Source: an uncultured bacterium
GTDB taxonomy: Bacteria; Desulfobacterota; Deferrimicrobia; Deferrimicrobiales; Deferrimicrobiaceae
Assembly (NCBI GenBank): GCA_964612075.1
Contig: CAZTFC010000007.1
Coordinates: 4,249 to 68,248 of the forward strand
Reading direction: 5' to 3'
Length of the DNA stretch: 64,000 nucleotides
Positions 1 to 64,000 of the stretch are shown here, piece after piece. Below the pieces are notes generated by a model. It worked only from the letters and a program-made list of their open reading frames with translations. It was not told the origin of the DNA and made no database searches. Position numbers and translations under genes: made by a program. Position 1 is the stretch's first letter; every line of letters begins with the position of its first letter.

Positions 1-11
1 GGCAGGGACGG

Positions 12-939
12 ATGACATCCGCGGAGCCGAAAGAGCTGGTGCTGGGCGGCCAGGCGGTCATCGAGGGGGTGATGATGAAGGGCCCCGAGGCGTTTGCCGT
101 CGCGGTCCGGAAAGCCAGCGGCGAGATCCTGGTGCGGGACTTCCCCCTGACGGAGTCCCCCGCCCGGAAGCGTTTCGCGAAGGTTCCGCTGGTGCGCGGC
201 GTATGGACGATGGCGGCGATGCTCGTCATCGGGTACAAGGCGCTGCAGTTCTCGGCGGACGAGGCGGTGGCGGACGCGGAGGGAACGGCGTCCCCCGCCG
301 CGCCGAAGGAAGGCGGCGGGCTCGAGATGGCCGGGGCGATGGCGCTGGCGCTGGTCCTGGCCGTCGGCCTGTTCTTCCTGCTGCCCCTGTACGCGACCCA
401 CCTGATCTCCGGCCTGGTCTCCGGCCTGGACGGCTCCCTCGCGTTCAACCTCGTCGACGGCGCCATCCGGGTGCTGGTCTTCGTCCTCTACATCGCGGGC
501 ATTTCGATGATGAAGGACATCCGCAGGATCTTCGAGTACCACGGGGCCGAGCACAAGGTGATCCACGCCTACGAGGGGAAGGCGGAGCTTTCGCCCGAAT
601 CGGTGCGGCCGTACTCGCGTCTGCACCCGCGTTGCGGGACCAGCTTCCTGCTCTTCGTCATGGTCATCAGCATCCTGGTCTTCTCCCTCATCCCGAGGGA
701 CAGCTCGCTCCTCGCGAAGGCGCTCCTGCGGCTTCCGCTGATCCCGGCGATCGCGGGGATCTCCTACGAGGTGCTGCGGCTGTCGGCCCGCAAGGCCGAT
801 TCCCCCCTGTTCCGGGCGGTCGTGGCGCCGGGGCTGTGGTTCCAGCGCCTGACCACCCGCGAGCCCGACCTGGGCCAGATCGAGGTGGCGATCGCCTCGT
901 TCCGGCGCGTCTCGGGGGAGAGGACGGCGGAGGCGGGCC

Positions 940-950
<11 letters not shown>
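12..950 (+). CDS. DUF1385 (YqhQ-like) family protein
   Basis: N-terminal [13 protein letters not shown] motif typical of DUF1385/YqhQ. Hydrophobic central segment. Its 3' end overlaps the prfA start by 11 nt. Confidence 0.6.
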
Positions 951-2001
<1,051 letters not shown>

Positions 2002-2002
2002 C

Positions 2003-2860
2003 GTGCTGCTCTCCCGGCTCCTCGCGCATTGCCGCCGGGAGTTGGCCCGCGTCCCCGACGCGGCCCCTTCCGAGGCCGAGATCCTCGTTTCCCGCGTCAC
2101 GGGGATCCCCCGCGGGCGGCTGTTCCTCCGCGGGGGCGAGGAGACGGGCGACGCGGCGGAGCGTCTGGGGCCCCTCCTCGCGCGCAGGGCGGCCGGCGAG
2201 CCGCTCCAGTACGTCCTGGGGGGATGGGACTTCTTCGGCAGGGAGTTCCTCCTGACCCCCGACACCCTGATCCCCCGGCCGGAGACGGAAGGGCTCGCGG
2301 AGCGCGCGGTGGAGGTCCTGCGGCGCAAGGGGCCGGACTTTTCGCTTGCGCTGGACGTCGGCACGGGGAGCGGCGCGATCGCCGTGACGCTGGCCGCCGA
2401 GGTCCCGGGCGCCCGGGTCGTGGCCACCGACGTCTCGCCGGGGGCCCTGCGGGCCGCCCGCGGGAACGCGGAGCGCCTCGGGGTGGCCTCCCGCGTCGAT
2501 TTCGTCCTCTGCGACGCATATTCCGCCTTGAAATGCGGGGGTCGTTTTGATGTAGTGGTTTCGAATCCTCCGTACGTCGCCGACGGGGAATGGCCCTGCC
2601 TGCCCCCGGCGGTCAGGGACTTCGAGCCGCCCGGGGCGCTGCTGGGCGGGCCCGACGGGCTGTCCGTCCTCCGGCGCCTGGCGGCCGGCGCGGACGGCCT
2701 CCTCGCCCCCGGGGGCGAGCTCTGGTGCGAGATCGGGGCTTCCCAGGGGACGGCGCCGGGCTCCATGCCCTGCGGATCCCTGCGGTTCCTGGGGGTTTTC
2801 CGGGACCTCGCGGGGCGCGACCGCTACGCCGGCTGGGCGAAACCGGGACAGGAGCGCTAG
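2003..2860 (+). CDS. prmC: release factor glutamine N5-methyltransferase PrmC/HemK
   Basis: SAM-methyltransferase motifs including VVSNPPY. GTG start 2 nt after the prfA stop. Conserved prfA-prmC synteny. Confidence 0.9.
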   Translation: MLLSRLLAHCRRELARVPDAAPSEAEILVSRVTGIPRGRLFLRGGEETGDAAERLGPLLARRAAGEPLQYVLGGWDFFGREFLLTPDTLIPRPETEGLAERAVEVLRRKGPDFSLALDVGTGSGAIAVTLAAEVPGARVVATDVSPGALRAARGNAERLGVASRVDFVLCDAYSALKCGGRFDVVVSNPPYVADGEWPCLPPAVRDFEPPGALLGGPDGLSVLRRLAAGADGLLAPGGELWCEIGASQGTAPGSMPCGSLRFLGVFRDLAGRDRYAGWAKPGQER

Positions 2861-2869
2861 AAAAAAGGA

Positions 2870-4138
2870 TTGGACATCTTCGTCATCAAGGGCGGCGTCC
2901 CCCTTTCGGGGTCGTGCCGCGCGTCGGGGGCCAAGAACGCCGTCCTGCCGGAAATGGCCGCCGCGCTGCTGGCCGACGGGCCGGTCGAGATCGTCGGGGT
3001 CCCGTCCCTGCGGGACATCTCCACGTTCGGGAAGCTCCTCGGAATCCTCGGTGCCGAGGTGACGCGCGGCCCCGACGCGGCGGGGCGCGAGGCGCTGCGG
3101 ATCGTCCCCGGCCCGGCCTCGACGGCCGAGGCGCCGTACGACCTCGTCAAGACGATGCGCGCCTCCGTGCTCGTCCTCGGGCCGCTGCTGGCGCGGTACG
3201 GCCGGGCGAGGATCTCCCTGCCGGGGGGGTGCGCCATCGGCGCGCGCCCCATCGACCAGCACCTGAAAGGGCTGGAGTTCCTGGGCGCGAAGACAAAGCT
3301 GGCCGAGGGCTACATCGAGGCGACGGCGGACCGTCTTACGGGCGCCCCCGTCCGGTTCGACATGAAGACCGTCACGGGGACGGAGAACCTGATGATGGCG
3401 GCGACCCTCGCGGAAGGGACGACCGTCCTTTCCAACGCGGCCCACGAGCCCGAGGTGTGCGACCTCGCCCGCCTCCTGCGCGGCATGGGGGCCGACATCG
3501 AGGGGGACGGCACGGACGAGATCGTCGTGCGCGGCGTGCGCTCCCTGCGGGGGGGGCGGCACGAGGTGATGGCGGACCGCATCGAGGCGGCGACGCTGCT
3601 CGTCGCGGGCGCCATCACGGGCGGCGACGTGACCGTCGAGGGGGCGGACCCCTCCCGGATGGGCGCGGTCCTGGACAAGCTTCGGGAAAGCGGCGCCGAG
3701 GTCGCCGAGGCTCCGGGCGGCGTGCGGGTCACGAGGAGCGGCCCGATCCGGTCGGTGAACGTGAAGACCGCCCCGTACCCGGGGTTCCCGACGGACATGC
3801 AGGCGCAGTTCATGGCGTACATGTGCCTGGGCGACGGCTTCAGCATCATCTCGGAGACGATCTTCGAGAACCGCTTCATGCACGTGGCGGAGCTGCGACG
3901 CATGGGCGCCCAGATCGACGTGTCGGGGAACACCGCCGCCGTGAAGGGCGTGCCGAAGCTTTCGGGCGCGCCGCTGATGGCCACGGACCTGCGCGCCTCC
4001 GCGTCCCTCGTGCTGGCGGGGCTGGCCGCGTCCGGGACCACGGAAGTGCTGAGGATCTATCATCTCGATCGCGGGTACGACACGCTGGAGAGCAAGCTGC
4101 GGTCCCTGGGCGCCGATATCTCGCGGGTCAGGGAATAG
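2870..4138 (+). CDS. murA: UDP-N-acetylglucosamine 1-carboxyvinyltransferase
   Basis: 422 aa translation matches the MurA fold (KNAVLP, conserved C-terminal domain). TTG start preceded by an AAAAAAGGA ribosome-binding site. Confidence 0.93.
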
Positions 4139-4150
4139 GAGGGGATCAGG

Positions 4151-5449
4151 ATGCGTTGGGTGAGGTCGGGGACGGCGGGTTTCCGCGAGGCCCTGTCGCG
4201 GGCGTCGCTTCGGGGCGCGACGGAAGGGGCGAAGGTCTCCTCCGTGGTGTCGGAGATCATCGCCCGCATCCGCAAGGGAGGGGACGCGGCGCTGGCCGAT
4301 TACACCCGGAAGTTCGACCGGTTCGACCCCGCCGGGAAAGGGTTCGCCGTTCCCCGGAAGGAGATCGACGCGGCGTGGGGGCGCGTCCCGCGGGCATTGA
4401 AAAAATCGCTCGAGCTGGCGGCGGAGCGGATCTCCGACTTCCACGGCCGGCAGCTCGAGAAGGGGTACGGGATCTCCATGCCCGGCGCGACGATCGGGCA
4501 GCGGGTCCACCCGGTCGCCCGCGCGGGTATCTACGTGCCGGGCGGCAAGGCCGCGTACCCTTCCACCCTGCTGATGAACGCCATCCCGGCACGCGTGGCT
4601 GGCGTCCCCGAGGTGGCGGCCGCGTGCGCCGCCCCGGGGGGGAAGGTCCCCGACGTCGTGCTGGCGGCGGCCCGGATCGCCGGCGTTTCCGCGGTATACC
4701 GGATCGGCGGCGCCCAGGCGATCGCGGCGCTGGCGTACGGCACCCGGTCCGTCCCCGCCGTCGACGTGATCGCGGGGCCCGGCAACGCCTACGTCACGGA
4801 GGCGAAGCGGCAGGTTTTCGGGATCGTGGGGATCGACATGCTCGCCGGCCCCAGCGAGCTGGTCGTGCTGGCCGACGGGCACGCGAACGCTTCTTTCGTC
4901 GCGGCGGACCTGCTGTCCCAGGCGGAGCACGACGAGGACGCCTACGTCGCGCTGGTGACCGATTCGGAGTCGCTCCCCCGGAAGGTGGAGCGCGAGATCT
5001 CCCGGCAGTCCCGTTCCCTCTCCCGCAGGGAGATCCTGGCGGCGTCGCTTCCCCGGGGCGACGGCTTCATCGTCCGGACGCTGCGCGAGGGGGTCGACGT
5101 CGTCAACCGCCTGGCGCCGGAGCACCTGGTCGTGGCGACCCGCGATCCATGGAAGGCCTTCGAGGGGATCCGCAACGCCGGGACCGCGTTCCTGGGGCCG
5201 TACAGCCCGGTGGCGGTGGGCGACTACATCGCGGGGATCAACCACACCCTGCCCACGGGAGGGGCCGCCCGTTTCGCCTCCCCCCTGGGAGTTGCCGATT
5301 TCCTCAAGAAAACCAACGTGGTATCATATGAAATTTCCGCCCTCCGGTCCGACGGCCCCCATGTGGTCCGGCTGGCCCGGAAGGAAGGGCTCGACGCCCA
5401 CGCGGAAGCGGTCCGGCTGCGCGTCGAGGGGAGAGGGAAACGGGAATGA
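4151..5449 (+). CDS. hisD: histidinol dehydrogenase
   Basis: 432 aa; HisD-like sequence throughout. Its stop overlaps the hisB ATG (ATGA). Confidence 0.93.
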   Translation: MRWVRSGTAGFREALSRASLRGATEGAKVSSVVSEIIARIRKGGDAALADYTRKFDRFDPAGKGFAVPRKEIDAAWGRVPRALKKSLELAAERISDFHGRQLEKGYGISMPGATIGQRVHPVARAGIYVPGGKAAYPSTLLMNAIPARVAGVPEVAAACAAPGGKVPDVVLAAARIAGVSAVYRIGGAQAIAALAYGTRSVPAVDVIAGPGNAYVTEAKRQVFGIVGIDMLAGPSELVVLADGHANASFVAADLLSQAEHDEDAYVALVTDSESLPRKVEREISRQSRSLSRREILAASLPRGDGFIVRTLREGVDVVNRLAPEHLVVATRDPWKAFEGIRNAGTAFLGPYSPVAVGDYIAGINHTLPTGGAARFASPLGVADFLKKTNVVSYEISALRSDGPHVVRLARKEGLDAHAEAVRLRVEGRGKRE

Positions 5450-6036
5450 CCAGGGAAAGCTCCGTGGAGCGGACGACGAAGGAAACCGGCATCAAGCTCT
5501 CGCTGCGGCTCGAAGGGGAAGGGTCGTCGAAGATCGATACGGGCGTCCCGTTCTTCGACCACATGCTCACCCTCTTCTCGCGCCATGGCTTCTTCGACCT
5601 GACGGTTCTCGCGAAGGGCGACGTCGAGGTCGATTTCCACCACACGGTGGAGGACGTCGGGATCTGCCTCGGGGAGGCCTTCCGGCGGGCCCTGGGCGAC
5701 ATGAAGGGGATCGCGCGGTACGGCCACGGGGTCGTGCCGATGATCGAGGCGCTGGCCGCGGTGACGGTCGACATCTCCGCCCGGCCGCACCTGGTCTACC
5801 GCTGCCCGCTTACGAGCGAGAAGGTGGGGAACTTCGACGTGGAGCTCGTGGAGGAGTTCTTCCGCGCGTTCGCGCAGTCGTCGGGGGTCTGCGTGCACGT
5901 CAACGTGGAGTACGGCTCCAACGCGCACCACACCGTGGAGGCCGTTTTCAAGGCGTTCGGGCGCGCCATGTGCGAGGGGGTGCGGGTCGACCCTCGCGTC
6001 AAGGGGCTTCACACTTCCAAGGAAGTCATGGGGTGA
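5446..6036 (+). CDS. hisB: imidazoleglycerol-phosphate dehydratase
   Basis: FFDHML and HHTVEDVGI motifs. 196 aa monofunctional IGPD. Confidence 0.93.
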   Translation: MTRESSVERTTKETGIKLSLRLEGEGSSKIDTGVPFFDHMLTLFSRHGFFDLTVLAKGDVEVDFHHTVEDVGICLGEAFRRALGDMKGIARYGHGVVPMIEALAAVTVDISARPHLVYRCPLTSEKVGNFDVELVEEFFRAFAQSSGVCVHVNVEYGSNAHHTVEAVFKAFGRAMCEGVRVDPRVKGLHTSKEVMG

Positions 6037-6701
6037 CGCCGTTGACCGGGTCCGCGCGCGGAGAAGCGATCGGGGTCGTCGATTACGGGATGGGGAACCT
6101 GCGCAGCGTGAGCAAGGCGCTGGAGTCGCTCGGGTTCTCCGTCGTCGTTTCCTCCGACCCGTCCGCGCTGGATGCGTGCCGGGGGATCGTTTTCCCCGGC
6201 GTCGGGGCGTTCCGCGACTGCATGGGGAACGTGGTCCGCCAGGGGCTCCTGCCCTTCCTTTCGGACTATCTCGCCTCGGGGAGGCCGTTCCTGGGGATCT
6301 GCGTGGGGATGCAGCTTCTCTTCGCCGAGAGCGAGGAGTTCGGCCGGCACGAGGGGATCGGCTTCTTTCCGGGCAAGGTGGTCCGGTTCCCCGCCGACAT
6401 GCCCGCGGCGGGCGGAGGCGTGCTGAAGGTGCCGCACATGGGGTGGAACGACGTGGAGATCCTCGCGGACCACCCGGTTCTCGAGGGGATCCCGTCGGGG
6501 ACGTATTTCTACTTCGTCCATTCCTACTACGCCGTCCCGTCCGACCCGGGCGTCGCGGCGTGCCGGACGACGTACGGGGTGCCGTTCACCGCCGCGGCGG
6601 GGCTGGGGATGCGCTTCGCGGTCCAGTTCCACCCGGAGAAGAGCCAGGCGGCGGGGCTGCGCCTGCTCGGAAATTTCGGCCGCCTGTGCATGGCGGCCTG
6701 A
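6033..6701 (+). CDS. hisH: imidazole glycerol phosphate synthase, glutamine amidotransferase subunit
   Basis: Class I glutamine amidotransferase ([14 protein letters not shown], catalytic Cys in GICVGMQ). GTG start overlaps the hisB stop (GTGA). 222 aa. Confidence 0.85.
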
Positions 6702-6714
6702 AGGGGAAGACACG

Positions 6715-7452
6715 ATGCCGTTCCAGGTACTGCCGGCCATCGACATCCAGAACGGGAAAGCGGTCCGCCTGCGCCAGGGGCGGGCCGAGGACTCCACGAT
6801 CTTCTCCGACTCCCCCCTGGACGTCGCCCGACGGTTCGTCGCGAAAGGGGCCTCCCGGCTCCACGTGGTCGACCTCGACGGCGCGTTCCTCGGGAAGCCC
6901 GTCAACGCGGACATCATCTGCCGCATCGCCTCCTCCGCGGGGGTCCCGGTCCAGGTGGGGGGCGGCGTGAGGAACTACGAGTCGGCGGCCCGGTACTTCG
7001 GCGCGGGCGTCTCCCGCGTGGTCCTGGGCACCTCCATCGTCCGCGACCCGGAGGAGGTCACCCGGATCACCCGGGCGTACCCGGGGCAGGTGGCGGCGGG
7101 GATCGACGCGCGCGACGGCCGCGTGGCCATCCGCGGCTGGGTCGAGGTGACGGGACTCGTCGCCACGGAGCTCGCCCGGCGGATCGAGGAGTGCGGCGTC
7201 TCCTGCTTCATCTACACCGACATCAGCCGGGACGGCATGATGGTGGGGCCGAATTTCGAAGCCATCCGGGAGTTCGCGCGGGGAGTGTCCGTCCCGGTGA
7301 TCGCCTCGGGCGGCGTGACCACCCTCGACGACCTCCGCGCGATCCGGGAGATGGAAGGGGAAGGGGTGGTCGGGGCGATCATCGGCCGCGCCCTGTACGA
7401 CGGCACGATCGACCTGGCCGAGGCGCTTGCGCTGGAGCGGAGCCAGGGGTAG
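6715..7452 (+). CDS. hisA: 1-(5-phosphoribosyl)-5-[(5-phosphoribosylamino)methylideneamino]imidazole-4-carboxamide isomerase
   Basis: (beta/alpha)8 HisA signature, N-terminus [15 protein letters not shown]. 245 aa. Confidence 0.9.
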
Positions 7453-7459
7453 CGGGGGG

Positions 7460-8248
7460 ATGCTGGCCAAGCGCATCATTCCCTGCCTCGACGTGAAGGG
7501 GGGGCGGGTCGTCAAGGGGGTCCGGTTCCTGGAGCTGCGGGACGCGGGAGACCCGGTGGAGATCGCGGAGCGGTACGACCGCGAGGAGGCCGACGAGCTC
7601 GTCTTCCTCGACATCACCGCCTCGCACGAGAAGCGGGACATCCTGATCGACGTCGTTCGGAAGACGGCGGAGAAGGTGTTCATGCCGCTGACGGTCGGCG
7701 GCGGCGTCCGCGCCATCGAGGACATCCGGGCCTTGCTGCTGGCCGGCGCCGACAAGGTGTCGATCAACACGGCCGCGGTGGCCGACCCCGATTTCGTCCG
7801 CCGCGCGGCGGAGCGGTTCGGCAGCCAGTGCACGGTCGTCGCGATCGACGCGCGGGCGGTCTCCGGGAGGCCGGGGGAATGGGAGGTCTATACGCACGGC
7901 GGGCGCCGCCCCACGGGGATCGACGCCGTCGGCTGGGCGCGCCGGATGCAGGAGCTTGGCGCCGGCGAGATCCTCCTGACGAGCATGGACCGGGACGGCA
8001 CGCGAGACGGGTACGACATCCCGCTGACGCGCGCCGTCGCGGACGCGGTGGGGATCCCGGTGATCGCCTCGGGCGGCGTAGGGACCCTTGCGCACCTGCT
8101 GGAGGGGCTCACGGAAGGGGGCGCGGACGCGGTGCTGGCCGCCTCCATCTTCCATTACGTGGAGCACGGCATCGGGGAGGCGAAGGAGTTCCTCCGGCGG
8201 CACGGGGTTCCCGTGCGGCCTTCCGCCCCCGGCTTCGGGGGCTTTTAG
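7460..8248 (+). CDS. hisF: imidazole glycerol phosphate synthase cyclase subunit
   Basis: N-terminus [20 protein letters not shown] is typical of HisF. ATG 8 nt after the hisA stop. Confidence 0.9.
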
Positions 8249-8278
8249 CGGCGTCAATACGGGAAAGTCGGAGGTTCG

Positions 8279-8629
8279 ATGACGGCGGACGAGCTGATCG
8301 GCCAGGTGAAGTTCGACGAACGGGGGCTGGTCCCCGTGGTGACCCAGGACGTGACCGACAACGCCGTGCTCATGATGGCGTGGGCGAACGCGGAGGCGAT
8401 CCGCAACACCTTCTCCTCGGGGCACGCGACCTACTGGAGCCGCTCGCGGAAGTCGCTCTGGGTGAAGGGGGAGACCTCCGGCCATTTCCAGGACGTGGAG
8501 GAGATCCTGTACGACTGCGACGTCGACACGATCCTGTATCGCGTCCGCCAGCAGGGCCCCGCATGCCACACGGGGGCGCGGACCTGTTTCTATCGCAGCG
8601 CATACCGGCGAGGGGGAGGAAACGAATGA
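8279..8629 (+). CDS. hisI: phosphoribosyl-AMP cyclohydrolase
   Basis: 116 aa cyclohydrolase domain only ([14 protein letters not shown]...[16 protein letters not shown]). No HisE pyrophosphohydrolase fusion. Confidence 0.9.
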
Positions 8630-8973
8630 GCGATGATTGTGTGTTCTGCAGGATCGCACGGAAGGAAGTGGCGACGCAGCCCATCTACGAGGACCACGAC
8701 CTGATCGCCTTTGCCGACGCCAACCCGGTCGCGCCGGTCCACGTCCTTATCGTTCCGAAGGAACACATGCAGAACCTGAACGAGGTGGGCAAGGCGGACG
8801 CCCCGATGCTGGGGAAGGCGCTGCGGCTGGCGGCGAAGATCGCCAACGACAAGGGCGTGGCGGAAACCGGGTACCGGATCGTGATCAACAACGGGGAGCA
8901 GGGGGGGCAGGTCGTGCCGCACCTCCATTTCCACCTGATCGGCGGGCGGGCCCTCGACCACAAGATGGGTTGA
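8626..8973 (+). CDS. HIT (histidine triad) family protein
   Basis: HxHxH triad ([11 protein letters not shown]) and CVFCRI N-terminus. ATGA overlap with hisI. Confidence 0.85.
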
Positions 8974-8987
8974 GAAGAAGGGGGCGC

Positions 8988-9020
8988 CTCCCGTCCGGGG
9001 GGTTCCGGGGGGACGGTTTT
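8988..9020 (+). terminator. putative intrinsic terminator after the his/HIT block
   Basis: GC stem CCGTCC / GGACGG flanking a G-rich loop, followed by TTTT. Weak and atypical. Confidence 0.3.
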
Positions 9021-9022
9021 CC

Positions 9023-9050
9023 TTGACGAAGGCCGTATTGGGCGTAAAAT
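9023..9050 (+). promoter_or_regulatory. sigma70-like promoter upstream of rpsU
   Basis: TTGACG, 16-nt spacer, TAAAAT, then an A/T-rich discriminator. Lies about 50 nt upstream of the rpsU ATG, which has a GGAAGGGG ribosome-binding site. Confidence 0.45.
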
Positions 9051-9097
9051 AATAATTTTTTCAGCAGCTACGTAGTGCCGGAAGGGGTGATCCGCAT

Positions 9098-9298
9098 ATG
9101 CCGGGCGTCCGAGTGAAGGAAGAGGAGCCCTTCGAAAGCGTCCTGAAGCGTTTCAAGAAACAGTGCGAGAAGGCCGGAATCCTTTCGGAGATCCGCAAGC
9201 GCGAGCATTACGAGAAGCCCAGCGTCAAGAAGAAGAAGAAAACGCTGGCCGCCAGGAAGCGCGCCTTGAAGAAAATGAAGAAGATGAGCAGCCGATAG
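9098..9298 (+). CDS. rpsU: 30S ribosomal protein S21
   Basis: 66 aa basic protein matching S21 ([26 protein letters not shown]). Lower GC than its surroundings. Confidence 0.93.
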
Positions 9299-9300
9299 CC

Positions 9301-9771
9301 TTGGGACTGAAAGACCAGATCCGGCAGGACCTGCAGAAGGCGGCCAAGGAGCACGACTCCTTGGCCCTTTCTGCTTTGCGGATGGCGGTCGCCGCCATAC
9401 AGAACCGCGAGATCGACGCCGTCACGCGCAAGGAGATCGCCCAGGGGTCGCCGCTTCCCGAGGACGCCCTTCTCAAGGTGATCGCTTCGATGGTCAAGCA
9501 GCGGCGCGAGTCGATCGAGCTGTTCCTCCAGGGGAACCGGCCCGAGCTGGCCGAGAAGGAGAAATCCGAGATCGCCGTCCTCGAGCGGTACCTTCCGAAA
9601 GCGCTCTCTCCGGAGGAGATCGAGGCGCTCGTACGGGAGGCGATCGCGGAGACGGGTGCGAAGGGCCCTTCCGACATGGGCCGCCTCATGAAGGCGGTCA
9701 TGCCGAAAACCGCCGGCCGGGCGGAAGGCAAGGCGGTCAACGAGACGGTCCGCCGCCTCCTGGCGGAATAG
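9301..9771 (+). CDS. yqeY: GatB/YqeY domain protein
   Basis: Aligns with YqeY N-termini (LGLKDQIRQDL...LRMAVAAIQNREI). No ATG is available, so a TTG start at 9301 is inferred. The upstream part of the tracked ORF overlaps rpsU and is treated as spurious. Confidence 0.7.
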   Translation: MGLKDQIRQDLQKAAKEHDSLALSALRMAVAAIQNREIDAVTRKEIAQGSPLPEDALLKVIASMVKQRRESIELFLQGNRPELAEKEKSEIAVLERYLPKALSPEEIEALVREAIAETGAKGPSDMGRLMKAVMPKTAGRAEGKAVNETVRRLLAE

Positions 9772-9840
9772 CGTAGGAACCGGAACGTTCCCCCGGCCGG
9801 GCCGGCCCGGGCGCGGGGGAATATCGCTTCAGGGAGACCC

Positions 9841-11607
9841 GTGGGAGGCCGTATCTCCGAATCCACGATCCGTGAAGTCCGGGACCGCGCGGATATCATC
9901 GAGGTGATATCCGAGACGGTGCCCTTGAGCCGCGCCGGGGCGAGCTTTCGGGGGCTGTGCCCGTTCCACCGCGAAAAAACCCCGTCTTTCTTCGTCAATC
10001 CCGCCCGGCAGGCCTTCAAGTGCTTCGGCTGCGGCGAAGGGGGGTCGGTGATCGATTTCCTGATGAAGGCCCGCAACCTCTCCTTCGCGGACGCGGTCGA
10101 GGAGCTCGCCGGCCGGTGCGGCGTGACCGTCCAGTACGAGGGCGGCCGCCCGCACGCAAGCCCCAGGGAGGACCTCTACGGCATCGTCCGCCTGGCGTCC
10201 GAGACCTACAGGGAGCTTCTCTCCGCTCCTTCGGGGAAGGCGGGGCGCGATTTTCTGCAGGCTCGCGGCGTGACGCCCGAGGCGCAGCGGGAATTCTCGC
10301 TGGGGTGGTCGGGGCACGGGGGCGAACTGCCGGAGGCGCTCTCGAAGGCCGGGATCGACCCCGCCCGGGGGGAAGCCGCGGGCCTTCTGGTCCCCGCCCC
10401 TTCCGGCCGGGGGCACCGGTCGCGTTTCCGCGGGCGCGTCCTTTTCCCGATCGCCGACGCCCGCGGGCGGATCTGCGGGTTCGGGGGCAGGGCGGTCGAC
10501 GACGCCGTTCCCAAGTACCTGAATTCCCCGGAGTCGGAGCTCTATCGGAAGAGCGCCCTCCTGTACGGCCTCCACCAGGCCCTACCCTCGATCCGGAGGG
10601 ACGGCCGCGTGGTGGTGGTCGAGGGGTACATGGACCTTATCGGCTTGTGGCAGAAAGGGATACGGTCCGTCGTCGCGACCTGCGGGACCGCCCTGACGGA
10701 GACCCACGCAAGGACCCTGAAGCGGTTGTCCGAGAACGTCATCCTATTCTACGACGGGGACCTCGCGGGGAAGATGGCGGCCGTGCGCTCGGGGGAGCCG
10801 CTGTACGCCGCCGGCGTGAGCCCGAAGGTCCTTTTCCCCCCGACGGGGCTGGACCCGGACGATTGGGCGAAGTCGGCGCCCGCGGAGGAGATGTCGCGGC
10901 GCATCGAGGGGGCGGAACCGCTGATGGAATACATCGACCGGGGGGTTTCCCGGAAATGCGACCTCGGTTCCATTTCCGGAAAGCTCGCCTACGTGAGGAA
11001 GATGGAGAAGTATCTCCGGTGGATCCCCGACCCCGCCGAAAAGGAGCTGTACGCGCAGCGGGTGGCGCAGAAGACGGGGATCCCGGTCGAGACGATACGG
11101 CGGCAGGTCGGCGGTCCCGCGGGGAAACGGCAGGATCGCCCGCCGGGAAGCCCGTCGGACGCGGCGTGCCCCTTCCCCGAGGAAAGCAGGCTCCTCCAGA
11201 TCGTGGCCTCGGACCCGAGCCTGGCGCGCGAGGCGAGGGAGGAAGGGGCGGGGGAGCTGCTGACCGGGGACGACGCCCGGGAGCTGCTGGACCGCCTGGC
11301 GGCGCTCGCGGAGAGGGATCCCTCGGGCGGCGCGGCGTCGCTGCTCGACGGGTCGCTTCCCGAGGCGGTGCGGAAGCGGCTCTCCGCGGAGATCGTCCGC
11401 TCCGACTTCCCCGAGGGGGAGGCGCGCCGGCTGTACCCCGCCGCGCTGCTCGCCCTGCGCATCCGCGGCAAGCAGCGGGAGATCGAGTCGCTGCAGGCGA
11501 TGCTGAAGGAGGAGCGGGCACACGAGGAACAGGTCCGCCTCCTTTCGCGCGTGGTCGCCGCGAAGAGGGATAAGGAACGGCTGGAATCGGAACGCAGATC
11601 CCGATGA
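9841..11607 (+). CDS. dnaG: DNA primase
   Basis: Zinc-binding [11 protein letters not shown]...CFGCGEGG, followed by the TOPRIM domain. GTG start. Confidence 0.93.
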
Positions 11608-11623
11608 AGAGGTGAGGGTGATC

Positions 11624-13414
11624 ATGGCGAGGCGCAAAACTCCCGAGGGCATCGACGGCCTGGTGGAAAAAGGGCGGGCGCAGGGATTCGTCACCTACGA
11701 CGAGCTGAACAGCGTCCTTCCCCCCAATGTCCTGACGGGGGACCAGATCGACGACGTCATGGAGATCTTCGGGGAGAACTCCATAGAGGTCGTGGACGAC
11801 TACCAGAAGGTCCCGATCCCCGTCCAGAACCTGCTGATCGGGGAGGAGGCGGCCGCGGAGGAGGAAGAGGAAGAGGCCGCGGTCGAGGAGGAGCCGGCCG
11901 TCGAGGAGGAGTTCGAGTACCCGGGCGGGATCAAGGGGAACGACCCGGTGCGCCTCTACCTGAAGGAGATGGGGGCCATCCCGCTCCTGAACCGCGAGGG
12001 CGAGGTCACCCTCGCGAAGCGGATCGAGGACGGGGAGCGGGAGATCGTATCGTCCGTGAAGAGCTGCTCCATCGCGCTCGACGAGCTGTTCCGGACGGGA
12101 GACAAGCTCCGCAACGGCGAGATCATGGTCCGGGACGTCATCAAGGACCTCGACGAGGAGTCGACGGAGGAGGAGGAGAAGGCGGCGCTCGAGAAGGTGC
12201 TGCGGATCGTCCAGCGCATCCGCCGGACCCACCAGGCCGCCGTCGAGATCGAGCAGCGTCTGCGCAAGGGCGGCCTCCCCGAGAAGGAGCGGACCCTCCA
12301 GAAGAACAAGGTCGCCGCCCACCACGACCGCGTGGTGGAGCTGATCCAGGAGATCCACCTGAAGGAGCGGCAGATCGAGGTGATCGGCGACAAGATCCGC
12401 CGGTACGCCGACCTCGTGGATTCGGCGGAGATGCGCATCCGGGAGTGCTGCGAGAAGGTCCGGCTTCCCGAGAAGGAGCTCCTGCGCCTCTTCAGGGAGA
12501 TCCGGGAGCAGAAGGACGGCCTCTCGAAGGCGGCGTCCAAGTACCACGTGAAGAAGGAGAGGCTGCTCGAGTTCGAGACGATCCTCAAGGAGTCGCGCAA
12601 CGCGATCCGGAAGGTGGAGCGCGAGGCGGGGCTGTCGGCCCCGGAGATCAAGGTGACCCTTTCATCCATCGAGCAGGGCGAGCGGAAGGTCCGGGAGGCC
12701 AAGCGCGAGCTGGTCGAGGCGAACCTCCGGCTGGTGGTGTCGATCGCGAAGAAGTACACGAACCGGGGTCTGCAGTTCCTCGACCTGATCCAGGAAGGCA
12801 ACATCGGCCTCATGAAGGCCGTGGACAAGTTCGAGTACCGCAGGGGATACAAGTTCTCCACGTACGCGACGTGGTGGATCCGGCAGGCGATCACGCGCGC
12901 GATCGCGGACCAGGCGCGGACCATCCGCATCCCGGTCCACATGATCGAGACGATCAACAAGCTCATCCGCACGTCCCGCTACCTGGTGCAGGAGCTGGGG
13001 CGGGAGCCGAGCCCCGAGGAGATCGCGGAGCGGATGGACATCCCGCTCGAGAAGGTCCGCAAGGTCCTGAAGATCGCGAAGGAGCCCATCTCCCTCGAGA
13101 CGCCCATCGGCGAGGAGGAGGACAGCCACCTCGGCGACTTCATCGAGGACAAGAACACGGCGTCCCCGGTGGACTCCGTGATCAACATCGACCTCGCGGA
13201 GCAGGTGGACAAGGTGCTGGGCAGCCTGACGCCGAGGGAGGAGAGGGTCCTGCGGATGCGCTTCGGCATCGGGGAGAAGTCGGACCACACCCTGGAGGAG
13301 GTCGGCCAGGATTTCGAGGTGACCCGGGAGAGGATCCGGCAGATCGAGGCGAAGGCGCTTCGGAAGCTGCGCCACCCGAGCCGCAGCAAGCGGCTCCGGA
13401 CGTTCCTCGAGTAG
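11624..13414 (+). CDS. rpoD: RNA polymerase sigma factor RpoD (sigma70)
   Basis: Acidic region 1.1, then regions 2-4 ([51 protein letters not shown]). ATG at 11624 with a GAGGTGAGGG ribosome-binding site; a GTG at 11612 is an alternative start. Confidence 0.93.
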
Positions 13415-13434
13415 CGGGGCGCCGCGGAAGGGCG

Positions 13435-13461
13435 TTGACACCGGGGAGGCGGCGGTATAAT
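13435..13461 (+). promoter_or_regulatory. sigma70-like promoter for the tRNA gene
   Basis: Exact TTGACA, then TATAAT after about a 15-nt spacer. If the -10 is read as TAATAT the spacer is 18 nt. Lies about 35 nt upstream of the tRNA 5' end. Confidence 0.5.
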
Positions 13462-13492
13462 AATATACGTTTACGCCCGATAACATCGATTC

Positions 13493-13569
13493 GGGCCCAT
13501 AGCTCAGTTGGTCAGAGCCACCGGCTCATAACCGGTCGGTCCCTGGTTCGAGGCCAGGTGGGCCCACCA
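13493..13569 (+). tRNA. tRNA with CAU anticodon (tRNA-Met elongator, or tRNA-Ile2 if lysidinylated)
   Basis: Manually folded cloverleaf: 7-bp acceptor stem GGGCCCA/TGGGCCC, D-arm GCTCAGTTGGTCAGAGC, anticodon arm ACCGG-CTCATAA-CCGGT, T-arm CCTGGTTCGAGGCCAGG, encoded CCA. G1-C72 pairing argues against an initiator tRNA. Confidence 0.88.
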
Positions 13570-13623
13570 ATGAAGAAGCGCCTATGCTCCAACGGATGAC
13601 CAGGTCGAACCGCGCGGCAAGGG

Positions 13624-13655
13624 AAAATGCACCGGGAACCGGTGCATTTTTGTTT
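13624..13655 (+). terminator. intrinsic terminator downstream of the tRNA
   Basis: Perfect hairpin AAAATGCACCGG-GAA-CCGGTGCATTTT followed by a TGTTTG U-tract. Confidence 0.7.
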
Positions 13656-13672
13656 GACGGGGCGCGGTCCCG

Positions 13673-14824
13673 GTGAGGCGCGGCCCCGTCACCGTGGAGG
13701 ACGTCCGGCGGGCTCTCGACGAAGAGTATCCGTTCGCTCACAAGGAGGATTGGGACAACGTGGGGATCCTCGTGGGAGACCCCGCCGCGCCCGTCCGGAC
13801 GATCGCGGTCGCCCTGACCGCCACGCCCGGCGTGCTCGCCGCCCTGAGGCGCCGCTCCGCCGACCTGCTCGTCACCCATCACCCCGTCCTGTTCTCCCCC
13901 GTCAAGGCCCTCCGGCCGGACCATCCCGCTTCCTCCGCGGCGTACCACCTTCTGCGGGCGGGCATATCCGCGATCTCGGCGCACACCAACGCCGACGCCG
14001 CCCCCCGCGGGGTGTCGCACGCGATGGCCCGCGCCCTGCGCCTCGCGGGGATCCGGCCGCTGGTCCCGGGGGAGCCCTCTTCCGATTCCTGCAGGATCGT
14101 AGTGTTCGTACCGGAGACGCACGCGGACGAGGTCCTTTCGGCCGCGGATTCGGCCGGCGCGGCGCGGATCGGTTCCTACTCCCGCTGCTCGTTCCGCTCG
14201 ATGGGCACGGGGTCGTTCCGCGGGGACGCGGGGTCCGCGCCGTTTTCGGGAGCCCCGGGGCGCGAGGAGCGCGTGGAGGAGGTCCGCCTCGAGACGGTCG
14301 CGGCGGGGGCCCTCGTCCCGCGGGTGCTGAGGGCGATACGGGATGCACACCCGTACGAAGAGCCCGTCGTCGACGTCATCCCGCTGCGCGGCGGCGCTTT
14401 GGGGGGCGGGATCGGAGCCGTGGGCGAGCTTCCGGCCCCGCTGTCCCTGGCGGAGGCGCTCGGCGCGGTCCGGCGGCGCCTGCGCCCCGCGTGGATCAAG
14501 GCGGCGGGCCCCCGGCGCGGGACGGTGCGCCGCGTGGCGGTCGTGGGAGGGAGCGGCGGGGAATACCTGCGCGCCGCGCTCGAGGCGGGCGCGGACCTCT
14601 TCGTCACGGGGGACGTGAAATACCACCAGGCGCTCGAGGCGGAAAGCGCGGGGATTCCCGTGGCGGACATCGGGCATGCCTCGGGGGAGCGGTGGATCCT
14701 GCCGGAGTTCCGGCGGGTCCTCCTCGAGCGATTTCGCGGCGCCGTCACGGTCCGCGTCATGGATGAAACGGAGCCCCTGCGGCTTATCGCCGCGGGGCGA
14801 TCACGGGGAGGGAAAAGACCTTGA
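13673..14824 (+). CDS. Nif3-family dinuclear metal centre protein (GTP cyclohydrolase 1 type 2 homologue)
   Basis: Conserved Nif3 motifs: DNVGILVGD, the ...HHP... region, and SAHTNAD. GTG start. Confidence 0.85.
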   Translation: MRRGPVTVEDVRRALDEEYPFAHKEDWDNVGILVGDPAAPVRTIAVALTATPGVLAALRRRSADLLVTHHPVLFSPVKALRPDHPASSAAYHLLRAGISAISAHTNADAAPRGVSHAMARALRLAGIRPLVPGEPSSDSCRIVVFVPETHADEVLSAADSAGAARIGSYSRCSFRSMGTGSFRGDAGSAPFSGAPGREERVEEVRLETVAAGALVPRVLRAIRDAHPYEEPVVDVIPLRGGALGGGIGAVGELPAPLSLAEALGAVRRRLRPAWIKAAGPRRGTVRRVAVVGGSGGEYLRAALEAGADLFVTGDVKYHQALEAESAGIPVADIGHASGERWILPEFRRVLLERFRGAVTVRVMDETEPLRLIAAGRSRGGKRP

Positions 14825-15549
14825 TGGAGCAGGTGAGGCACCTGATCGAAATGCAGGAGATCATGAGCCAGGCGAAACGCCTCGAGGACGAGAAGCGCAG
14901 GATTCCGCTCGAGGTGGCGGACCTGAAGGGTCTCTTCGAGGAGCGGGAGGCGGCGTTCCTCGCTGCGGACCAGGAGTTCGAGGAGCTGAAGAGACAGCGG
15001 CGGGAGAAGGAGCGGGAGATCGAGGAGGAGCGGGACAAGGTCGAGAAGGCCAAGGCGAAGCTCATGTCGATCAAGACCAACAAGGAATATTACGCCATGC
15101 TCAAGGAGATCGAGGGGACCCGGCGGACCAACTCCGCCCGGGAGGAAGAGCTTCTCTCCCTCCTTTCGAAGTACGAGGAGTCGGAAAAACGGCTCTCCGA
15201 GCGGAAAGCCGAGCTGGACGAAGTGACGGGGAAGTACCGGGAGCGGATGGCCGAGGTCGAGGCGCGGATGGGCTCCTTCGACGAGGACATCGCGAAGATC
15301 CTGGACCGCAAGCGCCAGGTGGCGCTGAACCTGGACGCGGCGCTCGTCCGCCGTTTCGAGATGATCTTCGAGAGGCGCGAGGGGCTGGCCATCATCGCGG
15401 CGAGGAACTACTGCTGCACCGGCTGCCACATGAACATCTCGCCCCAGCTCTACAACATGCTGCAGCGGGACGACAAGATCCTCACCTGCCCCAACTGCAA
15501 CCGGATCCTCTATTACGAGCCGCCGGAAGACAAGGCGGCGGGCGAGTGA
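14824..15549 (+). CDS. C4-type zinc-ribbon domain protein (COG1579-like), coiled-coil
   Basis: Long coiled-coil followed by CTGCHMNISPQ...CPNCNRILY. The usual partner of Nif3. Start overlaps the Nif3 stop (TGATG). Confidence 0.8.
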   Translation: MEQVRHLIEMQEIMSQAKRLEDEKRRIPLEVADLKGLFEEREAAFLAADQEFEELKRQRREKEREIEEERDKVEKAKAKLMSIKTNKEYYAMLKEIEGTRRTNSAREEELLSLLSKYEESEKRLSERKAELDEVTGKYRERMAEVEARMGSFDEDIAKILDRKRQVALNLDAALVRRFEMIFERREGLAIIAARNYCCTGCHMNISPQLYNMLQRDDKILTCPNCNRILYYEPPEDKAAGE

Positions 15550-15962
15550 GCCCCGGCTCCGTCACGGTCCGCGTCGACGGGGCGAGCCGGGGGAACCCGG
15601 GTCCCGCGGGCATCGGCGCCGTCGTCGAGTTCGGCGACGGGCGGCCGCCGATGGAGCTGTGCGAGTACATCGGCGAGACGACCAACAACGTGGCGGAATA
15701 CCGCGCCCTGCTCCTGGCGCTCCAGGAGGCGCAGCGGCTCGCTCCCGGGGACGCCCTGACCGTGTACTCCGATTCCGAGCTGCTCGTCCGCCAGCTCAAC
15801 GGGAAATACAAGGTGAAGGCGGAGCATCTCCGGCCGCTGTACGTCGAGGCCTGCCGCCGGTTGCGGGCGTTCCCGGCGGCCCGTATACTGCATGTAGGGC
15901 GCGAGGAGAACCGGAAGGCCGACCTTCTGGCGAACCTGGCGATCGACCAGCATCGCGGATAG
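15546..15962 (+). CDS. RNase H type-1-like domain protein
   Basis: RNase H-like catalytic residues: VDGASRGNPGPAGIG, NNVAEYRAL, YSDSELLV, REENRKADLLAN. GTG start overlaps the upstream stop (GTGA). Confidence 0.78.
   Translation: MSPGSVTVRVDGASRGNPGPAGIGAVVEFGDGRPPMELCEYIGETTNNVAEYRALLLALQEAQRLAPGDALTVYSDSELLVRQLNGKYKVKAEHLRPLYVEACRRLRAFPAARILHVGREENRKADLLANLAIDQHRG
15861..15889 (+). promoter_or_regulatory. putative internal promoter for rnpB
   Basis: TTGCGG, 17-nt spacer, TATACT inside the 3' part of the RNase H-like gene, about 75 nt upstream of the rnpB 5' helix. Could be a chance hexamer pair. Confidence 0.3.
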
Positions 15963-15964
15963 CG

Positions 15965-16374
15965 CTCGAGGAGGCCAGGCGGCCGCCGGCCCCGTTTCGG
16001 GGCGGGAGGAAAGTCCGGGCTCCGCAGGGCAGGGTGCCGGGTAACGCCCGGTGGGGGCGACCCCGAGGACAGTGCCACAGAAAACACACCGCCTCCCGCC
16101 GTTTCGGCGGGCGGTAAGGGTGAAATGGTGAGGTAAGAGCTCACCGCGCGGCGGGCGACCGTCGCGGCACGGCAAACCCCACCCGGAGCAAGGCCGAATA
16201 GGAGGGCATTTCCCCGGGCGGTTCTTTTCGCCCGGGGGATAAGGGCTGCCCGCCCGAAGCCCTCGGGTCCAGGCCGCTCAAGGCGCGCGGCAACGCGCGT
16301 CGTAGAGAAATGGCCGCCACGCGGCAAAGGCGTCTCGCCGCGCACGGAACCCGGCTTACGGCCTCCTCGGGCGC
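15965..16374 (+). ncRNA. rnpB: RNase P RNA (bacterial type A)
   Basis: Universal elements read directly: GGAGGAAAGTCCGGGCTCC, CAGGGCAGGGTGCCGGGTAACGCCCGGTGGGGG, GACAGTGCCACAGAAAACA, GGTAAGGGTGAAATGGTGAGGTAAGAGCTCACC, GCAAACCCCACCCGGAGCAAGGCCGAATAGG, GAACCCGGCTTA. P1 pairs CGAGGAGGCC with GGCCTCCTCG. Confidence 0.92.
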
Positions 16375-16466
16375 TTTTCCCCCGTCCGCTTCCCACGGAA
16401 ACGAACCGAAAAGCCCACCCACCCCGCCGCCGGGGAAATTTTCCTTTGAAAATGCATTGAAATACC

Positions 16467-16494
16467 TTGACACCCCTTTCTTCACTTGTAGAAT
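16467..16494 (+). promoter_or_regulatory. sigma70-like promoter of the division/cell-wall cluster (Pmra)
   Basis: TTGACA, 16-nt spacer, TAGAAT, preceded by an A/T-rich UP-like tract (GAAATTTTCCTTTGAAAATGCATTGAAATA). Confidence 0.5.
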
Positions 16495-16503
16495 ATTCCC
16501 CAA

Positions 16504-16528
16504 GTGGGTAATCGTGGGGAAAGGTGGG
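16504..16528 (+). promoter_or_regulatory. MraZ operator: three GTGGG direct repeats
   Basis: GTGGGtaatcGTGGGgaaagGTGGG, with 5-nt spacers giving 10-bp phasing. Lies between the promoter and mraZ, matching the known MraZ binding architecture. Confidence 0.6.
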
Positions 16529-16538
16529 TAAGGTCCCA

Positions 16539-16991
16539 GTGATCTTCCGAGGCCGCTTCGAATATACCATCGATCCCAAAGGGCGCGTGAACGTCCCCGC
16601 CCCTTTCCGCGAGCGCCTGCAGGAAACCGGCCAGGAATCCTTCTTCATCACGAATTACTCCGGCTGCCTCTACGTGTTCGCGGCGGAGGACTGGGCGCGC
16701 ATCGAAGAGCGGGCCGCCCTGGTCCCGACCACCGACCGGCGCATGAACACCTTCGTCCGGTTCTTCGTCGGCGGGGCGGTGGAGGCGGTTCCCGACAAGC
16801 AGGGACGGATCCTGATTCCGCCTTCGCTGCGCAATTACGCCGGCCTGGAGAAGGAGGTCGTCATCCAGGGGATGCCCAACCGGTTCGAGGTCTGGTCGCT
16901 CGCGCGCTGGCAGGAGGAGCTGGGCCGGTTCGAAAAAGAAGTCAAGGACGACCCCGAGTTCGCCAAAGAGATCAGCGAGCTCGGGATCTGA
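16539..16991 (+). CDS. mraZ: division/cell wall cluster transcriptional regulator MraZ
   Basis: Two MraZ repeats (IFRGRFEYTIDPKGRVNVP ... KQGRILIPPSLR). The start is set at GTG 16539, because the tracked GTG at 16524 lies inside the operator repeats. Confidence 0.88.
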   Translation: MIFRGRFEYTIDPKGRVNVPAPFRERLQETGQESFFITNYSGCLYVFAAEDWARIEERAALVPTTDRRMNTFVRFFVGGAVEAVPDKQGRILIPPSLRNYAGLEKEVVIQGMPNRFEVWSLARWQEELGRFEKEVKDDPEFAKEISELGI

Positions 16992-16994
16992 CCC

Positions 16995-17921
16995 TTGGCG
17001 ACCGGACATATCCCCGTTCTTTTCCAGGAGACGTTGGGATTGCTTGAACCCTCCCCCGGCGAGGTCTTCCTCGACGGGACGACCGGGGCCGGGGGGCACG
17101 CCGCGGAGATCGCAAGGCGGGTCGGCCCGGGCGGCCTGCTGGTCTGCGCGGACGAGGACCCGTCGATGCTCTCGGTCGCCGCGGAAAAACTGGCGCAGTT
17201 CCCCTGGGTCCGTGCGGTCCAGACGGACTTCTCGGACTTCGCCTCCCTGCGGGAGGCGGCCGGCGGCAGGAGGTTCGACGGCATGCTCCTCGACCTCGGG
17301 ATCTCCTCGCTCCAGCTCGACGACCCCTCGCGCGGTTTCTCCTTCCGGGAGGAAGGACCGCTCGACATGCGGCGCCACCCCGGGGGAGACAGGCCGACCG
17401 CGGCGGAGATCCTGCGGGACGCGCGGGAGGAGGAGCTGGCCGACATTTTCTACCTTTTCGGGGAAGAGCGTTTCTCGCGCCGCATCGCCCGGGCCGTGGC
17501 GGAGCGCAGGAGGAGGGAGCCGATCCGCACGACCATGGAGCTGGCCCGGCTGGTCGCCGCGGCGATCCCCCGCAGGGCGTGGCCCAGGGACATCCACCCC
17601 GCCACGCGGGTGTTCCAGGCGCTCCGGATCGCGGTGAACCGGGAGCTTTCCTCCCTCGAGGCCTTCCTGGACGGATTCCCCGAGCACCTTTCCCCCGGGG
17701 GCAGGGTGGCGGTGATCAGCTTCCACTCCCTCGAGGACCGGCTGGTGAAGACGGCGTTTCGCCGGCTGGGACGGGCGGAGAAAGGCGAAAGCGCGGCGTT
17801 CCGGTCGCTGACCCGGAAGCCGGTGGTCCCGACGGAACGGGAGAGCCGTGAAAATCCCAGGGCCCGGAGCGCGAAGCTCCGGGCGGCGCGCAAGGCGCTT
17901 CTGGAGGAGGAATCGACATGA
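16995..17921 (+). CDS. rsmH: 16S rRNA (cytosine1402-N4)-methyltransferase RsmH
   Basis: HIPVL...DGTTGAGGH SAM-binding motif. TTG start. Confidence 0.9.
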   Translation: MATGHIPVLFQETLGLLEPSPGEVFLDGTTGAGGHAAEIARRVGPGGLLVCADEDPSMLSVAAEKLAQFPWVRAVQTDFSDFASLREAAGGRRFDGMLLDLGISSLQLDDPSRGFSFREEGPLDMRRHPGGDRPTAAEILRDAREEELADIFYLFGEERFSRRIARAVAERRRREPIRTTMELARLVAAAIPRRAWPRDIHPATRVFQALRIAVNRELSSLEAFLDGFPEHLSPGGRVAVISFHSLEDRLVKTAFRRLGRAEKGESAAFRSLTRKPVVPTERESRENPRARSAKLRAARKALLEEEST

Positions 17922-18250
17922 CGAAGATCACCGTGGGCAACGGCGTCTACATCATCTCGGAGATCCGCAGGGAAGCCCCGCCGATCCCCGCCGTCCCGCG
18001 CCGCAGGGCGTTCCTCGTTCTGCTGGCCGTGCTGCTCGGCATCGGCCTCTTCAACGTATGGCTCTCGGGGCTTTACATCCGGACGGGGTACCGGGTATCC
18101 ACCGCGCTGGAGGAGAAGCGGACCCTCCAGATGCAGAAGGACGTCCTGCGGACCGAGATCCTCGCGCTGAAGAGCCCGGCGCGCATCGATACCATCGCCC
18201 GCAACCAGCTGGGGATGGTGGACCCCCGGATGGAGGGGGTCATCCGGTGA
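17918..18250 (+). CDS. ftsL: cell division protein FtsL
   Basis: 110 aa; single transmembrane helix plus coiled-coil. Sits between rsmH and ftsI. ATGA overlap with rsmH. Confidence 0.8.
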   Translation: MTKITVGNGVYIISEIRREAPPIPAVPRRRAFLVLLAVLLGIGLFNVWLSGLYIRTGYRVSTALEEKRTLQMQKDVLRTEILALKSPARIDTIARNQLGMVDPRMEGVIR

Positions 18251-18251
18251 G

Positions 18252-20303
18252 ATGATCCCGCGCGCGCGCCTGATCCTCGGGGTACTCCTTTCGCTCTACG
18301 TTCTCGTCGTCGCCAGGGCCTTCCACATCCAGGTCCTCGGGGTGAAAGGGATCCGCGAGAGGGGCGCGAAGCAATACGGGACCTCCATCCCGCTCGTCCC
18401 GAAGCGGGGCGTGATCCACGACAGGAACGGCAGCGAGCTCGCGGTGAGCATCGCGACGAAATCGATCTTCGTCCAGCCCGCGAAGCTTTCGGATCCCCGG
18501 AAGGCCGCCGTCCTCCTCGCCCCCAGGGTCTCGCGCCCGGCCTCGGAACTGAAGAAGCTGTTCTCGTCGGACAAGAGCTTCGTCTGGGTGCGCCGGCAGA
18601 TGCCCTCGACGGCCGCGGACGAGGCGGTCCTCGAGGTGAAGGAGGCGCTGGCCGCCCGCGACCCGCGCGCCCGCGGGAAGGCCTCGGCCGTCGAAGGGAT
18701 CGGCACCGTCGAGGAGCCGAAGCGCTTCTACCCCAACCGGGAGCTCGCCGCCTCCCTGCTCGGCTTCACGAACCTGGACTGCGAGGGGATCGAGGGGGTC
18801 GAGCTCGCCCTGGACAATTACCTGCGCGGGGAGCGGGCGTACCTGGTCTGCGAGCGAGATGCCCGGGGACGGCTCATCGTCCCCGCGAGCACGTCCCTTG
18901 AGGTCAACTCCAGGGGGCACTCGGTGACCCTGACGATCGACCGGAACATACAGCACATCGCGGAGAAGGAGCTCCAGGCCGCCGTGGCGAAGTACAGGGC
19001 CCGCGGCGGGATGGCGCTGGTGCTGTCCCCGAAGACGGGCGAGGTGCTGGCGATGGCGACCACCCCGACGTTCAACCCGAACGCGCCCGCCGGCGCGCCG
19101 GCCTCGGCACGGAGGAACCAGCCGCTGACGGACAGCTTCGAGCCCGGGTCCACCTTCAAGGTGTTCACGCTGGCGTCGGCCCTCGAAATGGGCGCGATCC
19201 GGAAATCGGACATGTTCTTCTGCGAGAACGGCAAGTACGCCTACGCGGGAAGGACGATCCACGACACGCACAAATACGGTTGGCTCAACGGGGCGGACAT
19301 CCTCAAGGTCTCGAGCAACATCGGGATCACGAAGATCAACGAACGGATGAACGGCGACCGCTTCTACGACATGATCCGCGCCTTCGGGTTCGGCTCCCGC
19401 ACCGGCATCGAGCTCAAGGGGGAGGTCCCGGGGATCGGCCCCTCCAGGAGCGCCTTCAACAGCCGCATCCGCCGCGCCACGGTCTCCTTCGGGCAGGGGA
19501 TCGCCGTGACCCCGGTGCAGCTGGCCGCCGGGATGTCGGCGGTCATCAACGGCGGCAGGATGATGAAGCCCTACATCGTGCGGGAGATCCTCGATCCCGA
19601 GGGGAACCCGGTGTACCGTGGGCAGCCGCGCGAGCTGCGCCGCGTCCTTTCGCCCCGGACCTCCGCCCAGATGCGCGAGATCCTGGGAAGCGTGGTGCAG
19701 GGGGACGGGACGGGGACGCAGGCCCGGATCAAGGGGTTCCTCGTCGGGGGGAAGACCGGCACGGCGCAGAAGGTGGAGCTTGGCACGGGCAGGTATTCGC
19801 CCGACAAGCGGACCGCGTCCTTCATCGGGTTCCTTCCCCTGCAGGACCCGGAGCTGCTCATCCTCGTCGTGATCGACGAGCCGCGCGGGCAGGTCTACGG
19901 CGGGGTGGTCGCCGCGCCCGCGTTCAACCAGATCGCGGTCAAGACGGCGTACTACCTCGGCATCCAGCCGACGGAGCCCATCGTCGACGCGGAGCCCGGG
20001 AAGGCCGGGAAGCCCGGGGCGATCGAGGCGCCGGGCGGGTCCCGCGGGGTCCGCGTGACGCCCGTGTCCACCGCGGCGTCTCCGAGCCCGATGATCATGC
20101 CGGACCTCGCGGGGCTGTCGATGGGGCGGGTCGTCGACATGATGAACCGGTACCCGGTCAAGCTGTCCATCTCGGGAAGCGGGATCGCCCGCTCCCAGAC
20201 TCCCGTCGCCGGGACCGTCCTTTCGCCGGGCGCCGAGTGCTCGGTGCGGTTCGCCGCGGAAAGCTCTCCGGTGAAGGTCGCGACGAAGGAGGGGAGTCGT
20301 TGA
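18252..20303 (+). CDS. ftsI: peptidoglycan D,D-transpeptidase FtsI (PBP3) with C-terminal PASTA-like domain
   Basis: N-terminal TM helix, dimerisation domain, transpeptidase motifs (SxxK region, KTGTA). C-terminal about 70 aa resemble a PASTA domain (PDLAGLSMGRVV...VKLSISGSG). Confidence 0.9.
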   Translation: MIPRARLILGVLLSLYVLVVARAFHIQVLGVKGIRERGAKQYGTSIPLVPKRGVIHDRNGSELAVSIATKSIFVQPAKLSDPRKAAVLLAPRVSRPASELKKLFSSDKSFVWVRRQMPSTAADEAVLEVKEALAARDPRARGKASAVEGIGTVEEPKRFYPNRELAASLLGFTNLDCEGIEGVELALDNYLRGERAYLVCERDARGRLIVPASTSLEVNSRGHSVTLTIDRNIQHIAEKELQAAVAKYRARGGMALVLSPKTGEVLAMATTPTFNPNAPAGAPASARRNQPLTDSFEPGSTFKVFTLASALEMGAIRKSDMFFCENGKYAYAGRTIHDTHKYGWLNGADILKVSSNIGITKINERMNGDRFYDMIRAFGFGSRTGIELKGEVPGIGPSRSAFNSRIRRATVSFGQGIAVTPVQLAAGMSAVINGGRMMKPYIVREILDPEGNPVYRGQPRELRRVLSPRTSAQMREILGSVVQGDGTGTQARIKGFLVGGKTGTAQKVELGTGRYSPDKRTASFIGFLPLQDPELLILVVIDEPRGQVYGGVVAAPAFNQIAVKTAYYLGIQPTEPIVDAEPGKAGKPGAIEAPGGSRGVRVTPVSTAASPSPMIMPDLAGLSMGRVVDMMNRYPVKLSISGSGIARSQTPVAGTVLSPGAECSVRFAAESSPVKVATKEGSR

Positions 20304-21799
20304 GGCTTTCGGACCTTCTCCGGTTCCTCGGGCCCGCGGCGCCCGACATTCCGGGAGAGATCGAGATCGGGGGGATCCGGGTCGATTCGCGCGCCGTCCG
20401 CCCGGGCGACCTGTTCGTGGCCCTCTCCGGCACGAAGGCCGACGGCCATGATTTCCTCGGCGCGGCGGCGCGCGCCGGCGCAGCGGCGGCGCTGGTGGAG
20501 CGGGATGTCCCGTCCCCGCCCCTGCCCGTAGTCCGCGTTCCGAAGACGGCGGAGGCGCTCTGGAAGGCCGCGGTCGCCTTCCACGGAGACCCTTCCGCGA
20601 CCCTGCGCGTCGCCGGGATCACGGGGACCAACGGCAAGACGACGACCTGCTACCTGCTGGAAGGGATACTCCGGGCCGCCGGGAAGGTCCCCGCGGTCAT
20701 CGGGACCATCGACTACCGGGTCGGGGGGAAGGTCCTGCGGAAGGGGCTGACCACGCCGTTCCCCCACGACCTCCAGGCCGTGATGGCGGAGTCGCTCTCG
20801 GCGGGGGCCACGGACCTCGTCATGGAGGTGTCCTCCCACAGCGCGGCCCAGGGGCGCATCGAGGGGGTGCGTTTCGACCTCGGGATCTTCACCAACCTCA
20901 CGCGGGACCACCTCGACTTCCACGGCGACATGGAATCGTATTTCCAGGCCAAGGCGAGGTTCTTCCGGGAGTACCTCCCCTCGGGCGGGAAGCGCGCCGG
21001 CGTCGCGCTGAACGCCGACGATCCTTTCGGGGAGCGGCTCGCGCAGGAATTCCCTTCCGCCCTGACCTTCGGCTTCTCCCGGGCCCGGGAGATCTTCCCG
21101 CTCCGGATGGAGATGACGTGGGAGGGGTCCGCGATGGAGCTGTCCACGCCCGCGGGCCGCCTCCCGCTGCGTTCCCGGCTGATCGGGGCGCACAACGTGT
21201 CCAACATCATGGCGGCGGTCGCCGGCGCGCTGCTGCTCTCCGTCCCGGCGGAGGCCGTCGCGGCCGGGATCGAGTCGGTCCGCACGATCCCCGGAAGGCT
21301 GGAGCCGGTGGACAACGACCGCGGGCTGCACATCTTCGTGGATTACGCCCACACGCCGGACGGAATGGACCGGGTGCTCACGACGCTGCGGGGGCTCGCG
21401 GAAGGGCGCCTCATCACGGTGTTCGGCTGCGGGGGCGACCGGGACCGCGGCAAGCGGCCCGAGATGGGCCGGATCGCGGCGCTGCGCTCCGACGTCGTGG
21501 TGGTGACCTCCGACAACCCGCGGAACGAGGACCCCGGCGCGATCATCTCGGAGATCCTCCCGGGGCTTTCCTCCGAGGGGTTCGTGGAGGCCCGCGGGCC
21601 GGTCGATTGGGAAGACGGGTACTACCTGGTGGTGCGCGACAGGAAGGCGGCGATCTCCGCGGCGTTGTCGCTGGCGGAAGCGGGTGACGCGATCGCGATC
21701 GTCGGGAAAGGACACGAGGATGTCCAGATCGTCGGGGACCGGCGCCTGCCGTTCGACGACCGGGGGGTGGTCCGGGATGTGCTCGCCCAGGGGCGGTAG
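20300..21799 (+). CDS. murE: UDP-N-acetylmuramoyl-L-alanyl-D-glutamate--2,6-diaminopimelate ligase
   Basis: Mur ligase P-loop GITGTNGKTTT. TTG start overlaps the ftsI stop. Confidence 0.9.
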   Translation: MRLSDLLRFLGPAAPDIPGEIEIGGIRVDSRAVRPGDLFVALSGTKADGHDFLGAAARAGAAAALVERDVPSPPLPVVRVPKTAEALWKAAVAFHGDPSATLRVAGITGTNGKTTTCYLLEGILRAAGKVPAVIGTIDYRVGGKVLRKGLTTPFPHDLQAVMAESLSAGATDLVMEVSSHSAAQGRIEGVRFDLGIFTNLTRDHLDFHGDMESYFQAKARFFREYLPSGGKRAGVALNADDPFGERLAQEFPSALTFGFSRAREIFPLRMEMTWEGSAMELSTPAGRLPLRSRLIGAHNVSNIMAAVAGALLLSVPAEAVAAGIESVRTIPGRLEPVDNDRGLHIFVDYAHTPDGMDRVLTTLRGLAEGRLITVFGCGGDRDRGKRPEMGRIAALRSDVVVVTSDNPRNEDPGAIISEILPGLSSEGFVEARGPVDWEDGYYLVVRDRKAAISAALSLAEAGDAIAIVGKGHEDVQIVGDRRLPFDDRGVVRDVLAQGR

Positions 21800-21800
21800 G

Positions 21801-23198
21801 ATGACCCTCCCGGAGGTGATCGGCGCGATCCAGCCGCTGCGGGAGGCCGCGGGGATCTCCGTTCCGGACCCGATCGGCGTCGTGACGACGGACAGCCGGG
21901 AGATCGGGCCGAAATCGGTCTTTATCGCGCTGCCCGGCGAGCGGGTCGACGGGGCGGACTACGTGGAGGAGGCGTTCGGCAAGGGCGCGCTCGCGGCGAT
22001 CGTCTCGGAGGCGGGGGCGAAAAAGATCCCCGCGGCGCTTTCCGGGAACCGGCCCGTCTTCGTGGTGCGCGACCCCGTGGAGGCGCTGGGGGACCTGGCG
22101 CGGGCCCACCGGCTGCGCCACCGCCGCATCCCCCTCGTGGCCATCACCGGGAGCTCGGGGAAGACGACCACCAAGGAGATGCTGTACTGCCTGCTGTCCC
22201 GGTCGCGGCGGGTGCTCTGCAACCCCGGGAACCGGAACAACCTGATCGGGATGCCGCTGGCCCTCCTCGCCCTTTCGGAGGAGCACGACGCGGCGATCCT
22301 GGAGATGGGGACCAGCTCCCCCGGGGAGATCGCGCGGCTGGCCGGCATCGCCGTCCCGGACATCGGCCTGATCACCAACATCGCCCCCGCGCACCTCGCG
22401 GGGCTCGGGTCGATGGAGGGAGTGGCGCGCGAGAAGGGGGAGCTCTACCGCGCCCTCCCGCCGGAGGGCGTGGCGGTGGTCAACGCCACCGACCTGCGGG
22501 CGGTCCGCGAGGCGGCGCGGTGTTCCGCGGAGAAAGTCTACTTCGGCGTTCCGATGAACGACTTCCACGGGCGGATCCTCGAGATGACCGACTCGGGGAT
22601 GCGGATCGCCGTCCGGACCCCGGCCGGCGAATTCACGTCCTCCCTCGGCGTGTCGGGCGAGCACCACCTCATGAACGCCCTCGCGGCCGCGGCCGTGGCG
22701 TTCACGCTGGGGATGCGCCCCGCGGAAATGGAGGAAGGGTTCGCGGCGTTCTCCTCCGTGCCCGGGCGCTTCCACGCCGAGCCGCTCCGGGGCGGAGGGC
22801 TCCTGCTGGACGACAGCTACAACGCGAACCCGGCGTCCGTCGAGGCGGCCCTGAGATCGCTGGCCGCGCTGGCGCGCGGGCGGCGGACCGTGGTGGTGTT
22901 CGGCGACATGCTGGAGCTGGGCCAGGCGTCCGCGGCTTCCCACTTCCGCATCGGCCACCTGGCGGCGGCCCTGAAAGTCACGCGCCTGTTCGCCTTCGGG
23001 AAGGAGGCTGCGTACACGGCCAGGGGGGCCTGCGAGGGCGGGATGGACCCGCTGGACGTCGAGCACGTGACGGACCGGGAAACGCTGCGCGAGGCGGTGC
23101 GGGGGTTCCTTTCGGAAGGGGACGTGGTGCTCGTCAAGGGGTCGAGGGGGATGCGGCTGGACGTCGTCGCGAACGACGTGCGCGAGGAGTGGAGGTAG
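21801..23198 (+). CDS. murF: UDP-N-acetylmuramoyl-tripeptide--D-alanyl-D-alanine ligase
   Basis: Mur ligase P-loop ITGSSGKTTTKE. ATG 2 nt after the murE stop. Confidence 0.9.
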   Translation: MTLPEVIGAIQPLREAAGISVPDPIGVVTTDSREIGPKSVFIALPGERVDGADYVEEAFGKGALAAIVSEAGAKKIPAALSGNRPVFVVRDPVEALGDLARAHRLRHRRIPLVAITGSSGKTTTKEMLYCLLSRSRRVLCNPGNRNNLIGMPLALLALSEEHDAAILEMGTSSPGEIARLAGIAVPDIGLITNIAPAHLAGLGSMEGVAREKGELYRALPPEGVAVVNATDLRAVREAARCSAEKVYFGVPMNDFHGRILEMTDSGMRIAVRTPAGEFTSSLGVSGEHHLMNALAAAAVAFTLGMRPAEMEEGFAAFSSVPGRFHAEPLRGGGLLLDDSYNANPASVEAALRSLAALARGRRTVVVFGDMLELGQASAASHFRIGHLAAALKVTRLFAFGKEAAYTARGACEGGMDPLDVEHVTDRETLREAVRGFLSEGDVVLVKGSRGMRLDVVANDVREEWR

Positions 23199-23201
23199 GC
23201 G

Positions 23202-24308
23202 ATGCTCTACCACCTGCTGTACCCCCTGCACACGAGCTACTCGTTCTTCAACGTGTTCCGGTACATCACGTTCCGGACGATCTACGCCGCGATCACCGCG
23301 CTGCTGATCTGCTTCGTCGTCGGCCCGTGGTTGATCCGGTTCCTCCGCGAGCGCCAGATCGGGCAGCCCATCCGAAGGGACGGGCCGACGACCCACATCG
23401 TCAAGGAAGGGACCCCGACGATGGGAGGGGTGCTCATCGTCCTGGCGGCGGTCGTCCCCACGCTGCTGTGGGCGAACCTGCTTTCCCCCTACATCTGGAT
23501 CGCGGTGCTCGTGACGCTGGGGTACGGGGCGATCGGGTTCGTCGACGACTACCGGAAGGTGATCCGGAAGGACCCGAAGGGGTTGAGCCCCCGGTGGAAG
23601 CTCGCCCTGCAGCTCGCCTTCGCGATCCTGGCGGCCGGCCTCATCTACGCGGACATCGGCATCAAGGACACGGTGACCGTCCCGTTCTTCAAGAACCTCA
23701 GCCCCCGGCTCGGGTTCCTCTACATCCCCTTCATCGTCTTCGTGATCGTGGGGGCGTCGAACGCGGTGAACCTGACCGACGGCCTCGACGGCCTGGCGAT
23801 CGGCCCCTCCATTATCTGCGCCGCCACCTACATGCTCTTCGCCTACCTGGCGGGGAACGTCGTGATCGCCAACTACCTGCAGATCCAGTACGTGCCCGGC
23901 GTGGGGGAGCTGACGATCTTCTGCGGGGCCCTCGCGGGAGCGGGGCTGGGGTTCCTCTGGTTCAACGCCTACCCGGCGCAGGTGTTCATGGGGGACACGG
24001 GGTCGCTTTCGATCGGCGGCGCCCTGGGCGTCGTGGCCGTGATGGCGAAGCAGGAGATCGTCCTCGCGCTGGTGGGCGGGATCTTCGTCATCGAGACGCT
24101 GTCCGTGATCATCCAGGTGAAGGTCTTCCAGTGGACCAAGAAGAAAAAGCCGGACGGCAAGGAGGTGGGGGTGAGGATCTTCCGCATGGCGCCGCTCCAC
24201 CATCATTTCGAGAAGCTGGGCTGGGCGGAGCCCAAGATCATCGTGCGGTTCTGGATCATCTCCATCATCCTCGCGCTGCTGGCGGTCAGCACGCTGAAGA
24301 TCCGGTGA
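23202..24308 (+). CDS. mraY: phospho-N-acetylmuramoyl-pentapeptide-transferase
   Basis: 368 aa polytopic membrane protein with MraY motifs ([18 protein letters not shown]). Confidence 0.93.
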
Positions 24309-24310
24309 CC

Positions 24311-25657
24311 ATGGAGAACCTGGCGGGAAAAGAGGTCGTTGTGGTGGGGGCCGGCAGGTCCGGGATCCTCTCGGCGCGCCTTCTCAGGGGGGAGGGCGCC
24401 GGGGTCCTGCTGCTGGACGACCGTTCACGTGAAGCCGTGGAGAGATCGCTCGGCGAGCCGGTCCCCGAGGGAGTCGCCTTCCGCGCGGGAATGATGTCGG
24501 AGGAAGACGTCCCCGGCAAGGCGCTCGTCGTGGTGTCGCCCGGCGTCCCCGGGTCGAAGCTGCCGCTGGCCGCCCTCGCGGCGGCGGGCGTCCCCGTCCT
24601 GGGGGAGCTGGAGCTGGGGTTCCGCCGGTTCCGGGGGAAGGTGGCGGCGATCACCGGCACGAACGGCAAGTCCACCGTGACGACCCTCGTCGGCGGGATG
24701 GCCGCCCGGTCCTTCGCGCGGGTGTTCGTCGGGGGGAACCTGGGCACGCCCTTCGTGGCCGCCGCCGGCGGGCCGTACGACTGGGGGGTGGTGGAGGTCT
24801 CCAGCTTCCAGCTCGAGGCCATCGCGGAGTTCCGGCCGGCGGTGGCGGCTCTGCTGAACCTCACCGAGGACCACCGGGACCGGTACCCGGATTTCGCCTC
24901 CTACGCGGAGGCCAAGATGGCGATCTTCCGCAACATGGGGCCGGCGGACGCGGCGGTGGTCAACGCGGACGACCCGCAAGTCGTCTCGCGGTCGGCCCCG
25001 ATCCGCGCGCGGAAGGTCCCGTTCTCGATCCGCCGCGAGCTTCCGGAAGGCGCGTTCCTTTCGGGGGACGACATGGTCTACCGGTCGCCCGCGGGGGAGG
25101 AGCGGTACCCGAGGGGGGCGATGCGGATCCGCGGCCTCCAGAACGTCGAGAACGCGCTGGCGTCGATCTGCGTCGCGCGGTCGATGGGGGTTTCGCGCAG
25201 GGACGTGCTGGCGGAGCTCGCGGAGTTCCCGGGGCTCCCCCACCGCGTGGAGTTCGTGCGGACCATCCGGGGCGTGTCGTACTTCAACGACTCCAAGGGG
25301 ACCAACGTCGGGGCGGTGCTCGCGGCACTCGAGGGGTTCCCGGAGCCGGTGGTCCTGGTGGCGGGAGGAAAGGACAAGGGGGTGGATTTCCGCCCCCTGC
25401 GCGAGCCGCTTTCCCGGAAGGCGCGGGCGGTCGTGCTCCTGGGGGAGGCGCGCGGGCGGATGGAAAGGGAGCTCGCCGGTGCGGCACCGATCGTGACCGC
25501 CGATACCTTCGAGGGCGCGATCCGGGCGGCGGCCGACGCCGCGCGCCCGGGCGACGTCGTCGTCTTTTCCCCCGCCTGCTCCAGCTACGACATGTTCCGC
25601 AACTTCGAGGAGCGCGGAGAGGCGTTCCGGCGCGCCGTGAAGGAGCTGCCGGAATGA
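24311..25657 (+). CDS. murD: UDP-N-acetylmuramoylalanine--D-glutamate ligase
   Basis: P-loop ITGTNGKST. ATG 3 nt after the mraY stop. Confidence 0.9.
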   Translation: MENLAGKEVVVVGAGRSGILSARLLRGEGAGVLLLDDRSREAVERSLGEPVPEGVAFRAGMMSEEDVPGKALVVVSPGVPGSKLPLAALAAAGVPVLGELELGFRRFRGKVAAITGTNGKSTVTTLVGGMAARSFARVFVGGNLGTPFVAAAGGPYDWGVVEVSSFQLEAIAEFRPAVAALLNLTEDHRDRYPDFASYAEAKMAIFRNMGPADAAVVNADDPQVVSRSAPIRARKVPFSIRRELPEGAFLSGDDMVYRSPAGEERYPRGAMRIRGLQNVENALASICVARSMGVSRRDVLAELAEFPGLPHRVEFVRTIRGVSYFNDSKGTNVGAVLAALEGFPEPVVLVAGGKDKGVDFRPLREPLSRKARAVVLLGEARGRMERELAGAAPIVTADTFEGAIRAAADAARPGDVVVFSPACSSYDMFRNFEERGEAFRRAVKELPE

Positions 25658-26835
25658 AGATCGGGAAGCGCCACGAGAGCATGGTCCTCGCCTTGTGCAC
25701 GCTATCGCTGACCGTCCTGGGCCTGCTCATGATCTACAGCGCGACGAACGTCATGGCGGGATCCGCGACCAGGTACGGAATGGACCCGGCGTACTTCCTC
25801 AAAAGGCAGCTCCTGTTCCTCGTGGCGGGGGTGTCGCTCGCGGCGTTCCTGTCCGGCGTCGACTACGACTTCTACCGCCGCAACGTCCGGTCGATCCTCG
25901 CCGGGACGTTCGTCCTGCTGCTGCTGGTGTTCGTCCCCGGCATCCAGCACACGGCCAACGGGGCCGCCCGGTGGATCAACCTGCGCGTGGTCCATTTCCA
26001 GCCCTCCGAGCTGGCCAAGTTCGTCCTCCTCGTCTTCGCCGCGTACGCGATCGACAAAAAGGGGGAGAACCCGAAGGACGGGCTCAAGGCGTTCCTCCCG
26101 ATGCTCGCGGTGATGGGGCTCTACGTCGCCGTGATCCTGAAGGAGCCGGATTTCGGCATGGCCGTCGTGATCATGGCATCGTTCGTCGCGGTCATCTTCC
26201 TGGCGGGATTCCCGTGGAAGCTTCTTGCGCTGGGAGGGGCCGCGGCGGTCGTCGGGGCCGCGGCGCTGATCGCGGCCAAGCCGTACCGCGTGGCGCGGCT
26301 CAAGGCGTTCCTCGACCCGTTCTCCCAGGCGCAGGCGGGAGGGTACCAGGTCGTGCAGTCGCTGATCGCGTTCTCCAACGGGGGGGTCCTCGGGACCGGC
26401 GTGGGCGCGGGGAAGCAGAAGCTGTTCTACCTCCCCGAGATGCACACCGACTACATCTTCTCCGTGATCGGGGAGGAGCTCGGGTTCGCGGGGGTCGTCC
26501 TGGTGGGGGCCTGCTACATCACCATCGTCTGGACGGGCTTCCGCATCGCCCGGAGGGCGCGCGACCCGTTCGGGAAGTACATCGCGCTGGGGTTTTCGAC
26601 CGTCATCGGCATGCAGGCGATGATGAACATGATGGTGGGACTGAAGATGCTGCCGCCGAAGGGGATGGTCCTCCCGTTCTTGAGCTACGGGGGGAGCTCG
26701 CTGATCCTGCACCTGGCGGCGATCGGGGTGCTGTTGAACGTATCCCGGAAGGGGGCCGAAGCGCTTGTCGCCGAGGATGATCGTCGCCGGGGGAGGGACC
26801 GGCGGGCACGTCTATCCGGGAATTGCCCTTGCTGA
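25654..26835 (+). CDS. ftsW: peptidoglycan glycosyltransferase FtsW
   Basis: SEDS-family 10-TM protein (SELAKF, PEMHTDYIFSVIGEELGF). ATGA overlap with murD. The 3' end overlaps murG by about 70 nt. Confidence 0.9.
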   Translation: MKIGKRHESMVLALCTLSLTVLGLLMIYSATNVMAGSATRYGMDPAYFLKRQLLFLVAGVSLAAFLSGVDYDFYRRNVRSILAGTFVLLLLVFVPGIQHTANGAARWINLRVVHFQPSELAKFVLLVFAAYAIDKKGENPKDGLKAFLPMLAVMGLYVAVILKEPDFGMAVVIMASFVAVIFLAGFPWKLLALGGAAAVVGAAALIAAKPYRVARLKAFLDPFSQAQAGGYQVVQSLIAFSNGGVLGTGVGAGKQKLFYLPEMHTDYIFSVIGEELGFAGVVLVGACYITIVWTGFRIARRARDPFGKYIALGFSTVIGMQAMMNMMVGLKMLPPKGMVLPFLSYGGSSLILHLAAIGVLLNVSRKGAEALVAEDDRRRGRDRRARLSGNCPC

Positions 26836-27862
26836 GGCGTTCCTCTCCCTCTGCCCCGGCGGCGTGGTCACGTTCGTCGGGACCGAAAGGGGGCTCGAGG
26901 CGCGGGCCGTTCCGGCGCGGGGGTTCGAGATCGACTTCGTCCCCTCGGGGCAGGTCACGGGGCGGGGATTGCGGGCCGTCCCGGGGCTGCTGCGGATCGC
27001 GGCCGGGTTCCCCGCCGCGCTGGCCCTCTTGAGGCGCCGCCGGCCGGACCTGGTCTTCGGGGTGGGCGGATACGCCTCGGTCCCGGTGGCCGCGGCCGCT
27101 GCGCTCCTCGGGGTCCCGCTGTTCCTGCAGGAGCAGAACAGCGTGCCGGGGAGGTCGAACCGGCTTCTGGCGAGGCGCGCCGTCCGGGTGTTCGCGGGGT
27201 TCGCGGGGGCGGCGTCCTTCCTCCCCCCGGGCAGGACCGAGGTCACGGGCAACCCCGTCCGGTCGGAGATTGTCGCGGCGGCGAGGGAGCGCGCGGAGGT
27301 GTGGCCCCCGGAGGAGCCGTTCACGGTGCTGGCCCTCGGCGGGTCCCGGGGCGCGCGGGCGATCAACTCCCGCGTCCTGTCGATGGCCCGGGCGGGGAAG
27401 AGGGGGGGGAAGGAGATCCGGTTCCTGCTGCAGACGGGGGTGGAGGAGCATGAGGCGGTCGCGGCGGCGGCGAGGGAAGAGGGGCTGGCGGTCGAGGCGT
27501 TCCCCTTCAGCGAGAGGATCGGGGAGCTGTTCACGCGGTGCCACGCCGTGCTGATGAGGGCGGGCGCCCTTTCCATCGCGGAAGCCGCCCTGTTCGGCCG
27601 CCCGTGCGTTCTCGTGCCGTACCCGCACGCCGCGGACGACCACCAGGCGGGCAACGCGCGCGAGTTCTGCGCGGCGGGGGCGGGGACGTGGGTGGCGGAG
27701 GCCGACGCCGATCCGGAGGGGCTCCGGGCGTCGTTGTGGTCGCTCGCGGGGAACCGGGAGGCGAGGGAGAGGGCGCGGGCCGCGTCGCTATCCTTCGCCA
27801 GGCCCGACGCGGCGTTCGACGCGGTCCGCAGGGCCCTGGCGCTCGCGGGGATGGCGGCCTGA
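26765..27862 (+). CDS. murG: undecaprenyldiphospho-muramoylpentapeptide beta-N-acetylglucosaminyltransferase
   Basis: GGTGGHVYPG N-terminus and GT-B fold. The start could instead be at 26777, which shortens the ftsW overlap. Confidence 0.88.
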   Translation: MSPRMIVAGGGTGGHVYPGIALAEAFLSLCPGGVVTFVGTERGLEARAVPARGFEIDFVPSGQVTGRGLRAVPGLLRIAAGFPAALALLRRRRPDLVFGVGGYASVPVAAAAALLGVPLFLQEQNSVPGRSNRLLARRAVRVFAGFAGAASFLPPGRTEVTGNPVRSEIVAAARERAEVWPPEEPFTVLALGGSRGARAINSRVLSMARAGKRGGKEIRFLLQTGVEEHEAVAAAAREEGLAVEAFPFSERIGELFTRCHAVLMRAGALSIAEAALFGRPCVLVPYPHAADDHQAGNAREFCAAGAGTWVAEADADPEGLRASLWSLAGNREARERARAASLSFARPDAAFDAVRRALALAGMAA

Positions 27863-27881
27863 AAGGGGGGCTTAGACGGGA

Positions 27882-29249
27882 ATGTACAGAAAAGGGTTGC
27901 CCATCCATTTCGTAGGCATCGGCGGCATCGGGATGAGCGGGATCGCGGAGCTCCTGCTGAACCTGGGGTACCGCGTGTCGGGCTCGGACCTTCGGCGCTC
28001 CGAGACCACGGACCGGCTGGCGTCGCTGGGCGCAAGGATCGCCTTCGGCCACGCGGTGGAGAACGTTCCCGCCGACGGGCACGTCGTGGTGACCTCCTCG
28101 GCGGTCCGGCCTGGCAACCCGGAGGTCCTCGAGGCGCAGCGGAGGAAGATCCCCGTCATCCCGAGGGCGGAGATGCTCGCGGAGCTCATGCGGATGAAGT
28201 ACGGGATCGCCATCGCGGGGACCCACGGCAAGACGACGACGACCTCGATGGTGGCGACGGTGCTTGCGAGCGCGGGGTGGGACCCGACCGCCGTGGTGGG
28301 AGGCAAGCTGAACAGCCTGGGATCCAACGCGAAGCTCGGGCAGGGGGAGTTCCTCGTCGCGGAGGCGGACGAGAGCGACGGGACCTTCCTGAAGCTTTCC
28401 CCGACGGTCGCGGTGGTGACGAACATCGATCCCGAGCACCTCGACTTCTACACGGGGATCGGCCAGATCAAGGAGACCTTCCTCCACTTCATCAACAAGG
28501 TCCCCTTCTACGGCTTCGCCGTGCTGTGCCTCGACCACCCCAACGTCCAGGAGCTGCTCCCGTCCGTGACGAAGACCGTCGTCACCTACGGGTTCTCGAG
28601 GCACGCGGACTACCGGGCGGACGGGCTCGTCTCCGAGGGGATGACGAACCGCTTCACGGTCTTCGCGCGCGGGGAGCTGGTCGGGGAGATGGCGCTGCGC
28701 GCCCCCGGGCGGCACAACGTGAGCAACGCCCTGGCGGCGGTAGCGGTGGCCATGGAGCTCGGCATCCCGTGCGAGAAGGTGCGCCAGGGGCTGCTGGACT
28801 ATGCGGGGGTGGCCCGGCGGTTCCAGCTCAAGGGGGAGGCGGGCGGGGTCACGGTGATGGACGACTACGCCCACCACCCGGCGGAGATCCGGGCGACGCT
28901 GGCGGCGGCGCGGGAGGTCTGGCCGGAAGCGCGGATCGTCGTCGGGTTCCAGCCGCACCGCTACACGCGGACGCGGGCGCTGTTCAAGGATTTCCTGTCG
29001 GCATTCAACGAGGCGGACGTCCTGCTGCTGTTCGACGTCTACGCGGCGGGGGAGGAGCCGATCGAGGGGGCCACCGCAGAGAGCCTGTGCGAGGCGATCC
29101 GGGAGCACGGGCACAAGGGGGCGGTATACGCGGGCAAAGCCGGCGAGGCGGGGGAGACGGTCCGTTCCACGCTGCGGCCGGGCGACATATTTCTCACAAT
29201 GGGGGCGGGCGATGTCTGGAAACTGGGAGAGGCTGTCGTTTCGGCGTGA
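27882..29249 (+). CDS. murC: UDP-N-acetylmuramate--L-alanine ligase
   Basis: [12 protein letters not shown] Rossmann motif, P-loop [12 protein letters not shown]. Confidence 0.93.
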
Positions 29250-30159
29250 GGGCTCGGTCAAGGGAGGGCCGGCGTTGAGGAGCATCGAGGTCTCGTTCCA
29301 CCTGAAGCTGCGGGACCACACCACCATCGGAATCGGCGGCGCGGCCGACCGGGTGGTGTTCCCCAGGTCCCCGGCGGAGGTTCGGGAGATCCTCTCCGCG
29401 GAACGGCGGGCGGGGAGGGAGGTGTACACGATGGGCGCGGGAAGCAATCTCCTCGTGTCCGACGGCGGGGTGGCGGGGACGGTCCTATGCACCAAGAAGC
29501 ACCTGTCCAAGGTGGTGTTCCTCGGGGGGCACACGGTGGTCGCGGAGGCGGGGGTCATGCTTCCCCGGCTGGCGGTCCTCTGCGCGCTGTCGGGGCTCTC
29601 GGGGATCGAGCCGCTCTCCGGCATACCGGGGACGGTGGGCGGGGCGCTGTCGATGAACGCGGGAGCCTACGGCAGGCAGATCGGCGACCTCGCGGAGTGG
29701 GTGGAGATCGCCGACGCGGACGGGGAGATCCACCGCGTGGAGGCGGCCGCCGTCCGGTTCGGCTACCGGGAGACGGATTTCCCCGTGAAGGGCGTCGTGG
29801 TCCGGGCGTCTTTCCGGTTCGCCGAGGGGACGCGGGAGGCGGTGTTCGACCTGATGCGGCAGTGGAACGAGAAGCGCCGCGCCGACCAGCCCTGGGGGGA
29901 GAAGACGTTCGGTTCCACGTTCCGGAACCCGCCGGGGGCCGAAAGCGCAGGCCTGCTCCTGGACCGCGCCGGGATGAAGGGGCAGCGGGAAGGGGACGCC
30001 TGCTTTTCCGAGAAGCACGCCAACTTCCTCCTGAACCGCGGCCGGGCCACGGCGGCCGACGTCCGCCGGCTCATGGACCGGGGGCAGAGGGCCGTGAAGG
30101 AGACGGCCGGGGTCCTGCTGGTCCCCGAAGTGAAGCTGTGGGGCGAGTTCGATGCCTGA
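29212..30159 (+). CDS. murB: UDP-N-acetylenolpyruvoylglucosamine reductase
   Basis: FAD-binding MurB ([11 protein letters not shown]...GAGSNLL). The start could be ATG 29212, overlapping murC by 38 nt, or TTG 29275. Confidence 0.85.
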
Positions 30160-31081
30160 GCGCGGACGCTTCTCCGGGGCCCGGATCGGGGTGTTCCTCG
30201 GCGGGATCTCCGCGGAGAGGGCCGTGTCGCTCCGGACGGGGGCGGCGGTCGCCGCCGCGCTTCGCCGCAAGGGGTACGACGTCCGCGAGATCGACATCCG
30301 CGAGGACTGGCTGGGCACGGTCCGGGACGCGGGGGTCGACGCGGCGTTCATCGCGCTCCACGGGCGGTTCGGGGAGGACGGCTGCATCCAGGCGGCGTGC
30401 GAGCTGGCGCGCCTGCCCTACACGGGTTCCGGCGTCGCCGCCTCCGCCGTAGCGATGAGCAAGATGCTCGGCAAGCGGATGGCCGCCGCCGCGGGCGTTC
30501 CCTGCCCGCCGGACGAGGTGTACGAGGGATCGGAGATCGCCGGCGCGAAGCCGCCCCCCTTCGGCTTCCCGCTCGTCGTCAAGCCGGACCGGGAGGGATC
30601 GACCGTCGGCGTCACGATCGTCCGAAGCGCGGCGGAATGGGAGGGGGCGCTGGACCTTGCCGCCCGGCACGACAGCCGCGTGATCGCGGAGGGGTTCGTC
30701 GCGGGGCGGGAGATCACGGTGTCGATCGTCAACGGTCGGGTGTTCCCCGCGATCGAGATCGTCCCGAAGTCCGGTTTCTACGATTACAACGCCAAGTACA
30801 GCAAGGGGGAGACGGAGTACGTGATCCCGGTGCCGATGGAGAGGGACATCCTGCAGCGCGCCGCGGAATACACCCGCCGGGTCGCCCAGGCGCTGCGGCT
30901 GCGCGGCGCGGCGCGGGTCGACTACCGGGTGGACCGGGCCGGGAACGTGTTCTTCCTCGAGGCGAACACGATCCCCGGGATGACCGAGACGAGCCTGCTT
31001 CCCAAGGCCGCGCGGTTCGACGGCATGCCGTTCGAGGAGCTGGTCGAGGAGATCCTGTCGGACGCGGGGTTGTCGAAGTAG
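30152..31081 (+). CDS. ddl: D-alanine--D-alanine ligase
   Basis: ATP-grasp fold (IGVFLGGISAERAVSL...). 8-nt overlap with murB. Confidence 0.9.
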   Translation: MPERGRFSGARIGVFLGGISAERAVSLRTGAAVAAALRRKGYDVREIDIREDWLGTVRDAGVDAAFIALHGRFGEDGCIQAACELARLPYTGSGVAASAVAMSKMLGKRMAAAAGVPCPPDEVYEGSEIAGAKPPPFGFPLVVKPDREGSTVGVTIVRSAAEWEGALDLAARHDSRVIAEGFVAGREITVSIVNGRVFPAIEIVPKSGFYDYNAKYSKGETEYVIPVPMERDILQRAAEYTRRVAQALRLRGAARVDYRVDRAGNVFFLEANTIPGMTETSLLPKAARFDGMPFEELVEEILSDAGLSK

Positions 31082-31927
31082 ATGATCGAGTACAAGGCAT
31101 ACCACAAGACGGGCCTCGGGAAGCGGGGAGGCAGGGGGCGGGCCGTGCGGAGGAAGGGGAAGGGGCGGGCGGAAAGCGCTCCCTCCCCGCAGGCGCGCAT
31201 GCGGGCCGCCGCGTGGATCCTCGCCGTCCTGGCCGCCGTGGCCCTCGTGGGCGCGGCGTCGGCCTGGTCGTATTCGCGGATGGCGCGCTCTCCCATGTTC
31301 ACCGTGCGCTCGATCGACATGAACCCCTGCGCGAACGTGACGAAGGAGGAGGTCTGGTCGATCGTCCGGGGGGTGGGGAAGCGGAACATCTGGGCCGTCC
31401 CCGCGGGCGAGGTCTCCAGGAGGCTGGCGTCGCACCCGTGGGTCCGCACGGTGTCCGTGCGGAAATCCTTCCCCGACCGCCTCGTGGTGCGGATCGGGGA
31501 GCAGCGCCCGGTCGCGATGGTGAACCTGGACGCGCTCTGGTACGTGAACGACGAGGGGAGGCCGTTCAAGCGGCTCACGGCGTACGACCCGAAGAACCTG
31601 GCGATCGTCACCGGGTTCTCGGTGAGCGACCTTCGGGCGAAGGACGCGGTGACGGCGAGGAATTTCCGCAAAAGCCTGGAACTGCTGGCGCTCGCGGAGG
31701 CGGGGCCGCTGAGCAAGAACCTCTCCGAGGTGCATTACGACGCCCAGGAAGGGTACACGCTCGTGACCCGGGACACCGGCGTCCAGTTCAAGATCGGCGG
31801 GATGGATTTCCAGAAGGCGATACGGCGGGTGGAGGAGGCGCTGCCGAGGGTGTCGGCCCTTGGCAAGTCTCCGGGCATCGTCGACCTCAAGACGGAGGGC
31901 CGCATCTTCGTGCGGCCGGGGGAATGA
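31082..31927 (+). CDS. ftsQ: cell division protein FtsQ/DivIB
   Basis: Single TM helix plus POTRA-like domain. Sits between ddl and ftsA. Confidence 0.8.
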   Translation: MIEYKAYHKTGLGKRGGRGRAVRRKGKGRAESAPSPQARMRAAAWILAVLAAVALVGAASAWSYSRMARSPMFTVRSIDMNPCANVTKEEVWSIVRGVGKRNIWAVPAGEVSRRLASHPWVRTVSVRKSFPDRLVVRIGEQRPVAMVNLDALWYVNDEGRPFKRLTAYDPKNLAIVTGFSVSDLRAKDAVTARNFRKSLELLALAEAGPLSKNLSEVHYDAQEGYTLVTRDTGVQFKIGGMDFQKAIRRVEEALPRVSALGKSPGIVDLKTEGRIFVRPGE

Positions 31928-33157
31928 ATGGACACGGCGCATGATCAGGTGATCGCGGGACTGGACATTGGGTCGAGCAAGGTGGCCACGGTCCTCGGGA
32001 GGAAGACGCCGGAGGGCGTCGAGATCCTCGGCATGGGGGAATGCCCCACCGAGGGGATGCGCAAGGGCGCGGTCGTGAACGTGGACGCCACGGTCAAGTC
32101 GATCCGCCAAAGCGTCACCGAGGCGGAACGGATGACGGGCCTCAACGTCGAGTCGGTCTACGTCGGCATCTCCGGCCCGCTGATCAAGTCGTTCAACAGC
32201 CACGCCGCCATCTCGGTGAAGAACGAGCGGGAGGTGACGAACGGCGACTTCACCCGGGTCCTGGAGATCGCGCGGACGGTGGAGCTGCCGAACGACCGGG
32301 AGATCCTGCACGTCCTGACCCAGGAGTTCATCGTCGACGACATGGCGGGGATCAAGGACCCCCGCGGGATGACGGGGATCCGGCTCGACGCGCGCGTCCA
32401 CGTGGTGACGAACGACGTCCCCGGCGCGCGCAACCTGCTCCGGTGCGTCGAGAAGGCGGCGCTCGGCGTCGAGTCGCTCGTTTTGTCCCCCCTGGCCTCC
32501 GCCGAGGCGGTGCTCACGGCCGAGGAGCGCGAGGTGGGCGTGGCGCTGATGGATTTCGGGGGCGGCACCGTGGAGATGGTGATCTTCTACGACGGCGCCC
32601 TGCGGCACACGTACGTCCTTCCCCTCGGGGGGAGCAACATCACCTCCGACGTGGCGATCGGCCTGAAGCTGCCCAACGCCGACGCGGAGGCGCTGAAGGT
32701 CTCCTCGGGGTGCGCGATGATCCAGAAGGTGCGGCGCGACGAGCTGGTGGAGCTGCCGGGGGTCGGCGGCCGCCAGCCCAGGCCGCTGCGGCGGCAGCAC
32801 CTGAGCGAGATCGTCGAGCCGAGAGCGGAGGAAATCTTCGCGCTCATGCGGAAGGAGATCCTCCGGTCGGGCTACGAGGACAGCCTGGGCGCGGGCGTGG
32901 TGCTGACGGGCGGCGGGGCGCTGCTCGACGGCCTGCCGGACCTCGGGGAGCGGGTGTTCCGGCTCCCGGTGCGGCGCGGCGGCCCCATCGGGATCGGGGG
33001 GCTGGTGGAGGTCGTCAACAGCCCCGCCTACTCCACCGCGGTCGGCCTCGTCATCTACGGCGCGCGGGCGTCCGAGACGGTGGTCGAGCGGCAGGAGGAG
33101 GCTCCCTCGGCGGGGATCATCGACCGAGTGAAGAAATACCTGTCCGAATTCTTTTAG
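31928..33157 (+). CDS. ftsA: cell division protein FtsA
   Basis: Actin-like ATPase (IAGLDIGSSKV...). 409 aa. Confidence 0.93.
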   Translation: MDTAHDQVIAGLDIGSSKVATVLGRKTPEGVEILGMGECPTEGMRKGAVVNVDATVKSIRQSVTEAERMTGLNVESVYVGISGPLIKSFNSHAAISVKNEREVTNGDFTRVLEIARTVELPNDREILHVLTQEFIVDDMAGIKDPRGMTGIRLDARVHVVTNDVPGARNLLRCVEKAALGVESLVLSPLASAEAVLTAEEREVGVALMDFGGGTVEMVIFYDGALRHTYVLPLGGSNITSDVAIGLKLPNADAEALKVSSGCAMIQKVRRDELVELPGVGGRQPRPLRRQHLSEIVEPRAEEIFALMRKEILRSGYEDSLGAGVVLTGGGALLDGLPDLGERVFRLPVRRGGPIGIGGLVEVVNSPAYSTAVGLVIYGARASETVVERQEEAPSAGIIDRVKKYLSEFF

Positions 33158-33193
33158 GTACCGGAATCCGGGCTTTCAAAAAGGGGGAAACGG

Positions 33194-34399
33194 ATGGAGA
33201 CGATGGAACGGGAAGAGGGGAAATCGAGGCTGTTCACGATCATCGAGGAGAACCGCTGCACCGCCGTCATCAAGGTGTTCGGCGTGGGCGGCGGCGGTGG
33301 GAACGCCGTCAACAACATGATCGAGGAAGGGCTGCAGGGGGTGGAGTTCATCGCCGCCAACACGGACGCGCAGGCCCTCTCGCGGAACCTGGCCCCGCTC
33401 AAGCTCCAGATGGGCGCCAGGCTGACGAAGGGGCTGGGTGCGGGGGCCAACCCCGAGATCGGGCGCGAGGCGGCGCTCGAGGACCGCGAGCTGCTCCGGG
33501 AGGCGCTCGCGGGGGCGGACATGGTCTTCATCACCGCCGGCATGGGTGGCGGCACGGGGACCGGCGCTGCGCCGGTCGTGGCGGAGGTGGCGAAGGAGGT
33601 CGGGGCGCTGACGGTGGCCGTCGTGACCCGGCCGTTCACGTTCGAGGGGCAGACCCGCAAGCGCCAGGCGGACATGGGATTCAAGGACCTGCGGACCCTC
33701 GTCGACACGATCATCGTCATCCCGAACGAGAAGCTGCTCCTGATCGCGGGCAAGGACATGAAGTTCGTCGAGGCGTTCCGGAAGGTGGACGACGTCCTCT
33801 TCCAGGCGGTGCGGGGGATCTCCGAGCTGGTCACCAAGCCGGGGTACATCAACCTGGACTTCGCGGACGTGAAGACGGTCATGAAGGGTATGGGGCTGGC
33901 GCTGATGGGCACCGGGTCCGCCTCGGGCCAGAACCGGGCGGTGGCGGCCGCGGAGAAGGCGATCTCGAGCCCCCTCCTCGAGGACGTCTCGATCCGGGGC
34001 GCGCGCGGGGTGCTCATCAACATCACGGCGGGGCCGTCCCTCTCCTTGAGCGAGGTCAACGAGGCGGCGAGCCTGATCCGCGAGGAGGCCTCCGACGAGG
34101 CGAACATCATCTTCGGGACGGTGATCGACGAGACGCTGGAGGACGAGCTGAAGGTCACCGTGGTGGCGACCGGCTTCGAGCCGAACGTCGCGGAGGGGCC
34201 CTGGAAGAGCCAGCGGAAGGGGATCAAGCTGGTCAGCCGCACGGAGGACCTGCAGAAGCCCGCCTTCCTGCGCAACGCCGCGCAGATCGGCCTCGCGGAG
34301 GAGCGCGTCGAGGACCTGCCGCTGATCGACAAGGAGTCGGAGATCGAGTCGCTGGACGACTTCGAGATCCCGACCTTCCTGCGCCGGCGGGGGGAATAG
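33194..34399 (+). CDS. ftsZ: cell division GTPase FtsZ
   Basis: Tubulin signature GGGTGTG, N-terminal [15 protein letters not shown], conserved C-terminal peptide [11 protein letters not shown]. Confidence 0.95.
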
Positions 34400-34422
34400 G
34401 CGGAGCGGGGGAAGCCCGGGCC

Positions 34423-36171
34423 TTGGGGAGGCCGCCGCGGGGCGGAGCGCGCCGGGAGCGGGAGACCGGCGCCGTCCGCAAGGAGTGGGGAGGCAGGAAG
34501 CGGGTCGCCCTGGTCTACCCGAACTCGTACGCGGCGGGGATGTCGAACCTGGGCTTCCTGCTGGTCCACGCGCAGGTCAACGCGCGGCCCGGGGCGCTGT
34601 GCGAGCGGGCTTTCCTCCCCGGGCGCGGCGGGCGCGGGCCGGCCGCCCGCCTTGCCGCGCGGCGGGCGCACGCCCCGGCGGAGCCGTCCGCGGGCACGAC
34701 GCTCGAGAGCGGCCGCCCGCTTTCGGATTTCGACGTCGTCGCCGTTTCCCTCTCCTATGAAAACGACCTCCTGAACCTCCCCGGCATCCTCGCCGCGGGC
34801 GGGGTCCCCCCGTTCCGGGAGGACCGGCTCGCCTCCGGCGGCCGCCACCCGCTCGTCGTCGCCGGGGGATTCGCCGCCTCGCTCAACCCCGAGCCGTGCG
34901 GCGTCTTCGCGGACGCGGTCGCCGTCGGGGACGGGGAGCGCGCCGTGGAGTCGCTCCTCGACCTCGGGGAAGGCGACCCGGCCGACCCGGGCTTCCTGCG
35001 CGCGCTTTCCGAAGTCCCCGGGGTGTATGTCCCGTGGGGGTACCAGGCCGTCCACGAGAGGGACGGCGGGCTTCCCGCGGCCGGACGGCTCCTCTCGCTG
35101 AGGCCCCGGCCGGGCTTCCCGGAGCGCGTCGCCCGGGAGGAGCTCGACCTTCGCGCCCTTCCGCCGCCGCCGCCCGTCGTCCTCGCGGAAGACACCGAGC
35201 TCGGCGGCATGTCGCTCGTCGAGACGTCGCGGGGGTGCCCGCGGATGTGCGGCTTCTGCGCCGCGGCGCACGCCTGTCCCGCGTTCCGGGAGTTCCCCCT
35301 CGAGCGCGTCCGGGCGGCCGTCGACGCGGCGTGGCCGCACCGGAGGAAAGTGGGGCTGATCGGGGCGGCGGTGCTGGACTGGGGCCCGTTCCGGGAGCTG
35401 GCCCGGGAAATTCTCGAGCGCGGGGGGAGCGTGTCGCCCGCCTCCGTGCGGGCCGACCTCGTCGACGCGGAAGTCGCGGAGATCCTCTCGCGGAGCGGGC
35501 ACCGCACCGTGGCGCTCGCGCCCGAGTGCGGCGACGCGGGGCTGCGGTCCCGCGTCGGGAAGCGGATCCCGGACGAAGCGTTCTTCGAGGCGGCCAGCCG
35601 CCTGGTGCGCGCGGGGATCGTGTCGTTCAAGCTCTATTTCCTCATCGGGCTGCCCGGGACGGCGCGGGAGGAGGAAGCCGCGGGGATCGCGGGGTTCCTC
35701 CGGGAATTCCGGGGGCGCGTCCTCGGCGAGGCGCGCGTCTTCGGAAGGATGGGGACGATCACCGCGGTCCTGTCCCCCTTCGTGCCCAAGCCGGCCACGC
35801 CGCTGCAGTGGGCGGCGATGGCCGGGGAGGGCGAGCTTGCGGCCCGACAGGAGGCGGTGGCCGCCAACGTCCGGACGGTGCCGAACCTCCGGTGGACCGG
35901 CGAACGGCCGCGCGACGCGGTACTGCAGGGATACCTCGGGCTGTCCGACCGCCTCGTGGCGGAGGACCTCCGCAGGGTGAGGGGAGGCAGGCTTCCCGGG
36001 TCGGCGCCGGGGCTCGGGATGAGGCTGGCCGCGGTCGTTCACCGGGAAAAGGCGCCCGACGAGTTCTTCCCCTGGGACGTGGTGGAAGGAGGCCCGGCGA
36101 AAGAGGCGCTGCGCGCCCGCTACGAGGCGTACCTGCGCGGGGGAGCTACCCCTCCGTTACCCGGATCATGA
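34423..36171 (+). CDS. B12-binding-like domain radical SAM protein (TIGR03960-like, function unknown)
   Basis: Radical SAM cysteine triad CPRMCGFC. N-terminal block KRVALVYPNSYAAGMSNLG...DFDVVAVSLSYE...NPEP...GDGE is typical of this uncharacterised radical SAM family. The 5' end is uncertain: no ATG or GTG precedes the conserved KRVALVYP; TTG 34423 is the nearest in-frame start. Confidence 0.65.
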   Translation: MGRPPRGGARRERETGAVRKEWGGRKRVALVYPNSYAAGMSNLGFLLVHAQVNARPGALCERAFLPGRGGRGPAARLAARRAHAPAEPSAGTTLESGRPLSDFDVVAVSLSYENDLLNLPGILAAGGVPPFREDRLASGGRHPLVVAGGFAASLNPEPCGVFADAVAVGDGERAVESLLDLGEGDPADPGFLRALSEVPGVYVPWGYQAVHERDGGLPAAGRLLSLRPRPGFPERVAREELDLRALPPPPPVVLAEDTELGGMSLVETSRGCPRMCGFCAAAHACPAFREFPLERVRAAVDAAWPHRRKVGLIGAAVLDWGPFRELAREILERGGSVSPASVRADLVDAEVAEILSRSGHRTVALAPECGDAGLRSRVGKRIPDEAFFEAASRLVRAGIVSFKLYFLIGLPGTAREEEAAGIAGFLREFRGRVLGEARVFGRMGTITAVLSPFVPKPATPLQWAAMAGEGELAARQEAVAANVRTVPNLRWTGERPRDAVLQGYLGLSDRLVAEDLRRVRGGRLPGSAPGLGMRLAAVVHREKAPDEFFPWDVVEGGPAKEALRARYEAYLRGGATPPLPGS

Positions 36172-36547
36172 CGTTGCGGGTCCTCGGGCCGTCGAACTCG
36201 CATAAAAAGATCGACTGCCACGTGCCGAGGACGAGCTGCCCCGCCTCGATGAACACGGCGACGCTCGAGCCGATGATCCCCGCCTTGATGTGGGCGTGGG
36301 CGTTGCCCTCGGCGTGCCTGTAGGGCCCGGCGGCAGGGGCGATCTTCTCGAGGCAGTTCAGGATGTCCTGCCGGACGTCGGGGTCGGCGTTCTCGTTGAT
36401 CGTTACGGCCGCCGTGGTGTGGGGGATGAAGACGTGCACGACGCCGCTTTTCACGCCGCTCTCGCGGACGACGAGCCGCACGTGCTTCGTGATGTCGAGG
36501 AAGAGCTGCCTTCCCTCGGTCTTCACGGTGATCGTCTTGAAACCCAT
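36146..36547 (-). CDS. yjbQ: YjbQ/UPF0047 family protein (secondary thiamine-phosphate synthase-like)
   Basis: 133 aa with the characteristic HTTAAVTINENADPDV and GNAHAHIKAGIIG motifs. Confidence 0.85.
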   Translation of the reverse strand: MGFKTITVKTEGRQLFLDITKHVRLVVRESGVKSGVVHVFIPHTTAAVTINENADPDVRQDILNCLEKIAPAAGPYRHAEGNAHAHIKAGIIGSSVAVFIEAGQLVLGTWQSIFLCEFDGPRTRNVMIRVTEG

Positions 36548-36636
36548 GGGTGCGCTCCGCCGGGAAACGATGTCCTACATACAATGAGTACCACGCCGGG
36601 TCGTGCCGGGGCAAGCCGAAGGCGTCCCGGCGGCGT

Positions 36637-36665
36637 TTGCCGTCCCGCCGCCGATTCCCTATAAT
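36637..36665 (+). promoter_or_regulatory. sigma70-like promoter for maf, possibly leaderless
   Basis: TTGCCG, 17-nt spacer, TATAAT ending about 8 nt before the maf GTG. No Shine-Dalgarno sequence in between. Confidence 0.4.
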
Positions 36666-36673
36666 GCATTCCC

Positions 36674-37303
36674 GTGAGCCCGATCGCCCGCCTGATCCTC
36701 GCGTCCGAATCCCCCCGCCGCCGGGAGCTCCTGTCCGCCCTGGGCGTGCCGTTCCGCGTCGTTCCGTCGGGGGTCGACGAGATCCCTCGCCCGGCCGAGC
36801 CGCCCGCGCGCTTCGTCCGCCGGGCGGCGCTGGACAAGGGGATGGAGGTCGCCGGCAGGCATCCGGGGTCCTTCGTCCTTTCCGCGGACACGATCGTCGT
36901 GGCCGGGGGGAGGATCCTCGGCAAGCCGCGGGACCGGGCGGACGCCCGAAGGATGGTGTCCTCCCTCGCGGGGCGCGAGCACAGGGTCTACACGTCCGTG
37001 TGCCTGCTGTGCGCGGGCACGGGGTACAGCGACGTCGGCACCGAGGTGACCCGGGTAATCTTCCGTCCCCTGACGCGGGACGAGGTGGCGGCGTACGTCC
37101 GGACGGGGGAGTGCGACGACAAGGCGGGCGCCTACGCCGCGCAGGGGGCGGGGATGCTCCTCATCGACCGCATCTCCGGATCGTTCACGAACGTGGTCGG
37201 GCTGCCGATGACCCGGGTCGTGGCGATGCTGCAAAAGGCCCGGTTGATTACGGTTTCCCCAGTCGGTCCGGGGTGTTATGCTCTTGCGGGGAGGAAGGGA
37301 TGA
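36674..37303 (+). CDS. maf: Maf-like nucleoside triphosphate pyrophosphatase (septum formation protein Maf)
   Basis: LILASESPRRRELL N-terminus. Maf/Ham1 fold. GTG start. Confidence 0.85.
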   Translation: MSPIARLILASESPRRRELLSALGVPFRVVPSGVDEIPRPAEPPARFVRRAALDKGMEVAGRHPGSFVLSADTIVVAGGRILGKPRDRADARRMVSSLAGREHRVYTSVCLLCAGTGYSDVGTEVTRVIFRPLTRDEVAAYVRTGECDDKAGAYAAQGAGMLLIDRISGSFTNVVGLPMTRVVAMLQKARLITVSPVGPGCYALAGRKG

Positions 37304-38004
37304 GCGCCGGGAGCCAGACGGTCGCCGGAAACGCGGGCCGGGTCCTCGAACGGATCGCCGCCGCGGAGCGGCGCGCGGGGCGCAGCCCCGGCTCGGTGAA
37401 GCTGGTGGCCGCGTCCAAGACCCAGCCGCTCTCCCTGATCCTCGAGGCGCACGCCGCGGGGATATCCGTCTTCGGGGAGAATTACGTCCAGGAGGCCGAG
37501 GAGAAGATCCCGGGGCTGCCGGGCGCCGAGTGGCACATGATCGGGAAGCTCCAGAGCAACAAGGTCCGCAGGGCCGTTTCGCTGTTTTCCTGGATCCAGA
37601 CGGTCGATTCGGCGAAGCGGGCGGAGGAGGTCTCCCGGTGTGCCGTCGAGGCGCGCAAGGTCGTGCCCGTCCTGCTCGAAGTGAACCTCGAGGAAGAGGA
37701 GAGCAAGGCGGGGGTCGCGCCGGCCGGTCTGCGCCTTCTGGCCGAGGCCGCCCTGGGGCTGCCCGGGCTTGCGGTTTCCGGGCTGATGGCGATCCCGCCG
37801 TACGGGCTCGACCCCGAGGAGAGCCGGCCGTACTTCGTCCGGCTGCGGGGCTTGCGGGACGCGCTCGCGCGGGAGTTCCCCGCGGCGGACCTGAAGGAAC
37901 TGTCGATGGGAATGTCGGGCGACTTCGAGGCCGCGATCGAGGAAGGGGCGACGATGGTACGCGTCGGGACCGCGATCTTCGGGGTCCGCCACGGGAGGGG
38001 ATGA
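37300..38004 (+). CDS. yggS: YggS-family pyridoxal-phosphate homeostasis protein (PLPBP)
   Basis: Alanine-racemase-N-like TIM barrel (KLVAASKTQP, HMIGKLQSNK, ELSMGMSGDFEAAIEEGATMVRVGTAIFG). ATGA overlap with maf. Confidence 0.9.
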   Translation: MSAGSQTVAGNAGRVLERIAAAERRAGRSPGSVKLVAASKTQPLSLILEAHAAGISVFGENYVQEAEEKIPGLPGAEWHMIGKLQSNKVRRAVSLFSWIQTVDSAKRAEEVSRCAVEARKVVPVLLEVNLEEEESKAGVAPAGLRLLAEAALGLPGLAVSGLMAIPPYGLDPEESRPYFVRLRGLRDALAREFPAADLKELSMGMSGDFEAAIEEGATMVRVGTAIFGVRHGRG

Positions 38005-38005
38005 A

Positions 38006-38809
38006 ATGACGACGGGCCTGGGGTTCATCGGGGCGGGGAACATGGGGGAGGCGATGATCCGCGGCGTGCTCTCCGCGAAGCTGTACCCCGCGGACCGCGT
38101 GTTCGTGCACGACACGGCCGCCGGCCGGTCCGAGGCGCTGCGGCACCGGCTCGGGGTGTCCGTCGCGTCGTCCGTTGCGGAGCTCCTGGAAGCGTGCGAC
38201 ACCGTCGTCGTGGCCGTGAAGCCGCAGGTCCTCCCGGAGGCGCTGGCCGGGATCCCGAAAGACGCGGCCCGGGGGAAGACGTTCGTCTCCATCGTGGCGG
38301 GGGTCCGGGCAGAGGCGTTCGAGCGGGCGCTGGGGGAGGGCGCGAAGGTCGTGCGGACGATGCCCAACACGCCGGCGCAGGTCGGGATGGGGAGCACGGG
38401 GGTCTTCTTCTCCGCGGGGGTGGATCCGGCGACCCGGGAGCGCGTGCGGGCGATCCTTTCCTCCTTCGGCGAGGTGGCCGAGATGCCCCGGGAGGAGCTG
38501 CTCGACGTCGTGACGGCGCTGTCCGGCTCCGGCCCGGCCTACGCGTTCCTGTTCCTCGAGGCGCTGGCGGACGGGGCCGTGCGGGCCGGGATGGGGCGGG
38601 CCGAGGCGTACCGGCTGGCCGCCGCCACGCTGGAGGGCGCCGCAAGGATGGTCCGCGAGACGGGGAGGCACCCCGCGGAGCTCAAGGACATGGTCATGTC
38701 CCCCGGGGGGACGACCGCGGCCGGGGTGGAGGCGCTGGAGCGCGGGGCCTTCCGCGCGACGGTGATGGACGCCGTGCTGGCCGCATGGAAGAGGTGCCGC
38801 GAGCTGTAG
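38006..38809 (+). CDS. proC: pyrroline-5-carboxylate reductase
   Basis: GFIGAGNMGEAM Rossmann motif and ProC C-terminal dimerisation domain (MSPGGTTAAG). Confidence 0.9.
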   Translation: MTTGLGFIGAGNMGEAMIRGVLSAKLYPADRVFVHDTAAGRSEALRHRLGVSVASSVAELLEACDTVVVAVKPQVLPEALAGIPKDAARGKTFVSIVAGVRAEAFERALGEGAKVVRTMPNTPAQVGMGSTGVFFSAGVDPATRERVRAILSSFGEVAEMPREELLDVVTALSGSGPAYAFLFLEALADGAVRAGMGRAEAYRLAAATLEGAARMVRETGRHPAELKDMVMSPGGTTAAGVEALERGAFRATVMDAVLAAWKRCREL

Positions 38810-38840
38810 CGGCAACGGAGAAGGGAGGATCGAAAAAAAG

Positions 38841-39140
38841 ATGTTCGTCGCCGGGAACCTGGTCTACGCGCTGGCAAAGATCGTCGACATCGTGCTTTCG
38901 GCGTACATGTGGGTCTTCATCATCCGCGCGGTGCTGTCGTGGGTCAGCCCCGACCCGTACAACCCGATCGTCCGGGTGATCCACGGGCTGACCGAGCCGG
39001 TCCTCTCGCCGCTGCGCAGGAAGCTCCCGCTGTACGCGGGATCGATCGACTTCTCGATCGTCGTCGTCGTGCTGATCATCGTCTTCCTGCAGTACTTCGT
39101 CGTCCGGTCGCTCTTCGAGCTCGCCGTGCGGATGTCGTGA
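38841..39140 (+). CDS. yggT: YggT-family membrane protein
   Basis: 99 aa, two TM helices. Typical YggT sequence (IVDIVLSAYMWVFIIRAVLSWV). Confidence 0.85.
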   Translation: MFVAGNLVYALAKIVDIVLSAYMWVFIIRAVLSWVSPDPYNPIVRVIHGLTEPVLSPLRRKLPLYAGSIDFSIVVVVLIIVFLQYFVVRSLFELAVRMS

Positions 39141-39469
39141 AGGAGGCCAAGCCGCCGTCGGCCACCCTCTCCGTGCGGGTCGTTCCCCGCGCGGCGAAGG
39201 AGGGCGTCGCCGGCCATGAAGGCGGGGTGCTGCGGATCCGCCTGAACGCGCCCCCGGTGGAAGGCAGGGCGAACGAGGCCCTCGCCCGGTTCCTTTCGAA
39301 GGCCCTGGGCGTTCCCCGCGCAAGCGTGACGTTGGTGGCCGGGGAAAAGGGGCGCAGCAAGATCGTCCGGATCGAGGGGATGACCCTCGAGGCGGCCCTG
39401 GAGGCCCTTATTCCACCCGGTGGACCCAGCGGTGACGGTCCTCGACCTCCCCGTACTGGATCCCGGTGA
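39137..39469 (+). CDS. yggU: DUF167 (YggU-like) protein
   Basis: Homology to YggU (VRVVPRAAKEG...GGVLRIRLNAPPVEGRANEAL...KGRSKIVRIEG). GTGA overlap with yggT. The C-terminal tail overlaps the 3' end of ilvE on the opposite strand. Confidence 0.75.
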   Translation: MKEAKPPSATLSVRVVPRAAKEGVAGHEGGVLRIRLNAPPVEGRANEALARFLSKALGVPRASVTLVAGEKGRSKIVRIEGMTLEAALEALIPPGGPSGDGPRPPRTGSR

Positions 39470-40481
39470 TCCCCTCGTAGAACCGCAGCGACAGCTCCCC
39501 CACCTTGCCGTCCCCGACGCGGACTTCCTGCCCGCGGTAGGCGAAGGCGCCGACGGGCGAGATGACCGCCGCCGTCCCCGAGCCGAACGCCTCGGTGAGC
39601 GAGCCGTCCTCGGCCCTCCGGATCACCTCGTCGATCTCGACGGGGCGCTCGTAGACCGGGATCTTCCACTCCCTCGCCAGCTCGATGACCGAGTCGCGCG
39701 TGACGCCGGGGAGGATCGAACCGGACAACGGGGGCGTCACGAGCTCGCCGCCGAAGACGAAGAAGATGTTCATCGTCCCGACCTCTTCCACGAAGCGGCG
39801 ACGCTCCGCGTCGAGCCACAGGACCTGGTCGTACCCCTTCGCCTTGGCCTCCTTCGCCGCCAGGATGCTGGCCGCGTAGTTCGCCCCCGTCTTTGCCTCG
39901 CCCAGGCCCCCGCGCGTGGCGCGGATGTAGTTCTCCTCCACGAGGATGCTAACGGGCTCGAACCCCTTCGCGTAGTACGCGCCCACCGGCCCGGTGACGA
40001 TGAAGTAGATGTATTCCGTGGACGGGTGGACGCCCAGCGCCGATTCCGTGGCGATCATCGCCGGGCGGATGTAGAGCGAGGCGCCGTTGTTGCGGGGGAT
40101 CCAGTCCCGGTCGATCCGGACCAGCTCCTCGATGGCACGGATCTGGTCCTCGACGGGGACCGGCGGCATGCACAGGCGCGACGCCGAGCGGTTCATCCGC
40201 TCCGCGTTGCGTTCCGGGCGGAAGAGGCAGATCCCGCCGTCCTTCGAGTAGTACGCCTTGAGCCCCTCGAAGATCTCCTGGGCGTAATGGAGCACGACCG
40301 CCGTGGGGAGCAGGTCCAGCGGCCCGAACGGGACGATCCGCGGGTCGATCCAGCCCTTGCCCTCGACGTAGTTCATGAGGAACATGTGGTCGGAGAAGAT
40401 CTTTCCGAACCCCAACGCCTTGTCGCTCGCCGGCTTGGGACGCAGGCGGTCCGGCGCCGCCCTCGTGATTTGGATTTTCAT
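39408..40481 (-). CDS. ilvE: branched-chain amino acid aminotransferase
   Basis: Class IV PLP aminotransferase (EGLKAYY...LYIRP..., GANYAASILAAKEAKAKG, catalytic-lysine region). Start taken at MKIQIT. Confidence 0.9.
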   Translation of the reverse strand: MKIQITRAAPDRLRPKPASDKALGFGKIFSDHMFLMNYVEGKGWIDPRIVPFGPLDLLPTAVVLHYAQEIFEGLKAYYSKDGGICLFRPERNAERMNRSASRLCMPPVPVEDQIRAIEELVRIDRDWIPRNNGASLYIRPAMIATESALGVHPSTEYIYFIVTGPVGAYYAKGFEPVSILVEENYIRATRGGLGEAKTGANYAASILAAKEAKAKGYDQVLWLDAERRRFVEEVGTMNIFFVFGGELVTPPLSGSILPGVTRDSVIELAREWKIPVYERPVEIDEVIRRAEDGSLTEAFGSGTAAVISPVGAFAYRGQEVRVGDGKVGELSLRFYEGITGIQYGEVEDRHRWVHRVE

Positions 40482-40585
40482 AGTGCACAGAATATACCGC
40501 AAACCGGTTTCCCCGGAAAGTCGCCCGCTGTGGTATGTTGCGATATGGTGCCGGTTACCGGATCCTTGAGATTAGGGAGCGGTGT

Positions 40586-41278
40586 ATGAGACGACTTGCG
40601 GTGGCGGCGATTTGCTTCGCGCTCGCATTGCCGGGAACGGCAAAGGCCGAGGATCCCCAGGCGCTGAAAGGGGAGAAGGAGCGGCTCGGCTACAGCATCG
40701 GCATGGATATCGGTGCCACGCTCAAGCGACAGGGCGTCGAGGTGGACGCGGAGTCGCTGGCGAGGGGGATGAAGGACGCCTTCACCGGGGGAAAGACCCT
40801 CCTGACGGAGGACGAGGCCCGGGTGGAGATCGAGGGGTACCAGAAGAAAATGATGGAGAAACAGGCGGAAGAGATGAAGAAACTCGGGGAAAAGAACAAG
40901 GCGGAAGGCGAGAGGTTCCTCGCGGAGAACGCGAAGAAGGAGGGGGTCAAGACCCTCCCGAGCGGGCTGCAATACAAGGTGATCGCGCCGGGGACGGGGA
41001 AGACGCCGAAGGCGTCCGACTCGGTGACCACCCATTACAAGGGCACGCTGATCGACGGCACGGAGTTCGACAGCTCCTACCGGCGGGGGCAGCCCGCCAC
41101 GTTCCCCGTGTCCGGGGTGATCCCGGGCTGGACCGAGGCGCTCCAGCTGATGAAGGAGGGAGCCAAGTGGCAGATCTTCCTCCCCCCGTCGCTCGCGTAC
41201 GGCGAGCGGGGCGTCGGCCGGGACATCGGCCCGAACTCGACCCTGATCTTCGAGGTGGAGCTGATCTCGGTCCAGTGA
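40586..41278 (+). CDS. fkpA: FKBP-type peptidyl-prolyl cis-trans isomerase (FkpA/Mip-like), secreted
   Basis: Signal peptide, N-terminal helical dimerisation region, C-terminal FKBP domain (GLQYKVIAPGTG...HYKGTLIDGTEFDSSY...IPGWTEALQLM). Confidence 0.85.
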   Translation: MRRLAVAAICFALALPGTAKAEDPQALKGEKERLGYSIGMDIGATLKRQGVEVDAESLARGMKDAFTGGKTLLTEDEARVEIEGYQKKMMEKQAEEMKKLGEKNKAEGERFLAENAKKEGVKTLPSGLQYKVIAPGTGKTPKASDSVTTHYKGTLIDGTEFDSSYRRGQPATFPVSGVIPGWTEALQLMKEGAKWQIFLPPSLAYGERGVGRDIGPNSTLIFEVELISVQ

Positions 41279-41301
41279 CCCGCGTCCCTTAAGGGGGAGC
41301 G

Positions 41302-41898
41302 ATGAAGACGCTGTCCCTCCTCGGGGCGGTGACGGGGGTCGCGCTGTTCGCCGGCATCCGGCTCTACGCTACCGTCCTGACCGTCGGCCTGTGCCTCCGG
41401 TACGGCCTGCTGACCCTGCCCCCGGAGCTGGCCCCGCTCGGGGTCCTGTCCCATCCGTACGTCCTGATCGCCGCCGGCGTGTGCGCCGCGGCGGAGTTCC
41501 TCGCGGACAAGATCCCGTGGGTCGATTCCCTGTGGGACGCGGTGCATACGTTCGTGCGTCCCGCGGGGGCCGCGCTGATCGCCTTCGCCGCGGTCGGGAA
41601 GCTCGATCCGGCCGCAGAGGTCGCCGTCGTACTCCTGTGCGGTGCGGTCGCCTTCTCCTCCCACGCGGCGAAATCGGGGGCGCGGCTGGCCGTCAACCAG
41701 AGCCCGGAACCGTTCAGCAATGTGGTGTTGAGCCTGGTGGAGGACGCCGTGGCCGTGGGGGGGAGCTACTCCGCGGTCGCGTACCCGCTGGTCGTCCTCG
41801 GCGTCGTGGCCGCGTTCCTCCTGCTGTTCCTCCTTCTCGCCCGGCGGATCCTGCGCCGCTTCGGGAAAAAGCCCTCCACTCCGCCCGGACCGGAATAA
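41302..41898 (+). CDS. DUF4126-family membrane protein
   Basis: 198 aa polytopic membrane protein with the DUF4126-like KIPWVDSLWD segment. Function unknown. Confidence 0.55.
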   Translation: MKTLSLLGAVTGVALFAGIRLYATVLTVGLCLRYGLLTLPPELAPLGVLSHPYVLIAAGVCAAAEFLADKIPWVDSLWDAVHTFVRPAGAALIAFAAVGKLDPAAEVAVVLLCGAVAFSSHAAKSGARLAVNQSPEPFSNVVLSLVEDAVAVGGSYSAVAYPLVVLGVVAAFLLLFLLLARRILRRFGKKPSTPPGPE

Positions 41899-41936
41899 AA
41901 TCGTAGATCCATACTTTCTGGCAGGGAGGCGAGGTC

Positions 41937-43454
41937 ATGGACACGGCGGGCGACCGCGTGCGGAACGCGCAGCTGCGGGGGAAGATCACCGGCGCGGCGC
42001 AGGCGGCGGAACGGATCAGGAACGGCTACAAGGTCGGGGCGAGCGGCTTCACGGGCGCCGGGTGCCCGAAAGAGGTCCCGCGCGCGCTGGCCGGGCGGGT
42101 CCGGCGGGAGCGGGAGAGCGGGAGGGAGCTGCGCATATCGCTCCTGACCGGCGCGAACACCGAGGCGGGGCTCGACGGAGCGCTCGCGGAGGTCGACGGG
42201 ATCGCGTTCCGCTCGCCGTTCAACGCGGACCCGGTCGTCCGGGAGAAGATCAACTCCGGCGCGACGGAGTTCCTCGATCCTCACATCGGCTCGCTTTCCC
42301 GGATCGTCCGCGCGGGCTTCCTCGGAGAGATCGACGTCGCGCTCGTCGAGGTGACGGGCGTGACGGAGGACGGCCGGCTCATCCCGTCCACCTCGGTAGG
42401 GAACAACCAGGTGTTCCTGGACTGCGCCCGGGAGGTGATCCTCGAGGTCAACTCCTCCCAGCCGGCCGGGCTCGAGGGGATGCACGACGTCATCGAGCTG
42501 CTGAACCCGCCTTTTCACCCCGCGAACCGGATCCTTTCCCCCTCGTGCCGGATCGGGACGCCGTATCTCTCCTGCCCCCCGGAAAAGGTCACGGCGGTCG
42601 TCCTTACGGACCGGCCGGACGACACCGTGGAGCTCAGGGAGCCGGACGCCGACAGCCGGGCGATCTCGCGCCACATCATCGACTTCTTCCGGCGGGAGGT
42701 GAAGGCGGGGCGGCTGCCGGAAAACCTCTACCCGCTGCAGTCGGGCGTGGGCAACGTCGCCAACGCGGTGCTCTACGGCCTGCTCGACTCGGAGTTCGAG
42801 GGGCTCGAGGTGTACACGGAGGTGATCCAGGACGGGCTGCTGGCGCTCATGGACGCCGGGAAGATCCGGTTCGCGTCGGCCACGGCGCTGGCGCTTTCGC
42901 CGTCCGTGATGGAGAAATTCCGGGCGAACGTCGGGGTCTACAGGGACAGGATCCTTCTGCGGCCGCAGTCGATCAGCAACCACCCGGGGGTCATCCGGCG
43001 GCTCGGCGTCGTCGCGATGAACGGCTGCGTGGAGTTCGACATCTACGGGAACGTCAACTCGACCCACGTCAACGGCACCCGGATGATCAACGGGATAGGC
43101 GGCTCCGGCGACTTCGCCCGCAACGCCCACATCTCGATCTTCACGACGTCCTCCGTCGCGAAGGGAGGGAAAATCTCCTGCGTCGTCCCGATGGTTTCCC
43201 ACGTGGACCACAGCGAGCACGACGTCTCCGTCGTCGTGACGGAGCAGGGGATCGCAGACCTGCGGGGCGCCTCGCCGAAGCAGCGCGCGGAGCGCATCCT
43301 CGGGGCCTGCGTCCATCCCGCGTTCCGGCCGATGATCGAGGATTACTACTCCAGGGCCCTTGAGGGTTCGCCGGGGAAGCACACGCCCCACCTGCTCGAC
43401 GAGGCGCTTTCCTGGCACGTCCGGTTCCTGCGGACGGGGTCGATGAGGCCGTAG
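41937..43454 (+). CDS. acetyl-CoA hydrolase/transferase family protein (succinyl-CoA:acetate/propionate CoA-transferase-like)
   Basis: 505 aa. N- and C-terminal CoA-transferase domains (GASGFTGAGCPKEVP, GIGGSGDFARNAH). Confidence 0.85.
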   Translation: MDTAGDRVRNAQLRGKITGAAQAAERIRNGYKVGASGFTGAGCPKEVPRALAGRVRRERESGRELRISLLTGANTEAGLDGALAEVDGIAFRSPFNADPVVREKINSGATEFLDPHIGSLSRIVRAGFLGEIDVALVEVTGVTEDGRLIPSTSVGNNQVFLDCAREVILEVNSSQPAGLEGMHDVIELLNPPFHPANRILSPSCRIGTPYLSCPPEKVTAVVLTDRPDDTVELREPDADSRAISRHIIDFFRREVKAGRLPENLYPLQSGVGNVANAVLYGLLDSEFEGLEVYTEVIQDGLLALMDAGKIRFASATALALSPSVMEKFRANVGVYRDRILLRPQSISNHPGVIRRLGVVAMNGCVEFDIYGNVNSTHVNGTRMINGIGGSGDFARNAHISIFTTSSVAKGGKISCVVPMVSHVDHSEHDVSVVVTEQGIADLRGASPKQRAERILGACVHPAFRPMIEDYYSRALEGSPGKHTPHLLDEALSWHVRFLRTGSMRP

Positions 43455-43494
43455 GGCCGCCGGCCTCCCGCTCGGACGGGACGTTCCCCCTGGC

Positions 43495-43543
43495 GGGGGA
43501 CACTCTGTCCCTTCGCCCGCGTTTGGAGCCAAGAGTGTCCCCC
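43495..43543. repeat. perfect 12-bp inverted repeat with 25-nt spacer in a convergent intergenic region
   Basis: GGGGGACACTCT ... AGAGTGTCCCCC. Further imperfect dyad symmetry (GTTTGGAGC / GCTCCAAAC) extends to about 43645. Confidence 0.5.
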
Positions 43544-43665
43544 TCTGAGCCCTCCATGGCCTCGGAGCCTGCGCTGTTTGTCGCTCCCGCCCTCCTGGCT
43601 CCGCTCCAAACAGACGCCCGCTCAGGGGAACATCCCCTCCGAACAGGAGCCCGCCGCCCGGGAGT

Positions 43666-44838
43666 TCAACGTCCGGGCGCTTCGCCGTACCCGGTCAGCT
43701 CGACGTACCCTTCGCCCCCGACGGGGCGCCCGCGAGAGACGCCGTCCGCCGAGACGGCCCCTTCCCAGTACCGGACGAAGGTCCGCAGCTCCTGGTCCGC
43801 CACGAGAGGAACGATCGACAGCTCGATCCCCTCGGAAGGGACCCGCAGCCTCCAGCGGGCCGGGTACCGGACGCCGCTCGACGGGCTCCTCCAATGGCCG
43901 AGGACATCGACCGCCGCTTCGCCCGCGGCGAGGGGCCGGAAGGAGCCGTCCGGCCACGCCAGCATGCCGGAGCTGAAACCGCCGACGCCGCCGTCCCTTC
44001 GCCGGAGCCGGTAGTACATCAGGTCCCTGCCGTCGGACAGGTGGAGGGCGAACCAGTCCCAGCCGGAGTGCTCGTCGCCGAGCGCGCTGGTTCCCCATTC
44101 GCGGTCCAGCCAGGAGCTCCCCTCGACCTCATACGACGCTCCGCCGATCCCGACGGTGCCCCGGGTCGCCAGCCGGGTGATGGAATAGTAGTGGGAGGCG
44201 TTGCCCGGATCGGACCCCTTCCGGCTCAGCCCCCCCTCGCCCTGGGGTACCGGCGGCCGGTCCGACCGGAGGACGAGGTCGACGGAGGTCCCTTCCTGCT
44301 CCGCGCGCAGCCGGATCGGCGTCAGGGCGCCCGTTCCCCCCTCCGCGGACCAGTCGTCGATCCAGACGCGGAACGGCCGGACGCCCGCCCCCGCCATCCC
44401 CAGGGCGGAGCGGCCGATCCGCTCGAAGTGGCGGAAGGCATTCCCCTTCACGTCGGTCACGGAAAAGTGCGCCATGTACGCCTGGTCCGCGCCCCAGCGC
44501 GACCCGCGCCGCGGAGCGCCCGGGGGGGAGAGGGCGAAGCGGAAGAAGGTGAGCTGGTACCCGAACCGGCGCACGTCGGGGCTTTTCAGATTGCCGGTGA
44601 AGTACCACCACTCGTGGCGGAACGCCGGGTGCGGCCCGTGGTCGTCCGGGAACCGGAAGGCGCGCGGGGCCGTCGCGAGGGCGAACCCGGTCGGGAGGTC
44701 CTCCGACAGCAGGGCGGTGACGGTCCCGGCCGGGGCGGCGGGGGCCGGTGCATCCGACCCCCCGCGCCAAAGGAGCCACCCCCCGGCGAGGAGGAGCGCG
44801 GCGAGCGCCGCGGCCGCCGGCTTCCGACGCCGTAACAC
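43666..44838 (-). CDS. AttH/CrtC-like lipocalin-domain protein (hydroxyneurosporene-synthase-like), secreted/anchored
   Basis: N-terminal signal/TM segment. HEWWYFTGNL motif typical of the AttH/CrtC family. Terminal gene of the ABC transporter operon. Confidence 0.7.
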   Translation of the reverse strand: MLRRRKPAAAALAALLLAGGWLLWRGGSDAPAPAAPAGTVTALLSEDLPTGFALATAPRAFRFPDDHGPHPAFRHEWWYFTGNLKSPDVRRFGYQLTFFRFALSPPGAPRRGSRWGADQAYMAHFSVTDVKGNAFRHFERIGRSALGMAGAGVRPFRVWIDDWSAEGGTGALTPIRLRAEQEGTSVDLVLRSDRPPVPQGEGGLSRKGSDPGNASHYYSITRLATRGTVGIGGASYEVEGSSWLDREWGTSALGDEHSGWDWFALHLSDGRDLMYYRLRRRDGGVGGFSSGMLAWPDGSFRPLAAGEAAVDVLGHWRSPSSGVRYPARWRLRVPSEGIELSIVPLVADQELRTFVRYWEGAVSADGVSRGRPVGGEGYVELTGYGEAPGR

Positions 44839-47376
44839 TCATTCCTCCCGCAGCGCCGCGGCGGGAGGGGATCCCGCCAGACGCGCGGCCGGGTAGAGCC
44901 CCGCCAGGAAGGACGCGGCCAGCGCCAGCGCGACGGCCTGCAGCAGGAGCCACGGATCGATGAAGGTCTGCATCGTCCACCCGAAGGAGCGGCGGTTGAC
45001 GACATGGATGAGGATCAGAGACTGCGCCAGCCCGAGCGGGACGGCGAGGCAGCCGGCGATCCCCCCGATCACGGCGGATTCCCCGGAGATCAGCCCGAAG
45101 GCCTGCGCCGGCGTGAGGCCGACGGCCCGCATCACGGCGTGCTCGCGCCCGCGCTCGAGCTGGATCGCCATCAGCGCGTTCAGGACCCCGGCGAAGGCGA
45201 TCAGCACGGTGAGGGCGCGCAGGACGTTCGTGACGCCGAAGGTGCGGTCGAAGACCTCGAGCGACGCGTCCTTGAGGGCGCGGTTCGAGCGGACGACGGC
45301 CGGCCGGCCGTCGAGCATCCCGCGGATCCTCTCGACCGCCTCGCCGACGGAGGCGCCGGGGACGAGCCGCAGCCCCACCGAATCGACGCCCCGGTCCTCC
45401 CAGTACAGGTCGTGGGTCTCCCCCAGGATCGCCACGATCCCCTGGTCCGAGCTGTAGTCGTAGTAGACGCCCGCCACCGGGAAATCGCGCGGCCCCTTGT
45501 CCGTACGCAGCCGGACCGCGTCTCCCTTCCGGAGGCCCTGTCGGTATGCGTACGGGTCGGAAACCATGACGGCGCCGCGCGAAAGGGCCTCCCACACCTC
45601 GCCGGGATCCCCTTCCCGGAAACGGAACGCGCGGATGCTCTCCGGGGGGACGCGCATCACGAACAGCTCGGTGAACCCTTCCGGCGACTCCAGCATCCGG
45701 CGGTTGAAAAGGACGGAGCCCTTCACGCCGGGGGCGGAGGTGATCGACGCCACCAGGTCGGGGGGGAGCGGCCTGCGGTCGGGCTCCTTCCGGTCCTCGA
45801 AGGAGGAGACGTAGACGTCCCCCAGGAGGGTGTAGTCCAGCCATTCCGACACCGTCCGCCGGAAGCTGTCGATCATGATCCCGATCCCCACCGTCGTGGA
45901 CACGGCGACCACGAGGGCGGCCGTCGCCACGCCCGTCCGGCTGATCGACGCGGGGACGCTGCGGGCGGCCATCTTCCCCGGCGTCCCGAAGAAGAGGGCC
46001 AGGGCGGGCTGGATCGCGCGGACCAGGAGGGCGACCGCGCCCGGCGTTCCGAGCGCGTACCCCGCCACGAGGCAGAACAGCCCGAAGAACGCAGGGAGGA
46101 CGCTGCGGGACGGGTAAAGCTGGATCCCGGCGCCAAGAAGGAGCAGCCCCGCGCCCGCCGCCGAGACCGCGGGCAGGACGGAAGACACGCCCTTCTCTAT
46201 TGCGGAACGGCGCATGACGTCCCTCGGCGGGGCGGTGGTCGCTTCGTGGGCGGGCCACAGCGACGCGGCGACCGATCCGAAGGTGCCCAGGACCGACGCC
46301 TTGAGGAACGTCGCGGCGGTCGGCGCGACGTCCCGGATGGACACGACGAAGTACAGGTCCCCGATGGACCGGGTCACCATGGCGAGGAGGAACTTGCCGA
46401 GATAGTACCCGAAGGGGAGGCCCAGCAGCGTACCCGCCGCCCCGAGGACGGCCGCCTCGGAGAGGACCTGCAGGAACACCTCGCCCCGCGTGACCCCGAG
46501 GGCCCGCAGCGTTCCCACGAGCTGGCGCCGCTGAAGGACCGAGAAGGTCATCGTGTTGTAGACGAGGAACATGCCGACCAGCAGCGAGAGCAGGCTCATC
46601 GCCTGGAGGTTCATGGAGAAGGCGCGCGTCATCCGCTCCATGGCCTTCCCGCGCGCGGCCGTCGGCACGATCTCCGCCCCCGCGGGAAGCACCCCGCGGA
46701 TCCGGGAGAGGGCGACTTCCCCCGCCTCCCCCTCGGGGACGCTCAGGTCGATCCGGGAGAGCCTCCCTTCCATGCCGAGGAGCTCCTGGGCGGTGGAGAT
46801 GTCCGCCACGGCCGTGCTTTCCAGTGCCTGGCGTGTCACCTCGTCCGGCGGGCGGAGAAAGCCCGAGAGGACGACCTTCCCCGGCTCCATGCCGACCCGC
46901 AGCGGCAGGGCGGCGCCCGGGGACAGCCCCAGGCGCCTCGCCGTATCCTCGAGGACCATGACCGCGCCCGGATGCGTGAGGAGGCGGGCGACGTCCGCGC
47001 CCGAGGCGGCCTCCGGCGTGTAGCTCCGGAACGGCGCCTCGGCGAACGGGTCGACCCCGAGGATGTGGAGGACGCCCCCGGTGCGTCCCGGGACGCGGGC
47101 GTACCCCTCGACGACCGGGGCGATCGTCCGCGATTGGCCCCGGCGCCGCAGCTCCGCGTACAGTTCTTCCGGGACGCCGGAGGCGCCCCCCACGATCCGG
47201 TGGGTCGCCTTCCCGGCGACGGTGTCGACGGAGATGCGGAAGGCGCGCCGGGCGCTTTCGTTGGCCAGGTCGATCGAGAAGACCGCCGCGACCCCGAGCG
47301 CCACCCCGACCAGGCCGAAGAGAAGCTGGACGGGGTGCCGGGAAAGGTGGCGCAGGCCGGCCAGCCGCAGGATCAT
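44839..47376 (-). CDS. ABC transporter permease with two FtsX domains (YbbP/AttG-like)
   Basis: 845 aa with two repeated 4-TM FtsX modules, each preceded by a large periplasmic loop. ATGA overlap with the upstream ATPase. Confidence 0.85.
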   Translation of the reverse strand: MILRLAGLRHLSRHPVQLLFGLVGVALGVAAVFSIDLANESARRAFRISVDTVAGKATHRIVGGASGVPEELYAELRRRGQSRTIAPVVEGYARVPGRTGGVLHILGVDPFAEAPFRSYTPEAASGADVARLLTHPGAVMVLEDTARRLGLSPGAALPLRVGMEPGKVVLSGFLRPPDEVTRQALESTAVADISTAQELLGMEGRLSRIDLSVPEGEAGEVALSRIRGVLPAGAEIVPTAARGKAMERMTRAFSMNLQAMSLLSLLVGMFLVYNTMTFSVLQRRQLVGTLRALGVTRGEVFLQVLSEAAVLGAAGTLLGLPFGYYLGKFLLAMVTRSIGDLYFVVSIRDVAPTAATFLKASVLGTFGSVAASLWPAHEATTAPPRDVMRRSAIEKGVSSVLPAVSAAGAGLLLLGAGIQLYPSRSVLPAFFGLFCLVAGYALGTPGAVALLVRAIQPALALFFGTPGKMAARSVPASISRTGVATAALVVAVSTTVGIGIMIDSFRRTVSEWLDYTLLGDVYVSSFEDRKEPDRRPLPPDLVASITSAPGVKGSVLFNRRMLESPEGFTELFVMRVPPESIRAFRFREGDPGEVWEALSRGAVMVSDPYAYRQGLRKGDAVRLRTDKGPRDFPVAGVYYDYSSDQGIVAILGETHDLYWEDRGVDSVGLRLVPGASVGEAVERIRGMLDGRPAVVRSNRALKDASLEVFDRTFGVTNVLRALTVLIAFAGVLNALMAIQLERGREHAVMRAVGLTPAQAFGLISGESAVIGGIAGCLAVPLGLAQSLILIHVVNRRSFGWTMQTFIDPWLLLQAVALALAASFLAGLYPAARLAGSPPAAALREE

Positions 47377-48080
47377 GCGGGCGGCCCCGCCGGCGCCGTT
47401 TCCTCCACGAGACGCCCGTCACGGAGCGCGAGCACCCGGTCGGCGGACCGGGCCACGGCGTCGTTGTGGGTCACGACGATCATCGCCCTTCCCTCCTTCC
47501 GCGCGAGCCCGAAGAGCAGCTCGAGCACCCGGCTTCCCGACTCGGCGTCCAGGCTTCCCGTCGGCTCGTCGGCCAGCAGGAGGAGGGGGTCGTGCACCAC
47601 CGCCCGGGCGACGGCGATCCGCTGCTGCTCGCCGCCCGAGAGGCGGTCCGGGTACGTGCCGGCACGGTCCGCGAGCCCGATCCGGTCGAGGAGACCGAGC
47701 GCGGCCGCGCGCGCCGCCTCGTCCCTGCGGCCGTTCAGCTCCAGCGGGAGCAGCAGGTTCTCGATCACCGTCAGGGTGGGGATGAGGTTGAACGACTGGA
47801 AGACGAGCCCGATGTGGCGGCGCCGGAACAGCGTCCGCTCCCGCTCCGACAGCCGCGTCAGGTTCGTCCCGTCGAGGATCACCTCGCCCCCGGTGGGCAG
47901 GTCGATGCCGCCGACGAGGTTCAGCAGGGTCGATTTCCCGGATCCGCTTCTGCCGAGGAGGGCCACCGACTCCCCGCGGGCGATCTCCGCGTCGAGGCCG
48001 CGGAACACGGTCCGCGTCGCTTCCCCTTCGGGAAAGCTCTTCGCGAGGCCGCGAAGCTGGACGAGCGGGATACCCGGCAT
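47373..48080 (-). CDS. ABC transporter ATP-binding protein (YbbA/LolD/AttF-like)
   Basis: Walker A GRSGSGKST, ABC signature LSGGEQQRIA, Walker B LLLADEPTGSLD. Confidence 0.9.
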   Translation of the reverse strand: MPGIPLVQLRGLAKSFPEGEATRTVFRGLDAEIARGESVALLGRSGSGKSTLLNLVGGIDLPTGGEVILDGTNLTRLSERERTLFRRRHIGLVFQSFNLIPTLTVIENLLLPLELNGRRDEAARAAALGLLDRIGLADRAGTYPDRLSGGEQQRIAVARAVVHDPLLLLADEPTGSLDAESGSRVLELLFGLARKEGRAMIVVTHNDAVARSADRVLALRDGRLVEETAPAGPPA

Positions 48081-48105
48081 GGTCCTATTGTATCGCGGGG
48101 GGGGG

Positions 48106-49095
48106 CTACTCCCCGTTCAGGAAGTCGATCAGGAGGCGCAGCCGGCCGAAGTTCCGTTCGTTGAACCGGAACACGATCCGCGGCAGGTCGGCCAGCTCCG
48201 GGTCGTCCGCCTCCTCGGGCAGGGCGCCTTCCTGGCGGAACGTCCCTCCGGACAGGAGGTCGGGGAACCCGGCGCGCAGCGCCTCGAGGCGGCCCGGCGC
48301 GAGCGGACGGCGGATGCGGATCACGAGGCGGTTCCCGACGTACCGGGAGCTGTGGTAGACGCGGTAGAAGCGCTGCATCTCCCCGACGGCCTCCTCCACG
48401 CTCCCGACGATCCGGAAGAGGGAAAGGTCGTCGGGCGAGATCAGCTCCCTGCGCAGGAGGTTCTCCTCGATCGACCGCCGCCACGAGGCCCAGTAGTCTC
48501 CGCCCGGCTCCTCCACGAGCACCATCGGGAAGGGGTGCGTCTTCCCGGTCTGGAGCAGCGTCAGCGTCTCGAACGCCTCGTCCATCGTGCCGTACCCGCC
48601 CGGAAAGAGGGCGATCCCGCTGGATTCCTTGAGGAACAACAGCTTCCTCGTGAAGAAATACTTGGTGTTGATCAGCTTCGGGTTCCCCTCCATGACCACG
48701 TTCTCCCGCTGCTCGAAAGGGAGGAGGATGTTGACGCCGATGGAGTGGTCGCGGCCGGCGCCCAGGTGGGCCGCCTTCATGATCCCTTCCCCCGCTCCGG
48801 TTACGACGAACCACCCCAGACGCGCCATCTCCCTGCCGAACTCCTCCGCCTGGCGGAACGACGGGGAGCCGGGGGCGGTGCGGGCGGAACCGAAGACCGT
48901 GACCTTGGGGCGCTCCCGGAGGGTGTCGAAGAGGCGGAAGGCGAGGCGCAGCTCCCGCAGGGCGCGGGAGAGGAGCTTCAGGTCCGCGCGGTTCGCGCCG
49001 TCCCCGGCCAGCCCGTCCACCGTCCGGTGGAGCTCCTGGAGGAGCTCGTCCGGCGTGACCTTGCGGTTTCCTCCGCGTCTCGTCGCGTTGGGCAT
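48106..49095 (-). CDS. LOG-family protein (nucleotide 5'-monophosphate nucleosidase / cytokinin riboside 5'-monophosphate phosphoribohydrolase-like)
   Basis: PGGYGTMDE motif, GxGxxG Rossmann fold, and a C-terminal extension. Confidence 0.8.
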   Translation of the reverse strand: MPNATRRGGNRKVTPDELLQELHRTVDGLAGDGANRADLKLLSRALRELRLAFRLFDTLRERPKVTVFGSARTAPGSPSFRQAEEFGREMARLGWFVVTGAGEGIMKAAHLGAGRDHSIGVNILLPFEQRENVVMEGNPKLINTKYFFTRKLLFLKESSGIALFPGGYGTMDEAFETLTLLQTGKTHPFPMVLVEEPGGDYWASWRRSIEENLLRRELISPDDLSLFRIVGSVEEAVGEMQRFYRVYHSSRYVGNRLVIRIRRPLAPGRLEALRAGFPDLLSGGTFRQEGALPEEADDPELADLPRIVFRFNERNFGRLRLLIDFLNGE

Positions 49096-49108
49096 GGCCT
49101 GCTCCGGG

Positions 49109-51124
49109 TCAGTGACGCGAAGGGGCGTCGCCCGGGAGCAGCATGCGGATGGCCTGCCCGAGCTCGCCCATCTGGTAGGGCTTGGCGATGACGCCGCCGA
49201 AGCCGTAGTCCCGGTACATGGCGAGGATCGGGTCCTGGGAATAGCCGCTGGACACGATCACCTTCGCGTCGGGATCGATGTCGAGCAGCCTGCGGACGGC
49301 CTCCTTCCCTCCCATCGCGCCCGGGACGGTGAGGTCGAGGATCACGGCGTCGAACGGGGCCCCCGCCTTCATGGCTTCGACGTAGGCGTCGACCGCCCTC
49401 GATCCGTCGGGCACCGCGTGCCCCTCGTAGCCCATCGCCTCGAGCATGGACACCGCCACGTCCCTCACCATCTCCTCGTCGTCCATCACGAGGATCTTCC
49501 CGATGCCCGGGTGCGGCGCGGGGCCGGGATCGGGGATCTCCCGCACGGCCGTCGCCGCGGCGGGCAGGAAGATGGAAACGGTCGTCCCCCTGCCGGTCGA
49601 CGAATCCACGGTGATCGTGCCCTCGTGCCGCCTGACGATGGAATAGGCCGTGGCCAGCCCGAGGCCGGTGCCTTTTTCCTTCGTCGTGAAGAACGGGTTG
49701 AAGATCTTCCCGGCGTTCTCCTCCGGGATGCCGGCCCCCCGGTCCTCGACGTCGATCTTCACGTAGGCGCCCGGCGGCAGGGTACAGCCGGGAAGCTTCT
49801 CCACGTCGATGTTCCGGGCATCGACGCGGATGGCGCCGCCCTCGGGGCTGGCCTGCGCCGCGTTGAGGACGATGTTGTTGATGACCTGGCCGATCTGCCC
49901 GGGGTCGATGTCCACCGGCGAGAGGTCCTCCGCGACCGTGATCCGGCACTTGACGGTCGATCCCCGGAGGGCGAAGTTCGCGGACTCCTCGACGAGCCGG
50001 TTGATGCTGGAGGCCTGGCGGACGGGCGCCCCGCCCTTGGAGAAGGTGAGGAGCTGCCGGGTCAGGCTCTGGGCGCGGATCGCCGCCTTCTCCGCCTCCA
50101 GGAGGCGGGACCAGGTCGCTTCCCCGGGATCGACCCCGAGCTTTGCGAGGGAGAGGTACCCCATGACGGCGGTGAGGATGTTGTTGAAGTCGTGCGCGAT
50201 CCCCCCCGCCAGGATTCCTATGGATTCGAGCACGTTCGACTTGCGAAGCTCCTCCTCGGCCTGCTTCTTCCCCGTGACGTCCCGGAAGATGCCGCGTCCC
50301 GCGACGGGCTTCCCGTCCTCGAAGCGGCAGTTGATGCGCCCTTCCGCGGGGATCCGTCGGCCGTCCTTCGAGAGGAAGACCGTCTCGATGTTCCCCGGGT
50401 CCTTCCCGGCCATCACCTGGCGCAGCAGCTCCTCGTGCCGTTCCCTGCATTCCGGCGCGACGACGTCGGCCACGGAGAGCCGCTCGACCTCCTCCTCCGT
50501 GTAGCCGAGGGATTCGCGCCAGGCGCGGTTCACGAACAGGAAGCGGCCGTCCGGGGACACGCTTTCGATGAGGTCCAGGGCGTTTTCGAAGAAGTCCCGC
50601 AGCCTCTCCTCGCTCTCCCGAAGCGCCTTCTCGGCCGTTTTTCTCTCCGTGATGTCGCTGTTGCTGCCGCGGATGCCCAGGTACCGGCCGTTCTCCCCGA
50701 AGACGGGGCGGCCCCGGTGCTTGATCCAGCGCGTCTCCCCGTTCCGGTGGACGATGCGCAGCTCGAGCTGCCCGGGCACGAGGTCGGCCGACATCCGGCG
50801 GGAAAGATCCAGCCACATCTCCCGGTCTTCCGGGTGGACGATGGACAGGAACATGTCCCTGGATTCGTGGAATCGCGAGGGGGGGTACCCGGAGATCGTC
50901 TCGCAGGAAGGGCTGACGTAGAGCATCTCCCCGTCCGGGCCGTGCCAGAAGATCCAGTTGGTCGCGAATTCGGCGAGGGTGCGGTAGCGTTCCTCCTGCT
51001 CCCGGAGGGCGTTTTCCATCCGCTTCCTCTGGTCGATCTCCGAGCGGAGCATGCCGATCGCGTCGCGCAGCTCCTCGAGCTGCCGGTTCAACGGCTCTCC
51101 CGCCGCGGGAATCTCATCCGACAT
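49109..51124 (-). CDS. hybrid sensor histidine kinase / response regulator with two PAS domains
   Basis: Two PAS/PAC modules, HisKA H-box (GGIAHDFNNIL), HATPase_c (GTGLGL), C-terminal receiver (ILVMDDE...VILDLTVPG). Start at MSDEIP, which has an AGGAGGGA ribosome-binding site. Confidence 0.85.
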   Translation of the reverse strand: MSDEIPAAGEPLNRQLEELRDAIGMLRSEIDQRKRMENALREQEERYRTLAEFATNWIFWHGPDGEMLYVSPSCETISGYPPSRFHESRDMFLSIVHPEDREMWLDLSRRMSADLVPGQLELRIVHRNGETRWIKHRGRPVFGENGRYLGIRGSNSDITERKTAEKALRESEERLRDFFENALDLIESVSPDGRFLFVNRAWRESLGYTEEEVERLSVADVVAPECRERHEELLRQVMAGKDPGNIETVFLSKDGRRIPAEGRINCRFEDGKPVAGRGIFRDVTGKKQAEEELRKSNVLESIGILAGGIAHDFNNILTAVMGYLSLAKLGVDPGEATWSRLLEAEKAAIRAQSLTRQLLTFSKGGAPVRQASSINRLVEESANFALRGSTVKCRITVAEDLSPVDIDPGQIGQVINNIVLNAAQASPEGGAIRVDARNIDVEKLPGCTLPPGAYVKIDVEDRGAGIPEENAGKIFNPFFTTKEKGTGLGLATAYSIVRRHEGTITVDSSTGRGTTVSIFLPAAATAVREIPDPGPAPHPGIGKILVMDDEEMVRDVAVSMLEAMGYEGHAVPDGSRAVDAYVEAMKAGAPFDAVILDLTVPGAMGGKEAVRRLLDIDPDAKVIVSSGYSQDPILAMYRDYGFGGVIAKPYQMGELGQAIRMLLPGDAPSRH

Positions 51125-51421
51125 CCGCCGATTTCCCTCCTGTCGCACACTGCTTCCGGACCGGCCGGCAGGGGCGACGGCTGATCAGGATACCACCGCG
51201 GAAACCCGTCCGCCACCTGTCCCTGTTTTTTCGGAAAAAACCGGGCGGACCTTCATCCCCGCCGCGCGGAAGAGGGCCGGGAGAGGTGGGCGGCGCGGCC
51301 GGGGACCGGGAACGGTTTCACGCGCCGGGCAGCGTTACCGCTTGGTCTTCCATATCGCCGATGTTATCTTCAAGGGAAGTTCCTGGACAGTCCAAAGGCG
51401 GCTCTGGCGCGGAGGTGACCC

Positions 51422-52975
51422 TTGAACTATCCGGTTTGGTACCTGCCTGAAGTCGGCGGCGGACTGCTGATCGCCATCATCGCCGTCGTCCACGTCTTCA
51501 TCTCCCATTTCGCGGTGGGGGGCGGGCTGTACCTCGTGCTCGCCGAGCGTAAGGGGATCCGGGAGAAAAGCGCGGCGATCCTCGAATTCACCCGCTCCCA
51601 CACCAAGTTTTTCCTCCTTATGACCGTCGTCGCGGGCGGCATCACCGGCGTCGCCATATGGTGGATCATCTCCCTGGTGCATCCCGCAGCCACCTCCCTC
51701 CTGATCCACACCTTCGTCTTCGGCTGGGCCATCGAGTGGGTGTTCTTCCTCGTGGAGATCGTTTCGATCTTCATCTACTTCTATACGTTCGGCCGCATGG
51801 ACGACCGGACCCACCAGATCATGGGGTGGATCTATTTCATCGCCGCCTGGCTCAGCCTGTTCGTGATCAACGGCATCATCGGGTTCATGCTGGATCCCGG
51901 CACATGGCCGGAGGACCGCTCGTTCTGGTCCGGATTCTTCAACCCGCTGTTCTGGCCCGCCCTCGTCTTCCGGACGGCGGTCGCCTGCATGTTCGCGGGA
52001 GTGTATGCCTTCCTGACCACCGCGTTCCTCGACGACCCGGGGACGAAGCGTTCCATGACCCTGTTTTCCGCGAAATGGGTCCTCGTCTCCTGGCTGACCG
52101 CCATCCCGTGCGGCATCTGGTATTACCTGGCCGTTCCTGCGGAAGCGCGGGCGCTGATCGCCGGCGCTTCCCCGACCATCCAGCGGGCGCTCCAGGCGGG
52201 CTTGTGGGCGGTCTCGGCGCTCGCCGTGCTGACGCTGCTCCTCGTCATCCTCAAGCCGGCCCGACATACGCGTCCCGTTTCGTTCTTCATATTCCTTTGC
52301 GCCCTGGTGTTCATGGGGGCGTTCGAATGGACCCGCGAGGCGGCGAGGAGGCCCTACGTGGTCAACAGGGTGCTGTACTCCAACGGCATCGCGCGGGCGG
52401 ACGTACCGAGGCTTCAACGCACCGGCTACCTCGAGGCCGCCCTGTGGACAAGGCACAAGGGGGTCGATGAGGAGAACCTTGCGGAGGCGGGCAAGGAGCT
52501 TTTCGTCCACCAGTGCCATGCCTGCCACACCATCGGCGGGGCCAACAACGACATCCTGGCCCGGACGCGGAGCATGTCGTTTCCCGCGATGGCTTCCTAC
52601 ATCCGGACGATCCACGAGAAGCGGTATTTCATGCCCCCCTTCGCCGGCACCGAAGCCGAAGTGCGGGCGCTGGCGACGTTCATCGTGGGCGGGCTGCACG
52701 GAAAGGAAATCGCCGAGAGGCGGCCGTCCGCGGCGGGGGCCCCTTCCGGAAGGGACGTTTTCGAGGAGCATTGTTCCGCCTGCCACACCCTGAGCGGCGG
52801 GGACAACCCGGTTTCGCCGAAGGTGGCCGGATGGGACCGGAAGAGGATCCGGGGAGCGCTCGACCGGCTGGAAACGCTCGCGGACGGCGCCATGCCGCCC
52901 CTCAAGGCCTCGCCGGCGGAAAAGGACGCCCTTTCCGATTTCCTGGTCTCGACGCAGCGGGGAGGTGCGCAATGA
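51422..52975 (+). CDS. cytochrome bd-family (CydA-like) membrane subunit fused to a C-terminal dihaem cytochrome c domain
   Basis: N-terminal 9-TM region carries CydA-like landmarks: His in TM1 (VHVFISHF), AIEWVFFLVE resembling the CydA AIEG..FFLE segment, EWTREAARRPY resembling the GRQPW region. C-terminal soluble part has two CxxCH motifs (CHACH, CSACH). TTG start with a GGAGGTGA ribosome-binding site. Confidence 0.65.
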   Translation: MNYPVWYLPEVGGGLLIAIIAVVHVFISHFAVGGGLYLVLAERKGIREKSAAILEFTRSHTKFFLLMTVVAGGITGVAIWWIISLVHPAATSLLIHTFVFGWAIEWVFFLVEIVSIFIYFYTFGRMDDRTHQIMGWIYFIAAWLSLFVINGIIGFMLDPGTWPEDRSFWSGFFNPLFWPALVFRTAVACMFAGVYAFLTTAFLDDPGTKRSMTLFSAKWVLVSWLTAIPCGIWYYLAVPAEARALIAGASPTIQRALQAGLWAVSALAVLTLLLVILKPARHTRPVSFFIFLCALVFMGAFEWTREAARRPYVVNRVLYSNGIARADVPRLQRTGYLEAALWTRHKGVDEENLAEAGKELFVHQCHACHTIGGANNDILARTRSMSFPAMASYIRTIHEKRYFMPPFAGTEAEVRALATFIVGGLHGKEIAERRPSAAGAPSGRDVFEEHCSACHTLSGGDNPVSPKVAGWDRKRIRGALDRLETLADGAMPPLKASPAEKDALSDFLVSTQRGGAQ

Positions 52976-54036
52976 TCCTGCCGATCCCGGCCCTCGAAGC
53001 GCTTCCGGCCGCCTGGGGATGGTTCCAGGGGCTCCTGATGCTGATGTTCCCGCTCCACCTGCTCCTGATGAACGCGATGCTCGGCTTCGCGGTCATCTCG
53101 CTGTATGCCCTGCTGAAGGGCGGGAAGACCGAGCGGCGGCTTGCCCACGAACTGGCCAAGGCGCTCCCGCTCCTCATCGCCTTCGCCGTCAACTTCGGGG
53201 TCGCGGCCCTGTTGTTCCTCCAGGCGATCCTCGGGAACTTCTTCTACACGAGTTCGGTGCTGATGGCGGTCTACTGGCTGGCCGTCCCGGCGATCCTGGT
53301 CGTCGCCTACTACGCCGCCTACATCTACGACTTCCGGTTCGAGTCCCTCGGGAAGGCCGCCGCGGTCCCGATCGCCCTCGCCACGGTTCTCTTCCTCGCG
53401 ATCGCCTTCCTCTTCACGAACAACACGACCCTCATGATCGAGCCGGTCCGCTGGAGCGGGTATTTCTCCGATCCGGGGGGTACCCTGCTGGAACCGGGAA
53501 GAGGCTCCATGTGGGCGCGCTACCTCCATTTCGTGACCAGCGGGCTGGCGGTGGGCGGGGTGTCCGTGGCCGTGTTCGGGCGCTGGAAGGAAAGACAGGA
53601 TCCGACGCTGGGAGAGCGCGCCGTCAGGATCGGCATGCACTCGTTCACGATGCTCACGGCGCTGCAGCTGGGGCTGGGGGTCTTGTACCTCGTCTCGCTG
53701 CCGCGTCCCGTGATGATGCTCTTCATGGGGGGCGGGAAGGCGGAGACCGGGATGCTGATCGCCGGCCTGGCGCTCACCGTCGGCGCCCTGGCGGCGGGGT
53801 TCCTGCAGAAGGTGGCCTTGAGCGCCGGCCTCGCGGTCTCCCTGGTCTACGTGATGGCCTTCATGCGGGACGCGGTCCGCACCGCCAGCCTCAAGCCGTT
53901 CTACGCACCGGAGACGCTCGCGGTCGTGGCGGAGTATTTGCCGCTGCTGCTGTTCGTCGTCCTCCTGGTCCTCGGCGCGGCCGTCATCGCCTGGATGCTT
54001 TGGAAGACCGTCCAGGTCTATCGCGACGCGGATTGA
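52972..54036 (+). CDS. polytopic membrane protein, putative second subunit (CydB- or CydA'-like) of the bd-like complex
   Basis: 354 aa, about 8 TM helices. First helix FPLHLLLMNAMLGFAV...GGK loosely resembles the CydA TM1 pattern. ATGA coupling to the upstream gene. Confidence 0.5.
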   Translation: MILPIPALEALPAAWGWFQGLLMLMFPLHLLLMNAMLGFAVISLYALLKGGKTERRLAHELAKALPLLIAFAVNFGVAALLFLQAILGNFFYTSSVLMAVYWLAVPAILVVAYYAAYIYDFRFESLGKAAAVPIALATVLFLAIAFLFTNNTTLMIEPVRWSGYFSDPGGTLLEPGRGSMWARYLHFVTSGLAVGGVSVAVFGRWKERQDPTLGERAVRIGMHSFTMLTALQLGLGVLYLVSLPRPVMMLFMGGGKAETGMLIAGLALTVGALAAGFLQKVALSAGLAVSLVYVMAFMRDAVRTASLKPFYAPETLAVVAEYLPLLLFVVLLVLGAAVIAWMLWKTVQVYRDAD

Positions 54037-54040
54037 CGGC

Positions 54041-54523
54041 TTACGGGCGGGTCAGGGAGCGGACGGTCTCCGCTTCGCCGGGATGCGCCGCAAGGAGCTC
54101 GTCCCTCGCGGCCAGCTCGAAATCCCCGAAGTCGAAGCCGGGGGCCACGACGCAGGAGACCAGGCAGTAGTCGCCGGTCGGCCGGGCCGCCTGGAAGGCT
54201 CCCGCCGGGACGACCGTCGCGGGCGGGCCGCCGTCCCCCACCGACGCGATCGTCCTGCGCTCCGCTCCGCCGGGGGACAGGATGAACAGCTCGACCGGGC
54301 CGCCGGACAGGTGGATCCAGGCCTCCTCGCTCCGGAGCCGATGGAAGGCCGAGAACTCCCCGCGGCGCAGGCAGAACCAGATCGCGGTGAACGCCGGGCG
54401 CGGGCCGGGATATCCCGGGAGATTCTCGAGAACGGCCCCCGAGCAGTGGAATTCCCGGTACCATCCCCCCTCGGGATGGGGGGACAGGCCGTACGACCGG
54501 ATGATCGCGTCCGCGTCCGTCAT
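54041..54523 (-). CDS. cupin-domain protein (DUF985-like)
   Basis: 160 aa with cupin beta-barrel motifs (PHPEGGWYREF, AFHRLRSEEAWIHLSG). Start at MTDADAII. Confidence 0.65.
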   Translation of the reverse strand: MTDADAIIRSYGLSPHPEGGWYREFHCSGAVLENLPGYPGPRPAFTAIWFCLRRGEFSAFHRLRSEEAWIHLSGGPVELFILSPGGAERRTIASVGDGGPPATVVPAGAFQAARPTGDYCLVSCVVAPGFDFGDFELAARDELLAAHPGEAETVRSLTRP

Positions 54524-54541
54524 GACGTAGAATTTACCATT

Positions 54542-55204
54542 ATGAAGTTCCCGCGTCTCCCCGTGGCCCGGGCGGCCCGCTTCCTGCTGCCGATGGCCGT
54601 ATTCCTGCTGACGCCGGCCTTCCAACCCGCCCGCGCGGGGGAGGCGTCGGGATGGGAGCTCACGCCGTTCGCCGGGCTCCATCTCGGCGGCTCCTTCGAG
54701 GACAACACCACGGGGGCGGACCTGGACGCGAAGGACGGGGGGGTCTTCGGTTTCATCCTGGGAATTCCGGACGAGCCCGACACCCGATACGAGTTCCTCT
54801 ACGCGTTCCAGCGGACGAAGCTCGAGGGCGGCGGGGCGCTCGGAGGGGAGCCGCTCTTCGACCTCGACGTCCATTACTTCCACCTGGGCGGCTCCTACCG
54901 GATCCCGACCGGGGGAAAGGTCCGGCCGTTCGTCGCCGGGGGGCTCGGGGCCACGCATTTCGCCCCCCGCGGGAACGGGCCGGACGCGAAGACCTATTTT
55001 TCCGTTTCGTTGGGCGGGGGGGCGATGGTCCCGGTTTCCGGGCGCGTCTCGCTGCGGCTCGAAGGGAGAGGCTTCCTGACGGTCCTCCCGGACGACACGG
55101 AGGTCTTCTGCGTCTCCTCCGGCGGCGCCGCCTGCCGCGTCGACGTCCGGGGCGACGTGTTCGGGCAGTTCCTCCTGACGGCGGGGATCGTTTTCTCCCT
55201 CTGA
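54542..55204 (+). CDS. outer-membrane beta-barrel protein (OmpW/OmpA-like porin family)
   Basis: Signal peptide, alternating amphipathic beta-strands, C-terminal aromatic residue (…GIVFSL). Confidence 0.6.
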   Translation: MKFPRLPVARAARFLLPMAVFLLTPAFQPARAGEASGWELTPFAGLHLGGSFEDNTTGADLDAKDGGVFGFILGIPDEPDTRYEFLYAFQRTKLEGGGALGGEPLFDLDVHYFHLGGSYRIPTGGKVRPFVAGGLGATHFAPRGNGPDAKTYFSVSLGGGAMVPVSGRVSLRLEGRGFLTVLPDDTEVFCVSSGGAACRVDVRGDVFGQFLLTAGIVFSL

Positions 55205-58200
55205 TCAGCCCCCGATCCCGGCGTGGTACTGCTGCAGGCTGCGCAGCGTCCCCGGCCCGCCTTTCATCGCCGCGATCCCCTTGGCCGTGGCGATCGCGGC
55301 GGCGGTGGTCGTGATGTAGGGGATCCGGAACCGGATCGCCGCCTTGCGGATGTAGGAGTCGTCGTGCGCGCCGGTCTTGCCCACCGGCGTGTTGACCACC
55401 AGGTGGATCTCCCCGTTCTTGATGGCGTCGGTGATGTTGGGGCGCCCCTCGTGCACCTTCTTGATCGTCTGGGCCGGGACGCCGTTCGCCTCGAGGTACT
55501 TCCGCGTCCCGTCCGTGGCCACGATGGAGAAGCCGAGCTCCGCGAAGCGCCGGGCCGCCTCCAGCGCCCCCGCCCGGTCGCTGTCGTGCACGGTGATGAG
55601 GACCGTCCCCGACAGCGGCAGCGCCTGCCCCGCGGCGAGCTGCGCCTTGTAGTACGCCTCCCCGTAGTTCTCCGCCATCCCGAGCACCTCGCCGGTGGAG
55701 CGCATCTCCGGCCCGAGGATCGGGTCGACCTCGGGGAACATGTTGAACGGGAACACGGCCTCCTTGACGCCGAAGTGCGGGATCGGGCGGCGGGCCAGCC
55801 CCAGGTCCGCGAGCTTCTTCCCGAGCATGACCTGGGTGGCCAGCCGCGCCATCGGGATGTTGCAGACCTTGCTGACGAGCGGCACGGTGCGGCTCGCCCG
55901 GGGGTTCGCCTCGAGGATGTAGACGATCTCCCCGGCGATGGCGTACTGGACGTTCATCAGCCCCACCACCCCGAACTCGACCGCGATCTTCTTCGTGTAT
56001 TCCTCGATGGTGTCGATGTGGCGGCGGGGGATGTTGACCGGCGGGATCACGCACGCGGAGTCGCCGGAGTGGACGCCGGCGAGCTCGATGTGCTCCATCA
56101 CCGCCGGGACGAAGGCGTCCGTGCCGTCCGAGATGGCGTCGGCCTCCGCCTCGATGGCGTCCTCGAGGAAGCGGTCGATCAGGATCGGCCGCTCGGGGGA
56201 GATCTCCACCGCCTTGGCCAGGTATTCGCGGAGCATCTCCTCGTCGTGCACCTTCTCCATCGCGCGCCCGCCGAGGACGTAGGACGGGCGGACCATCAGC
56301 GGGTAGCCGATCTTCTTGGCGATGGAGATCGCCTCCTCGAAGGTGGCGGCCATCCCCGATTCCGCCTGCGGGATCCCCAGCCGCTCGATGATCTTCCGGA
56401 ACCGGTCGCGGTCCTCGGCGAGGTCGATGACGGCGGGAGAGGTCCCGATGATCCTCACCCCGGCCGCCTCGAGCTCCGCGGCGAGGTTCAGCGGGGTCTG
56501 CCCGCCGAACTGCACGATCACCCCTTCGGGCTTCTCCTTTTCGTAGATCGCCAGCGCGTCCTCGAGCGTCAGCGGCTCGAAGTACAGCTTGTTGGATGTG
56601 TCGTAGTCGGTGGAGACGGTCTCGGGGTTGCAGTTGATCATGATCGACTCCAGCCCCTCGTCCCGGATGGCGAACGCGGCGTGGACGCAGCAGTAGTCGA
56701 ACTCGATCCCCTGCCCGATCCGGTTCGGGCCGCCGCCCAGCACCAGGATCTTCCGGCGGGGACTGGCCTCCACGCGGTCCGGCGCGTTGTAGGTGGAGTA
56801 GTAGTAGGCGGCGTTCTCCGCCCCGCTGACGGGCACGGCGTCCCACGCCTCGACGACGCCCAGGGCCGTCCGGCGGTCGCGGACCTCTTTTTCGGAGACG
56901 CCCAGAAGCTTCGCCAGGTACCGGTCCGCGAAGCCGTCCTTCTTCGCCCGGACGAGCAGGTCGTCCGGCGGCAGCTTCCCCCGGTGCTCGAGGATCCGCT
57001 CTTCCAGCTGGACGAGCTCTCGCATCTGCTCGATGAACCAGGCCTTGATGTGGGTCTTTTCGTGGAGGACGTCGACCGTCGCGCCCTTGCGCAGCGCCTC
57101 GTACATGACGAACTGGCGCTCGCTCGTCGCCTCGGAGAGCATCTCCATCAGCGCCTCGAGCGGCTTCCTGTGGAAGTCCTTCGCGAACCCCAGCCCGTAC
57201 CGGCCGATCTCGAGGGAGCGGATCGCCTTCTGGAGCGCCTCCTTGTAGTTCTTGCCGATGCTCATGACCTCGCCGACCGCGCGCATCTGCGTCCCGAGCC
57301 GGTCCTGCACCCCCTTGAACTTCTCGAAGGCCCAGCGGGCGAACTTCACGACGACGTAGTCGCCGGAGGGGGTGTACTTCTCGAGGCTGCCGTCCCTCCA
57401 GTAGGGGATCTCGTCGAGCGAGAGCCCGCAGGCGAGCAGGGAGGAGACGAAGGCGATGGGGAACCCGGTCGCCTTGGAGGCGAGGGCCGAGGAGCGGGAG
57501 GTGCGCGGGTTGATCTCGATCACGACGACCCGCCCGGTCTCCGGGTTGTGGGCGAACTGGATGTTCGTCCCGCCGATCACCTCGATGGCGTCCACGATGT
57601 CGTAGGAATATTTCTGAAGGCGCTCCTGGAGCTCCCGCGAGATCGTCAGCATGGGGGCGGTGCAGTAGGAGTCGCCGGTGTGCACGCCCATCGCGTCGAC
57701 GTTCTCGATGAAGCAGACCGTGATCTTCCGCCCCCCGGCGTCCCGCACGACCTCCAGCTCGAGCTCCTCCCAGCCGAGCACCGACTCCTCCACGAGGATC
57801 TGGCTCACGGGGCTGACCGAGAGCCCTCGGGTGGCGATCGTCTGGAACTCCTCCATGTTGTACGCGAAGCCTCCGCCCGTCCCACCCATGGTGTAGGCGG
57901 GCCGGATCACGACGGGCAGGCCGATCTCCCTGACGACCCGCAGGGCCTCCTCGTAGCTGGTGGCGATGTCGCTGCGGGGTACCTCGATGCCGAGCCGCGC
58001 CATGGTGTTCTTGAACTCCTGGCGGTCCTCCCCCCGCTTGATCGCGTCGATGTTGACCCCGATCACCTTCACCCCGTACTTCTCGAGGACCCCCGCGTTG
58101 GCCAGCGCCGAGGAGAGGTTCAGCCCGGTCTGCCCGCCCAGGTTCGGCAGCAGCGCGTCGGGGCGCTCCTTCGCGATGATCTCCGCGAGGGAGGCGACGT

Positions 58201-58408
58201 TGAGCGGCTCGATGTAGGTCACGTCCGCCATGGCCGGGTCGGTCATGATCGTCGCGGGGTTCGAGTTGACCAGGACGATCTCGTAGCCCAGCTTCCTCAG
58301 GGCCTTGCACGCCTGGGTCCCGGAATAGTCGAACTCGCATGCCTGCCCGATGATGATCGGGCCGGACCCGATGATCAGGATCTTGCGGATGTCGTCGCGT
58401 CTGGGCAT
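55205..58408 (-). CDS. carB: carbamoyl-phosphate synthase large subunit
   Basis: 1067 aa with duplicated ATP-grasp halves (IIGSGPIIIGQACEFDYSG and LVLGGGPNRIGQGIEFDYCC) and a C-terminal MGS-like domain. Start at MPRRDDIRK. Confidence 0.95.
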   Translation of the reverse strand: MPRRDDIRKILIIGSGPIIIGQACEFDYSGTQACKALRKLGYEIVLVNSNPATIMTDPAMADVTYIEPLNVASLAEIIAKERPDALLPNLGGQTGLNLSSALANAGVLEKYGVKVIGVNIDAIKRGEDRQEFKNTMARLGIEVPRSDIATSYEEALRVVREIGLPVVIRPAYTMGGTGGGFAYNMEEFQTIATRGLSVSPVSQILVEESVLGWEELELEVVRDAGGRKITVCFIENVDAMGVHTGDSYCTAPMLTISRELQERLQKYSYDIVDAIEVIGGTNIQFAHNPETGRVVVIEINPRTSRSSALASKATGFPIAFVSSLLACGLSLDEIPYWRDGSLEKYTPSGDYVVVKFARWAFEKFKGVQDRLGTQMRAVGEVMSIGKNYKEALQKAIRSLEIGRYGLGFAKDFHRKPLEALMEMLSEATSERQFVMYEALRKGATVDVLHEKTHIKAWFIEQMRELVQLEERILEHRGKLPPDDLLVRAKKDGFADRYLAKLLGVSEKEVRDRRTALGVVEAWDAVPVSGAENAAYYYSTYNAPDRVEASPRRKILVLGGGPNRIGQGIEFDYCCVHAAFAIRDEGLESIMINCNPETVSTDYDTSNKLYFEPLTLEDALAIYEKEKPEGVIVQFGGQTPLNLAAELEAAGVRIIGTSPAVIDLAEDRDRFRKIIERLGIPQAESGMAATFEEAISIAKKIGYPLMVRPSYVLGGRAMEKVHDEEMLREYLAKAVEISPERPILIDRFLEDAIEAEADAISDGTDAFVPAVMEHIELAGVHSGDSACVIPPVNIPRRHIDTIEEYTKKIAVEFGVVGLMNVQYAIAGEIVYILEANPRASRTVPLVSKVCNIPMARLATQVMLGKKLADLGLARRPIPHFGVKEAVFPFNMFPEVDPILGPEMRSTGEVLGMAENYGEAYYKAQLAAGQALPLSGTVLITVHDSDRAGALEAARRFAELGFSIVATDGTRKYLEANGVPAQTIKKVHEGRPNITDAIKNGEIHLVVNTPVGKTGAHDDSYIRKAAIRFRIPYITTTAAAIATAKGIAAMKGGPGTLRSLQQYHAGIGG

Positions 58409-58623
58409 GGCTTCTCCCCTGTCCCGGGTGATGTGATACGGGTCATCGATGGAAATATCCCACGGTAGTAAACCGCATGCCGGGGATTTTGCCAAGTATC
58501 GAAACGGCTCCGGGAGAAAATGCGCGCGGTCGGGCCGCGGAGGGGGAATCGGGAATACAATTTAATTATGAGCGGCAAGAGCCTACCAAACCAACGTTTC
58601 CGGTCGATCGGAGGATCGTCGCA

Positions 58624-59508
58624 ATGACAATACAGGGCAGCAAGAAAATCCTCGTGGCGGGGGTCGAGGGACGCGCGGGATGGTTCATCGTCCCCGAGCT
58701 CCTTTCGGAGGGGCACGAAGTAAGGATTATTGCGGAAGCTACCGATAACATGAATGAATTCACGGCGCCGCACGTCGATATCGTAAAAGGGTCCATCGGG
58801 AACGCGGAGGAACTGCGCAAGGCCCTCGACGGCATGGACGGGGTCTGCCTGATGATGATGCCGCACGAGAAGGATGCGGCGCTGGAGGCCCTTCACGGGA
58901 AAACGGTGATCGATGCCTGCAGGGAAATGGGGATGCGTCATTTCGTATACGTTTCGATCTGCTGCGCCGACAGGAGCACGAGGGTGCCTCACCTCGAGGC
59001 GATGGGCATGGTCGAGGAGCACCTGAAGCGGTCCGGGCTCTCCTACACGATCCTGCGCCCGGCCTGGTACATGGAGAATTTCCTGTCGAAGAGGTACCTG
59101 TCTTCCATCGAGAAAGGCGTCCTGGCCATGCCGCTGCGGCCCGACCGGACGCTGGACCTTGTGTCGGCGTCCGACGTCGGGAGGGTCGTCGCGGAGTCGT
59201 TCACCGTTCCGGACAAGTTCAAGGAACGGGAGATCGACCTGGCGGGGGATCGCCTGACGATGGAGGAGATCGCGGAGGAAATCTCCCGCGTCATGCCGAA
59301 GGAGGTCGTCTACAAACAGGTTTCACCCGGAGACGAGGGCTGGGAAATGAGCCGCGACATGGAGGCCATGTTCCGGTGGATGGACGGGCACGGCTTCGGC
59401 GCCGACCTCGAACTGGCGGAGAACCTGCTCAAGCGATTCGAGATCGGCCTGGCCAACCTGCGGACGTTCCTGTACAACCACAGGGAAGATTTCCGCAAGG
59501 CGGCCTGA
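58624..59508 (+). CDS. NmrA-family NAD(P)-binding protein (atypical SDR)
   Basis: Rossmann N-terminus KILVAGVEGRAGW and the NmrA-like fold. Noticeably lower GC than the surrounding genes. Confidence 0.8.
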   Translation: MTIQGSKKILVAGVEGRAGWFIVPELLSEGHEVRIIAEATDNMNEFTAPHVDIVKGSIGNAEELRKALDGMDGVCLMMMPHEKDAALEALHGKTVIDACREMGMRHFVYVSICCADRSTRVPHLEAMGMVEEHLKRSGLSYTILRPAWYMENFLSKRYLSSIEKGVLAMPLRPDRTLDLVSASDVGRVVAESFTVPDKFKEREIDLAGDRLTMEEIAEEISRVMPKEVVYKQVSPGDEGWEMSRDMEAMFRWMDGHGFGADLELAENLLKRFEIGLANLRTFLYNHREDFRKAA

Positions 59509-59512
59509 AAAT

Positions 59513-59553
59513 CCCGGGACGGGGGGGACTTTCGTCCCCTCCGCCCGGTTTTC
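59513..59553. terminator. bidirectional intrinsic terminator between convergent genes
   Basis: Long GC hairpin CCGGGACGGGGGGGAC-TTTC-GTCCCCTCCGCCCGG, followed by TTTT on the plus strand and preceded by AAAAT (a T-tract for the minus strand). Confidence 0.6.
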
Positions 59554-59554
59554 C

Positions 59555-60745
59555 CTAGAAGATCTCCTTCCAGCAGCGATGGAACCGTTCCCACATCACC
59601 TTCGGGCTCCCGGTGTATCCGATGCTCAGCCGCAGCAGCCCGGGGGACAGGTGCATCTTCGCCTGCTCGCCGGGGGGGATCTCGCTGGACGTCGACACGG
59701 CGGGGCAGCTCATCAGGGTCCTCGAAAACCCCAGGGAAACGGCGTACAGCCCGAACTTCTCCCCCTGCAGCCGCGCCGCCAGGTCGAACGCCTTCTGCCG
59801 GGTGCCGCAGTCGACCGTGAGCATCCCCCCGTAGCCGTATTCCGGGTGCATCATCCGCTTCATCAGGTCGTGCTGCGGGTGGCTTTTGAGCCCCGGGTAG
59901 ATCACGGGGAGCCCGGCCTCCTCCATCCTCGCCGCGAGGTGGCCGGCGTCGCGGGAATGCGCCGCCATCCGGATCGGCAGGTGGTCGAGGCGCAGGTACA
60001 ACAGGTGGGCGATCTTCGGGTCCATCACCGGCCCGGTCAGCATGACGACGCCGCGGTTGATGTCGACGAGCTCCTCGATGAACTTCTCCCGCCCGACGAT
60101 CGCGCCCGCGATCAGGTCGCTCGACCCCGAGATGTACTTGGTGCAGGAGTAGACGACCACGTCCGCGCCGAATCGGGACGGGGTGACCAGCGCCGGGGTG
60201 AAGGTGTTGTCGACGACGAGCAGCGCTCCGCGCTCCTTCGCGAGCCTCCCCAGGCTTTTCAGGTCGCTGATCCCCAGGAGCGGGTTGCTCATCGTCTCGG
60301 TGAAGACGACCTTCGTGTCCGGCTCCACGGCCCGCTCGAAGGCGGAGACGTCGTCGGGATCGACGAAGGTCACGCGGATCCCGCGCCCGGGAAATATGTT
60401 CGCGAACAGGGCGTACGTGCCGCCGTAGATGGTGCGGGAGGAGACGACGTGCCCCCCGGAAGGAAGGATCTGCTGCAGGGCGCAGGCGATTGCCGCCATC
60501 CCGCTCGAAACGCCCAGCGCCGCCTCCATCCCCTCCATGGCGGCGAGCTTCTTCCCGAAGGCGGTCACGGTGGGGTTCGCGTGGCGGCTGTAGAGGTACC
60601 TGCCGGGCAGCGTCCCGTGGAAAACGCTTTCCATGTCGGCCGGGTCCAGGAAGGTACTGGTCGCCGCGACGTCGATGACGGGCACGACCCCGCCTTCCTC
60701 GCCGAAATGCTGCACGTCCCGTATGGCCTGCTCCACTTCTTCCAT
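59555..60745 (-). CDS. Cys/Met-metabolism PLP-dependent enzyme (cystathionine gamma-synthase / methionine gamma-lyase / O-acetylhomoserine sulfhydrylase family)
   Basis: PLP lysine motif YSCTKYISG, fold-type I transsulfuration family. Start at MEEVEQ with a GGGGAAGGAGGG ribosome-binding site. Confidence 0.85.
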   Translation of the reverse strand: MEEVEQAIRDVQHFGEEGGVVPVIDVAATSTFLDPADMESVFHGTLPGRYLYSRHANPTVTAFGKKLAAMEGMEAALGVSSGMAAIACALQQILPSGGHVVSSRTIYGGTYALFANIFPGRGIRVTFVDPDDVSAFERAVEPDTKVVFTETMSNPLLGISDLKSLGRLAKERGALLVVDNTFTPALVTPSRFGADVVVYSCTKYISGSSDLIAGAIVGREKFIEELVDINRGVVMLTGPVMDPKIAHLLYLRLDHLPIRMAAHSRDAGHLAARMEEAGLPVIYPGLKSHPQHDLMKRMMHPEYGYGGMLTVDCGTRQKAFDLAARLQGEKFGLYAVSLGFSRTLMSCPAVSTSSEIPPGEQAKMHLSPGLLRLSIGYTGSPKVMWERFHRCWKEIF

Positions 60746-60884
60746 GGCGCCCTCCTTCCCCTGATGATTACAGTTTACCCGCACCGCGGAAATTCCGATT
60801 CATCGTAAAACCGGCCCGGGATCCGCGAATCTAAACCGTGACGCGGGGACGTCACCCGGGGGATGATAGGCGGAGGAGGCGCGC

Positions 60885-61418
60885 ATGAAGCGGATCCTCG
60901 GATTGATCGGAATCGTGTTCCTGGTCCTGGCCGGCTGCGGCCGCGGGACGAAGCCGGACGGCCCTCCGGTGACGACGGTCCCGAAGGTCGACCTGGCGCG
61001 GTACATGGGGACGTGGCACGAGATCGCCAGGTACCCGAACCGGTTCCAGAAGGGGTGCGCCGGCTCGTGGGCGGAGTACCGTCTCTCGCCCGACGGGAAG
61101 AGCGTCGAGGTCGTCAACCGCTGCACGGCGGAAGGATCGGAGGGGGAGACGCGGTCGGCCCGCGGGAAGGCGAAGGTGGTCGACCCGGCGACGAACGCGA
61201 AGCTGAAAGTGACCTTCTTCTGGCCGTTCCACGGCGACTACTGGATCCTGGCGCTGGGGAGGGAATATGAATACGCCGCGGTGGGCACGCCCGACCGGAA
61301 ATACCTCTGGTTCCTCGCCCGGACGCCGGCTGTTTCGCCGGAGGTCTACGGGCTGCTCGTCGAAGAAGCGAAGCGGCAGGGGTTCGACCCCTCCCGGATC
61401 GTGAGGTCGTCGCCGTGA
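60885..61418 (+). CDS. blc: bacterial lipocalin Blc (outer-membrane lipoprotein)
   Basis: Lipobox LAGC and lipocalin SCR1 motif YMGTWHEIAR. 177 aa. Confidence 0.8.
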   Translation: MKRILGLIGIVFLVLAGCGRGTKPDGPPVTTVPKVDLARYMGTWHEIARYPNRFQKGCAGSWAEYRLSPDGKSVEVVNRCTAEGSEGETRSARGKAKVVDPATNAKLKVTFFWPFHGDYWILALGREYEYAAVGTPDRKYLWFLARTPAVSPEVYGLLVEEAKRQGFDPSRIVRSSP

Positions 61419-61873
61419 GCGAATCCTACCTGGGGCTGATGATCCTGCAGGAATCCAAGGTGGCCGAGCTGTACCAGGCGTTCGCCGACTGCGACCCGGC
61501 GCGCGGGGAGTACTGGTCGTCGATGGCGGAGGCCGAGCGGCGCCACGCCGCCATGCTTCGGGAACTGCAGTCGTTCCTTCCCTCCCGGCAGGCGCTGCTG
61601 CTCGAGGGCAGGGTGCGCGCCGAGGCGATCAAGGCGTTCCTGTCCTACGCCGACGGCGTCCTCGAGAAGGCGAGGAAGGAGGGGATCCCGCCCGTCAAGG
61701 CGCTGTCCATCGCGGCGGACATCGAGAAGTCGCTCCTGGAAAAGGGGATGCTCGATCGTTTCCGCGGCGCGTCGCCCGAGGTGAACCGGGTCCTCGCGAG
61801 GCTCAGGGAGGAGACCGCGGAACACGCCGCCATGGCGGAGGAGATGTGGCGGAAGCACCGCCTTTCCTCCTGA
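61415..61873 (+). CDS. ferritin-like / rubrerythrin-like four-helix-bundle protein (hypothetical)
   Basis: 152 aa helical protein with paired Glu/His-containing helices (EAERRHAAM, ETAEHAAMAEE). GTGA coupling to blc. Family assignment is tentative. Confidence 0.4.
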   Translation: MSESYLGLMILQESKVAELYQAFADCDPARGEYWSSMAEAERRHAAMLRELQSFLPSRQALLLEGRVRAEAIKAFLSYADGVLEKARKEGIPPVKALSIAADIEKSLLEKGMLDRFRGASPEVNRVLARLREETAEHAAMAEEMWRKHRLSS

Positions 61874-61885
61874 AGCGTCCCCCCG

Positions 61886-62752
61886 TCAGGGGGCGGACGC
61901 CCCCGGAATGTGCCGTCGCAGGAACTCGGGGACACGCTCCAGGGCGTCCCGGCGCGCCCAGGGGTCCTCTCCGACATGGGCCGATCCGCCGGGCGCCAGC
62001 GCCAATCCCGTGCGCAGGCGGACCCTGCTCCCGGGCGAGTCGAACCCGTGGAAGGCGCCGGGGTAGATTTCCACCTCCACGGTCTCCCCGCGCTTCCTCG
62101 CGTCCGCGATGACGGGGCCGCACTTCTCCGGCGGCGTCCAGTCGTCCTCCCCGGCCAGCAGCATCAGCAGGGGGCCGGAAGGGCGCGGCTCCCCCCTGCC
62201 CGCCAGCCGGCATCCCGGATAGAGGGCCACCCCCGCGTAAAACCCCCGCCCGGGGGCATCCCCGCTTCGTTCCATCGCCGCCAGGACGGTGATCCCTCCC
62301 ATCGACCAGCCCAGGACGGCGACCGCGTCCGGGCGCACGAACGGCAGCGACCGGAGGAAGGAGAGGGCCGCGTAGGCGTCGGCCCGCCGGTCGCCCCAGA
62401 CGGAAACCGGCCGGTCCTTCACCGTGCAGACCTCGCGCAGTCCCCTCGGCGTGAAGGAGTCGACGTGCAGGGTGACGAAGCCCGCGCGGCGCATCGCGTC
62501 GTCCCACTGGCGCTGGCGGGCGGTCAGCCGGCCCTCCTCCGTGTACATGCCCCCGCAGCCGTGCAGGAGGACCAGCGCGGGGAAAGGGCCGGCCCCTTCC
62601 GGCCTGGACAGGAGCCCGGACAGCGCGGGGCCGTCCGGACCCCGGCCCGGGAAGCGGACCGGCTCCAGCACCGTTTCCGCGGGCGCGGCCGCCGCAGCGA
62701 GAAGGAGCGCCAGGGCGGTCAGCCCGGGGACGAGGAGGCGTTTCCGGGGCAT
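61886..62752 (-). CDS. dienelactone hydrolase-family alpha/beta hydrolase, secreted
   Basis: Signal peptide and nucleophile elbow GWSMGG. Confidence 0.75.
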   Translation of the reverse strand: MPRKRLLVPGLTALALLLAAAAAPAETVLEPVRFPGRGPDGPALSGLLSRPEGAGPFPALVLLHGCGGMYTEEGRLTARQRQWDDAMRRAGFVTLHVDSFTPRGLREVCTVKDRPVSVWGDRRADAYAALSFLRSLPFVRPDAVAVLGWSMGGITVLAAMERSGDAPGRGFYAGVALYPGCRLAGRGEPRPSGPLLMLLAGEDDWTPPEKCGPVIADARKRGETVEVEIYPGAFHGFDSPGSRVRLRTGLALAPGGSAHVGEDPWARRDALERVPEFLRRHIPGASAP

Positions 62753-62759
62753 GGTCGCG

Positions 62760-64000
62760 CTACCCGTACGGGTAGTAGACGTAGAAGGAAAGCGAAAGGA
62801 GCGCGAGGACCCAGAGCCCCCCGGGCACCTCGCGCCACCGGCCGCAGAGGACCTTCAGCAGGGGATAGGAGATGATGCCCGCGGTCATCCCGACGCCGAT
62901 GTTGTAGGTGAAGCTGATGAGGGAGATCGTGAGGAAGCAGGGGATCAGCTCCGTGGGGTCCTCGAAGTCCAGGCGCTTGACCGGCGCGATCATGTAGCTG
63001 CCGATGACGACGAGGACCGCGCCGTACGCCTGCGGCGGGACCGCCGTGAAGAGGGGGGCGAAAAACAGCGACAGCAGGAACAGGGCGGCCGCGACGAGTG
63101 CCGTGAAGCCGGTCCGCCCCCCTTCCTCGATCCCCGCAGCCGATTCGATGAACGCGCCCGTCGTGGTCGTCCCCAGCAGCGGGGCGACGGTCGTCGCGAG
63201 CGCGTCCGCGAGCATCGGCTTCTCGATCCCGGGCAGGTTGCCCTCGCGGTCCAGCAGGTTCGCCCGCGCCGACAGCCCGATGAGGGTCCCCACCGTGTCC
63301 ACGAACGCCATGACGAAGACCGTGAGGACCACCGGGAAGAAGCCGGGCGAGAGCGCCGCCCGCAGGTCGACCTGCAGGAGGATGGGGGAGAGGCCGGGGG
63401 GAAGGCCGACCCAGCGTTCCGGGGCGGGCGACGCCCCGAGCAGGAACGACAGGAACGTGGTGGCCAGCATCCCGATGAGGATGGCGCCGGGGACCCGGCG
63501 GACGGACAGGAGCGCGATCGCGAAGAAGCAGAAGACGGCCAGCAGGGGAGCCGTCCCGGTAACGTTCCCCAGGGAGACGGGCGCCCCGGGCACCCCCAGC
63601 CGGACGATCCCCGTCTCGTTCAGCCCGATGAAGGTGAGGAACAGGCCGATCCCCACGGCGAAGCTGAACTTCAGGTTCAGCGGCAGCGCCTCGGCCAGCC
63701 AGCTCCGGACCTTCAGCGCCGTCAGGAACGTGAACAGCGCCCCCGCGATGAAGACGGCGCCCAGCGCGGCCTGCCAGGAGTACCCCATGACTTTCACCAC
63801 CGTGAAGGCGATGAAGGCGTTCTCCCCCATGTACGGGGCGACGGCGAAGGGGCGGTTCGCGTAGAGGGCCATCACCGCGGTGCCGAAGGCCGCCGCGAGG
63901 ATCGTGGCCGTCGTGGAGGGCCCCTTCGGGATGCCGGCCGCCTCGAGGATCGCGGGATTGACGACGATGATGTACGCCATCGTCAGGAACGTCGTGATCC
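62760..64000 (-). CDS. NCS2-family purine permease (AzgA-like adenine/guanine/hypoxanthine transporter), 5' end outside window
   Basis: Polytopic permease with AzgA-like motifs. The ORF is still open at the window edge, so the N-terminus is truncated. Confidence 0.8.
   Translation of the reverse strand, partial: ITTFLTMAYIIVVNPAILEAAGIPKGPSTTATILAAAFGTAVMALYANRPFAVAPYMGENAFIAFTVVKVMGYSWQAALGAVFIAGALFTFLTALKVRSWLAEALPLNLKFSFAVGIGLFLTFIGLNETGIVRLGVPGAPVSLGNVTGTAPLLAVFCFFAIALLSVRRVPGAILIGMLATTFLSFLLGASPAPERWVGLPPGLSPILLQVDLRAALSPGFFPVVLTVFVMAFVDTVGTLIGLSARANLLDREGNLPGIEKPMLADALATTVAPLLGTTTTGAFIESAAGIEEGGRTGFTALVAAALFLLSLFFAPLFTAVPPQAYGAVLVVIGSYMIAPVKRLDFEDPTELIPCFLTISLISFTYNIGVGMTAGIISYPLLKVLCGRWREVPGGLWVLALLSLSFYVYYPYG

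Follow-up and report, generated by a model that had tools for sequence, protein, structure and literature searches.

To our knowledge, cytochrome bd oxidases are regarded as strictly quinol-driven. The canonical two-subunit CydAB enzymes, for which E. coli bd-I and G. thermodenitrificans bd (PDB 6rko and 5ir6) served as comparators, have a pseudo-symmetric design in which CydA carries the haem ligands and CydB is haem-free. From genome sequences, Murali, Gennis and Hemp (2021; bioRxiv 10.1101/2021.01.16.426971, hereafter Murali et al.) defined a further OR-C family, with OR-C1a and OR-C1b, and proposed cytochrome c as its electron donor. A literature search found no biochemical report on any OR-C member, as the earlier note on this DNA had stated for bd relatives with a fused cytochrome c. 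Two other groups are close. The CydAA′ enzymes (qOR4a/qOR4b) of Caldivirga maquilingensis, for which Murali et al. showed O2 reduction, also combine two CydA paralogues, the ‘b’ copy lacking the proton-channel glutamates. The OR-N ‘bd-like oxidases’ of Nitrospira and Ca. Manganitrophus belong to the same superfamily, lack a quinol site, have a presumed non-quinol donor and, like OR-C1, are not known to have been characterised biochemically.

Here we analyse a two-gene operon in the window, which is the whole 64,000-nucleotide stretch of DNA studied. The two genes almost certainly specify an OR-C1-type member of the cytochrome bd superfamily, with ORF1 as OR-C1a and ORF2 as the paralogous OR-C1b. 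ORF1 fits the OR-C1 description, being CydA-like with eight transmembrane (TM) helices, no quinol site and a C-terminal CxxCH, and its neighbour is a paralogue free of haem c. The ten OR-C1a signature residues in the published residue table (Murali et al., Suppl. Table 6) occur at identical positions of ORF1 (H24, E105, E112, S145, H131, Y119, Y121, V77, W80 and F183), and the earlier assignment to the OR-C type was correct. The hosts, in Desulfobacterota, Desulfuromonadota and Acidobacteriota, also agree, and nothing defining differs between the window pair and OR-C1a/OR-C1b. The pair differs from CydAA′, which is archaeal, oxidises quinol via a Q-loop and has no haem c, and from OR-N, whose proteins span the membrane with 10 or 14 TM helices, are not fused to haem c and have other operon partners.

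Organization of the operon

ORF1 (51422..52975, + strand; 517 aa, TTG start) encodes the homologue of cytochrome bd subunit I and ORF2 (52972..54036, + strand; 354 aa, ATG start) a bd-fold subunit without CxxCH. As the earlier note had described, the genes are coupled by 4 bp, the stop of ORF1 and the start of ORF2 sharing the overlap ATGA. An identical Shine–Dalgarno sequence, GGAGGTG, lies 4 nt 5′ of each start, at 51411-51417 for ORF1 and 52961-52967 for ORF2, and four independent Logan contigs gave identical calls of both genes. ORF1 and ORF2 are real genes rather than chance ORFs: the GC3 of ORF1 is 0.87, and the homologues, with identities between 97% and about 30%, have strongly conserved columns. 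The 273-nt intergenic region between ORF1 and a divergent hybrid kinase gene (51149..51421) contains the ORF1 Shine–Dalgarno sequence; no sigma-70-like promoter was found in it.

The membrane core of ORF1

The key residues of the ORF1 membrane domain (aa 1-312; 51422..52357, + strand) were identified by alignment to CydA, from Suppl. Table 6 of Murali et al. and by family conservation. A profile search of the kind proposed in the earlier note connected it to cytochrome bd subunit I, with a match to Pfam PF01654 (Cyt_bd_oxida_I) of 34.8 bits, above the gathering cutoff of 26.2, that spans residues 17-200 and profile positions 6-196 of 418. The ORF1 family profile aligned to E. coli CydA with an E-value of 6.1e-5 (hhalign), and comparison of the predicted structure showed the CydA fold with its two four-helix bundles. 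Hydropathy and the AF2 model both gave eight TM helices, not the roughly nine counted earlier. With eight helices and K/R-rich odd-numbered loops, the positive-inside rule predicts that both termini are periplasmic, in agreement with the known N-out topology of CydA.

The residues that ORF1 shares with canonical CydA lie in TM1, TM3 and TM4. The motif HVFISH (51491-51508, + strand) contains H24 and H29; H24 (51491-51493, + strand) is the TM1 histidine corresponding to E. coli CydA H19 in both an HMM alignment to CydA 9r2g_A and hhalign. By the same alignments, the TM3 glutamates E105 and E112 of AIEWVFFLVE (51728-51757, + strand) correspond to E. coli E99 and E107, and H131 (51812-51814, + strand) to H126; together with S145 (51854-51856, + strand), the equivalent of S140, H131 matches the TM4 His/Ser part of the CydA proton path. 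The earlier reading of the TM1 histidine and of AIEWVFFLVE as a match to the haem-d/b595 region was therefore correct. In 103 family representatives of 30-73% identity, H24, E105 and E112 are conserved at 93-96%; at position 131, 87 sequences have H and 10 have R. Three other ORF1 histidines, H29, H60 and H96, were considered as universal extra metal or haem ligands and rejected, being H in just 79, 55 and 62 of these 103 sequences.

In contrast to canonical CydA, ORF1 lacks the haem b558 site. F183-R184 (51968-51973, + strand) stands where the ligand H186 would be, F183 taking its position in the HMM alignment and in Table S6 of Murali et al.; M393 has no equivalent in ORF1, and none is listed in that table. 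The long Q-loop, noted earlier as apparently missing, is indeed absent, the TM6-TM7 connection being about 18 residues (hydropathy; AF2).

A further resemblance to CydA is probable at the end of TM8, where ORF1 has EWTREAARRPY (aa 302-312; 52325..52357, + strand). The earlier note had read this segment as E-W-x-R-x(4)-P-Y and likened it to the GRQPW region. The motif and its spacing are present: E306-x2-R309-x-P311-Y312 is spaced as is E445-x2-R448-x-P450-W451 at the same helix end of E. coli CydA, and the OR-C1a family keeps E-x2-R-x-P-[YFW], matching E445-GRQPW. Among the family representatives, R305, R309 and P311 each show conservation of 96% or more, E302/E306 is present in 92 of 103, and the motif arose by chance in 908 of 200000 shuffles (0.45%). 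HMM support for the equivalence was not obtained, since a TM7-TM8 sub-profile found no CydA match among PDB sequences and an hhalign comparison with E. coli CydA as a single sequence stopped short of TM8. Murali et al. entered ‘-’ for OR-C1a at the E445 position. At the level of this short motif, we infer that E306 may be the counterpart of the haem b595 ligand E445.

The dihaem cytochrome c domain

In place of CydA TM9, ORF1 continues into a soluble C-terminal region with two CxxCH motifs, as noted before, each in its own PF13442 domain. Haem c domain 1 (aa 345-425; 52454..52696, + strand; PF13442 at residues 354-421) contains CHACH (52514-52528, + strand), and haem c domain 2 (aa 436-512; 52727..52957, + strand; the second PF13442/PF00034 stretch) contains CSACH (52772-52786, + strand). 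A conserved methionine lies downstream of each motif and is its likely distal ligand, Met404 (52631-52633, + strand) in the invariant RYFMPPF of domain 1 and Met491 (52892-52894, + strand) in the AMPPL of domain 2. The fused dihaem domain is predicted from the helix count and the positive-inside rule to be periplasmic, not cytoplasmic, a check that had been suggested earlier. Class I His/Met c-haems of this type are typically high-potential, as in CcoP of the cbb3 oxidases, which similarly has tandem class I His/Met domains (PF13442) in the periplasm feeding a membrane oxidase. CcoP, however, forms its own subunit within a haem-copper oxidase, whereas in ORF1 the domains share one polypeptide with a bd-type core that has no copper.

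The partner subunit

ORF2 had been proposed to be either CydB-like or a CydA′ subunit. The second alternative is supported by sequence and model comparisons, which point to a CydA′-type bd-fold subunit rather than a CydB type. The CydB profile PF02322 has no match in ORF2, and sequence searches of the ORF2 family against Pfam or PDB returned nothing; the relationship is visible only by profile–profile comparison, in which ORF2 is a paralogue of the ORF1 core (hhalign E-value 1.6e-13), and by fold comparison of its model, which has the bd fold. The model has about nine TM helices, where eight had been counted. V105 and A112 of ORF2 stand opposite E105 and E112 of ORF1 in the hhalign alignment, and the proton-channel glutamates are thus absent from ORF2. 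Two nearly invariant histidines, H29 (53056-53058, + strand) and H186 (53527-53529, + strand; in RYLHFVTS), are equivalent to CydA H19 and H186 and are kept in 199 of 200 homologues. Because these are haem-ligand positions of CydA, ORF2, unlike CydB, probably also binds haem. With CydAB, the OR-C1 pair has in common the pseudo-symmetric plan of two subunits. No Q-loop or recognisable quinol site was found in either ORF, and no CydX-like gene was seen with the OR-C1 pair.

Distribution and genomic neighbourhood

OR-C1 is widespread: a collection with one genome per species yielded at least 595 matching stretches. Among relatives that bear names, those nearest to the window are MAGs under the labels Deltaproteobacteria or Thermodesulfobacteriota, and the hosts found are mostly anaerobes, for example Desulfuromonadales and Desulfobulbales; the aerobes Chitinophaga, Myroides and Lysinibacillus are also hosts (Murali et al., Table S7). 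The window member is dihaem, class I His/Met, and its genes run a then b. Elsewhere in the family the number of CxxCH motifs is 1, 3 or 8, and the order is b then a in octahaem and some monohaem members. The octahaem c3/c7-like variants, which belong to sister subfamilies, make up 17 of 102 representatives. Dvul_0759 of D. vulgaris DP4 and its neighbour are listed as OR-C1a/b by Murali et al. In D. vulgaris Hildenborough, the fdh2 operon DVU2485-2481, which encodes the O2-insensitive formate dehydrogenase FDH2, includes ‘cytochrome c’ genes of matching size that are candidate OR-C1 genes; an FdnG homologue was near the pair in 0 of 90 loci.

In 82 of 84 loci, homologues of ORF1 and ORF2 are neighbours, and in complete genomes the pair stands alone. 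ORF clustering over 81 loci revealed no conserved third gene, only lineage-specific neighbours: the PAS hybrid kinase (7), PspF/PspA (about 9-12), GGDEF (about 10) and an OTR-family octahaem reductase (6), the last 3′ of the pair in Geobacter/Trichlorobacter. Canonical cydAB was near the pair in 1 of 90 loci; genuine cydAB is a separate operon in locus L086. An Rrf2-family regulator, together with cydAB, adjoins one locus. In some Desulfobulbaceae the pair has a weakly NnrU-like gene next to it, which at 24.4 bits falls just short of the cutoff (24.7). The divergent gene in the window encodes a PAS-PAS-HisKA-HATPase-REC hybrid sensor kinase (49109..51148, − strand; Pfam), from which redox or gas-responsive control had been suggested. 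It is divergent and 273 nt from ORF1, but the regulatory link is weak: a similar kinase occurs in 7 of about 80 loci including the window's contig, adjacent to the pair in 5 others and about 4 kb away in L005.

Proposed mechanism and alternatives

The most likely function, as judged from the sequence, is electrogenic cytochrome c:O2 reduction. Reduced periplasmic cytochrome c would pass electrons to the two His/Met c-haems at the ORF1 C-terminus, which would stand in for the quinol-oxidising module that canonical CydA has in its Q-loop and haem b558. The electrons would then reach a high-spin haem site in the TM1-4/TM8 bundle of ORF1, held by H24 and probably by E306. This site would be the haem d/b595 counterpart at which O2 is reduced to water, with protons taken from the cytoplasm via the conserved E105/E112/S145/H131 path. 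As in cytochrome bd, turnover would generate membrane potential with no pumping, since electrons would come in on the periplasmic side and protons on the cytoplasmic side. ORF2 would partner ORF1 in the manner of CydB or CydA′ with CydA. For hosts that are mostly anaerobic, O2 scavenging with electrons of the periplasmic cytochrome pool would be the likely role. For the whole explanation, OR-C1 identity together with an O2-reducing mechanism fed by c-haems, we see about an even chance.

Several observations count against it. The eight c3/c7-like haems of the sister subfamilies form sets that are typical of low-potential electron wires, and most hosts are anaerobes, neither of which favours an O2 reductase. 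Nor would an O2 reductase obviously behave as SMUL_0150, the OR-C1a of Sulfurospirillum multivorans, did: it rose 39.5-fold when the cells had adapted to fermenting pyruvate under anoxia (PMC6242987). In the mechanism itself, a simple route from c-haems to active site leaves H29 and H186 of ORF2 without a role, and the equation of E306 with E445 is at short-motif level without HMM support.

The pair might instead not be a terminal reductase at all, but a bd-fold module that transfers electrons, whichever way, between the menaquinone pool and periplasmic c-type cytochromes, functionally like Qrc, CbcL or ACIII, with b-haems in both subunits (H24 of ORF1; H29/H186 of ORF2) and the fused c-haems as periplasmic port. 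We consider this unlikely, if deserving of attention. It would accommodate the conserved ORF2 histidines, the common octahaem variants, the OTR reductase of the Geobacter/Trichlorobacter loci, the induction of SMUL_0150, and hosts rich in extracellular or periplasmic electron transfer. However, a Q-loop or recognisable quinol site is missing from both subunits, a simple wire would not need the proton path to the O2 site that is conserved family-wide, the window-type c-haems are His/Met class I, and only a single clade has the OTR link. Similarly doubtful is a broader proposal in which both bd-fold subunits carry b-haems and the complex either links the periplasmic cytochrome c pool to the membrane/quinone pool under anoxia or has two electron entries, rather than being a simple O2 reductase.

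Still less probable, in our estimate, is that the same architecture and electron input serve another oxidant (NO, H2O2 or a nitrite/hydroxylamine-type substrate) in a detoxifying reductase that is bound to the membrane and depends on cytochrome c. NO and H2O2 are known to react with canonical bd oxidases, and a detoxifying role would suit the NnrU-like neighbour, the locus with the Rrf2-family regulator and cydAB, and hosts that are chiefly anaerobes or microaerophiles, both here and in Table S7 of Murali et al. Against this, no neighbour of nitrogen-oxide or peroxide metabolism is conserved, conservation falls on the residues of the bd O2-reducing site and proton path, and the family is present in aerobes. 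Finally, an ordinary quinol-oxidising CydAB of merely unusual appearance, to which the Pfam match and CydA fold might point, is ruled out by F183, the missing M393 equivalent and Q-loop, the two CxxCH domains, the partial PF01654 coverage, the lack of a PF02322 match in ORF2 and the separate cydAB operon of L086.

Discussion

OR-C1, with its arrangement of two subunits, was published in 2021 and is common, so this locus is not the best candidate for a novel system that it had been called; what the window contributes is a compact, self-contained two-gene example. To the published picture we add the H19- and H186-type histidines of ORF2, the OR-C1a motif E-x2-R-x-P-[YFW] and the lack of a conserved third partner, and the predicted haem-ligand candidates are, for subunit a, H24 and E306 and, for subunit b, H29 and H186. 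Should both subunits carry haem and the complex either link the cytochrome c and quinone pools or have two electron entries, OR-C1 would be a new kind of respiratory module on the bd scaffold. If the enzyme is a bd oxidase fed by cytochrome c, as we prefer, it would provide a third route for periplasmic electrons to oxygen, beside the aa3 and cbb3 haem-copper oxidases. The hosts of OR-C1 are chiefly ‘anaerobes’ that reduce metals and sulfur, and how well these tolerate oxygen is of importance in sediments, bioremediation and bioelectrochemical systems.

Gene pair and family assignment

ORF1, a homologue of cytochrome bd subunit I with a fused dihaem cytochrome c, lies at 51422–52975 on the forward strand (TTG start, 517 aa), and its partner ORF2 at 52972–54036 on the same strand (ATG start, 354 aa). 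The two-gene operon (51422–54036, +) proposed in the earlier note was borne out by the gene calls, the 4-bp ATGA coupling being an overlap of the ORF2 start ATG with the ORF1 stop TGA. A GGAGGTG sequence stands upstream of both starts, separated from each by 4 nt. GC3 of ORF1 is 0.87 in a window of ~69% GC, and MNYPVW is the common N-terminal start of the ORF1 homologues that cover the full length. In four independent Logan contigs, both genes were called with identical lengths and identical flanking genes. The motifs HVFISH, AIEWVFFLVE, EWTREAARRPY, CHACH and CSACH were all found in ORF1 where that note had placed them.

In the cytochrome bd superfamily, OR-C1a has been defined as an 8-TM CydA that lacks the quinol site and bears haem c at its C-terminus, and OR-C1b as its adjacent paralogue; cytochrome c was proposed as the OR-C electron donor (Murali et al., bioRxiv 10.1101/2021.01.16.426971). 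All ten OR-C1a reference residues of Murali Suppl. Table 6 (H24, E105, E112, S145, H131, Y119, Y121, V77, W80 and F183) are present in ORF1 with identical numbering. The earlier observation and interpretation were thus essentially right, down to the family name OR-C, while the label 'novel system' gives way: the pair adds a member to a family previously known from genome sequences and is not a new system. Murali et al. counted 532 OR-C sequences in 24,706 GTDB genomes. Their Suppl. Table 7 includes Desulfovibrio, Sulfurospirillum, Hydrogenobacter, Chitinophaga, Myroides and Lysinibacillus among cultured OR-C1a hosts, and the OR-C1b partners appear there as haem-free 'hypothetical protein' entries. 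No experimental study of OR-C was found in literature treating OR-C, OR-N and cytochrome bd, and a 2026 cryo-EM paper cites the family as a phylogenetic class only.

Membrane core and haem c domains of ORF1

The Pfam search matched both domain types that had been read from the sequence. Cyt_bd_oxida_I (PF01654) scored 34.8 bits (gathering score 26.2), over the first half of the profile only (positions 6–196 of 418), and two Cytochrome_CBB3/Cytochrom_C domains were found at residues 354–421 and from ~443. Hydropathy gave eight TM segments and the AlphaFold2 model eight long helices followed by a soluble domain (mean pLDDT 73.7; membrane part mostly 75–95), correcting the previous estimate of about nine. 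The TM6–TM7 connection is ~18 residues, so that there is no Q-loop, as had been supposed. Lys+Arg counts are 6, 2, 3 and 3 in loops TM1–2, TM3–4, TM5–6 and TM7–8, and 0–2 in the even-numbered loops. Together with the eight TM segments, this pattern predicts that the N-terminus and the C-terminal haem c domain are periplasmic; to our knowledge, c-type haem attachment is known on that side only. A conserved Met follows each CxxCH in a class-I-like context (M404 in RYFMPPF, M491 in AMPPL), which suggests His/Met coordination of both haems.

HMM and profile alignments equated H24 with E. coli H19, H131 with H126, and E105/E112 with E99/E107, the glutamate spacing being one residue shorter, as is typical of non-qOR1 families. 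The position of E. coli H186, a haem b558 ligand, falls at F183–R184. Across 103 representatives (30–73% identity), H24, W80, W102, E105, E112, N174, R184, R305, R309 and P311 are at least 93% conserved, E302 and E306 occur in 92, and position 145 is S or T in 100. Position 131 carries His in 87 sequences and Arg in 10; H29, H60 and H96 are not universal. As judged from these alignments, the conserved core, on which the choice between functional hypotheses turns, consists of the bd active-site His, proton-path residues and an end-of-TM8 motif. In this motif, E306-x2-R309-x-P311-[YFW], the residues are spaced as in E. coli E445-x2-R448-x-P450-W451; a match anywhere in the domain occurred in 0.45% of shuffles. 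E306 is likely the counterpart of E445, an equivalence that the HMM search did not confirm; Murali Suppl. Table 6 lists no OR-C1a equivalents of M393 and E445.

ORF2 is a CydA paralogue with retained histidines

ORF2 had been read as an 8-TM subunit, either CydB-like or a second CydA; its helix count was corrected to about nine in its model. Neither ORF2 nor 34 homologues gave a Pfam (including CydB), NCBIfam or PDB sequence match. However, an ORF2 profile of 76 homologues aligned with the ORF1-type membrane-domain profile (103 sequences) at 98% probability (E 1.6e-13) over 272 columns, colinear throughout TM1–TM8, making ORF2 a paralogue of the ORF1 core. By this alignment ORF2 is a bd superfamily member despite the absence of database sequence matches, and the CydA alternative stands.

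In the same alignment, V105 and A112 replace the two ORF1 glutamates, leaving ORF2 without the proton path. H29 aligns with ORF1 H24, i.e. E. coli H19, and H186 with ORF1 F183, the site of E. coli H186. Both histidines are kept in 199 of 200 ORF2 homologues, down to ~33% identity; M33, N34, M155, R183, M295, R299 and R303 are also conserved, and CxxCH is absent from every ORF2 homologue of 76 loci. With two near-invariant histidines where CydA has haem ligands, the 'b' subunit probably binds haem itself.

Distribution and gene neighbourhood

Scanning one genome per species gave at least 600 matching stretches, of which at least 595 encode relatives; among the matches listed, most hosts belong to Desulfuromonadales/Geobacteraceae, Desulfobulbales and Acidobacteriota. 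When 1.84 billion cluster representatives were searched exhaustively with HMMER, 865 clusters at 50% identity were obtained (~420–930 aa). Among 102 full-length representatives, 50 have one CxxCH, 18 have two, two have three and 17 have eight. Of 84 loci, 82 have the ORF2 homologue adjoining that of ORF1, and the other two lie at contig ends. Gene order is a→b in the 2–3-haem type, to which the window's pair belongs, and b→a in the octahaem type and some monohaem members. In two Geopsychrobacteraceae genomes (L071:6001–8818, L081:6001–8849), a pair of overlapping ORFs (~440 aa with 1 CxxCH; ~510 aa with 7) takes the place of a single octahaem OR-C1a; the two genomes share either a frameshift or a naturally divided gene.

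Clustering of ORFs from 81 loci revealed no conserved third gene: the only ORFs recurring in most loci are those of the pair and their antisense shadows, and any other clustered ORF occurs in at most 12. In the complete genomes of Desulfonatronum and Thermodesulfomicrobium (n = 2), the bicistron stands isolated, with unrelated genes around it. The OR-C1 pair is a self-contained module.

In the window, the genes flanking the pair are housekeeping or unrelated: a MacB-type ABC transporter, a LOG/SLOG-family protein, a DUF985 cupin, an outer-membrane beta-barrel protein and carB. A divergent PAS-PAS-HisKA-HATPase-REC hybrid kinase (Pfam; 49109–51148, −) was confirmed 273 nt upstream of ORF1, but the regulatory link drawn from it fared less well; a similar kinase occurs in seven loci including the window's contig (adjacent in five others, ~4 kb off in L005), which argues weakly for a dedicated regulator. 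The kinase/ORF1 intergenic region holds a terminator-like hairpin and T-run at 51244–51263 (−), upstream of the kinase start; four such sites were found there against 2.3 expected, near chance. The genes at 44839–49095 (−), a MacB/FtsX-type ABC permease of 845 aa with its 235-aa ATPase and a 329-aa LOG/SLOG protein ('lysine decarboxylase-like'), are unrelated to respiration; the permease gene of the related contig L001 has an AttH-like gene next to it. The gene for the DUF985 cupin (54041–54538, −; PF06172, E 6.7e-39) is convergent with ORF2 and stops 4 nt past the ORF2 stop codon, with no terminator-like site between the stops; all four related contigs share this arrangement.

Other loci have neighbours of their own. 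In six Geobacter/Trichlorobacter-type loci (L009, L010, L013, L017, L028, L030), an octahaem c cytochrome of the tetrathionate-reductase family follows OR-C1b on the same strand (e.g. L010:8966–10429; TIGR04315, 513 bits, cutoff 375; start ~140 nt past OR-C1b) and may be a clade-specific electron partner. Desulfobulbales loci including L035:2449–7761, L029 and L038 have a divergent pspA/pspF pair (TIGR02974, 459 bits in L035) and then a PAS hybrid kinase directly upstream of OR-C1a/b, placing the pair beside a phage-shock (membrane stress) locus. In five Desulfobulbaceae loci, among them L073 (8707–9336), octahaem OR-C1a is followed by a ~205-aa membrane protein whose match to NnrU is borderline (24.4 bits, cutoff 24.7). 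Canonical cydAB was nearby in one of 90 loci, L086:570–7882, where genes for an Rrf2 regulator, DUF4492, cydA, cydB and a small ORF run divergently to an octahaem OR-C1 pair. Murali Suppl. Table 7 assigns D. vulgaris DP4 Dvul_0759 and the gene beside it to OR-C1a/b. The D. vulgaris Hildenborough fdh2 operon, DVU2485–2481, for an O2-insensitive formate dehydrogenase, has the 'cytochrome c' genes DVU2484 (47.7 kDa) and DVU2483 (61.9 kDa) (PMC10920352; bioRxiv 10.1101/2022.01.18.476765). DVU2484 and DVU2485 are candidates for the OR-C1 pair of this strain.

Proposed function

The best-supported reading is a cytochrome c-fed O2 reductase, as the family's describers proposed, although we infer every step beyond residues and topology. 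Reduced periplasmic cytochrome c would pass electrons to the fused His/Met c-haems of ORF1, and these to a high-spin haem site in TM1–4/TM8, where O2 would be reduced with cytoplasmic protons, electrogenically as in bd.

Several observations call for caution against a simple oxidase. Among the matches listed (one genome per species), hosts are largely anaerobes. The Sulfurospirillum multivorans OR-C1a, SMUL_0150, rose 39.5-fold after adaptation to anoxic pyruvate fermentation, as one of four proteins strongly raised in the adapted cells, and in two species its level during fermentation exceeded that during respiration 7–8-fold (PMC6242987), which is odd for an O2 reductase. A large OR-C1a subfamily carries eight c3/c7/MtrC-like haems, and the presumed ORF2 haem has no role in the simple oxidase model. 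These points keep two rivals alive. The pair could reduce an oxidant other than O2, against which the lack of nitrogen-oxide or peroxide gene context is a weak argument. Alternatively, it could be a module that transfers electrons between periplasmic cytochromes and the quinone pool, in either direction; the family-wide conservation of the Glu/Ser/His proton path argues against this. An ordinary CydAB was excluded.

The present analysis adds that ORF2 is truly paralogous to CydA, that OR-C1b has histidines of the H19 and H186 type, that OR-C1a has an E445-like motif and that the pair is self-contained; it also corrects the helix counts. The OR-C family poses a genuine problem in respiration, and the window locus contributes one more example of it, not a surprise.
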